A stretch of 64,000 bases of DNA from Octopus vulgaris (taxonomy: Eukaryota): the NCBI GenBank assembly GCA_951406725.2, contig OX597818.1, forward strand, positions 82,336,001 through 82,400,000, in the 5' to 3' direction. Both the position numbers and the translations under genes were made by a program. Positions 1-64,000 of the stretch are shown piece by piece (position 1 is the first letter of the stretch; the number at the start of each line of letters is the position of its first letter). Below the pieces are notes generated by a model that saw nothing but the letters and a program-made list of their open reading frames with translations, did no database searches and was not told the origin of the DNA.

Positions 1-178
1 TATATATATATATATATATATATACACTCACACATACACACATACACTCACGCACACACATACACACACGAGGACTCACTCCCACTCACACACACACAAA
101 CACACGCACACACACACATACACACGCTTACACAATAAAGACCTACGTTACATATATGTATGCATATGTATATTCATG

Positions 179-209
<31 letters not shown>

Positions 210-610
210 CATTATATATATATATGTGTGTGTGTGTGTATGTTTGTACATTTGAATATATATATATGTGAATACACACAAACAGATGCACACACGTGCA
301 CACATGCATGCATATATTTACAAACTTATAAACAGGGGATAACAAAATCCATAATATATGTCAATCTACGTGTATCGATCTATCTAACTAACCAGGTTTG
401 CCTATTTGTCAGCCTATCTAATTAGGTATATCTTTTCTGTCTATTTCTCTTTTGACTGCCTTTCTCTTTGGCAATACAGTCGTGTATGTGCATATGTGTG
501 CTTATACATCTATATGTATGATTGTACATAATTATATCCATATGCGTGTGTGTTCATATGCACCGACAAAAATATTAATATTACTGAGCCAACCCGCCTT
601 CACACATAAC

Positions 611-669
<59 letters not shown>

Positions 670-717
670 TATGTATATATATGTATATATGTATGTTTGA
701 TTGTATGTAAATATATT

Positions 718-766
<49 letters not shown>

Positions 767-809
767 CTAATTATATGCCTTGTTATTAAATCTGAAAAAA
801 CATCACAAA

Positions 810-851
810 AACTGTTGCTTAGAGTTTCACGTTCCCGTTCGTCAGACAGTT
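810..851 (-). ncRNA. Minimal type I hammerhead ribozyme-like motif, degenerate stem III (dispersed family A)
   Basis: Minus strand reads aactgt-CTGACGA-acg ggaa cgt-GAAA-ctctaagca-acagtt. Stem I is aactgt/acagtt, the core and stem II are intact, and stem III is mutated relative to the copy at 32335. Confidence 0.65.
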
Positions 852-1085
852 ATGATTAAGAATATACTAATTATATTCATACTAATATGCGTGATTAAGT
901 ATACACTAATTGTATTCATAATTTACAGACAAGCATTCTTGCATACAGGGATATAACATATAACGATAATCTATAACATTCCCAGAGACATAGCAACGCG
1001 AAGCACGTACTTTAAAAATCTCCTCATGTTTCATTAGCATACGTCCACCGACAGCAATCAACAAAAATTACACAAAAATTATATA

Positions 1086-1900
1086 TCAAACAAGAGCGTG
1101 TGTAACAACCCTGTCTTCATCATCATAATCATCATCATCATCAACAACAATAGCAACAACAACAACGACGACGGTGACGACGACGACGACGACTACTGTA
1201 AAACCACCAACATCACCACACGGTTGCAACAATAGCAACAACATTGATACAAAATTATAAGTAAATTTTGTCCACTTCAAACACAGGAAAACAAACGACA
1301 CAAACATAAATTCAGTCCACTTGACAGAGTGAATAACAAGATGCATCAATGACTATCAACAACCGTGGAAAAATATATAACAATTACTGTGACAATAACA
1401 TGATCAACAATAACACCAATCACAATATCAGTAAACAAAACAGCAAACAACAAAAGTTCTTGTAATAAGACCAGGAACGACAGCTTCGTAGATTTATGCA
1501 TAAATAACAAAAAAAGTACTACAACAAGCGCCATGATATCCTCGACAAATCAAACATGAAGTACAATAACGAAAAGCAAATAAATGGACATTTAATAGAG
1601 TGAAACAGTAACAGCAGCAACAAGAACAGCAATAACTGCATCATTAATGATATAAAACAACAATAATAACTAAATGGAAGCCCCTTCGTAAATTCAAATG
1701 CTAAACACAGCACCAACAACAACAACAGCTACAACAGCGTTTACCATTATAAGTAAAATATTAAGAACAATAGCAACATTATAATAAAGCAGAGAGCAAC
1801 ATTAGCATCGAAAGATCATTAGATATAGTGAAACACGAACATAATAACTACAACAATAGCCACACAAATGGCAAGAAAACAAAGCTTTCAAAATATAAAA
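1086..1900. repeat. Degenerate CAA/CAT/GAC-rich low-complexity tract
   Basis: Interrupted trinucleotide runs; ORFs here are poly-V/L/D artefacts. Confidence 0.7.
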
Positions 1901-2109
1901 ATATCGATACGTGCATTCTATAACGGCGAAATAATATCGACAACATCAATAAAAAATGCAATATCCATATTGGTGCCGTTTGTTTGTTGTGTATTTAATT
2001 CTGCTTTTATGCATATTTTGTTTTAATTCTTGATTTGTTTTATTCATTATTTTTGTGATACATGTATTTCTTTCAGTGATTGGTCAACCTGTTTTTTACT
2101 AGTAACAGT

Positions 2110-4060
2110 ACTGGTTTTGTGTTATAAGCACTGCCAAGGAATTTTTGCCATAAAAGTACTCGATTGTCACAAATAGGGTGCCATTTCCACAAATCACCCT
2201 CTGTTATCGCAGATGTGTGACTGTTGCAACAGAAAATGTACCATCGTCACTTACAGAGTGTTCGGCTTAAATTTAACTATTATTGTAGTTCCCTTTTTTA
2301 GCTTGACTTTTATAGTTGATTTTCTTTCATGTTGATTTTTATAGTTATTTTGTTTCTACTTGAATTTTATTGTTCCTATTTTTTTTCAGTTTCCCTTTTC
2401 TTTTGTGCGAACGGCGTTGGGGAGTTTAAAAATTACAATTGTAATTAAGAAAACGTTAGCTGACATGGTAGACGGGAAGTGATCTGAATTTTGGAGAAGA
2501 GTTACCTATACGATGACGATTCGTACTCGACTAAATGCTGACATCATAACTACTACTCAATGCTCTGTGAACACTGCAAATTCTGTAAGACGTCATATGG
2601 ACATCACAAAACCAAGTTCCTCGAAACTATGATCGTCTTTGAGTGTGTCGCCAGTGTGAAAGACCTCATGCCGGCACACAACTTTGAACAAGACCTTAGG
2701 GTCAATTCAGATGCTATGTGAAGCTGCTGGTGACTGTGATCAAATATTGGCTGGAGAGGAATGTTGTGTAAGACCATGCCTGCTGCAGCAGAATTCGGCT
2801 CGTTGCCATACCTCCTGAAATAATCCAATGTCCTACAACTTCACTAGTCCAAATTTTGGGCATCCTTATTTCCCCGATTGTAATTCACTAGAATACTATG
2901 TGTGGGGTGCAGTTGATGAATACATCTATTAATGCTATGCCTGCAGCACCAAGGTCGAGTTGGTGGCGAAGACGAAGAAGGTGTTCGGAGATGTTCACAG
3001 AACACAATGAGGAATGCGTAGGTCAGGTTCCGGAGCCGAGTGAGGCTACTTTGAGTAAACTGTTATCTCCCATCCACGATCTAATTGATTTAAAAAAAAA
3101 TACTTTCATTTCTGAATTGGAACTTGTGTTTTCTTTTCTTTTTATGCAAACTGTCAAATTTATCGCGAACTGCCTGTATACGGAACCTTTGCCGTGCATC
3201 GCGTGAGCATAATTATAAAATGCCGTACCATGGCCACAAAACTTGCTCCATTGTCATAAATATTGTACCGTTGTCGAAAAAGCTGCCTTCATTATCACAA
3301 ATATTTTTCCATTACACAAACCTGCTTCATTTTAATAGCTAGTCCCTTGCTGCCAACTATCTCGAATATCGCCACTGATATGGTACTGTAACAGTGTCAC
3401 AGTCATGCTACTATTATTCCAAAACTTGCTTTATTGTGACAAATTTGGTGCCATACCTACAAATATGGTATCATTTGCTCAAGCCTTGCTTCATTGCCAC
3501 ACATATGCACCGTTGCAACAAATCTGGTACCACTGATACAGATATGGTCTCATTGCCAAATAACTTGTACCATTGTGACACATTTGGAGCCATTGTCACA
3601 AAACGCTTACTACCGTCACGAATATAGGACCATAATAAGAATACTTACCATGTACTCATAAATATGGTTTCATTGTTATAAAATTTACTTCATCGTCACA
3701 GATACTGTACTGCTGCCATAGAAATCGTACCATTATCACGAATTCATTGCTACCGTTTCCACAAATCCCGTACCGTCATTACAGATATGTTACCGTGGCA
3801 AAAAAATTTGCTTAAATTGTGACATATATAGCGCCGTTCCTACAGATATTGTATCACTCTCATAGATATGGTTCGATTGCAACGAAACTTGTTTCATTGT
3901 AACATACAGGGTAAAGTTGTCACCAACGTACTCCATTGCCAAGGACAATGTTGCCATTTCCAAAAAGACTAGTATAATTTTCACAGTGATGATATCGTTA
4001 CCACAAATCTTGTTCCATTGTTATAGATTTTTACATCAACGTTACGGATATCGCATGATT
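2110..4060. repeat. Degenerate ~20-21 bp minisatellite (ccattgtcacaaatatggta-like), split by a transposon at 2254-3176
   Basis: Recurrent ccattgtcaca / aaatatggta / aaacttgctt words at ~20 bp spacing on both sides of the insertion. Confidence 0.7.
2254..3176 (+). mobile_element. Decayed Tc1/mariner (maT/DD37D-like) DNA transposon
   Basis: Frameshifted translation from ~2607: TKFLETMIVFECVASVKDLMPAHNFEQDLRVNSD...QQNSARCHTS...HPYFPDCNSLEYYVWGAV, resembling QQDSAPAH and WPPxSPDLNPLDYxVW. Imperfect TIRs (ta)cagagtgttcggcttaaattt / aaatttatcgcgaactgcctg(ta). Confidence 0.75.
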
Positions 4061-4154
4061 GCTATCGTTGGACTCTAAGTCCAATATTGCACTTACTATC
4101 ATGACTATAAGCATCATTATCAACTTCGCTATTGCAATTACTATTCATATTCTT

Positions 4155-4883
4155 ATTGAGTGAAAGAGCAGAGCATGCCATCAAAGTAACTCTGGGGTAC
4201 AATTATACGAAGCCCTATATACCCATCATGACTACCCGTCTGATAAGAGTACACTAGACACACGCATCACAACCGCATTATTTATTATTATTATTGTTCG
4301 ACCGTGGTCGAGACAATGGAATTTACCATGCTACGCCAGACGTCACGGTCCATCATGGCATTACGGAGGTCCTGTTGCTGGATGCCTGTATCCCTGGAGA
4401 TTACATCAGGGTAGGAGAGTGTGTGCCCTCTGGTATTGCGAGTAGATGGCTTCCAGAAGAGAAGAGTAGAAATTGCCTCGTTTTCAGCTCTACAAGAATG
4501 TCCAGCAAACTGGACTCTCCTACCCTTCACAACCACATGTGCACGATATTGCGATCGCATATCAAGATAAATAGAACATGACCATGCAGGAAAGATCTAG
4601 TCAGAATTTTCTTTGAGTTGAGTAGCCCATCCTGCTCAAAAGGTCCCTGAGTAAGGTTTGTTTAAGGATGATGAACGAAATACACATGTTTCCAGAGATG
4701 AATTATTCAACACACCAAAATTCCTCTCAAGACATGACTATGATGCTCCCCTACTTCTCGTGGTCAGAGATGCACATATCGTCAGTCACCAACGGACGTG
4801 CTCATATTTGCTTGTCTGTTGTTTGACCTTAACCATCTGAGCATGTCCCTTGGTGACTGACGATATATGCATCTCTGATCACA
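4155..4883 (-). mobile_element. Abundant interspersed repeat of unknown class, interrupted by an RTE fragment
   Basis: Reverse-complement homology to 57826-58225; other pieces at 6262-6515 and 62030-62090. Confidence 0.65.
4278..4530 (-). mobile_element. RTE-clade LINE 3' end
   Basis: GRRVQFAGHSCRAENEAISTLLFWKP...DTGIQQQDLRNAMMDRDVWR, followed by a (TAA)n tail on the minus strand. Confidence 0.8.
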
Positions 4884-6248
4884 TGGGAAGAAGGACGGTA
4901 CGAATTACGGTGCCAAGTGTCCCACCAAGTTTGGATTTATGCTGCATTCTCGCCTGTATTTCTATAGACGAGGGAGATAATCTCCTGGATGTTAAATGAT
5001 CGAAGGGGAGATTGGAACTACTTTGGGAGTTCTTCTCTACATGAAGCCAGAGCAATTCGAGAAAGTCCCTGATTTCCCTCTCGAATGGAGTAGAAAGAAG
5101 TGTGAACGTGGAGAGCAGAAGGTCGAATTGCTGACGATTGTGGTTCAACCGGCCATTTACGGCTTTTCTGCCCACCTAACCAGAACAGGGCAGAAAGAAA
5201 TGTCCAAAAAAAAGCACCACAACCCATGGGGCGACATAAACAAGAACATAAACAACAACAGAAATGCAGGGGAATAGAAACAGAAATTGAACAGGCAGGT
5301 ATAGTAGTAAAGAAAGCATTTGGAGTAGCACCACTAACAGCTACAGTAGCAGGAGCAACAACTACAAAATCGGGCAACGCAGTCACTAGAAGTTCTAAAG
5401 GGGATTAATGTAGGGCGAGGACGACATGTACTTGGAGAGGTCTTGGGCGTCGGTGGAGATCAACTGGCTGGTCTCTTCCGGAGGACTTTCGGACTATGTA
5501 TAACTTCCAGAAATCTCCGGCCTTGAAATGCTACTCTATGGTGGGGGTCTGCCGGTTCGACATAGGCTCTACAGACGCGGGTGTGCAGTCAGTCTGGCTT
5601 GTCCGAGATGCACTCGGAGCGATGAAACCGCTCTGCATGCCTTCGTACAGTGTCTACGTATTGTGGCCACGTGGAGCTTTGTCAAACAGTTATTTTCAGG
5701 AGCAGGCCGGATCTGACTCTCGTGTGAGTCCGTTGTGAAGATCGCCCCACCTCCTTCCTTAGACCGGGAAGAGAGGGCGATTTTTCTCTGTCTGGTGGCT
5801 ATGCTAAAAGAGGTTGTGAGGTGGACGCGATTGAAAGGGTTGAAGACGGGTACTTTTGTCTTTGGCGAAGGCCTTATCGAATTTTCAGGTTCTACCTGAC
5901 AAGGAAAGTGAGGCTGGAGAGTGAAGTACTGTCAGCCAGTAAATTCGTTGAAAGATAGGTGAATGTGGCAAGAATGCCCGCGTGACTGGGCCTAATCTAC
6001 GTATGCACCTGTAAGGCCGATGGAAGGAAGGGGAGAGGTTATCTTCCTGTGTTAATGGACCAAAGTGCGTGAGGTCTCTTTCGTCGCGGTACGTTGGAAC
6101 CCCCACTTGTTGGGGAAGCATAGTTTTGATTTAATCTATTTATTAATCATTTGTTTGTTTGCTGTTTACACTCTTAACCTCACTGTTCTTCGTCTGTTTA
6201 TCGTCCTCTATGTTTTGTGTTTAACCCTGGTGACCAATAAAGAAAATA
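4884..6248 (+). mobile_element. Decayed, internally deleted L1/Tx1-like LINE
   Basis: ORF1-like zinc knuckle remnant (VNVESRRSNC..CGSTGHLRLFCP, ~5102-5175). ORF2 C-terminal GLPVRHRL...CPRCTRSDETALHAFVQC (zf-RVT-like). Ends at AATAAA near 6236. Confidence 0.7.
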
Positions 6249-6517
6249 CTATTGTTATCATTTTTGAGTGAAAGAGCAGTGCATGCCATCAAAGTGACAA
6301 AGTCCTGTATACCCATCAACATTACCTTTATGATAAGGGCTCGCCAGGCACATGCATCATACCCATATGTGCGTGATATAGTGTTCTTATATCAAGATAA
6401 ACAGCGCATGACCTTGCAGGTGGGGCCCAGTTAGAATTTTTATCAGGTCGAGTAACCCGTCCCGCCCAAAAAGATCCCTGAATAAAGGTTGTTTAAGTAT
6501 GTTGAAGGAAGCACACA

Positions 6518-7105
6518 TCGAATACTGTGCCCCTTGTGGTTTCCCCATTCAAAACAAAACATCTCGAGGATTGAATCAACCCAGAGGGCACTCACTAAAC
6601 GAATTGAAGACATAACTGATCTCGATTACTGTGACCGCCTTAAAGCCTTGAAACTACTCTCTCCAGCGCCGCCGCCAGCGGTGCATCATTTGTATAATGT
6701 TGTGGAGAATATATCGACAGCATTAGCCAAACAACTTGAACATTAATTTCAAGGTTCATCCAAGGCTGGGACCACGGGCAATACGTCCCCTGCCCAATTC
6801 AGGATTACAACATATGGGTACACATAATTTCTTTTCCTCAACATGTCCTGCCCTGTTTAACATTGTCCCAAGACTTATTAAAGAGGAAAAATTCCATCAC
6901 CTTTAAAGAGGGTCAGGACAGATTTCTTTAAGGAATACCAGATAAGCCACCCATACCTCGATACAACGCACTGAACAAGAACTCACTATTTGAATGGACC
7001 ATACAAAACTTACCTTAAAAAGGATTCAGATAATCCTATCAGGTGGTGCTATTAAGTTAGACATGGCCTGGACCAATCTTTGGTCGAAACAGATCTAAGT
7101 TTTAT
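6518..7105 (+). mobile_element. CR1-clade LINE 3' fragment, older copy of 60368-61182
   Basis: CPLWFPHSKQNISRIESTQRALTKRIE; colinear with the 60.5-61.2 kb copy including the 3' tail, with stops and frameshifts. Confidence 0.9.
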
Positions 7106-7397
7106 CGAAATTTTATATGAATACAAATATATATATATATATATATGTAAACACACAGACACACAAATATATATATTTATATGTGTGCGCGCGTACGTGT
7201 AATTGCACAGCATAAATACATGGGTATATACATTGATGATGAATGAAGGTGTTATAGATTATCTTTAAAAGTGTCCTCGTCTTACTCTCTGTCATATCGC
7301 GAGTTCAATTCCGATCGATGGTATATGTTTTCTTTATTTTTTTCTTAGTTTGCTGTATCCCTTCGCTTAAAATGGCTGCTGCTGCTGAATACTATTG

Positions 7398-7444
<47 letters not shown>

Positions 7445-7908
7445 GATTATTATTATTATTATTATTACCATCACTATTATTATTAATAATAATAATATTG
7501 ATAATAGTACGTACTTTTTTTGTAAATTATTGTGTCATTTTGTATATTAATCTCTTTATATTGATATCGATTTGCCCATACATCTATTTATTTACTTCCC
7601 CGCTAACTGATTGATTTCATTCACTTGTTTAACCCTGGCCGACTATTGTTGATCGAGTCATTGATTTCTGTTTGGGTGATTATTTGTTCAAACATATGTT
7701 CACACAGGAGACACGTCTTATATATGCACACAGTCACATGCACATACGCACATAAATACACTCATATACACAGATATGCATAAACGCACATATATATATA
7801 TATACAAATATATATATTTATATATATATATATAGTGTGCGTGAGTACATGTATGTATATATACATATACATACGTACATTCATATTCATGTTTATGTAT
7901 ACACATAT

Positions 7909-7943
<35 letters not shown>

Positions 7944-8035
7944 TATATATATACATATATGTATATAGTTGTCTGTAGGTGAGCATATATGCATGCATTT
8001 ATATATATAAATATATATGTATAAAAGTATGTGTA

Positions 8036-8074
<39 letters not shown>

Positions 8075-8267
8075 GTGCGTGTGCGTGTTTGTATATGTGA
8101 GTTTGTTTGCGTGTGTGTGTTTGTGTGTGTCTGTTCCAAATGAATACGATCGTCTCGTTTGATTAACATCGGCATATATTTGGATATTTTTCTGGCTATA
8201 TCTTTTTTTTTATATCGATTTTGGTGTTGCACATTATTAGTGTCATTTCTGATTAACATTGCTATTG

Positions 8268-8630
<363 letters not shown>

Positions 8631-8993
8631 AGTCTCTCAATATTCTGCTTTCTAAGCCGTACTTTCACAGCATTACTGAGTTAAGCCTTTTGTCACTTTT
8701 GCTCATGCTGTTTTTTCGCTTGATTCTTCTATTTTCAATTCTATTGAATGCACTCTACGCTAATATGTATGTAGCGCCCAGTTGTGCTATTTTCTTCTTA
8801 TTGTCTTTATGTGTAAATCTTTCTATTATTTTTTTCATCGTTCAAAACGCACCCACATGTATGAAAATTTATTTTGTTTCATTTTTAATATCCACTTCCA
8901 GGTAAGCTTTGTTTTTATATATCTGTATGTCTGAATAGTGAATACGTTTCCGATTTCAATTAGCGACGTATTCCTGCACTTACTATAGTACTG

Positions 8994-9770
8994 TTATTAT
9001 TACCTCCACCTTAGCAAAGGTGAAGGTGTTGTTTTCAGTCGTGTTTCTTTGTTTTTTTGTCCCCGAACAAGATATCAGAAGAATTGCTGGATAGATTCGA
9101 ATGAAACTTTCGGAAATGTTTGGCCTCGTGACTGGCACGATAAGATGAGATTTTGGAATTGATCCTGTATTGGACAGGGAATCTGGATTATTATTTTCTT
9201 TTTTTTTAACTTAATTTTTGAGAGCGGCCGGGTTAATATTTAGTATTCTCGTTTCTTTTTTACTGTAGGCACAAGGCCCGAAATTTTTGGGAAAGGAGCC
9301 AGTCGATTAGATCGACACCTGTACGCAACTGGTAATTTATCGACCCCGATTGGATGAAAGGCAGTGTCCACCTCGGCGGAATTTGAACTCAGAACATAAA
9401 GACAGACGAAATACCGCTAAGAATTTCGCCCGGTGTGCTAACGTTCCTTATTTCTTTACTGCCCAGAAAGGGCTACACACAGAGGGGACAAACAACGACA
9501 GACAAATGGATTAAGTCGATTATATCGAGCCAGTGCATAACTGGTACTTATTTAATCGACCACGAAAGGATGGAAGGTAAAGTCGACCTCGGCGGAATTT
9601 GAACTCAGAACATAACGGCAGACGAAATACCGCTAAGCATTTCGCCCAGCGTGCTAAAGTTTCTGCCCGCTCGCCGCTTTAGTATTCTCGTTTCCGAGAG
9701 CAGTCGAGTTTATTCCAGATATTCCATTTTTAAATAGCATCTCTGGCTAATCGTTGAGAGGATGTCGGTC
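8994..9770 (+). mobile_element. Putative non-autonomous Helentron-associated (HINE/DINE-like) element, interrupted by a SINE dimer
   Basis: Starts ttattacctccacc-hairpin-ggtgttgttttc, has a GTTT-type tract, then gatatc...ctggatagattcgaatgaaacttt, the typical HINE layout. A similar remnant lies at ~10565-10720. Confidence 0.45.
9256..9677 (-). mobile_element. Dimeric tRNA-derived SINE (family B, Nin/Deu-like central domain) with 17-bp TSD
   Basis: Two head-to-tail monomers, each with a B-box-like gagttcaaattcc and a gcctt(t/c)catcc...gggtcgat..aa..taccag type domain. TSD tttagtattctcgtttc at 9239-9255 and 9678-9694. Confidence 0.9.
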
Positions 9771-9812
9771 CCCTTCTCCGAAATTTCAGGCCTTGTGCTT
9801 ATAATAGAAAGG

Positions 9813-9868
<56 letters not shown>

Positions 9869-11040
9869 CATTATTATCATTATTATTATTATGAAGGCGG
9901 TGAGCAGGCAGAATCGTAGCTTGCCGGACATATCGTACAAATTGAGGAACAGTGCAATTGGTTTCTTATCTGCTAAGCCAAAACCTTCCAGACATAATCA
10001 TTGTCTTCTCGTCTTTAGGGGTCGGCAAAATAAAGCACCAGTCTTCTTTTATAGATATGTTATTATCGGTTGATACAGTGTATATCTATTACGAAATGTT
10101 CATTTTCGTAATAGATATTCGTTCGTTTTTCCCATCGGTAAGCACGAGCATGTTCTAGAATAAGGTTGCTTTGCCATTCTGTTAGACCTTTCCTGGATAA
10201 TTCTTATACCAATCCTTTAACAAACACCTAATATGACATGACAATTATACAACGTTATTTGAATGAATTGGTAAAATTTGCATAAACTTAAGCGTATTTG
10301 CTCAACTTGTATTCATTTCTCCACAAACGGAAATTGCAACCAATTAAATATTCACTTACCGCTGATTGGACGTAGGCGTTCGCAGAAATATTGTAGAATT
10401 GTTTCTGATGAAATATTTGACATTCAAAGAGCAGTTGGTGAACGAATCCTATAGTACCGTACAAACACCATTGTGATTGCTTTACTTAACATTGTGCCCT
10501 TCTGTTATGAGTTAAAGGGTGGGCACTTCAAATGAATCATTCATTCTTCAGGTATTGATAAAATAATTACCCTGCGCGCGTAAGCAAAAGGAGGGTATTG
10601 TAGTCTCTCGCCATTGCCTGTCTGAATTCCTGTAAAATTACTGGAAAACGGCTGAACGGATTTTCACCACATTTGGCAGAAATACTCATTGGGCTCGAAA
10701 TGAACATTTGGTGTGGTTAACTTACAAAAAAAAAAAAAGAAAAAATATTGAATTTATAAATTTCCTGATAAGCAAGTTTTCTCTGCCCCTCTGATGCATT
10801 TTCAATGCTTTTAATAGTATTTATATGAGATGAGGCTATCACCGCCGACTTAATTTTTGATTTCGTAAAAATGTATGAAATGAGTATAGGGCTACGAGAT
10901 TTACTTATGTCGTTATGTCTGCGTAAATACACACACATAAAGAAATATTGGGATATTTAAGAATTTAAATCCATACATACATATATATATATACATATGT
11001 ATATATACATCATCACCATCATCATGTATATAGATGTATG

Positions 11041-11094
<54 letters not shown>

Positions 11095-11557
11095 TATGTA
11101 TATGCTTTCACACCGTTTAACTTCGTTATCCACAATTTCTTTTGTTGTTATATATTTTTCTTTTGGTCTTTATATACATCGACTGTTATTAGTTTTTACT
11201 TATGTCATGAACAATTATATCAAACGTTAATTTAACTCTATTTTATGATATGTTATTTAAAATTATTTGCCCAATTTATATTTCTTAATTTTACCTTTAT
11301 AATCACCTTTACATATTATTGCTAGCGTTACCTATTTAAAAAGAAACAAAAAATTGTAGTTAGTATGGAAAACATTTTGAAGCGAATCAACCAGATGGTC
11401 TTATCGTCTGATTAAACGCTACCCATATCTTTCCTTTTATGGAACAATTAATTAATAATTGTTTATTCAATATAAAATTTTTCTTTGAGATAGTTACATT
11501 TGTATGTGTGAACACATGGTTATATATGTCCGCGTTTACGGGCATACATGCATATAT

Positions 11558-11593
<36 letters not shown>

Positions 11594-12546
11594 CATACAA
11601 ATGTATGGCTTCGGTGTGTTTTAACTCCTATGTTCAGCAAAGCTGGTGCCTCTTTAAAAGTGATCTCTTGTTATATATTTTCCGTTATGTGTGTTTGTAA
11701 ATATTCACATACTTATATCCTATATTATTTTGGGTATTTTCATGTGTATGAGAGTGTGTGTACATCATATAGGTGTATATCTATGTATATGCATTTTAGA
11801 CGTATATTTATGTATTTATATTTTCATATGTTTATAGTTGCACTGTATTTTTGTTCACAACTTTTATTGCGTCTGTCAGTTCATACTTTGTTTATTTTTA
11901 ACTTTTTCCTTTCTCGCCCTCAGTTTTGACTCAATTTATCATCAAACCATAAACCTTTGACTAAATTCTACCGTCCAACATCATAAAATCATACTAACAT
12001 ACATGTAGCATTAAGTCTTCTCTTCACGCCTTCTTGGCCCTTATCACATCAATACCTATTTTCCTGTAATTTCTTCCACTTTTCTCTTATTTTCGTTATC
12101 TCTCTAGTTTCTTTCTCTTTTTTCATTTCTCTAACAACATTTTCCCTTTTCTTTTAGTTTTAGTGAATTTTTATTTGTTTACTTATGTTTATCTCAACTA
12201 TAGGTTTCAATCATTAATTTTGATATTCATTTTCATGTTAAAACCTTTTTATTCTCTAGCTGTTTTTATATTCCTTTTAATCTATTTAGAAGAATTTCTA
12301 AAAAAATAATTTCTAATTCTTTACATATTCTATTCACTTTTCCACTCGCGTTTATATAACGCTTCTCGATTCAAATATTAATATCTCTTCGTTACAACTC
12401 AACTTGTTACAAATTATAGACCGTTATATATGTTTTTAATTAGTTACCCAATCAGCTTAAATTTTTATTAAATAATTTGGTCTCCACAAATGATTATGTA
12501 TGCTAACAATTCATAAAATCTCCTTTTTCTGCGTCGTCACAATAAT

Positions 12547-12583
12547 CTGATGAACGGTTACGTGAAACTCTGTCTAACAGTTT
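12547..12583 (+). ncRNA. Degenerate hammerhead remnant (family A)
   Basis: CTGATGA-acg gtta cgt-GAAA-ctctgtcta-acagttt; the 5' strand of stem I is lost. Confidence 0.45.
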
Positions 12584-12831
12584 GGGAAGATATTTCGGCG
12601 TTCATGACATAGTATATGTTAGTATCTTTAGTCTGAGTTAGGAATACGCACCATATGAAATCGCTAAATGTACATATCGCCACAAAACCACTTGAGTAGT
12701 TATTTAGTAGCCCTTCCCCCAGTTACACACATACCACACAAACGTACATACGCACACACAGACTCACAAACTCTCTTATATATGTGTGTTTAAATTTATA
12801 GGTACATCCATAGAAGCATATTTTATGCATA

Positions 12832-13020
12832 TATATATGGGAAAAAAAGTCAAGATAGAAAATGCTAAAATAATTTTATAAAAAACATTTCAGTACCGGT
12901 TTCAATCGTTGAGACTTTTTCAACTGTAACAATTAAATAATTTAATGACTGAAACCAGTACTGAAATGTTTTTTATAAAATTATTTTAGCATTTTCTATC
13001 TTGACTTTTTTCCATATATA
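12832..13020. repeat. Inverted repeat with ~72-bp arms, carrying a hammerhead; probable inverted terminus of a Penelope-like derivative
   Basis: Left arm tatatatgg..aaaagtcaagatagaaaatgctaaaataattttataaaaaacatttcagtaccggtttca is nearly the exact reverse complement of 12950-13020. Confidence 0.9.
12888..12929 (-). ncRNA. Minimal type I hammerhead ribozyme, U3-A8 core variant
   Basis: Minus strand: ttacag-TTGAAAA-agtc tcaac gatt-GAAA-ccgg-TA-ctgaaa; stem III is the palindrome accggt. Confidence 0.7.
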
Positions 13021-13399
13021 TCAACTCGTGCGTTCCTTTTCATCCTTATACATATATATATATATCCACACAATTATAGGAATGGGCTTAAATTAAAATT
13101 GATAATTAGAAGAATGCTGTAGTTTGGTGGAAGCTCTGAGGGACATGTATAAAATAGTAATGTTATACAAAGCAACAGTAATACAACAAGTATATTACAA
13201 GTAAAATATAACTAATATTGCAATGTTACGTTAGAAATATTTAGTTAATCTTGATATTTCGAGGGCAAATCTCTTTGACAAGCTTTTTGAAAACGTTTGT
13301 GGAGGTAAATTACATGCTAAATATCTACATAAGCGATTAAATATTAGATCTATTGGATACGTTTGGTGATTGTTGATATTTGTATGAACAAAACTATAG

Positions 13400-13815
13400 C
13401 GGAATATATGGAGGTAAGAAAGCATAATTATGTTCATGGAGATGCTGACAAAGAAAGTATCAAACAGATTAGATTGCTGTTACGGAAGAATGCGACGAAT
13501 TGCCCTAAATGTGAAATGCTCCAACATGTGATAAACAAATATCTTTATGAAGTCCTGCCAAACGTTAGCGAGAAGATCAAGTAAAGACATCTTTGACTAT
13601 CTGGTGCGCCGCTCTGCATTGGAAGTTTCCAAATGCGTCTTGTGGACCCACCTTATGGTGATATAAGAATAGGGAAAAGGCGGCACTTTTACATCAACAA
13701 CTTGATCGCATACACTGACATGGAATGTAACCAGGAGCTCGAAACAGTGATGTTGGAGCGAGAGATGTGGTGTGTGGAATTCGTTCCTGTGGCCCGAGTT
13801 GTAACCCGGTCATAA
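13400..13815 (+). mobile_element. Decayed RTE-clade LINE 3' fragment
   Basis: Frameshifted DCCYGRMRRIALNV..QHVINKYLYEVLPNVSEKIK...YINNLIAYTDMECNQELETVMLEREMW, the same C-terminal type as 4278-4530. Confidence 0.65.
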
Positions 13816-14808
13816 AAACGAAACTATTTATAGAAATATAAAAATGTACGTACACAAATGTTCCCACAAACATTAATATAATTATGACCATATATACACT
13901 CACGCTTTTTCGTAATTATTCTCAACGTTTATGCGTATGTAAATACACAGATGAATACAAATGCATATAGATATGTGAGCATACTTAACATATATAAGCA
14001 TTAATATATCACACATATATATAGTAAATACAGACACTTGCCAGCAAGCATGTATATATATTCAAGTAAATGCATTTATGTGTACATACACTTATGTATA
14101 AAAATATATTTCAGTACATAGATAAAAGGGTTATGTGAGAGTTTGAATGAAATAGAGAAGAACAAAGAGAGAAGGGTAGAGAGAGAGGCAGAAACACAGG
14201 CAGACATAGAGAGAGGAGAGCTGAAAGAAACTACAGTGAAAGTAAAGCAGAACGATATATATCTTACATCCCGCACGAATACAATTACAACAATTCAATT
14301 AAAATAATTTACCTTTCAACTCTCACTGATTCCTCATTGATTACCTCATGAAAACATACGTCCTAGGAAAAAGGTACTGCATGAATTAATGTTGTTCTTT
14401 TGGACAAAATTGGAACTATTTCTTTCTATGAGAAATAGCAGTGTAGTTTCTAGACAAGCATTGAGATTTCTGCATGCTAAAAGCGCGGGTGAACATTACC
14501 ATCGCCACCAACGAGATGTGGGCAGAAATACAAAAAAAAAAAAAAGAATTTATAAATGAGTTTCTATAAACACACAGCGGCCGGGGACAGCTAGTCAGGC
14601 AGATGAGGTAGATGCACTGAAAGAAATAATACTCAATATTCAGCATATCTCGAAAGCAGAGCAGCTGGCAAGCATTTTAGGGCTCTTCAAAAGTGAAGCT
14701 CTGGCCCCCAAATACTCTGGTTCCCTATGAGAGTGAAAAACGTGATTCCTGTATCGTATATAGGAAGGAAGATAGTGAGAATAAGGAAAATAAAAAAAAA
14801 AATTACCG

Positions 14809-14940
14809 TGTATTGTTTTGGAATGAAGTAGTAACATCCTGGAGGTGCCGTGAAAATTGGTCTGGGATTAGTGTGGAGGTACAATTCCACATTGAACCAG
14901 ACGTTATCTCCAAGATCCTCGGCCACATTCGCCTTCAAAG
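14809..14940 (-). other. Possible exon of a host gene (unidentified)
   Basis: Non-repetitive, GC-richer island. A pyrimidine tract with AG lies upstream and cacg|GTAATT plus a T-tract downstream on the minus strand. The frames are open but no motif is recognised. Confidence 0.25.
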
Positions 14941-15266
14941 AGGGGAAAAGCTGCTCTGAGTATAAGCGAGACGGAGGGAATGGAAAAGAGAGAGGTACCC
15001 GTTCGAGCATTCCTGGGCGTTTGGTGTGGTCAGGATGTTGTTATTGGGTAGATCTTCCCTCGTTTATGAGTTATTTTGTTGCTCTAACTTTTATTGTTAA
15101 TTGTTACTGTTTTCTGCTTTTTTCACGCACCATGTTCAACTCCCAACAATCCTTTGTTTTTATGTGCAACCCTCGTGACTTCAACAGACAGTATTATCAT
15201 TATCATTACCCTTGTTGTTGTTGTTCTTCTTCTTTTTCTTCTTCTTCGTCTTCTTTTCTTCTTCTT

Positions 15267-15401
<135 letters not shown>

Positions 15402-15417
15402 GTTATTATTAATAAAA

Positions 15418-15612
15418 TTTTAGCGCAAGGCCAGGATAGGGAATAATTGAAACACGTCGCCCACATTGCTCAACTGGTACTTATTCATTCGATTCAGAAT
15501 GGATGAACGGCAAAGTCGACCTTGGCGGACTTTGAATTGAGAATGTAATGACTGACGAAATGCCGCTAAGTATTTCACTTGGCGCGATAACAATTCCGTC
15601 AGCTTGCCGCGG
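15418..15612 (-). mobile_element. SINE family B monomer (diverged)
   Basis: Homologous to 9447-9677. Confidence 0.8.
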
Positions 15613-15614
15613 CA

Positions 15615-15705
<91 letters not shown>

Positions 15706-15987
15706 TGATGATGATGTTGATGATGATAATATTAGCAATAACAGTAACAACACCATAAGGTACATGAGGATCACAAGACATTACATGAAACCATACTGTA
15801 TAAATATACTTATTCAAGAGTAGATGCACACATGTTCACTCCTAAGCTAATTATTTCTGTCTGTGTTAATATGAAGAGCATTTAGGTGTGACAAACAGCC
15901 GTTGTGTTGTTATGGTTGGAAGGACTATATTCAAACTTGATATCACACAAGATAATTATACAAACTGGATAGGACATGGAACTCATT

Positions 15988-16013
15988 TATCTATCTATCT
16001 CTCTATCTATCTC

Positions 16014-16110
<97 letters not shown>

Positions 16111-16130
16111 CCATCTATCTATCTATCTAA

Positions 16131-16178
<48 letters not shown>

Positions 16179-16277
16179 ATGTCTATCTATCTATCTATCT
16201 TTCTACATATCTAACAGTCTAGCTATCCCTCTCTCTAGCATTCTATCTATCTATCTATCTCTATCTATCTATCTATA
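15988..16277. repeat. (TATC)n tetranucleotide microsatellite
   Basis: Direct; further tracts at 19359-19480 and 29352-29460. Confidence 0.98.
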
Positions 16278-16924
16278 TCAGAGTGCATATGTTTGTGCGT
16301 GTATGTGTTTCTCTGAATGCTGTGATCGCATAGCTATGCTAAGGTCTGCGTATTTCGTACTTATAATTCTGTGTGCACACTTATGTATGTAAGCATGTGC
16401 GGATGTCCACACATATATGTGTATGATTATCCATGTATATCCATATATGTATATGGTGTGCGTATGCAGAGATGTTGTTAGATATATTTATAAACACTGC
16501 ATTTATTTTATTTTACTCTTAACCCATTTATATTTATTGGAACAAATCCATCGTATTTTCAAATCAACTGATATTCGTATGTTTTATCTATAATATTATT
16601 TCTGTTTCCGGTAGTCCACGTATCAGATGTCTTTGTTTTCCTCGAGTTGTTTTACTGATGTTTTCCTCATTTATCTCTTACTATTTCTACTTCCTTGTTT
16701 ACTGCTTCTTCTTCTCCTCTTGTAGTTTCAATATTATAAACACGTAAAATATTATCTGAAGCTTGTGTTTATTAGATCGACCTGTTTATAGGTAATAATG
16801 AAATTTTCCCAAGTTTATCCGCATCATTCTTTTAATCTCTTATACTTTTACTGGTTTCAGCCAAAAACTGGTACTGTGCTGGAGTACCTCCTTTCAGTGT
16901 TTTCGGATTTCCTTTCTGTATTTT

Positions 16925-17340
16925 TTAGAAGTGAAATCCGAAGAAGCGAGTTGGATGGAGCCACTCACATTTGTACTTCCTGCTGCGATGTAGGTTCATC
17001 TCGGATTTCTTTTGCAATTTAGGCCAAGTGTTTTTTTTTTCCACATCTACATCTCGCAAATCTCTGAGGTTGTTTGGCAGGATGTTAAGAAGTTGAGGTC
17101 GGCTAAAACATAGGCTGTTGCAGTAATGGGTACTTATTCGAGATGAAAAAGACGGGATCTTTGTTACGATGCAGTGCTGTCCAGTTAGTTGGTTCGTATA
17201 GCTTTTAATTCCAAAGTTGGGAACTAGACCTTCCATGTTCTTCCATATGTACATCACTGCATACCTTTCTCGCGTTCTCACCAGGGAGTAGAGATTCGGT
17301 TCTTGTAGCCTCTCCAAATTGACCACCGTGTGTATCGTGC
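16925..17340 (-). mobile_element. CR1-clade LINE 3' fragment (second family)
   Basis: ERLQEPNLYSLVRTRERYAVMYIWKNMEGLVPNFGI...PQLLNILPNNLRDL. Confidence 0.8.
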
Positions 17341-18399
17341 CTGTAGAACACTATGTGACTTTTCTATCCCGATTTAATGTTTTCTATCTTTTATCTTCTA
17401 CTTGTTTCAATTATTTGAGTGCGGCGAAGCTGGAGCACCACCTCGAAGGGTTTTTAGATGAACAAATCGATCCCAAGACTTATTTTTTATGCCTAGTATT
17501 TATTGTAATTTACGAAGACGTAAACACACCAACACCGGTTGTCGAACGGTGTGAGGGAAAAACACAGGCACACACACACTGACATGTTTTGCTTTGGTCG
17601 ACGCGAGAATATATTAGAAAATATCTGCCCAAGTTTCCACGCAGTGGGAGACATGTGGTTTCGAAGCAAGATTCTTATAACAGAGTCACACTTTCTAAGA
17701 TAATGACGGAAAACCTACATCCGCTGTTCCAACTATACATAACTCCTTCTATATACACCGAAGTGTTCGTCACCGCAATACTTTGCATGGCAGGGACCAT
17801 CTGAAATTAACAGCGTCTTCCGAGAAACGTGTAATACGAACGGCTCGTTGTGATACTTAATTGGCTTTGACCATTCTTATGAAAGCGATTTTGCTTTCTT
17901 CAGTGATGTTTACGTCTGTCAAGCTGATAATTTTGAAGGTTATTTGCCAAGTCGATTGTTGCACCTAAATGTGTGGAGCAGAAAATAATCTATAAGAAAT
18001 TATTGATGTAACTGTTTTAGTGAAATAAGTGGGATAGTATTTGTGTTCATTCTTGTTTTACTTACATATTTCGATATATGTTATCTTTAATGTTTGATGT
18101 GTTGAGTATAGATGTCTCTTGAAATGATTCTTTTCACGGGAATGTTAGTGTTGTAACGAGGTATGTAAACTCGGTAATCGGTAGCCGACTGTTGTTCCTG
18201 TTGCTTGCGGTAGTTCTGTTGGTCCAGTTTTAACAATAGTTGTATTTGATGTTGCTACTGTTGTCGCGGTTATTACTGCGGTTACTGCAATTCATTCTGT
18301 TATACCTGATTGATATTGTTGGTTTAAAGCCCAAGTCAGTACTGATGCGGCCGACATTACAACTAACTTCGTCCCAACTTTCAGTTTCTAAATATATAA

Positions 18400-19000
18400 A
18401 CAATATTTATCAGTTAGTCTTTCCTCTATACGAATATTTTATATACTTTGAGGAAGTATATTGTTGCATGTCCATCTAGCACTTAGTAATTTCCTAGATT
18501 ATTTGTATAACAAATACTGGTCACTCCTAGCAATCATCAAATCCTCACAAAAGACTCATTTGAAAACTGTGGATACATAGATTGCATCATCGAGCGCGGT
18601 AGACGTACTAATAGCAGACACCTACAATGTAACTCCCAGCCTGTATCCGATGTGTGCTCCATGTTTGAAGAAAATTGGATAGAAGTTGTGGTAGAGTACA
18701 ATGCAATTCCTCGCAGCTCGAGTTGCATATAGAAACTTTTCTAAGTTCAATATACTTCGGTTGAATGAATCATAAGGTAGGAACAACTAGTGATAGATTG
18801 TATTGTTAATTAGCGATTTTATTCAAGTCCAAAATAATATATTCAACTTTAAATTGTTGATCTTAATTAGTTGGTCATAGATAGCAGCTTGGCGAATTCC
18901 CAAATATAATTATGTCCTCATACCAAGTGTAGTTAAGTAGAAGCTACTTGTAGTTGTCATTGTGTTTCGCGAAGTCTCTAATTACGATGCAGTTTTCAAG
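18400..19000 (-). mobile_element. Highly decayed RTE-like LINE fragment
   Basis: Weak resemblance only (RLPRSMMQSMYPQFSN to RLPKQxLYSQL); many stops. Confidence 0.3.
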
Positions 19001-19287
19001 CTATGTACGGACTTTTGTCTGTATGAAGACGTTACTTCTTGTGTTATGTTGAACATTTTCAAATACCGCTATTGACAACGAGGCAGTACAGAGAGGTAGT
19101 AATCAGCTGTGAATATTGAGCAATCGCCATATCCCAACATACATACACATGCATATTTGTGTACGTATGTGCATGCACAGACACTCACAAAAACAAAAAC
19201 ATACACACGCACTCATTAAACTGTACATGCTCAAACACAAACATTTATACATGCGTATATGTACATATGAGTATATATATACACACG

Positions 19288-19319
<32 letters not shown>

Positions 19320-19359
19320 GCTTAGGGGTTACAATTTATCAAAGGACATACTAAGTGTA

Positions 19360-19555
<196 letters not shown>

Positions 19556-20080
19556 GAGAGAAAGAGGGAGAGAGAGAGGAAGTGTGTGTATGTTTATGTG
19601 ACAAAGAGTGAGAATGTGTGCGTTTGAGTGTGTATGCATGCATATGTGTATGTGAGTGTGTGCCTGCGCACGCGCGCGTATATTTGTGTTTGTGTATGTG
19701 GACATCATAAATCGGGCTGAAAAACGACACTATGCAAATTTGTCATACGTGGCTCTCTATGATTTGACCTATATACTTATTGTAAATGGCTAAAACTTGG
19801 TCTATGAGAGATGGTTTTGCAGTTTAATATAATTTAGAAATAATTCCATGCGCGGAATACAGATGCACACATTCGCACCAGAACACGCAAGTATGTATGT
19901 GTGTGTATGTGTGTATGTGTGTATGTGTATATGTGTGCATCTGTGAACTCTTAGGATCTGATCATACATTTATGAATGCTAACAAAGACCTAACTTAAAT
20001 GCCATTTAAAAATGTTATAAAATGATCTGAAAACCAAATAGGTTATTGCAATTAATTTTTCTCTTTCTTCCGAAAATATG

Positions 20081-20163
<83 letters not shown>

Positions 20164-20448
20164 AATGGCAACAACAACAAAAACAATAAATATATGAATT
20201 ATAAAATCAGAGGAAATATAAGTATATGATAACAAAATAAACACATTCACGGTTATATTAATTCATAATTGAGAAAAGTAATAATGAAAGACCTATAATA
20301 GCGAAAGGATGTTAGATATATTAGAATTTAGGGATCAATAAGAGGCTGAATCGTTTTCTATTGGCCCCTTAGAAATGTGCTTAAGAATCATTTGTATATA
20401 CATGCATACGTACGTACATACATAGATATATAAATACGTATATACATG

Positions 20449-20483
<35 letters not shown>

Positions 20484-20692
20484 ATGTGGGTACGTATACA
20501 TACACACACACACACGTACAAACACATACACACGCATACCACACACACATACATGTATGTGTATATATATCATGTATACATATTTATAACTATATACAAA
20601 CACACATATATATATAATTCTACTTGTGCGTGAGCGTATATAATATATATGAAATATTTTAAAATATATATATATGTATATATATATGAATA

Positions 20693-20777
<85 letters not shown>

Positions 20778-20788
20778 GAATATATATG

Positions 20789-20819
<31 letters not shown>

Positions 20820-20856
20820 GTATGCGTATATACATATATATATGTATGTATGTATG

Positions 20857-20906
<50 letters not shown>

Positions 20907-21771
20907 AACATATTACATATATATTTCTTTCCTGCAGAAGATATGAAAGTGCTATTTTTGGAGTACACGTGCATATACATATATTGAAGGTTTACATATA
21001 AACATATATGGTGGCGTCGATTTTACAAACATAAATACACTACGTGTGACTGGGCATATATTCATTGGTGAACACGTATGTACATGTGTTAGATTATGTG
21101 TGAGTAAATTTGTTTAATCGAGTGGTGTGCATCACGAATTTCCTGTTTCAAATATTAAATATTAATACACGCATAAACCTTGAAAGATATCTGTCTGTGT
21201 GTGTTTATGTTTGTGAGTATGTGTCTGTGCATGTGTATCTGTGTCTGAGTTTGAGTGTGTGGGTATATATATATCTATCTGTCTGTCTGTTTGTCTGTAT
21301 GTATGTCTGTCTCCATATATTTCGTTATTTATATCTCTATCTTTATATGTATATACTATACATAAGTATACGTACACATATATGTATGTTTGTATTGACG
21401 GGTGTTGGTCTGTGTGTATATTATTTTACAACACACAAACTTATATGTATTCACACACACACACACACACATACACACACACACACACATACACAAACAT
21501 ATATATATATATATTTAGATTGACTCACACACACACACATATGTGTTTGACTGTGCCTCCATTCATTTACACATGTGTACAAGTACTCGTAAAATATATA
21601 TGCTGTCAGATATATTTAGCATATATGTGTTTATGAATTTTTTCATCGTGCTATTTAATTGTATCGACAGGAGCACAAATGCGTTATTTTTTTATATATA
21701 TTTCCGCACACAAACACACGCATAGAGAATCGCACTTCATCTTCATCTCCCTCTGTCTTTGTCCCTTTGTC

Positions 21772-21806
<35 letters not shown>

Positions 21807-21907
21807 CCCTCTCTACCGCTCTATCTTTCACTGTCTTAAATGTGTGTGTCTATGTATACATATCTATACACGCGTCTGTAAATCACTCTCTCTTTCTCCC
21901 TGTATAC

Positions 21908-21945
<38 letters not shown>

Positions 21946-22032
21946 GAATGTATGTATGTATGTATGTATGTATGTATGTATGTATGTATGTATGCATGTA
22001 TGTATGTGGGGGCTGTTTAGAATCTCTGAAAC

Positions 22033-22260
22033 CTTATTAAATTGGTTCCCCTCGAATGAATAGTCATCTCCTGTTTGCTGATTTTCTTTTGTTCAGAACC
22101 ACACCCAACCATCCCTCACTCATTCTTTTCTGAAAACCTACTTCAAGCTTTTGAAAGATGCTGCGCAAAGAAGCTGTATAGTTAGGGTGGGTGTAGTTCT
22201 GAACTAAAGCAAATCAGCAATGAGGAGGTGACTATTCATTCTGAGGTCCGATTTAATAAG
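22033..22260. mobile_element. MITE-like element with ~80-bp imperfect terminal inverted repeats
   Basis: cttattaaattgg..gaatgaatagtcatctcct..ttgctgattt..gttcagaaccacaccca pairs with tgggtgtagttctgaac..aaatcagcaa..aggaggtgactattcattc..ccgatttaataag. Confidence 0.75.
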
Positions 22261-23139
22261 CTTCTATGGTTGGTAGGCTGAGGGTTTGTAGTGGGATGAG
22301 ATGAGCCCTCACGGTTTAAAAGCACATGATCCTTGTGGCAAGCGTCTTAAATAGACTCTGTCCCAAAAACCAACTCCCAAAACTAACCTTCTCGTGTGGC
22401 TTAAAGTACAAGCCGGTGGAACTGTCCTTATTCTCAGGACAAGAGCCGTAGACAGGTTCTGGCATCTTCAAGCCGATGATATGGGGAGAAAGAATTTGAC
22501 AGCATCGGAAGGGATTCCTTGAAAGAGAAGCTAAACTCTGATTGTTTACCTCCTTTGCAATGTGGATCTACCGGCTCAAGGGAAAAATTTCGGGAATGAA
22601 CCCCGAGGATAAATCTGGAGCTGCAGTCCTTATGGTAGATTGGTGTTGGTGTTTTAACGTACCCGTAAATTAGCGGTTCGGTAAAAGAGCCCGGTAGAAT
22701 AAGGACCGATAGAATAAGAACCATTCGACTAAAAAACTTTTCTCAGGTACTGCCCCAGCATGGCCAAAGTCTAATGACTAAAACAAATAAAAGACATATG
22801 CGAGTGTGTGTGTTATTTTTGCCTCCTGGGCCAAATTACTACCTGGACAATAGATCGGATATCAAGTCAGCCGCAACAGTTCGTCAACACCGAAAGAGCA
22901 CACCTGATCTTCTCATACTGAGTATTTGTTGTGTCTAAGAGGACACTGAAGGCGATGAAATGAGTGAATCGATACCGGACAAAACGCTAAGTGGCATTTC
23001 TGTCTAGCTTTACGTTTCTTAGTTTGCATCCCACCTAGGTGGGATTTGCCTTTCATCATTTCGAGGAGGTTGAAATAAGCACCCATCAAGCTGGGGTCAC
23101 TGTAGTCAGCCAACCACATTTCCTCAAACTTTAAGTCTC

Positions 23140-23565
23140 AGGCGTAGGAGTGGCTGTGTGGTAAGTAGCTTGCTTACCAGCCACATGGTTCCGGGTTCAG
23201 TCCCACTGCGTGGCATCTTGGGCAAGTGTCTTCTACTATAGCCTCGGGCTGACCAATGCCTCGTGAGTGGATTTGGTAGACGGAAACTGAAAGATGCCCG
23301 TCGTATATATGTATATATATATATGAATATGTGTATGTGTGTGTGTATACATTTGGGTCTCTATGCTTGTCCCCCCAACATCACTTGACAACCGATGCTG
23401 GTGTGTTTACGTCCCCTTAATTTAGCGGTTCAGCAAAAGAGACCGATAGAATAAGTACTAAGCTTACAAAGAATAAGTCATAGGGTCGATTTGCTTGACT
23501 AAAGGCGGTGCTCCAGCATGGCCACAGTCAAATGACTGAAACAAGTAAAAGAGTAAGAGTAGAGT
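23140..23565 (+). mobile_element. tRNA-derived SINE family A (octopus-type), full length
   Basis: A-box tggctgtgtggt, B-box gggttcagtccc, internal (TA/TG)n, 3' hairpin cagtcaaatgactg and (gtaaaaga)-type tail. Highly similar to 34813-35235. Partial copies at ~17390-17690(-), 22640-22795, 29005-29140, 30880-31230(-), 38580-38745, 42106-42460, 42620-42830 and 56285-56630. Confidence 0.9.
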
Positions 23566-23575
23566 ATGCCTATTA

Positions 23576-24065
23576 CACTGTGTAACAAATCTTTAATTTC
23601 TGTTTTTGTGTTTGATCAGTAAGTGCTATTTCCTATTTGCTTCTATCTAGAAATTAAAGAAAATGACTACCATTCCTTCAGACTTTGCATTTTCGACCTG
23701 GACATCAACGTTTTGAAACTGACCTACTTTCCGTTATATTTCGACAATTTCGGTGTTGAGATGCTGAAGCAAAAATACCGTTATAGCAAATATTCTGCTC
23801 AATACCACAGATTTGCTTGTCAGTTGCTTGACCTTAACCACTTGAGCATGTCCCTTAGTGGCTGACAATATGTGCATCTCTAATCATGAGCAGGTGTAGT
23901 GGGGAAGCATGATAGCCATGTGTTGAGAAGTGTTCTTTGGTGTTTGAATAAATATAACAAAAGCAAAGTTTGAAGGGAATATTAGCCATCCTTTATAATT
24001 TCTAGAGGTTAGCAAATAGGAAATAACAGTTGCTAGACAAGGACACAAATCATGTTACATAATAT
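23576..24065 (+). mobile_element. Non-autonomous TIR element (Tc1-like MITE), ~490 bp
   Basis: Ends (ta)cactgtgtaaca...tatttcctatttgc and gcaaataggaaataac...aaatcatgttaca are inverted repeats. A second copy lies reversed at 34338-34812. Confidence 0.6.
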
Positions 24066-24129
24066 CATCTTCAGTCAGTCGTTGTGACAATGACTGATCG
24101 TAACTTTGGCATGACCTGATTAGCTTTCT

Positions 24130-24400
24130 CCATGCAAGACGGTTTGGAGCTTAAGATTGCCATTTATTATGATCAAAAACCCTTCCTCTTCATGTTCTCT
24201 TTTGGAGTATTTTCGATATCTTTTCCCCTTGTAGAGCTGGGAGTAAATGATTTGTCGGTAGGAGGGGTCTGTTTTTATCCATCCTGTCTACCTGACTCAA
24301 CCAACGTAAATTTCAATCGATGAAGATTTCCATCATGGCAAACAGACAAGCACACCGTAGGATCCTTGAATTCCAGATCTTGTCAAAGAGAGTAATATGC
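24130..24400 (-). mobile_element. Decayed RTE-clade LINE fragment
   Basis: Frameshifted NLRWLSQVDRMDKNR..QIIYSQLYKGKR. Confidence 0.55.
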
Positions 24401-24979
24401 TTAATTTGTCGTAGCTGACACATGCCTATAGTAGAAATAACGGACATGAACAGGACATTTTCTGGTGATTCTAAGGACGTTAGCTGTTACTTCTATCACA
24501 TGAGATGTTCACACAGAAGTTTCATATTGACTCGGTAGTACCTGCTACTCTTTGTGCTTAATGCAAATGGAATAACTTGTAAGTTGTTTGCATCCCCCTC
24601 AGGCTTTCGACAATAACACTAAAAGTTAAGTGCAAGGCCTTACCGGCCACACCTTTCCATTAAGTCCTACAAGATCGTTTTATTGGTTTGCACTAATCAA
24701 AAGGCGTCAATAAACCTTTGCAACGTCACTACAACAAGAAAGGAGAAGAGGTGAGAGTATAGGAAACAAAGCAATACACATCAAATCACGGATATAATAC
24801 CAATATCTTACTCATTTGTTTGCTTTCAATGTTAGCTGTCATCTGTTTGTCATTTGTTTGTCTGTCTGTCTAATCACTTTCTATTTATGAACTCCACCTC
24901 TCCTCTTCTCTTCACCCTTCCTCTCATTTAGCAATATGTGTGTGTGATTGTGTGTGTGAGTGTGTGAGTGTGTGTGTAT

Positions 24980-25049
<70 letters not shown>

Positions 25050-25629
25050 TATATATATACATATATATCTATATAAGTATATAATATATATGTGTGTGTG
25101 TACATATTCATATATGTACATATGTACATATACATATGTACACACGTACATATGTGTGTACATATGTATATATATGTGAATTCATATTAGGTCTGACTGT
25201 CTGATTGTATGTTCGTGCACTTGATTACCTATCAAGATGTCTATCGGTCAGACTTGTAATGAATATCACAATTGTAGAAACGTATAGCAAGACATATACG
25301 TACGTACGTACATACATACATACATACATACATACATACATACAGATACGTATATATATATATATACACACACATACATACATGCACGCATATATATGTA
25401 CGTTGTGTGTGTGTTTGTGCTTGCTAGCTTGCGTTTGTCATTTTCAGTCACCAATCCTGTATGAGTTTCATCTAACTCACATGCACTGTTTCTCTTCTTA
25501 TGCTTTCTCTATTTCTCTCTCTCCGTAACCCCCTCCCTCCTCTTCCTCTCTGTCTCTGTATGTATGACTGTACATCCACATATATGTGTATGTAGTGTAA
25601 ATATATATATATATATATATACACAAACA

Positions 25630-27323
<1,694 letters not shown>

Positions 27324-27639
27324 TAATAATACTTAGAGGTATTACTTCCACTGCTACGACCATGACCACTAACAACAACAACAATACTAAAGGTGATCAA
27401 GACGAAGATAGCAGGAAAATTATCTTATTTAGGGTTAAAAGTTCTATTGCCACCACCATCACCACTAGCAACAATAATTAAGGTGCTGACAATGATGATG
27501 ATGACAATTGAAATATAAAAATATAAAAATCTCTGACAAAGGATATTTACAACATTTCTAAAAATAACCCAACAATTGCTGCTTCGGCCAGGGTCAAGAT
27601 ACAGGACTCTTGACCTGTCCAACAAAGCGTGATGCCTAA

Positions 27640-27760
27640 ACCAATCAGCTCAACCAACCAATCAGCTTAAGTAATTGAGTGATACTACACACTGATTGGT
27701 CAGAATACAGTTTGCAAAACCTAGCACTCTGGAGCCTACCCAGCTGTATTTATAGCACAG
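27640..27760 (+). promoter_or_regulatory. Putative pLTR promoter (CCAAT boxes, TATA-like)
   Basis: ccaatcagc at 27641 and 27658, reverse ctgattgg at 27692, and tatttatag near 27747, upstream of the hammerhead. Confidence 0.35.
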
Positions 27761-27817
27761 AATCACTCATCTTGCTACAGTCAAAAATTGTGAAGCATGA
27801 CTGTCAACACTACTACA

Positions 27818-27862
27818 TGAACCCGAAGATTGCAGAATTCAATGCATGAAAGTACTAGTTCA
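27818..27862 (+). ncRNA. Minimal type I hammerhead ribozyme of the Penelope-like element (CCGAAGA core)
   Basis: tgaac-CCGAAGA-t tgca gaattcaa tgca t-GAAA-gtac-TA-gttca. Stem I is tgaac/gttca, stem III is the palindrome agtact, and it sits at the expected 3' pLTR position. Confidence 0.75.
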
Positions 27863-27988
27863 ATCAGAATGAATATTTAACATTCTACTATTTCATTTTA
27901 TTTTATTCAATTATAATATATTATCTTATAATATATCATTATAAGATTGTAAATAAAACGTGAAAATCAGACAAGGTTGGAATTCTTT

Positions 27989-28039
<51 letters not shown>

Positions 28040-28168
28040 TATATGTCTATATATATATGTAGAAATCTGTATATATAAATATATATATATATATGCATAT
28101 ATATATATGATATACGTATAAACATACGTACGCACATGTGTACAGGTATATATGCATATATGTATGTG

Positions 28169-28220
<52 letters not shown>

Positions 28221-29370
28221 TACATATATGCATATATATGTATATGTAAATATATATGTGTATATATATATATAAATATATCCCAGTCTACACAACACAG
28301 GAAGCTTTTGTTCCACGCTTATCTGTGAATCACTGAATTATTGCCATTTCCAAAATTGAACTGCTGTCACCACCAACGCCATTACCACCACCTCTGTAGC
28401 CCACTCCACCAGCACCAGCACCACCACACCACCACCTTCGCTGCCATCACCCTACCACCCCACCGCCCACCCGCCTCCTCCGCTGCCACAACTCACATCC
28501 TCAGAACCAGTACCGCTGTAGATTCCCTTCGGAGGTCCATCGACACCACCATCGCCCCGCGGAATATATTAAAATCGACGTTGTACAATGAAACATTGTG
28601 GAGGGCGCCACTGATATCAAAGGCTTACATAGTGAATGGTCTAATAATAAAAACAATCGGAGACAAGACCTCGCTAGTTTCTCTCTTAATTCTCTCACCG
28701 ACATTACATTTATTTACAACCCCGCCGTTACAAAAATCAACAACAAAAACAACAGCATCATAACCACAAGAAGTAAAAGAACAACAACAACAACAACAGC
28801 ACAACAAATAGCCTGAACGATATTACAACCAATGCTATCAAGTGTCTATTTTTAGTGTAACCCAATGAGAAACGCCACAACCGGCTGCTTAATTAAACAG
28901 CAGCTAAGTAGAAATAGCAGACAAATCACATTCTAATGAGACACTAGATTCTTGGAGAAGAATACACAGTATAATGCGGTACTATCTCGGTTCCTTTCGG
29001 GTAGACGTAGGTGTCGGTGTGCGGTAAAAAACTTGCTTCCGAGCCAGACCATACAGTTCAGGATTTAGTCCTAGTGCGTGTTACCTTGGGTCGACCGAAG
29101 CCATGTGAGTGAATTTGGTAGACGTAAACTGAAAGAAACCACTCTTCTATCAATCTATCTCTGTATCTATCTATATGTAAACTGTTGTGTCTGGGGAGAG
29201 TCATTTTCTTTTTGTGCCTCCCCGGTAAAATTTCCACTTATTTCTTATTTTTATTTTCCTTATATTTTCATTGCGTCTTGCAACCTTTTCAGTAGTCTTG
29301 ACTCTGTCCGTTATTTACATATTCATATACATATATGGATGTATGTATGGTTAGATAGGTAGATAAATAA

Positions 29371-29462
<92 letters not shown>

Positions 29463-29469
29463 GTTTCGG

Positions 29470-29631
29470 CCAAGTGTTTTGCTTATAAGATAAGTTACCA
29501 TACGGATAACAGTGTAAATTTTTCTGTGAGTTAATATTGAAAAAAGAGGTTGCGACCTCGATGTTGGATTAGAATTAACCTTAAGTTGTAGAGGCTTTAT
29601 TGGGTAAATCTGTTCGATTTTTAAAATTTTA
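29470..29631 (+). pseudogene. rrnL: NUMT: fragment of mitochondrial 16S (large subunit) rRNA
   Basis: Contains taagttacca..ggataacag, ttgcgacctcgatgttggatta and tctgttcga, the conserved 3' domain of mt LSU rRNA, with substitutions in normally invariant sites. Confidence 0.9.
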
Positions 29632-29689
29632 GACCATGTCTTGAAAAGACATTTAAAAATGTTTTCATATTAATTATTCTATGGGAATC

Positions 29690-29830
29690 ATAGCCCATTC
29701 AAGTAGAGAGTTATTGTTAGCAGAGATAGATGGTTTATCTGGAATTCGTTGGAGTTAATGGTTCAGGAACCATTGAAATATTAAATATTAGGGGACATTT
29801 TTCTTCCATGTGTCTTGGTATCACCGAAAG
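29690..29830 (-). mobile_element. Short CR1 3' remnant
   Basis: LQRIPDKPSISANNNSLLEWA, matching LQRIPDKPPI..NKNSLLE of the CR1 at 60.9 kb. Confidence 0.55.
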
Positions 29831-31054
29831 GCCCCAAAGCAGTCGGTCTAAGATATAATTTTCATATGATATTGTTTATTAATAATCAAAAAATATAATT
29901 TGCTACGAGAAAACACTCAACTTACAGTTCGCCAACATGTTCCTGTAGTCTATCGGCTAGTGAAAAATTTCCGATGGCATATGTACCGATGTTTAAGATA
30001 ACGAAATTCCTGGCGTCAAATTGTTGGACTAAACTCCTTACGGAGGTGACACAGTATGACCGCTACCTGATGACTGAAACAAGTAATTTATAATGGCGTA
30101 TAAGAGACTGGGATTACAAATACCCCAGCCCCTGAACGGTTTGTCGCAGAGATAACTTCTCAGTGGATTGCAGCAACCCGTAATGAACACAACGCAGAGC
30201 CCTGCCCGGGAATCGAAGTGGCGTTTGTAAGATTCTGTGTGCAATGTTCTAGCAATAAGCCACAGGGCTTCACAAGGTTACGTTAGAGAAAACGATAACC
30301 CCAGATATCTCTAAAACGCCTTTCAATACTATCGCAAACAGCACCAATTTTTAAGAAGCAACACCAAGCGAACTGCAGTACTATATATATTTTACTACAT
30401 GTTGTTATTGTATGCCGTGAACGGTTAAGTTTTGTATGTCAATGCTTGGTTCTATGGACTGATTAAGTAAATTAAAAAAGCAAAATGGTTTCTCCTCATT
30501 TTGTGAATTTACATCTTTGTCTCGGTCACTGAATTGCGCCCATGCTGTCACACCTACAGGAAAAAATCGGCTCCAAGACTTATATATTTTTTAAGCCATA
30601 TTCTCATTCTATATGTTGCTTTGTCGGTCCGCTACGTTACTTGGACATAGAGAAACCAGTATAAGTTGTCAAGCAGTTGCAGAGGAGAAACGCCAACACA
30701 AAGACACTCACAAACAGATACATAAATACATACACATACTCATATTCATACATACATACATACATTCATGCATGCATACATACATACATTCATGCATGCA
30801 TACATACATTCATACATACATACATACATACATACATACCTACATACATACATACCTACATACATACATATTCTTTTACTTGGTTCAGTCATTTGACTGC
30901 CACCATGAAGAAATCAACCCCAGCACTTATTCTTTGTAAGTCCAGTACTCATATTATCGGTCTTTTATACTGAACCGCTAAATAGGGGACATAAACACAA
31001 CAGCATCGGCTGTTAGGAGAGGGCGTAGAGTAAAATAATACACATACAAACTCC

Positions 31055-31085
<31 letters not shown>

Positions 31086-31548
31086 TTGTGTATACGACGG
31101 GCTTCTCTACGTTTCCGTCTACCAATTCTACTCACAAGTCTTTGGTAACATACATTTTCCCAAGAGTTGAACCCAGAAGCATGTGGTTAGGAAGCAAGCT
31201 TCTTACCACGCAGGTACCGCTGCGCCTCCTGTACTTTCATACATACATACGTGTGTGTGTGTATACGCTCGGCTTCTTTCAGTTTTCATTTACCATATTC
31301 ACAGTGGGAACCTAATTCAGAATAAGAAAATAGACACGCAAAATATTATATACATATATGTGTGTTTTTGTCTTTAATTGTTTCAGAATTTATGCATGCT
31401 CAGGATATATTTGTGAGTTTAAATATAATCAATGACAATGTGTATTTAAAATGAAGATAATTATATATATTACATATATCATAAACATCATATAATGATG
31501 GTTTACGTTTAGACTATAAGATTGTTCTTCATCTCGTATATATATATG

Positions 31549-31669
<121 letters not shown>

Positions 31670-32334
31670 TATATATATATTTGTACGTACCAAATTTACG
31701 CATCACAAAAATGTTTTATTATATATTCATTGCTATTTGTGTGTACGTATTTTATTAGCTATTTACACATGTTTATATGTATAATTTTTCTTGTTGCACT
31801 TGAGCGTGCTTGTGTACTGCACGCATTTTGCATATTCCCCCATTATTTTAAGCTCAATAACTATATATAGCTCCCGTTTTGATTTCACGTGCATTATATT
31901 CCTGTATGTCTATATGGACTTTTGTCTATCCAGGCATACATATACAAATATACGATATACATACAGAAGCACTCTCACACTGGTATCTATGTCTATATGC
32001 TTATATATATACATTTATGACATATAAACATACACACACACACACAAACACACTAACACACACTCACACACAAATATATTAATACATGCATACATATTTC
32101 TGTGTTCTTATCAATAGCTCTCTTCAAATATACATATACATACATACATATTTATATACAAAGGTATATATACGTATACATACGTATATATATATATATA
32201 TATACACACATACATACTGACATACTTACATACGTACATACATACATACCAATGTAAGGACATAAATATGAAACAAAATGGGAAACATAGTAGTCAAATA
32301 CTGGACGTAGTGTAACATGCTTTATTATTATAGC

Positions 32335-32380
32335 TAAACTGTCCGACGAACGGGCAAGTGAAACTCTGAGTAGCAGTTTA
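32335..32380 (+). ncRNA. Minimal type I hammerhead-like motif (family A, CCGACGA core)
   Basis: taaactgt-CCGACGA-ac gggcaa gt-GAAA-ctctgag-TA-gcagttta; 3' flank ttgtgatg..ttt is shared with the copy at 810-851. Confidence 0.65.
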
Positions 32381-32490
32381 TTGTGATGATTTTCTGACGG
32401 TTTTACAGCTTTAATAATAATAATAATAATAATAATAATACATATATTCATATGTACATATATATATATACAAATATACACTCGTACGTA

Positions 32491-32522
<32 letters not shown>

Positions 32523-32542
32523 CATACATATATATTTATACA

Positions 32543-32596
<54 letters not shown>

Positions 32597-33121
32597 CACA
32601 CACACACATATATATATATATGTATCTATATGTATATACATATACGTATGTACATAGCGCATATATAGTTTTATGTGAAGGCATCAGTTTTATTAAACTT
32701 TCTTTTCACTACTCCCTCGCATTCATATTCAATAATGCGTGCCAACCTGTATATTTATTCCTTGAATTTGCTGTTAATGCTGTGATAGCATTATTCAGTT
32801 GTATGTTTATTGGCATATATATCACAATATTGGTTTAGCAGAGATTCCTTAGTTTGTTTGTTTTTTGTTTTGTTTTGTTTCGGTTGAAATATGTTGACTT
32901 CATTACATTATTTTTCTCATAATTCTTTAGGTGGTTTTTTTTTTGTGTTTTTTTTTAATAATAAACACATGCACACGTGTGCAGTGACTTTTACATGTAG
33001 TACAAGAAATGGAAAAAAATGGTTCAAGACTGAATATAGAGACAAGAGAATCACGGAAAATATAACATAAGCAACACCAATAACAACATCTAGAATAATA
33101 ATACTAATAATAATTATAATG

Positions 33122-33264
<143 letters not shown>

Positions 33265-33277
33265 GATGATGATGATG

Positions 33278-33314
<37 letters not shown>

Positions 33315-33408
33315 TGATAATAATAATAATAATAATAATAATAATTATAATAATATTGATAATAATAATAATAATAATAATAATTATTATTATTATTATT
33401 ATTATTAC

Positions 33409-33463
<55 letters not shown>

Positions 33464-34337
33464 TTTTTTATTATTATTGTTATTATTGTTGTTCCATAAA
33501 TATAATTCAAAGTTTGTCAGGGCAGAGGGAAAGTTATCTGGAGAGGTTATGACCCTGAAATAGTAATGAAGTCGAATACTACTCTGTCAAAGCAGTAAGT
33601 TTGAGGGGGGTGCAATGCTGTCGGTAGGATGTCCTCGAAATGGTGCGCATTCTTTTCCGATGACCCCAGAAACTTACTGGCATCCATTATGCCGAGTTTT
33701 TGAATGACTGCCCTTACACTTGTAAGATAATTATATGCTGATAGATAATCATGCGCTTTATATGTTGTTAGATGTCTGCTTCTGTTCTACCTACCATCTG
33801 TCATTTTGGCGTTTGCTGTAATCAAAGCAAGTGTTAGTCTTCTTCAGGTCATTCAGTTTTTGCATAAAGTTCTCAATACCGTTTCAGTCAACCAAGATGT
33901 TCAGATTAGACGGCGGTCAAGAGATCTTCCGAAGTGGATCTAAAGCAGTTTAACTGAAATTTTATACAAAATAATAGTACTCCTACCATAACCTCTTCAC
34001 AGGCTGGAGCCGGAAGGAATAAAAACCCTAATATTCTGAGCACCTTACTGCGTTAGCACATGATGTTGTTATTCTAATAATGTCGCATGGCTTTGATTCT
34101 GATTATATTTACTTCGGAACTACGACTATTGAAATTCTGGAAAAATGTAGTAGCAGCATGACTATCACAAATGCTGCTACTTTTTCCCAGAATTCCAGTT
34201 GCTCTCTCTATGACAGCATGCCTCTACTATCGCCTCTCTACATCAGGATACAAAGTCTAAAATTCATTCTACATCACGGACTTTTAGTAGCTAAACTTCC
34301 ATGAACTTCTATTATATACAATTGTGGTTTTTACATA

Positions 34338-34812
34338 ACATTGTGTAACATGATTTTTGTCCTTGGATAGTATCTGTTATTTCCTGTTTCCTAACCCCTA
34401 GAAAGTATGAAAAATGGCTTATATTTCCTGCAAACTTTGCTTTTGTTACATGTATTCAACCCCGCAAAGAATCCGTCTCAACACATTACCATGATGCTGC
34501 CCCACTACACCTACTGATCATGATCAAAGATGCACATGTTGTCAGCGACTAAAGGACATGCTCAAGTGTTTAGGTGAAACAACTGTCAGTAAAATATGTA
34601 ATATTGAGCAGAATATTTGCTATAACGATATTTCTGCCTCTGCAACTCAACACTGAATCTGTCTGAAATTTAATGAAAAATATGTCAGTTTCAAAGCATT
34701 GATGTCCAGATCCCCAAAGCAAAGTTTGAAGTGAATAATAGTCATTTCCTTTGATTTTTTGATAGAATCAAATAGGAAATAACGCTGACCAAGACAAAAA
34801 AAATTGTTGTAC
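34338..34812 (-). mobile_element. Second copy of the Tc1-like MITE
   Basis: Reverse-complement homology to 23576-24065. Confidence 0.6.
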
Positions 34813-35235
34813 AGCGCAAGAGTGGCTGTGTGGTAAGTAGCTTGCTTACCAGCCACATGGTTCCGGGTTCAGTCCCACTGCGTGGCACCTTGGGAAAGTG
34901 TCTTCTACTATAGCCTCGGGCCGACCAAAGCCTTGTGAGTGGATTTGGTAGACGGAAACTGAAAGAAGCCCGTCGTATATATGTATATATATGTGTGTAT
35001 GTATATGTGTGTGTATGTTTGTGTGTCTGTGTTTGTTCAACCAACATCGCTTGACAACCGATGCTGGTGTGTTTACGTCCCCGTAACTTAGCGGTTCGGC
35101 AAAAGAGACCGACAGAATAAGTACTAGGCTTACAAAGAATTAGTCCTGGTGTCGATTTGATCGACTAAAGGCGGTGCTCCAGCATGGCCGCAGTCAAATG
35201 ACTGAAACAAGTAAAAGAGTAAAACAGTAAAGAGT
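34813..35235 (+). mobile_element. SINE family A, full length
   Basis: Same structure as 23140-23565. Confidence 0.9.
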
Positions 35236-36205
35236 GTAATAGATTTTAACAACTGACTCGTCGGTCATACACCACTTTGACGTCTCTTCCACAATGCAGT
35301 CTGTGCACACTTAAGCTCTTCGGCTGTCATGAAGACAGGAGTTTTTATGCATTTGCCAATACAAAAGTAGGTAAAAACCAAATGTAAACGTCAGATTCTG
35401 ATCCTCCTGTCTTTCCTCAGTCACTTGGATATGTGTAGTTGAGTAACACATTACTTTTGAGTATCTCTGCGTCTCTGTAAGTCTTGAAAGACTGAATTAC
35501 GTTTTTATATCATCTAACTTACCCGATAGAGTTACGCATTCTCACATGCTTTGGCCGGAGCCTAGCCTAACTACACTTCCAATAGTATACACATTCCACT
35601 CCGTTTCCTTTTAAACAAAAGTATGGCACCGTCTTCATAAAATTTTCCTGGATACTTTTATCCTCAAAGGAGTTTTGAGTCTGTAGTATACATTTTCCTC
35701 GTGGTTTTCCTCTGGTTGGAGTAGGCCGATATCCGGTATTCTTTTTAGGCTTACAATATCACCAAAGAATGATTCTGAGTTTCTTGTAGGTGTCCTTGAA
35801 GTGTCATTTGAGTCGGTGTACATCTGTAATGCGAAACAAGTATTTAGAAACATCACATGGAACACAAATCTTGACAACCAGCTTATGTACTTCCATAGAA
35901 AAGAACAAGTAGTGTGGAGCGACTGACCTCCCTTGTTCGAAGGTTATATGGATACAGTTTGTGTATCAAATAGCTAACTTAAGGCGATGGCCTCATGGAG
36001 CTAATAAGCGGACAGCTTTTTTCTTATTTTTATAAGAATGCCATATTAGTATGGCGATAACTATTATTTTCCGGGAACGCTGCCGCTGTTCTCTTTTAGA
36101 GAGACTTAGTTATTTTAATATTTCTATTATTGAAAACAAGTGGATGTATTCCACCGAAACTAGGTAAATAAAACCATCGAACAGAGATTGTCGGAAGCGA
36201 CACCT

Positions 36206-36267
36206 ACTGGCTGGCTACGCTGCATTGAAAAGGGGCAATACCCTGAAACGCGTCTGTAGCTGCCGGT
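36206..36267 (+). ncRNA. Type I hammerhead ribozyme, copy 1 (predicted cleavage after C36254)
   Basis: gctgca-TTGAAAA-gggg caata ccct-GAAA-cgcg-TC-tgtagc, with a distal stem I extension actggc/gccggt and palindromic stem III acgcgt. Confidence 0.85.
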
Positions 36268-36567
36268 CAAGTAGTGTGGAGCGACTGACCTCCCTTGTTC
36301 GAAGGTTATATGGATACAGTTTGTGTATCAAATAGCTAACTTAAGGCGATGGCCTCATGGAGCTAATAAGCGGACAGCTTTTTTCTTATTTTTATAAGAA
36401 TGCCATATTAGTATGGCGATAACTATTATTTTCCGGGAACGCTGCCGCTGTTCTCTTTTAGAGAGACTTAGTTATTTTAATATTTCTATTATTGAAAACA
36501 AGTGGATGTATTCCACCGAAACTAGGTAAATAAAACCATCGAACAGAGATTGTCGGAAGCGACACCT

Positions 36568-36629
36568 ACTGGCTGGCTACGCTGCATTGAAAAGGGGCAA
36601 TACCCTGAAACGCGTCTGTAGCTGCCGGT
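36568..36629 (+). ncRNA. Type I hammerhead ribozyme, copy 2 (cleavage after C36616)
   Basis: Identical to copy 1. Confidence 0.85.
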
Positions 36630-36784
36630 CAAGTAGTGTGGAGCGACTGACCTCCCTTGTTCGAAGGTTATATGGATACAGTTTGTGTATCAAATAGCTA
36701 ACTTAAGGCGATGGCCTCATGGAGCTAATAAGCGGACAGCTTTTTCTTATTTTTATAAGAATGCCATATTAGTATGGCGATAAC

Positions 36785-36854
<70 letters not shown>

Positions 36855-36920
36855 CTGTGTGTTTGTGTGTATGCATATATATATGTATATACGCACATAC
36901 ATAAATACATACATACATAT

Positions 36921-36970
<50 letters not shown>

Positions 36971-37188
36971 GAAATATTAAAATAACTAAGTCTCTCTAAA
37001 AGAGAACAGCGGCAGCGTTCCCGGAAAATAATAGTTATCGCCATACTAATATGGCATTCTTATAAAAATAAGAAAAAAGCTGTCCGCTTATTAGCTCCAT
37101 GAGGCCATCGCCTTAGTTAGCTATTTGACACACAAACTGTATCCATATAACCTTCGAACAAGGGAGGTCAGTCGCTCCACACTACTTG

Positions 37189-37250
37189 ACCGGCAGCTAC
37201 AGACGCGTTTCAGGGTATTGCCCCTTTTCAATGCAGCGTAGCCAGCCAGT
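37189..37250 (-). ncRNA. Type I hammerhead ribozyme, copy 3 (inverted)
   Basis: Exact reverse complement of copy 1. Confidence 0.85.
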
Positions 37251-37821
37251 AGGTGTCGCTTCCGACAATCTCTGTTCGATGGTTTTATTTACCTAGTTTC
37301 GGTGGAATACATCCACTTGTTTTCAATAATAGAAATATTAAAATAACTAAGTCTCTCTAAAAGAGAACAGCGGCAGCGTTCCCGGAAAATAATAGTTATC
37401 GCCATACTAATATGGCATTCTTATAAAAAATAAGAAAAAAGCTGTCCGCTTATTAGCTCCATGAGGCCATCGCCTTAAGTTAGCTATTTGATACACAAAC
37501 TGTATCCATATAACCTTCGAACAAGTAGTGTGGAGCGACTGACCTCCCTTGTTCGAAGGTTATATGGATACAGTTTGTGTATCAAATAGCTAACTTAAGG
37601 CGATGGCCTCATGGAGCTAATAAGCGGACAGCTTTTTTCTTATTTTTATAAGAATGCCATATTAGTATGGCGATAACTATTATTTTCCGGGAACGCTGCC
37701 GCTGTTCTCTTTTAGAGAGACTTAGTTATTTTAATATTTCTATTATTGAAAACAAGTGGATGTATTCCACCGAAACTAGGTAAATAAAACCATCGAACAG
37801 AGATTGTCGGAAGCGACACCT

Positions 37822-37883
37822 ACTGGCTGGCTACGCTGCATTGAAAAGGGGCAATACCCTGAAACGCGTCTGTAGCTGCCGGT
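37822..37883 (+). ncRNA. Type I hammerhead ribozyme, copy 4 (cleavage after C37870)
   Basis: Identical to copy 1. Confidence 0.85.
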
Positions 37884-38039
37884 CAAGTAGTGTGGAGCGA
37901 CTGACCTCCCTTGTTCGAAGGTTATATGGATACAGTTTGTGTATCAAATAGCTAACTTAAGGCGATGGCCTCATGGAGCTAATAAGCGGACAGCTTTTTT
38001 CTTATTTTTATAAGAATGCCATATTAGTATGGCGATAAC

Positions 38040-38109
<70 letters not shown>

Positions 38110-38407
38110 CTGTGTGTTTGTGTGTATGCATATATATATGTATATACGCACATTGCATATATATGTATATACATACATATATAAAATAACAAACATGAGT
38201 AAAAATTGGGAAAATAACTTACACCTGTTTCAGCCAAGAGGTAAAGATACCTCATTCTACCTTTATTGCTCAAGTGGCGTGAAGTAGATGAAAATGAAGT
38301 ACTTGGGTATATCTCTAGTCTTCGTCAGAGATTATAAAGTACATAATGTTAAGTTATAAATAAACATAAATATAAATATAAAATAATTAAAAATACACAC
38401 ATTTGAA

Positions 38408-38462
<55 letters not shown>

Positions 38463-39925
38463 TTATTATTAATATTATTAATAGTAGATACATTCCGTTA
38501 ATGACAATAGATATAATATCGAATGTAGAATATAGAATATAATATATAAACAGATATAAACAGATACATAATATATAAACGGGTGTTGGTGAGTTTACAT
38601 CCCCGTAACTTAGCGGTTCGGGAAAAAACAGATAGATAACGTACCAGACTTTAAAAAATTGTTATGAGATAGATTACTAGGAGTAAAATTCCCCAGGGCA
38701 GTTCTCTTTATGGTCGCTGTCTAATGACTTAAACAAGTAAAAGATATATATCATATACATCGAAAACCTCTTTTCGATAGAAAACGTTAAAGGCTGTCCA
38801 TGGGACTCGAAATCGTCTACGAAATCCCTATCTTGTCTACAAGGGATCTAGATTTGTATCACACAAGTAATCTTCGATTTTTTCCATCGAAAATGTGTTT
38901 TCAAACTAACATCTACATAAATTTATGTATAGCATTTATTTATTTCGAGATCCTGTTCCTAAATATCGGTATGTTTCAACTTACGTTGTTTCCAGTTACG
39001 TCTTTTCGACATTTTGTCTTTATCTTCATAAAGAAATTAATCCCAATTTTGATCAATTTATTCTACTTTACGTCCGTCTCAGCGAATATATTTAAAAGCA
39101 TGAAAATTGTGGCATGAAATGCTATTAAAAACCAATACTGAATTTGAAAAGCAAGTAAAATAAACGTGGAAGTATGCACAAACCATTTATTAAAATACAT
39201 AAGCTAATACATTTTCTAAAATGTTTTTCGTGTTTCGCCGCTTTTCGAGTTAAGACTAATATCTTGGTACCAATTACTCACGTAAGCTGAGGTGTGCTTG
39301 CATAGAGAAATATATGTGCATTAAGTGAAAAGGAGAGAAAGAGAAACAGTAGAAGAGCGGTGTAAAGAAATAGGAGAGAAAGAAGGAGAAAAAGAGAATT
39401 ATAATGTGAAAGTTTTAACTGCCAAATGATGGAGAAGCAGTGAAGTAAAAATAGCGTTACTGTTAAGAAATTCTCTAAAGTAACATCGGATTTCGTTCAT
39501 ACGATAAAATTGGGGAAAACATATGAAAAGTGCTAACATTAAATGACATGCAAAATAAATGTTAGAATATTATGGACTGAAGCATACGGCTACTAAGTAT
39601 AAAATATAAATATCTTGGACTCGGTATAGATAAATACATATAAAATCGGTGATGTATGAAAAAGATTCCTCTGATGTTTATATGGCGTACATCTACAAAA
39701 GGTTACCTTCAAGTGGGAAGTAAATAAAAAACAACTTATGATCAATAATAACAATAAAGTATAATGTTAATTAGCAATTAGCTGAAATATGTATTCGAAA
39801 GATAATTAGCGTCATGAAAATTGAAAAAATCAAAGTGGCATAGGGAATAATATAAAAACGAAGAACTACCATGTATGTATGTATGCATGTATGTATGTAT
39901 GTATGAATATTTGTATGTATGTATG

Positions 39926-39959
<34 letters not shown>

Positions 39960-40141
39960 AATGTATGTATGTATGAATGTATGTATATATGTATGCATGC
40001 ATGCATGCAAGTATGTATGTAAGCATGCGCGTATTTTAGTACGTATGTATGTACGCATACACACACATGCACACATATATGTGTGTGTGTATGCATATAT
40101 ATATGTATATACGCACATTGCATATATATGTATATATATAT

Positions 40142-40200
<59 letters not shown>

Positions 40201-40265
40201 TATACACATGCGCACACACATATCCCGCCCCCATATATATATTTTTATACATAAGAATAGAAATA

Positions 40266-41025
40266 TTCCTTTCTACTATAGAAACAAGACTTGAAATTTG
40301 AGGAAGCGGCTTAGCCAATTACATCGACACCAGTGTTCAACTTCTTTTGGGTTGTCCGGAAAGTTCGTGCCGATTTATAGTAGCTTACTTTTCGACGTAT
40401 TTTAGAACATGGTTGATTCCATGAAATAGGATTTCACTACACCTCCATTTAGAACATAATTTAAGTGGAAGAATGTTTATGTTCCTAATAACCTGTGTTA
40501 ATTCTGTAACCCTTTAAAATGGAAGATAAGAAAGTTCATTTTCGGCACTTGATGCTTTGGGAACTAGACTGCAGCTCGGCTGGGATGTGTTTACTCTACC
40601 CTACATATTCACCAGATACTGCTCCTTCGGATTTCTACTTATTCAGGTCTCTGCAGAATAGTCTTAATTGTAAAACTTTCAATTCCTTGGATGACGTAAA
40701 AAGATACCTTGATGAATTCTTTGCCATGAAACCACCTAAATTCTGGGAAGAGGGTATTTTCAATTTAAAGGAAACATGGAGACGTATTGTGTAACAAATG
40801 GATCATGAGTGGTTGATTAAAAATGTAATGGCAAGTATTTATTGACCTTTTTTCTTTCCTTTAAATATCGGCACGAACTTTCCGGACAACTCAATATTTA
40901 TTCATCGAAACCAAAAATGATGCAAGTCCATCTCGGTGGAATTTGAACTGAGAACGTAAAGACGGGACGAACTGCCGCTAAACATTTTGTCCAGCGTGCT
41001 AACAATTCTTCAGTTCGCCACCTTA
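40266..41025 (-). mobile_element. SINE family B monomer split by a mariner insertion
   Basis: Tail half at 40266-40343 and head half at 40897-41025 are colinear with other family B copies. Confidence 0.7.
40347..40894 (+). mobile_element. Internally deleted mariner transposon (mellifera-like)
   Basis: ~28-bp TIRs ttgggttgtccggaaagttcgtgccgat / atcggcacgaactttccggacaactcaa, with TA on the right. N-terminal MEDKKVHFRHLML is joined to C-terminal YSPDTAPSDFYLFRSLQN...GIFNLKETWRRIV. Confidence 0.92.
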
Positions 41026-42561
41026 AGAATAGTAATAATAATATCGAAAACTTAGAGAGCTTATAAAAATGAAGCGTTGTATTCGTATTAAGTGTAAGTA
41101 TTGTAGATATTTTACGAGTTAAATGTAGCTGTTGGGGGTAAATATTTTCCAGTTCTTTCAAAGATTACGTTTTATATTTGATATTAAAACAGAGCAAAGT
41201 TTAGAGTAAGGGAAAATATTTCGATAAATATCTCAATAGAAATAGGAACAGTAGGCGTAAGAAGGGTACAGATACACTATATCTATTAAGTTGAATAAAA
41301 GCAGAGGCAATCTAATTTAAAATGTAGTTACATATAATAAGTGCATTAAATATTGCAACTATAATGGTAAAACTGTGCAGAAATATGTAGATTATATACT
41401 TAGAAGAAAGAAAAGACGACTTGAATTTGAAGGATTTAGAAATTTCCAAAGGATGCAACGACAATAAGATCAGAGGTGAATCTAATGATAAGGAATGAGA
41501 TAAATGAAAGAAATAATGATCTCTGATTTTGGCACAGCGTCCACAGAATTGAAGGGAAGGTAGGGATTAGTCGATTCCCTCAATTCTAATACTTGTCTTG
41601 TACTTTATTTTATTGAACTTTGACGGAGAAACGTCTAGAAATTGCTCTGCTGTATTTGTTCTGCAAGGGACAATTTTAGCACACCATTCTTTCGACCTTC
41701 CAGAGATACTGAATCTCGCGACCAAGTGGAATGTTGGTACGTGGATAATAGTTAAGAACTGATGGAGTTTAAATTCTAATGATAATCTGACATATGAATA
41801 TAAAAATATCTATAACACCCAATAGAGCTATCAAAAGCAATAAAGAATAATTAGCAAACTATAATAGTTATGGGATTTCGGAAGCATGAGATTAATGAAA
41901 CATTGTGATAAAGGAAGTAGGTTTGTTATTAGTAGGAATAAGGGACAGGAAGCACCTTATTCCTGTGTGAGGGAGTAAGTCATATATATATATATATACT
42001 ATTTAAACATTGGTCAAGAAATATAAGGTTAAACTATGTTATTAATGTACTTCTGTATGCATTAGCGTAGATAAAGAAAATATAATATTAAAATTAGGAA
42101 AACAAGCGCAGAAATGACTGTCTGGTGAGACGTTTGCCTCAATAATCATGTCGTTCCGTTCTTAAATCCACTTTGTGGCACCTTGAGCAATTGTTTTCCA
42201 CAACAGCCTTGGCTTAAACAAGCCTTGTAAGTGAATTTATTAGGTGAAAACTGAAAGAAGCATGTTGCATATGCATGAGGTTTCCTGCCAATGATTTTTC
42301 ACCATCACCACTTAAATGGTGTTGCTGTGTCTACGTCTCCGTAACTTATCAGTTCGGCAAATGAGGGTCTTCAAAAATAAGTACTGGGATCGGTTCATTT
42401 GACTAAAATTCTTCAAGACTGAGCCCCAACATATCTGCGTTTTAGTGACTGAAACAATTAAGAAAACAAAATTTAACCACACACTAACACATATAAATGC
42501 TTCAGCTACATTTACAAAGAAATGTCTCAGGTAAACGTGCTAACGTCTCTGCCAGCTCGCC

Positions 42562-42604
<43 letters not shown>

Positions 42605-43157
42605 GTGTGTGTATGTGTGTGTGTGTGTGTGTGTGCGTGTTTGTGTGTCTGCGTTTTTCGCCCTTGACAATCGATGGTGGTGTGTTGACGTCCCCGTAAC
42701 TTAGCGGTTCGGCAAAAGATACCGAGAGAATAAGCACTAAGCTTGCAAAGAATAAGTCCTGCGGTCCATTTGCTCGACTAAAGAGGGTGCTCCAGCATGA
42801 CCACAGAAAAAAAATAAAAGAGAATTATTGTATATTATTCAATTGTTGCAGGTCGCTAACGTTCGGTAAGCTCAAGAAATTTATGGGACCAGTTTTTTAG
42901 CCCTTTTTCAACGGAAAGGGATCCTTTATTTAGAACGCCCACCTTAATTGCCCTTGCAAATAAATTGTGTAGACTCTAACTACTTACTCTCAAAATTTAT
43001 CTCTACACCGCAAATCAGTGGGGAAAATCTCGCTCTCTAATAATACCACTACTTGGTAATTATTACCTTTATTTCATTAGTACTTTAAAATAGTTTTTAT
43101 AGTAATCATTTTCCGCTACACATACATACAAACATACATACATACATTCATACATAC

Positions 43158-43201
<44 letters not shown>

Positions 43202-43329
43202 CATACATGCAGGCATGCATATATGCATATATATACATGCATACATATATATCTATGCATGTATATATATATATATGTATGTATATATGTATATATGTAT
43301 GTATGTGTGTGTGTATATATATATATATA

Positions 43330-43393
<64 letters not shown>

Positions 43394-44789
43394 ATATATA
43401 TATATATATTCCTCTGCTGATCCTTCTATTTTTTCATTTCGTCACTTTGATATTTATTTCGTCTTTTTGTCGTATGGTACTAATTATCTTTCGAGTTCAT
43501 ATTTACTCAAATTGTTAATTAGTGTTATACTTTCTTACTGAACGCTTTCCCTTTTATTTTACTTGTTCACTCTAAGGTAACCTTTTATACATACAGGCGG
43601 CAAAAATCATCACAGAATTATTTTCATACTTCACCAATTTTATACTCTTGCTACTAAAGAGAGGTGAAGCTATTTACATTTTACATTTAGTCATAATATT
43701 TCTGCTCGTATATATTAGTCACTAATATTCATACATTTTACTTACATCTAGATTTAAAATCCTTGTCTGATTTCTCAGCTTCTTGATCTTTTAACGATAT
43801 AGCGACAGGTCAATAAATCTTTAATGTAAGTGCTTTTCTACCTTTATCTCAATGTGTTGCCTGAAATCATTCTTACTGCCTTACACTTTATCGCTATCTA
43901 TCTCTTCCCATCGTTTTCCATCTCCGTTCAGTGTATTTCTCATTCACTCTATCTCCACCCTGGTCCTCCCCCCTCTCTATACTTTCCTTTCTATACATCA
44001 CATTCTTTTTGACTTCCTTTTCGTTTCCCACTCGTTTCTGCTTCTGCATTATCAACTTTCACGTATTCATCACATACAATACGGTTATAAACACAATCAA
44101 ACACCTCACGCTCATATTCGCCCACGTCACTATACTCCCAGACATGCACAGTTCTATAGACATACACACACACACACCAAAAATTCCACACACAGGTGAT
44201 CCTTCTCTTGTCTCCATCTCAAGACAGACACTCATCTATACATGCACACTATACATACGATAGCGACTCTCTGCTCCCTTGGCAACTAATACATCGATGG
44301 AGTTTTCTTTTATTTTCGAACCAATTTTTCTCTTTCTTTCTTTCTTTCTTTCTCCTCCTAAGCTTTTCTTTTTATGAAGAACCTCCGTCCGAAGTGTTGA
44401 AATGACATTTTTCTTCTGTCATTTAGGGTTCAACAAATACAATATTTGATAAAACGTAACCCTTCTTTGTTGCTTTTCTTTTTTAGCTTTCGCTCATTAC
44501 ACGTCCAATATATAAATACACACACACAACACAATATATATATATGTATACATGTATATATGTATGTATGTACGTATGTATGTATGTATGTACGTATATA
44601 TGTATATATGTGTATATGTGTGGAGACGTATGTATATATATATGTGTGTGTGGTCTGTCTATCTGCCACTTTATATATGTCTGTGTGTATATATACGTTT
44701 ATGAATTTATGTTCCAAGATTTCTGATGTGAAACCGAGTGTTCAAACAGATATTGTTATATTTTGGGATGGTCATTCTTTTTCGCCAAA

Positions 44790-45125
44790 TAAACACACGC
44801 ACTATATATGCCTTCTTCACTCATTCATTACTGTTCTCATTTTATCATGTGTCCATTGTCCGGAAATATTTCGTCACACACCTGTAACCTCTTCAGCGAT
44901 CCTTTCCTGCCACGTGTGTCTTCATGCTCCAGTTAATTCATTCTATGATCTTAGAAGGACAGATGATATAAAGACAGAATGGATGAAGCGGATCATGAAG
45001 ACTCACGTGGACGGAAAGAGTCGCTGAAGTGGTCAAAAGTGTGTGACGAAAGATTTGCGGACATTGGACATAAGATAGAATAAGAATAAACGAGTTAAGA
45101 ACGAATATATAGTGCGAGTGTTTGA
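44790..45125. repeat. Imperfect inverted repeat with ~135-bp arms (MITE-like / foldback)
   Basis: aaacacacgcactatat...tgtccggaaatatttcgtcacacac...cttcagcga..ccacgtgtgtcttcatg pairs with catgaagactcacgtgg..tcgctgaag..gtgtgtgacgaaagatttgcggaca...atatagtgcgagtgttt. Confidence 0.8.
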
Positions 45126-45379
45126 CAAACATACATACATACATACATACATACATACATACATAAATACATACATACATACATACATACATACATACAT
45201 ACATACATACATACATAAATATATATATAGATATATATATAGATGAATAAATAGATAAATGGAGTTGAACGAAGATGTTAATAAAATTCCTTTACTTTCG
45301 ACATATGTGAACTTGCTACCCTCGTAACGGTTCATTGAATTTTCCATGTTAAGGGGAAACATTGGATAATTCATTCACC

Positions 45380-45462
<83 letters not shown>

Positions 45463-46739
45463 AGAGAGAGATAGAGAGAGAGGAGATCGAGCTGAGGTGA
45501 GCCACAAAGGAAGTTGATCCGCCCCCTACAACCATCACTTTCATTTCATAAAGAAAGTTTAAACGCCCTTTGTTGGTAGAGTGTCAGATATCTTTCTTTT
45601 CAGTTGCGGCAAATAGTTACATACCAGGTCTATGGAAATGAAGTGAAGGAAGAACGCTAAACTACTTAAGAAAGTAGATTCCAGTCTTAGAGCTAAGACT
45701 CTTTCTATTATTTACGTAGGTACAGTTACTTTTGTGGCGTTGTAGGCAACATATAGCCTATGCATTGGAGATTTATTGAGGAGGTTTTTATTGAATTTGA
45801 TACAACTACTTTGATGTGAGTCAAAGCATATTTCAAAATGGCCGACACCAGCCATTCTTGGCAGATCCCGTCGCACATATTTTCAGTTTCGCTGTAATCT
45901 CGATTGGTGGAATCTGCAGTGATTTTGACATTAACTTTAATATATTGTGTTATTAACGTTCTATATTTCTTTGAACTTTACACTCCTGGACTCCGAGTGA
46001 AAATTTGTTTTAAAAAAGTGGTGCAACTTGTCTTTCCCTGTGTTTTGTTTCGCATTTGACTGTTTTTAGACTCTGTTCGCAAATGTCATTGTATTTCCAT
46101 TCACGAAATCATTCATGATTATGGCGTCGATTATCATTGTACCAGCACTTTATACTAGGCCACGCAAGAAAATTCACAAGCGAAACATGTTTTCCCTACT
46201 CCCATTTACAAGGTGGCACAACTCTCCCAGGATGGCTCAACTCTCATTATGAGTATGCTCAACACTCCTCACTCTGCAAGAGACTTATGTCATTTGACGA
46301 TTTAAAAAAAAAAGATGAGTAATATATTGAAATGCAATCACCTTCAATATCATAACCCGCACTGTATTATAACATAGTATCTAAACTTCAAATGACAACA
46401 AGTTCTCCAAACAGCAATGCAGATTTGGGGAAATATCGCCCATTGCGAAAAATGTGGCTGAATTTTCCTGGTTCTTCCCTATATACATGTAGTATTCTCC
46501 ACTTGTGTTCATAGATTTTCAAATACTTAAGATTTTACCACAAATATAAATACAGTTAGACAAAAATCTTTTAGACAAAAATCTTTGCTATATAATACTT
46601 TATAATATATAGTACAGATATGGCATAATTTCACATAAATCAAATAGTATATTTATCTAATCATCATCTCCTATTTTTAGCCAATAAATTCTTTTGGTTT
46701 TCACGTGTTTTTATTATGATGTTTTTAAAAAATATCTTT

Positions 46740-48290
46740 TTTTACAACGTTGAAGTGTGTTAGACATTAAAAAAATATGTTGTAATGTTCATAAATTTCT
46801 GTTAGCGCTTTCATACGTTCATAGTAATCATCAGATTTCAAAATGTAATTAACTGACAGTTGGGTTCTTGACTCGTGTAGTAAAATGATTGACTTCTTCC
46901 TTTTTGTACTTCTTAGAAGGCTTCAAAAAGTGGAAGTTTTGGAATACGGATTTGACCCTCTGCAGGTAGCTTAAATGTCACGGTTTGCCGGACGTATCGA
47001 TATTACTGGCATAGGTCCCGCCTTTATTTCAACCAATTAGCTTGCGGTTTACATGTAATGGGTTTTCTGAGTGAGCAAGCCTAGTTGGTTTCGATCTTTT
47101 TTTATTTCAATTGGTATGACTATTCTGTAATTTGTTTATATTCATACGTTAGGATATTTTTTTAATCCATCTCATTAACTGGTTCATTATATTATTGTTG
47201 TTATGTCCGTTCAGAACATCTTTGAACATTTTAATAAACCATTTTTCTTTTATCTTTCTTCCAACCTCATTTCTGCCATGTATTTGTGGAAAGGAAAAAT
47301 TATAAACATTTTTTAATCATATATGATCGTTCAGTTTAACTAGGTGAACATTAGTGTTTCGGATTTGTTGTCTGTAGTCTCGTGAGCATTCCGATAAAGC
47401 ATTCCCTGTCTCGCCAGTATATAGTTCCTCGTAATTCGGGTAGTAGATCAAATTGCTGCATTTGCAGTTCATATCTGCATTTGCGAAAATCTGCCCATCT
47501 TTTGTTCCAATGAATCTACAAATATGCATGTACTAACACGTTCTACACCTGTTATCATTACACTTGGATACTGTGAATGTTTTATCTTCTTTGAGCATAC
47601 TGAATTTTGCCTTTGTTAAAAGTTTGTTTCGGTTATGTTGTTGATTTTGGTTAAGATAAGTGTTTCATTATTTATGTTTTTTTTTAAATTTTTGTCTTTG
47701 TTTCATGATTTGCAAATTTGTTTTGATCATGTTAAAAATGTTTTGTTAATGCGGATTGTATGTTACTAGAAATGGTATTGTATTTCGTTGATGGGTTCGT
47801 CTTTCTCGCGTTGCGCGAAGTTGTTCCATACGTATCTCTTTTGCTCGTTGTATGCTATTTTCTATAAGTAGGAAAGGGTATTTGGATAATCTACTATACA
47901 AATTTTCCTGGTTAGACAATACGGAATCTCGCATTTTTGTGTGTTGGATGACATGATTTAAAATTTAGGTATTAGTGTGCATTGGTGCCTTTGTAATAAA
48001 TATCAGTTGTGATTGTTGCTTTGTTTTAATTAGCATTATGTCAAGAAAAGTTAATTGTGTGTTGCTCGTTTCTGTTCTGAATTTGAGACTAGGGTGTTGA
48101 TTGTCGAGAAGGGTGTTGAATTCTTCCAGACATTCTAGGAATTTGGTCCAAATTAGGGAACAATCATCGACGTATATTTTCCATGTGTCTTCCATATGGC
48201 GTCTAAATATCATGGCGTAGTTCTCCTCACTTTTTTATATAGGTTTTGTTCTACGTATCCCAACACTGAGATTGCAAAATATAGAGAAGC
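46740..48290 (-). mobile_element. Decayed Penelope-like element related to 25731-27930
   Basis: Fragments WKIYVDDCSLIWT..HPSLKF..LTFLDIMLIK, KYPFLLIENSIQRA..IPFLVTYNPH and IFANADMNCKCSNLIY..YTGETGNAL, in the same order as the intact ORF. Confidence 0.9.
46800..46840 (-). ncRNA. Hammerhead remnant in the 3' region of the decayed Penelope-like element
   Basis: CTGATGA-t tac tatgaac gta t-GAAA-gcgc-TA, with palindromic stem III agcgct; stem I no longer pairs. Confidence 0.6.
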
Positions 48291-48574
48291 GATCCCCAGT
48301 GGATTTAATGTAACCTTCATAATTGACAAAGGGAAATAACTCAGAACCAATTGCTACACAGATATTGCTCTGAGCTGAGTGGGGACACTAAGCTCCCTTG
48401 TTCAAAAATAGAAGGACACAGATAGTGCGTCGATAGGCAAATGGAGACTATGTTTCCTGAGATAAAGAACAGTAACATTCATCCTAATCAGGACAGCCTT
48501 ATTATGTTGGCAAACAATCTTTACTCTAGAGTACTGTTACTGAATGTTTCTCGTTCAGAGATTTAGAAATAATA

Positions 48575-48605
<31 letters not shown>

Positions 48606-48615
48606 CATACATACA

Positions 48616-48682
<67 letters not shown>

Positions 48683-49092
48683 AAGAAAATTTAGAAAATG
48701 TTAATTGTAGCATTAATATAATTTATTAACTGCAAAAATCCAACATATTCTCTTACAGCTGCTTTAATTTAGCCTAAAGGTTAAATTACAATAATTAAAT
48801 CATTGTATCAGGCAAAATCTCATCAGAGCTGTAGAAAACATATACCGTAAGGTATAGTGTTTTCAAATCATCTCATTAGGAGTGTTTTCAAATCATTTCA
48901 GCAGACTGAGATGATTTAAAAACACAACACCTAATAACCTAATGGTATATCTTTTCTGCCCATCTGATCAAATTTTGCCAAATACAATTATTTCATTATT
49001 GTAATTTAATCTTTAGGCTAAATTGAAACAGCTTAGAATTTTGTAGTTAATAAATTATATTAATGCTATATCTCGATTTTCTAAATTTTCTT
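48683..49092. repeat. Imperfect ~410-bp palindrome whose arms contain decayed hammerheads
   Basis: Arms are reverse complements centred near 48903. The left arm (minus) has CTGATGA-gattttgcct...aggctaaatt-aaag-cagctg-TA; the right arm (plus) has ctgatca...GAAA-cagct-ta. Confidence 0.7.
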
Positions 49093-49469
49093 TTAAATAT
49101 TTACAAATCCAGATTTCTATTTAGACCTATAATTTTAAGAATATTACTTATTCACAAAAAAATAGTAGGCAATGAACCAGTAATTCATTGCATATTATTA
49201 TCCCTTAATGAGGTTATTTAAACCTCTAATTAAAATTATATATATACATGTGTGAGTGTGTGTGTGAGTGTGTGTGTGTGTGTGTATGTATGGATCTATT
49301 TGTGTGTATTCGAATATGAAATAGAAGTAAACATTATCGACCAAACATACCTAAAATAATAATGCTTTGTATATGTGGCATGGTGGAAATTGCTCTCAAA
49401 TTGCCAGGTGTTAAAACACCTGAAAGTCATAGGAAGGTGAGACAACTCACCCCAAACCCAATTCAAGAA

Positions 49470-49514
49470 CGATGGACTTCAATGTTTCACCACTTTCGTG
49501 GCTTATCAACATCA
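49470..49514 (-). ncRNA. Type I hammerhead ribozyme, U3-A8 core variant, solitary
   Basis: Minus strand: tgatg-TTGATAA-gccac gaaa gtggt-GAAA-c attgaa g-TC-catcg. All three stems pair, the cleavage triplet is GUC, and stem II is capped by GAAA. Confidence 0.8.
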
Positions 49515-49558
49515 ATATTTTGTATGTTCGTGTGTGTATTGGTTTATAAATGCTTATA

Positions 49559-49660
<102 letters not shown>

Positions 49661-49831
49661 TCTATCCATTATATCATTTCTAATTTATATTCGACCTTCT
49701 TTACTGTACAACATACAGATACATATATCATTTTGGCAAGAATCACATTTCAATAGGTTTACACTATATTTCAAATATCTATCATACACGCAAACAAACA
49801 CATACATATATACACAAATATGTATAGATAA

Positions 49832-49870
<39 letters not shown>

Positions 49871-50861
49871 AATAGAGAGAAACAGAGAGAGAGCAAATGA
49901 TGTTTCTTTCGATTCGAAGCCAACCACCATGACGAACGAAGGGAAAAAGGAAGTAGAATGAAGAGGACAGGAAGATGTATTGTTGCAATATAGACAAACA
50001 GAATAGTTGAACCTAAAATTAATGAAGAGAGATCTCTGTGGAAAGGTCACACAGCAGAAGCACAACGGAACTTTACGTCCGAAAGTTTAATAATAAGATG
50101 CAACTCGGAAAATTCAAACAAAGAAAAGAATAGCTAATCTAGGGGTAAAATTGAAAGGACAAAATACGGAGTTTTATGAAAAACTCACCCGTAACTAAGA
50201 TTTAACAGTTGCTAGGAATCTGTTATAGAAATTTGCTCACAGAGGTGCGACGAAATTTCTGTCACTGAAATAATAAATGAAATGTGAATCTAACATGCTT
50301 TCTCCAATTTTAATTGGATAGGATGGTTTTTCTACGGTGTAAGTAGCAAGCACACACGCGTAAACTTACACACGCACACACAGAAACACACACACGTCAT
50401 GCAAACAATAATATCTGCGTACATATAAATATATCTAATATCTACATAGAGTATCCTACATAGAGTAAAATTGGGATATTTACCTGTTACGTTGGAGGAT
50501 ATGAAACATTTTCAGTAACTAATTACACTATCAACCGCTGTTGAATTGAATATAAGTTATTCGCTTAGGCACACTAAAGTAGTTATTTGATTCTTATGTA
50601 AATAGAACTGTAAGAGAAGAAATAAATAAAACACAGAACTTAGCATATGAACCAGAATATGATTTCGTACGGATGATACGTAAAACATTCTACGGAATTT
50701 ATAAAAATGCAGAATGATTTCTGTAAAATATTAGTTTCATGCTCTAGTAAGCATTTGCAAGGATTAAAGTAGGTACATGAAAGCAATGTGGCTACTTAAC
50801 AAACATTTCGACCTGTTCAAATTTGCTTGAGTCATATTTGATCTGTGCAAAGGCAGTATTC

Positions 50862-51284
50862 TATTCTACTCTCGGCACAAGGTCCGAAATTTTGGGGTAA
50901 CGGGGCCAATCGATTAGATCGACTCCAGTACGCAACTGGTATTTAATTTATCGACCCCGAAAGGATGAAAGGCAAAGTCGACCTCGGCGGTATTTGAAGT
51001 TAGTAAGTAAAGACAGACGAAATACCGCTAAGCGGCTTGCCCGGCGTTTGTTATTTGTACATTGCCCACAAGGAGCTAAACATAAAGGGGACAAACAAGG
51101 ACAGACAAAGGGATTAAATCGATTACATCAATCCCAGTGCGTAACTGGTACTTAATTTATCGACCCCGAAAATATGAAAGGCAAAGTCGACCTCAGAGGA
51201 ATTTGAACTCAGAACGTAGCGGCAGACGAAATACTGCTAAGCATTTCGCCTGGCGTGCTAACGTTTCTGCCAGCTCTCCGCTTT
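50862..51284 (-). mobile_element. Dimeric SINE family B with 18-bp TSD
   Basis: Same two-monomer layout as 9256-9677; TSD tgtgcaaaggc(a/t)gtattc at 50844-50861 and 51285-51302. Confidence 0.9.
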
Positions 51285-51715
51285 TGTGCAAAGGCTGTAT
51301 TCACTGCTATTTGGTATTGAGAAGAATTTTTGCTTTGAGCAATAAGTGTTAAAAACATTTGTGTTCTCATAGAAAATGAACATCAAAACAGGAGCAGCTG
51401 ATATGTGATGCCTACCTAGGCCAAAACAAAATGTAATAAGGATAAGACATCGGTGGTTCGAGTCTGAGCCATGACATCAGAGAATGGCCATATTATGAAT
51501 ATTGTCTTCTGTTTTCTTTTTAGTGTAGTGTCCCCAAACAGTAACTTTCTGTGGCTAAAATCAATAACGAAATAATGTGTAGAGGATACCCCAATTTCCT
51601 TACAGAAATTCTCTCTGAATTAGTCTGGATCGCAGGTTATTCGTCAATGACAACTTCATAAACCATCAATATTGCATAGATATCATCATATATGGTTTGA
51701 AATAATGATTTCAAA

Positions 51716-51916
51716 TGTTGGCACAAGGCCAGCAATTTCGGGAAGGAGCTAGTCGATTACATCAAACCAGTACTCAACTGGTTATTATTTTATCATCCTC
51801 GAAACAATGAAAAGTGAAGTGGACCTCATGGAATTTGAGCTTACAACATAAAGACGGACGAAATACAGCTGAACATTTTGCCTGGCGTTCTAACGATTCA
51901 GCCAGTGCACCACCTT
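51716..51916 (-). mobile_element. SINE family B monomer
   Basis: Homology to the other copies. Confidence 0.8.
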
Positions 51917-52620
51917 ATGATTTGACATAAAAATAAATGCAAAAATGCTTAATGTCAATGGATTTGAAACACCTTTTACCAGGATGTGGGAGAGAAAGTC
52001 AACGGTTGAATAATTTCTTATAGAACTATTCCGATTGTATTGATAACGAATAGTAACAGATGGCCGCGTTTCAGGGAGGATGATTGCCCTTCCAAACCTA
52101 GGAAACTTTTTCTAATGAGGAGGCATTTAAGAAAAATAATCTTTTCAAACTTTCGCCATTATCGATGAGGTTTCTTATTTATTTGTCTCTTCCATATCCT
52201 TCGGAATTGTACGATTGATTCGTCATATTGTGTCATTTTTAAAGCAAGAAATATTTCTTTATTTTTTGTCAATAATATATTTTAAATATATATAAAGCAT
52301 TATTGTTACCAGCAGATATTCAGTGCAAAATAAAATCGAACATATATTAAAGAAAATGGCAAGAAAATAAAATAAAAACTGCACATATAATTTAAATCCT
52401 CAAGGTACTTCTAAATCAACGTATGTATATATATATACATACATACACATACTCACACACGCACCCACGCATACACCTACACATCTATACAATAACACAC
52501 ATATGCATATGTCATTGTATACATGCGAAAATGTGCATAACCAACGGTGTATACATATAATGTATATTTGTAATATATATTATACATATGTATATAAATA
52601 TATATATATATATCTATCTA

Positions 52621-52660
<40 letters not shown>

Positions 52661-52661
52661 C

Positions 52662-52704
<43 letters not shown>

Positions 52705-52980
52705 TATACATATATATACATTGCCCAAACACACAAATATATATATATAGGTATTCATACTTGTAAGTAATATATATATACACACATACACACACTTATG
52801 TATACATGAATCGTATATGAGAGGTTTCCAGAAGCCACCAACCTAAAAGTATTTGTCGCATTACATTTATGCACCCTATATATAGTAGAGTTACATGCAT
52901 ATACAGACTCTATATACATAATATATACACACATATGTGCATATGTGCATAGGTAGGTGTAATTGCGTAGGTATATATAC

Positions 52981-53035
<55 letters not shown>

Positions 53036-53371
53036 AGATTGTAGGCATATATGTATGTATGTATTTATACAGACAAATATATGTATCTGTGAAGGATAAA
53101 AGAGTTACAAAAATACCGAAAAAATCAGAAGATGGCACATTTTTTCTACGTTCAAATATTTTCTTACTTTAAGAAATTTTATGAAGCTGTCACAGAATTC
53201 TGTTCAATTCTAATGAGTGGAAATTCTCGGTACTACTTTTCATAATATGGTATTAAAAAAGCTAAGGAACTGGTTAAGAAAGAAATAGAGAGAAACTGAG
53301 TGGGGGAATGAAGATGGACTTTGCCTGTGCACTATGAATATACCATTATTATATAAACATACATACATACA

Positions 53372-53405
<34 letters not shown>

Positions 53406-53574
53406 CATACCTATATATACATCCACGTACGTATATACCAGGTTTGTTTCTACAATATAAAGACAATATACATGTATGTATGTGTATATACGCACATCCA
53501 GATACACTCACACATTAATTATGACAGACACATACTTACACATATATATTTATAAATATATATATATATATACT

Positions 53575-53631
<57 letters not shown>

Positions 53632-53711
53632 GTATATATATGTATACATACATATATATACATATATACGTATCTATCTATCTATATATATATATATATA
53701 TAATTCATAGG

Positions 53712-53757
<46 letters not shown>

Positions 53758-53760
<3 letters not shown>

Positions 53761-54377
53761 GGTGCATGAGTTATTTGTGGACATACCATTTTTGGGTCAT
53801 TGATGTACTTTTTGCTAACTCTGTATAATCTTTGTTTCAGAAAATAATAATGTTAAGATCCTAAGCTTACTCAAGAAATGAACAGGCATACTGTTATTCT
53901 GGTTATATAGCCTGATCATAGCGAATTAGAAATATCTGGATTTTTAAAATCTGCCAGATATTTCGTCTACAAAGTTTGAAAGGAGCTAGGGATTGAAGAT
54001 GGAAACCTGTCACCAGTATCAACGCATAAAAATTATCATAATCGCTCTGAAATCATCAGAACACCTGCATTTATCCAGAAAGTTCAACAAACCTATTTCT
54101 TTATTACCCTCAAGAGGCTAAACACAGAGGGGACAAACAAGGACAGACATAGGTATTAAGTCGATTACATCGACCCCAGTGCGTAACTGGTACTTAATTT
54201 ATCGACCCCGAAAGGATGAAAGGTAAAGTCGACCACGGCGGAATTTGAACTCACAACGTAAGGCAGACGAAATACCGCTAAGCATTTCGCCCGACGTGCT
54301 AACGTTACTACGTGCTAACGTTACACTCACAGAAATTCCATGAGGTCAATTGCAAAGGATCTCTATGTTTCAGAAAG
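53758..54377 (+). mobile_element. 5' remnant of a maT/Tc1-mariner transposon interrupted by a SINE (54095-54310, minus)
   Basis: Starts (ta)cagggtg. Decayed HTH-like translation DHSELEISGFLKSARYFVYKV..RSEIIRTPAFIQKVQQT / RNSMRSIAKDLYVSE. Confidence 0.6.
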
Positions 54378-56677
54378 CTTAGGGTTAGTGTTATATATAG
54401 TGTCTATGTTTGGTTGACGTAGTATGATAAAAATCGAGCTAATCTTAGAGGCGCGTGGTGTTTGATGACACATAGCAGTAGATAGCAACACATGTTACCC
54501 AGAAAGTTAACGGATTTGATGGACCCAATGATTTTAAACACATTTCCGCTTTTGATTTTCCATCCGCCGTTTTCTTTACTGTAAACAACATTAATTTTCA
54601 TATAAATTTGCTTTTTCTATTTTCTCTTCTTCTTTGTCATTCAGCCAACATTAGGCCAATGAATAAAACGATAATTTTTTTTTTCCATATATATCTTCAC
54701 AATGTTATTATAGTCTTTGCATCGCTGTTCGCATTTTTGCACCTTTAGTGTTATACTTTTAATCAAGGCTCATTGGGTTTTCCATTACTACGCTGTTCTC
54801 GACCAACCAGATTATCGATGGATTTATGTCGCTCATCAACATCATCATCATCATCATGAGCAGCTGCAACGAATACAACAATGTATACATTTCTTTAACT
54901 TTTGTTTCCTCCCTCCATTTCCCTTTCGTACGCCACTTTTTACCGTTTTCTCCTTTTGATTTCCTTCCCATTTTTATTGATTCTCTTCCGTTGTAAAGAT
55001 ACGCACAAACGCGCAGGTGCACGCATATGCTAATCCTCACATGGGCATCAATACAGTTATTTACTAACACACAAACTGACCTAAATATGCAAAATCGAAA
55101 TCATGCAGAAAGTATTTTGAGACCTTAGTTTAAGATACAGTTCGGTTTAATATCATGATCAAGCCTGTAGCTGCTTCAATTGTCGTCGAGCGGTTTTTAA
55201 AACCTGAAACACTGGTTTACTATTTAACACTACTCTAAGTCCTTGTGTTTGTTCCACGATTTTGAAATTTTTAGAAAAGCTTTGCAAAAGGACAAATGAG
55301 TTCCTCTGTCGAGGATGGTCCAAATACGCAAAAAGGGGGAGAACACACCGACGGGATAGTCACCGAAATAGATGGCACATATAGCGAAATGACAAAAAAT
55401 AAAAACCCAAAGTGAGGACACTGATATACAAAGAGAAAACATAGTTACCGAAAGGAACGGAACGGAATACATACCACAAATGTATTGCCTGATATCCCAA
55501 CAATGACGTCAATCCATTACTTTAAACTGTTGTTTATACATTGGTATGAATGTGGGTTTGAATATCCCGTCGCCAAAATGTCATGACGACGTTGGGGTAT
55601 GCACAAGTGTGTAGAATAGCATTACAGAAATGAATATTTGGATATGGTTATCTAGGATAACCTTTCGCTGAATTAATATGTTCATACAGAACGTGCTCCA
55701 TACTAGGCCAAACGTATGGACGATGTTAAACTAACACTGTAATCCAATCCAAACGATCAACGCTGTTAGCTACTCACTATTAACTGCTGATTGTCAACTG
55801 ATTTCTTTATTTGGCACCACGGCCACTAACACAGACGGATACACTACAAGGACAGAGACATCACCACAGTGGGGACATAAAACATAAAACGAATGAGAAT
55901 GAATGTTATATAAAATGGGAAAAATGAAATGACTGCTTGGGCACCACTCCCATGCTGATTGTTAACTACCTACAGTTCAGACAGTTTCTTTATTCTATTG
56001 AAATACGTCAGTCCACTTTTCATTAGGTAGGGTGGTCAGGATCCTTCCACAACATATATCGATGTCGGGAAAATATCAAGACCAAACTGGATTCGACCAG
56101 AGAGCAGGAAAAGTCAGTGCAATGCATTGAATATCAGTAAATAACAGAGCAACTGAGAGTAACTTTACGTGGTCAATATAACCTCTAAGAATAGCAAAGT
56201 CCTTTTAATAACAGATATGACGGTTTCAAACTAAAAGGAACATTTGAAATAGTATTCATCGATAACAACACGCCTTGTAGTAAATGCGGGCATGGCTGTA
56301 TGGTTGAGAAGCTCGCTTTCCAACCACGTGATTTCGAGTCATACTGCATAGCACCTTAGGCAGCTCCCGATTGAAATAGTCTTTGGCCGAGTAGTGTTTA
56401 TGAATATGGTGGAAACATGTCATATATTCGTAGGGAGGAGCTTATATTTGTTACCCACAAAGCTGTTTGACGACGTTGGTTTCTTTACGTCCCCCGTAAC
56501 GTATCGGTTCGGCAAAGTAACAGTATTAAAAACACATAAATACTGCTGCGGATGTCGCCTAAACTCTTTTAGGCTGTACTATAGCACTGTCACGGCCCAA
56601 TGGCTGACAGGAGTAAAATATAAATGATAAAATGTCGGGCGAAAGAATTATATGTGTGTGTGTGCGTGTGCGTGCGT

Positions 56678-56716
<39 letters not shown>

Positions 56717-57785
56717 GGCGAGTGACTTGGTGGTTAGGATATTCGAGTCACGATCGTAAGGATGTGAGTTTCAATACCCGGTGACGCGTTAGGTCCTTCG
56801 TTGCTCCGAACAAATCAGGTGGCAAAAATGAGTTGTATATGCTTTTCAAAGTGTCTGCTAACTGGTAGGTGGTAACAATGAAACCTGCTATGTGACTAAT
56901 CATTATATTTTGTATCTTTTCATTTGTCTTGCTCTCTTACGTTCTGGCATTTGCTGAATGTTCTTGAGAACAATTTTATCTTAGTGGTCAAAACCATATG
57001 TGGACTACATCTAGCATATCAGATGTCCACTTAGTGGACATCCATCCTTTTATATATATATATATATATATATATACATACACAGATACATATATATATA
57101 TATATATATATATACATACATACATACACAGATACACACACAGACAAAGACACACTTAAGTATAGGCTCACAAATCTTTTCACCATAATTCCCTTTAAGT
57201 CGGGCCGACCAGAGATGCAACTTCTGTACCGCCGACGACAACGCCAACAGAAACACTAATAACTCTATAACACACTGTACTCATTGAAGTGGTCACATTT
57301 GAATCAAACATGCAACAGGCAAGTACACATTCTATTCAAATTTATTATGGCTTCCCAGTATAAAGAGAAAAGAACTAAACCATTAAAAACATGAAAAAAC
57401 AACAAAAATTAACTGTAAAAACGAGCCCCAAGTTCTCTATCACTTTAATTAAAACTCGTCTTGTCACTAGCACACCACACAGCGTATATTCATATTTTTC
57501 ATTCGTTATACATATTTTGATGTATTCCGTGTGTATGTGTGTGTGTTTTTTTTATAAATTTTAATATAGAAAATTCCAATAGAAATTCTAATGGTAAAAT
57601 TGGCTACAATTGTATTTTTGATGCAGGCAAATGATTTCCGATTGCGAAAAAAAAAAACAGAGAAAGAAAAAATAAATAAGAAAAGTAAAAAAGGAAAAAA
57701 GAAAGGGAAAAATGAAAAAACGCGGGAAGATGTGAATAAGTGGCCGAATATGACGTGCTGGATGATGGTTGAAGGATGATGATCA

Positions 57786-57825
<40 letters not shown>

Positions 57826-57826
<1 letters not shown>

Positions 57827-58084
57827 CAGGCAGTGGCTCTCATGGCTTCTGATCTTAACTGATTGGAAGTGTTATCATGTACATTGTTTTGTCTTGGTAT
57901 AAAAGATGGGCTACAGCAAATATTCTGCTCAATACCACAGATTTGCTTGTCAGTTGCTTGACCTTAACCAGTTGAGCATGTCCCTTAGTGGCTGACGATA
58001 TGTGCATCTCTGATCACGAGCAGAAGTAGTGGGGGAGCATCATAGCCATGTGTTGAGAGGGATTCTTTGGGGTTTGAATAATCA

Positions 58085-58124
<40 letters not shown>

Positions 58125-58225
58125 TTGCCTGTGACCTTTATCAGACGGGTAGTCATGATGGGTATATTGGGCTTCGTATATTTTACCCCAGTGTCACGTT
58201 GATGGCATGAACTGCTCTCTCACTC
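57826..58225 (+). mobile_element. Interspersed repeat of unknown class embedded in (TAA)n
   Basis: Homologous to 4155-4883(-) and 6262-6515(-), and in part to the MITE at 23785-23950. Confidence 0.7.
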
Positions 58226-58256
<31 letters not shown>

Positions 58257-58264
58257 TTAAAAAA

Positions 58265-58386
<122 letters not shown>

Positions 58387-58642
58387 TAGTAATAATAATA
58401 ATGATAAGAGTAGGTAACGACGATGAGGTCATTGAAGATGGATGTTGACGATGATAATGATGACGATGAATGAATAATTATGTACGATGGCGACATTGAT
58501 AATCAAGACTTCAAAAATATGGTTCTGAGGAAAAAGACAAAAAAATGATAATGATGATGATGATGCTAGCAGTAGTAAAAGTAATAATAGTCATAAGAGT
58601 AGAAGTATTAATAATGGTAATGACAATTATGGAAGTAATGAC

Positions 58643-58722
<80 letters not shown>

Positions 58723-58723
<1 letters not shown>

Positions 58724-58933
58724 CTTTCCTACTAGAAGCACAAAGCTTCAAATTTAGATGAAGGGATTAAGTGGATTACATCGAGCCCAGTGCGTAACGG
58801 ATACTTATTTAATCGATCCCAGAGGATAAAGGGCAAAGTCAACCTCAGGGGGTTGAACTTACAATGTAGCGACGGATGAAATACGACGAAGAGTTTTGTA
58901 CAGCACGCTAACGATCCTGCCAGCTCGCCACCT
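58723..58933 (-). mobile_element. SINE family B monomer
   Basis: Homology to the other copies. Confidence 0.8.
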
Positions 58934-58959
58934 AAATAATAAAGATAAAATCTAAAATA

Positions 58960-58967
58960 ATAATAAT

Positions 58968-59011
<44 letters not shown>

Positions 59012-59243
59012 CAACAACGACAACAACGACGACGACGACAACGAAGACGACGACGACGACGATGACGACGACGACGACGACGATGACAACGACGACAACG
59101 ATGACGATGACGACGCCGACGATGACGATGATGACGATGACGATGATGACGATGACAATGACGATGATGATGATGATGACGACGACGACGACGGTGATGA
59201 TGACGACGATGACGATGACGATGACGATGATGACGACGACGAC

Positions 59244-59279
<36 letters not shown>

Positions 59280-59378
59280 GACGACGACGACGACGATGAT
59301 GATGCTGCTGGTGATGATGATGACGACGATGATGATGCTGATGATGATGATGATGACGACGATGATGATGATGATTAT
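58960..59378. repeat. Compound (TAA)n-(CAA)n-(GAC/GAT)n trinucleotide tract
   Basis: Direct. Confidence 0.95.
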
Positions 59379-59597
59379 GATCTTTTCTTGTCTAGGCACA
59401 AGGCCCAACATTTCGGGGGACGAGACTAATCGATTACATCAACCCCAGGGTTACACTGATACTTAATTTATCTACTTGGAAATGATGGAAGGCAAAGTTG
59501 ACCTCTGGAGAATTTGAGCTCAGAACATAAAAGACAGACGAAATACCGCTAGGCATTTCGCCCGGCGCGCTAAAGATTCTGCCTACTCGCCGCCTTA
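59379..59597 (-). mobile_element. SINE family B monomer
   Basis: Homology to the other copies. Confidence 0.85.
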
Positions 59598-59731
59598 ATA
59601 ATAATACTAATACTAATACTACTACTAATAATAATTATTGAACATTTCAAATGTAAAAATCAGAAAATCAGAAAAGGCGTAGAAATACAAAGAAACAAAT
59701 ATATACATAAATAACAGAGGATATATCTGGA

Positions 59732-59786
<55 letters not shown>

Positions 59787-60314
59787 ACTAACCCCTATAC
59801 GCTTCCTACACCACTCACATCTCTAAATCCAGAACTACTTACCTCCCTTACAAATAATCTTTTTTCTCAGGAACTGTTAGACCTGACACCGTGTATTAAC
59901 CGGTGTTGTTCAAACGATGAATACCTTTGCGTAACCATGGTCCGTTTTGTTGTCTTACTTTATTATCATCTTATAATCATCTCTTAATAATGACTTTTAT
60001 TTCTTTTATTACTACCTCAGTCAATCTAAATATATATATTTGTCTTTACCTGTCATAAAATCCTTCTTTTATTTGCAATGTGCATTTTCGTTGATTTTTC
60101 ATATTTTACACTTACATTTTCGCGTGTATTTTATATTTTCTTTTCGTAACATATTTCTACTATATATATATTATATATATATATAATTATATATATATAT
60201 ATATATATATATGCACATATATATATGCATATATATTTATATGTATATATATTCATACACACATACATATACGTATATATGTATACATATCTATCTATTT
60301 ATCTAACTATCTGT

Positions 60315-60363
<49 letters not shown>

Positions 60364-60367
60364 TATG

Positions 60368-61182
60368 CCTCAAACAATATCAGAGACCTGGGTGTAATTG
60401 TTGATGACGATCTCAGTTGGAGTGCACACATCAACAAGAAGGTCGATATAGCTCGTAGGATGAGTTCCTGGATCTTAAGAACTTTCCGGTCCAGAGAACA
60501 AGGTGTCATCATACCACTTTTTTCCTCCTTTGTACGGCCACACCTTGAATACTGCTGCCCACTGTGGTCTCCCCATACAAGACAAAACATCTCCAGAATT
60601 GAGTCACCCCAGAGGGCACTCACTAAACGAATTGAAGGCTTGGCTGCTCTCGATTATTGGGATCGCCTTAAAGCCTTGAAACTTTACTCCCTCCAGCGTC
60701 GCCGTGAGCGGTACATCATTTGTACGATGTGGCGAATATACCGCCAACTTTTCCCAAACGACCTTAACATTAGCTTCAAGGTTCATCCAAGACTGGGACC
60801 ACGGGCCATACGTCCCCTGCCCAATTCACGATCACAACATACATGTACACTGCAACATAATTTCTTTTCCTCAACAGGCCCTGCCCTATTTAACATTGTT
60901 CCGAGAGAGATCAAAGAAGAAAAGGATCCCATCAACTTTAAACGGAGTCTGGATAGATTCCTTCAAAGAATACCAGATAAACCACCCATAATTGGATACA
61001 ACTCACCCAACAAGAACTCACTGCTTGAACAAAACTTGATACAACTCCCCCAACAAGAACTCACTACTTGAACAAAACTTGACTTAAACAGGATTCGAAT
61101 AATCCTATCAGGTGGTGCTATTAAGTTAGACATGGCCTGGACCAATCTTTGGTCGAAACATATCTAAGTTTATCTAAGTTTA
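60368..61182 (+). mobile_element. Young 5'-truncated CR1-clade LINE in (TA)n
   Basis: Open frame [18 protein letters not shown]...FVRPHLEYCCPLWSPH...LYSLQRRRERY. A ~43-bp tandem duplication lies near the stop, and the tail is (tatctaagtt)x2. Confidence 0.93.
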
Positions 61183-61564
61183 TATATATATAATAATAAT
61201 AATATATATATATATATTTGTGCATATACATATATATATATATACGTATAAACATGCATACATGCATGCACACATACATACATCTAACTGGATATATATC
61301 TATGTATGTATATATACATGGATACGAGTACGTTCAAATATGAGTAATATGCGCATATACATGTGTGTATGTACATGGTCATGACTGCGTGTCTCAATGT
61401 GTGACTGCGAATCTGAGTTTTAGTCTGCCGACGCAATAATATTTCGAATAGATAAATTAAATTTTTGCTATTATTTTCCATCGGTATTTTCAAACACACA
61501 CACACACACACAAATACAGAGGTAAACACACACACATACACACGCACACACACACACACACACT

Positions 61565-61626
<62 letters not shown>

Positions 61627-62110
61627 ACTTACACGTTCTTTCATGTGCTAAATCTAAAGAAATTTCTTTTTATAACATAATGCATCGCAGTGGATGAAAA
61701 GTTACTTTTCAAGCCATGGCACGTATATTGGTAAAGCCTACATCGCTAATAGAAAAATAACAGGTAACAGAAACACATAGGTCTATGTAATCTAAGCTTT
61801 TAAGCGTATGTGTGTGTGTGTGACTGTGCATCTATTAGTCCTAGTATGTGTGTGATTAAGAGTTCGTTTTATGGATTTGTTTATTTATGCAATGTTGACG
61901 AATTAAAATCTGAATTGCTATGAAAAGTTGAGATAGAGGGTCCCCCCGCCAAAAAAAAAACCAGGAAGAAAAAGTCTAAAACCGGTACTAAAATGTTCTT
62001 CATGATAGAATTATTTTAGCATTTTCTACCTTATCCAATCAGTTAAGATCAGAAGCCATGAGAGCCACTGTCTGGTATTGCATCAGAGCATATTATTATT
62101 ATTAATGTTA

Positions 62111-62177
<67 letters not shown>

Positions 62178-62649
62178 CATGATCATTATTATTATGGTCA
62201 TTATTATTATTATTATTATTTTCATTATTATTATTATTTGATTATTATTATCATTATTACTATTATCTATAGATGTGAGAACGGAGAAGATGTTAAATGT
62301 CATAATCAGATCATTTAAGAAACATATAACGTGGCTCTCTTTGCATAAGTAGATGCACCTGTGTCTTTGGTTGAATTACTTTTTACCTATTCACGCAGTC
62401 ATTTAAGAACGTAAAGTATCTCTGGCGTCAGTGTCTGCCGTGTCACTATGTGTTTGTGTGTTTGCTTGTTCATTTGTGTGTGTGTGTGTGTGTGTGAGTG
62501 CATGTGTGTGTGTGTGTGTGTGCATGTGTGTGTGTGTGTCCGTCCTTGTGAGAGTTAATGTCGTACGTTTACCAGAGTATATAACCGACAAGGAGTACAG
62601 AGTCTCGCGAACATTTTCAGGACTGACGGTAGCTATTGTTGGAATGGTT

Positions 62650-62715
<66 letters not shown>

Positions 62716-64000
62716 AGACAACCATGTTTCTACGAACAAAATAATCAATCTTTTTAAAACTGTGAAATCGTTTAAAAAGCAAATAAAAAGCAAAACTGAA
62801 AACAATTCCTTCTTAAAAATTAGAAATAATAAGAGATGATTAAAGTTTAATACATCTATCCTTTTGAAACACTACAAATATAGGAAAAAACAACGACACT
62901 TGAAGATGAAGCAAGCGAACATTAATAATTCATTCCGTAGTCTACAATACTTTGAACATAGACCACCGTTAGCAATATCCAAGGCCGTATTTCTGGTTGT
63001 ACAAAGAAAATACGTGTTTCTTCCTTACGTATTAAATCTTAAATTTGAAAAAGAAAGAGATTAAGTACTCTGCATGCACTGATTTTAGTTCTTGAATCCT
63101 GGCGGGATGTGAACTCGGGGAATAAATCCTGGAATAACTAACTCTAGACATTTTGATTTTGTAGGAAGAATATAATACGATATCAATGGTATGATAATAA
63201 AGATAATTATGGTGATGATGATGATGACGACGACGACGATGATGAGAAGGAGGCAGAGGTGCAATATTCTAGAATATCGATGATGTCGGTAGTCGAGTTG
63301 AGGGTCATTTCCGATACCCTTTATTTTTTGGTAGATTTACGAATACTGTTGTTCTGATCTGTGGTTATTTGCAATTACGGTAATTTGTTTGTAGTATGAA
63401 TATTTGTGGTGTAAGTGATATCGCTCTTGACTGAACGGTAATGGTTTTGCTGGTGGGTTTGGTATGATAGTAATGCTGGTTTTAGTGCTGGCGATTGTAG
63501 TGGTCATCATGATGATAGTATTGTCGGTTGTTGTATTCAGATTTACATACAAATTAAGAAGAATACCGATGATGATGATGATGATGATGATGATGAAGGA
63601 GTGGGGATGGTGGTGGTGATAGTGGTCATGAGTGTGATAATAAAAACGATGGCCTTTTCCTTTATGTATTTTATCAAAAGAGCATCACTGAGGGAACTTT
63701 CAAAGATGGTGTACAAAACCATTCGTGACTTTACACTGTGTATGTAACACAAAACGCAGGAAGAAACATAAACGTAAAATAAGCTAAGAGTTTTCTTATG
63801 GACGAGAAAAGAACATCATAGGACCTGGATTACTTTGATGACTAATGACTATTGACAACTCCTACTTCTGATTGTTGAGTCAGCTTCATACTAATGCACC
63901 TTCGATATAACCGCTTATCTTTCAGCTCCACTTTTCTTTTCATGTGTTAATAGAAATCGTTATTTTGAAGGAAGTGGATAATTTCTGATTACATTCTTAC

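Follow-up and report, generated by a model that had tools for sequence, protein, structure and literature searches.

The window, a stretch of 64,000 nucleotides of the Octopus vulgaris genome, contains near-identical 362-bp units in which a hammerhead ribozyme motif recurs. We asked what kind of element these units belong to, and by what route they were inserted and multiplied. Judged by its sequence, the non-coding 362-bp hammerhead repeat is very probably a non-LTR retrozyme mobilised by a Penelope-like element (PLE).

Tandem-repeat analysis detected a period of 362 at 35906-36790 (2.4 copies, 99% matches), and the unit at 36255-36616 was 100% identical to those adjoining it, in agreement with the near-identical units of the original prediction. 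The motif that had been described, GCTGCA-TTGAAAA-GGGGCAATACCCT-GAAA-CGCG-TC-TGTAGC, was present with predicted cuts following 36254 and 36616, and a type I hammerhead motif was found at all four unit junctions in the window, as expected if every complete unit carries one. The units were also non-coding as proposed, with no open reading frame (ORF) of at least 70 aa wholly inside one 362-bp unit, and an ORF with reverse transcriptase (RT) and GIY-YIG domains, as in an autonomous PLE, was absent from the element. A single head-to-tail array at 35903-38045, the predicted layout, was not observed. Instead, the locus (35906-38183) was made up of three arms (A, plus; B, minus; C, plus) between (TA)n and (TA)n(TG)n tracts, with four complete hammerheads, one of them on the minus strand. 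Its features are as follows, with unit coordinates counted from 36255, the base after the predicted cut, as position 1.

35906-36790, plus strand: arm A, 2.45 units, from unit 14 to 175 (site A end), then (TA)n
36200-36275, plus strand: hammerhead 1, its stem I extended and its cut predicted to follow C 36254
36255-36616, plus strand: predicted cut-to-cut 362-nt monomer
36430-36492, plus strand: 63-nt 'tail' that separates the family's two fixed 3' ends, both with a CTATTA end
36562-36637, plus strand: hammerhead 2, predicted to pair with hammerhead 1 as a dimer and to cut after 36616
36791-36964, no strand: (TA)n(TG)n and low-complexity spacer
36965-37525, minus strand: arm B, inverted, 1.55 units, from unit 40 to 238 (site B end)
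37196-37237, minus strand: hammerhead 3, motif at 37202-37231
37522-38045, plus strand: arm C, 1.45 units, from unit 14 to 175 (site A end)
37835-37876, plus strand: hammerhead 4, predicted cut after 37870
38046-38183, no strand: (TA)n(TG)n target flank of arm C

Arms B and C, joined via a 4-nt microhomology (CAAG), are a typical two-arm insertion of the retrozyme family. Arm A had both its 5' start and its downstream flank in common with arm C and was a copy of arm C and ~145 bp of flank, with one unit more: the first ~145 bp of the spacer at 36791-36964 repeated the flank after arm C, and the (TA)n at the right end of the spacer was the target of arm B. Arm A also had a 7-nt microhomology to the B/C junction. 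It may be a secondary duplication of arm C at the near-palindrome, or an assembly mis-join. What remained of the predicted layout was the 362-bp tandem units within the arms, the simple array being replaced by an inverted two-arm insertion and an apparently duplicated arm.

The flank upstream of the element (35300-35900) was single-copy, and the one ORF tested in it had no Pfam match. A 29-nt low-complexity flank string occurred three times in the window (36869, 38124 and 40089), the third copy lying 2 kb downstream and outside the element. Copies of abundant SINE-like repeats, which we take to be octopus SINEs, were present at 34820-35220, 38580-38740 and 42560-42830. A 94-aa frame at 40510-40794 gave no significant Pfam match; we take it to resemble a mariner transposase fragment. 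At another locus (L170, G000:C1:90654000-90658000) the junction coordinates were equal to those of the window (unit 14 and 40, with the CAAG microhomology), with the arms swapped.

In hammerhead 1, stem I (36219-36224/36255-36260) encloses the core UUGAAAA (36225-36231), stem II (36232-36244) and the palindrome ACGCGU (36248-36253). The helices measure 6 bp (I), 4 bp (II) and 1-2 bp (III, palindromic), and these sizes, together with the extension of stem I, fit the 'canonical' metazoan type rather than the minimal hammerhead that had been suggested. A UAC/U internal loop and a CAAUA or CAAAUA loop were present, and we presume that they resemble known tertiary-contact loops (loop 2/stem I bulge). 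The core reads U3-U4-G5-A6-A7-A8-A9, which makes the 3-8 pair U-A. By the canonical type I definition of PMC4209133, the 3-8 pair, G5, G12-A13-A14, A15.1-U16.1 and H17 were all present; core positions were partly fixed by our search patterns, so core invariance is not independent evidence.

The expectation that standard searches would miss this variant core was confirmed with Rfam, which returned no hammerhead match even at E<=10 and whose miRNA matches were microsatellite artefacts. The core had been overlooked by Rfam, but it was not new to the literature: the U3-A8 variant has been reported from nature and as active in vitro (PMC3088659), is also found in Schistosoma Cercyon PLEs (PMC4209133), and the heptamers UUGAAAA and UUGAUAA appear in Schistosoma entries, one marked PLE (PMC4209133, supplement file 2). 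Another candidate hammerhead, at unit 237-275 (TTGAAAA ... GAAAC TAG GTA), was rejected, as it had no stem I register and its GAAA was lost in several older units.

Across 30 aligned variants, 92.6% of the stem-pair cells were paired, and all 30 kept U3-A8 and a stem III palindrome (ACGCGU, ACAUGU or ACUAGU). Covariation, which had been put forward as a check on the ribozyme, was seen in the stems by one measure: 37 cells were changed on both sides of a pair, against 12.0 after shuffling, and none of 500 shuffles reached that count. This covariation distinguishes few subfamilies and so counts few events, and two pair-type measures were not above shuffles (282/500 and 334/500). Compensatory pairs were also found elsewhere in the unit.

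The unconstrained fold of a two-unit transcript had a double hammerhead as its predicted optimum, with pair probabilities of 0.84-1.0 for the palindrome and a predicted energy of -195 kcal/mol vs -172 for two single hammerheads; the dimer mode that had been proposed for a palindromic stem III is consistent with this prediction. The hammerhead is quite likely active. For comparison, one of nine Xenopus retrozyme dimers cleaved in vitro (bioRxiv 10.64898/2026.07.22.740005). The circular fold of the 362-nt monomer reached -121 kcal/mol (z -6.5), and its stability was discarded as a strand-specific signal because the reverse strand was even stronger (z -7.5).

A search of the genome with the unit, also named in the original prediction, covered 2.8 Gb in 227 contigs and returned 1,126 dispersed first-look candidates; many of the full units, although from different contigs, were 99-100% identical. 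The hammerhead pattern had 1,261 genome matches vs 8 for a reversed control; in most of them a G-C pair closed stem II, and the G-U subfamily of the window accounted for 77. Contig C1 held 97 matches in 53 loci, a density that extrapolates to a family of roughly 700 loci. With a second pattern, for older subfamilies, 739 motifs were found vs 0 for the control, and the units of these subfamilies were 77-85% identical. Unit length was 360-365 nt in 36 of 38 distinct units, the other two carrying insertions. As these matches indicate, the 362-bp repeat is a dispersed family, and its young subfamily is recent.

Near-identical units were also seen in public runs (X8, X12, X16 and X17 among them) under seven organism labels; the young subfamily may be common to related species, or the samples may be mislabelled. 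In contigs from 8 of the 20 runs with the unit, the unit was covered and a back-joint at 362 was seen, a pattern that tandem DNA gives equally. A 392-nt closed contig in two public runs was not counted as a circle, since tandem DNA would give the same. These runs, none of those listed being recorded as RNA and the ones used being only guessed to be so, were available as contigs, which cannot show RNA ends, strand or circles.

Insertion ends were compared at 112 young loci besides that of the window (198 arms and outer ends), chosen by a full-unit or hammerhead match, so that long arms are over-represented. The arms matched the unit end to end in the sampled loci. Arm ends at unit 168-180 (~175) were assigned to site A and those at 229-240 (~238) to site B; the two sites are 63 nt apart and both end in CTATTA. 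Both ends could be classified at 81 inverted loci: 80 had one arm at site A and the other at site B, the remaining one was B+B and none was A+A. The other young loci were inverted with one odd end (6), single-armed (24) or complex (1). The same pairing was found among 29 loci of older subfamilies, with A+B in 11 of 12 classified inverted loci and B+B in one. TA-rich DNA or (TA)n adjoined 177 of the 198 outer ends. The 5' ends were variable, with arms of 0.1-10 units (longest 9.9), and arm junctions mostly had an overlap of 1-6 nt. The longest arms (4.8-9.9 units), at L212 (G000:C2:130696300-130701800), L185, L217 and L224, mark candidate source loci; at L212, a variant was present in two units, spaced by two.

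PLE insertions comprise partial tandems, are truncated at the 5' end, and carry an inverted 5' copy and a one-sided tail (PMC8557442). This pattern has been attributed to a predicted dimer that nicks both strands, with RT starting at two internal sites (PMC11167929). Read against this, the end pattern of the octopus family is the Penelope 'tail' signature, and the near-absolute A+B pairing would be expected if both primings occurred on one RNA. Penelope-type ends, the type I hammerhead and dispersed non-coding tandem units of the 150-450 bp class together lend support to the retrozyme reading of the original prediction.

The same ends bear on whether the repeat could be a detached pseudo-LTR (pLTR) or satellite, amplified at the DNA level by unequal crossover or Helitron-like rolling circle, with the hammerhead as a passive relic. 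Li et al. propose local pLTR amplification (bioRxiv 10.64898/2026.07.22.740005), and arm A resembles a DNA-level duplicate of arm C. However, the family consists of hundreds of dispersed short loci with fixed 3' ends, random 5' ends and strict A+B pairing, the hammerhead stems contain compensatory changes, and no pLTR-like use of the repeat was found in an ORF-bearing PLE among 50 GIY-YIG loci. The end statistics largely refute this explanation, and we consider it very improbable.

If the retrozyme is PLE-mobilised, the RNA that served as template should be reflected in variants common to the units of a locus. We counted rare variants, defined as present in no more than 2 of 113 loci, wherever a site was covered at least three times; arms shorter than 60 nt or less than 93% identical were excluded, as were the 12 nt at arm ends and bases close to gaps. 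Of 121 events, 100 were confined to a single unit and 12 extended to every unit, while 4 were missing from one unit only and 5 were in some. At six loci, a rare variant was present in all units of both arms, which implies a one-unit stage and then multimerisation, as a circle would give; ~1/6 of loci were sampled, and small homogeneous sub-lineages could mimic such a one-unit bottleneck. For common variants, 126 of 158 events were in all copies within the locus. The rare variants in all units of both arms suggest one-unit, probably circular, templates, and on balance a monomer circle would be the main one. RNA editing was rejected as a source of the variants, as no A>G bias was found among the rare ones (A>G 16 vs T>C 25, p 0.28).

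Three loci (L206, L016 and L027) had a rare variant in one matching unit of each arm only; these fit multimer templates, and a monomer circle leaves them unexplained. They favour a template that was mostly an uncut linear multi-unit transcript starting near unit 39-49, with the element otherwise the same and PLE-dependent. The hammerhead would then be slow, protein-gated or otherwise used, and unit number would rise by DNA-level duplication. Arm 5' ends also accumulated at unit 38-49, whichever pass they belonged to (33 of 198 vs 6.6 expected); this points the same way, and the hotspot may be a transcription start, an RT stall or a structure in a linear multimer. Unprocessed RNA is moreover the dominant substrate of the anole PLE, and PLE insertion in vitro needed no cleavage (both PMC11167929). 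We nevertheless regard a mainly linear template as unlikely: the variants fixed in all units of both arms at six very young loci need a one-unit stage, linear copying only shortens arrays, yet arms reach 9.9 units at ~99% identity, and unit length is held at 360-365 across subfamilies. The hotspot (window 36292-36303) is pyrimidine-rich and lies at the base of a long rod stem.

A one-unit bottleneck would also result if the RNA were cut to linear monomers and the RT jumped between monomer ends, either within one molecule or to another, with no covalent circle. Slightly more arm 5' ends than expected lay at the cut (10 of 198, expected 4.9, p 0.03), as such jumping could leave them, but only 5 clean cut-site junctions were found genome-wide, the uniformity of haplotypes within loci (the 126 of 158 events above) makes jumps between molecules rare, and indels, judged by eye, were not seen piling up at the junction. 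End-to-end jumping therefore appears improbable, and a pile-up of arm 5' ends at the cut was itself rejected on the small number of clean junctions and the weak excess in the sample. The cut site was crossed by 153 of 198 arms, a figure inflated by the selection of loci on full-unit or hammerhead matches.

It is likely, from these patterns, that a Penelope-like RT/GIY-YIG protein copies the retrozyme from an RNA that is predicted to cleave itself and is probably circular. The most far-reaching version of this reading, to which we give a probability of about 45%, is that the insertions record double-primed rolling-circle retrotransposition by a dimeric Penelope RT/endonuclease on a ligated 362-nt circle. 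Multi-unit transcripts would fold as double hammerheads via the stem III palindrome and cut after GUC, and a lone monomer, with no partner palindrome, would be stable and could be ligated into a circle. A dimeric PLE protein would then nick both (TA)n strands and prime two cDNAs on a shared RNA, at site A and site B respectively. The RTs would each circle the template for a variable length, and the two cDNAs would be joined 5' to 5' via microhomology, their tails facing outwards in the (TA)n tract.

A protein of this kind was sought by a GIY-YIG search, which gave 6,136 candidates, of which 150 were scored and 50 loci examined. At 16 of its 20 examined loci, one family (L111-L127 and L129, e.g. 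G000:C4:116248000-116256000) had an uninterrupted frame of 781 codons (765 aa counted from Met) that matched RT and GIY-YIG, and the 16 intact ORFs were a median 99.3% identical. By its CX4CxxC linker the family is Neptune/Nematis-like. Its 3' repeat carries a UUGAUAA hammerhead with an ACAUGU stem III, the palindrome of older retrozyme subfamilies. Like the retrozyme, this family is young, targets (TA)n and has two 3' ends, the long one in CTATTA, and all three of its inverted loci pair a short with a long end. The ends lie 69 and 101 nt after the cut (a 32-nt tail), as against 175 and 238 in the retrozyme, and there is no significant overall sequence similarity: blastn detected no homology between the two, and local alignment was at chance level. 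When anchored at its end, the last 72 nt of the family aligned best at unit 174-177, a borderline result (1 of 25 shuffles as high); against two older units the test was not significant (4 and 5 of 25 shuffles as high). We tentatively propose this 765-aa RT/GIY-YIG family as the helper of the retrozyme, at a little under even odds.

The long 3' UTR of the 765-aa family contains repeated GATTGGTCA/GATGACGTC motifs that are promoter-element-like. Two more GIY-YIG lineages (L096, L102, L210 and L211; and L097) share the UUGAUAA core with its U3-A8 pair; L096 and L102 have GCAA in place of the GAAA box. One of the 50 GIY-YIG loci carries an older retrozyme copy as a separate insertion. A resemblance of the retrozyme to the PLE family of L128 was dismissed as chance.

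The octopus repeat is a known kind of element, a retrozyme, and not a new class of element. With the metazoan non-LTR retrozymes of coral, Mytilus and axolotl (PMC7229834; see also bioRxiv 10.64898/2026.07.22.740005) it shares non-coding tandem units of 150-450 bp (350-390 in mussel, PMC7229834; 362 here), one type I hammerhead per unit, GC <50%, a self-paired circular fold, a palindromic stem III and co-occurring PLEs. It differs from them in its U3-A8 core and in its mostly short two-armed inverted insertions with two fixed ends in (TA)n, which we did not find described in those reports. Circles were shown there and are predicted here. Like it, the EN+ PLEs (PMC8557442; anole Poseidon, PMC11167929) occur as partial tandems with 5' truncation, an inverted 5' copy and a one-sided tail, start reverse transcription at two internal sites downstream of the hammerhead, and insert into AT-rich or (TA)n targets that are nicked on both strands. 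Unlike them, the retrozyme has no ORF, its tail is 63 nt and not 30-40, its hammerhead is canonical and not minimal, and one complete unit is roughly as long as a pLTR. The Schistosoma Cercyon PLE hammerheads (PMC4209133) share the heptamers UUGAAAA and UUGAUAA, but their motifs are minimal, mostly single and have one additional base ahead of stem II, in contrast to the long stem I and tandem units found here. No cephalopod retrozyme and no two-site retrozyme ends were found in the literature searched; repeat libraries or supplements may list the family, and an O. vulgaris repeat annotation reports 31 recently active Penelope-like families, with the word 'ribozyme' absent from its main text (PMC13282606).

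In the published accounts considered here, the link between retrozymes and PLEs is proposed from co-occurrence and pLTR similarity, and the insertion mode is not shown. The octopus family is young and abundant, so that the insertion mechanism can be read from its ends, and an intact candidate RT is available in the same genome. Sharp predictions follow from the strict pairing of start sites and the one-unit bottlenecks: cDNA should start at 175 and 238, a circle of 362 nt should exist, and only dimers should be cleaved. If correct, double-primed rolling-circle copying would be direct evidence for the long-proposed link and would explain the inverted-repeat-plus-tail structure of PLEs, with a young candidate enzyme at hand in the same genome. 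Most insertions are long inverted repeats and the family is consequently a likely source of dsRNA, in a group of animals, the cephalopods, known for heavy RNA editing.
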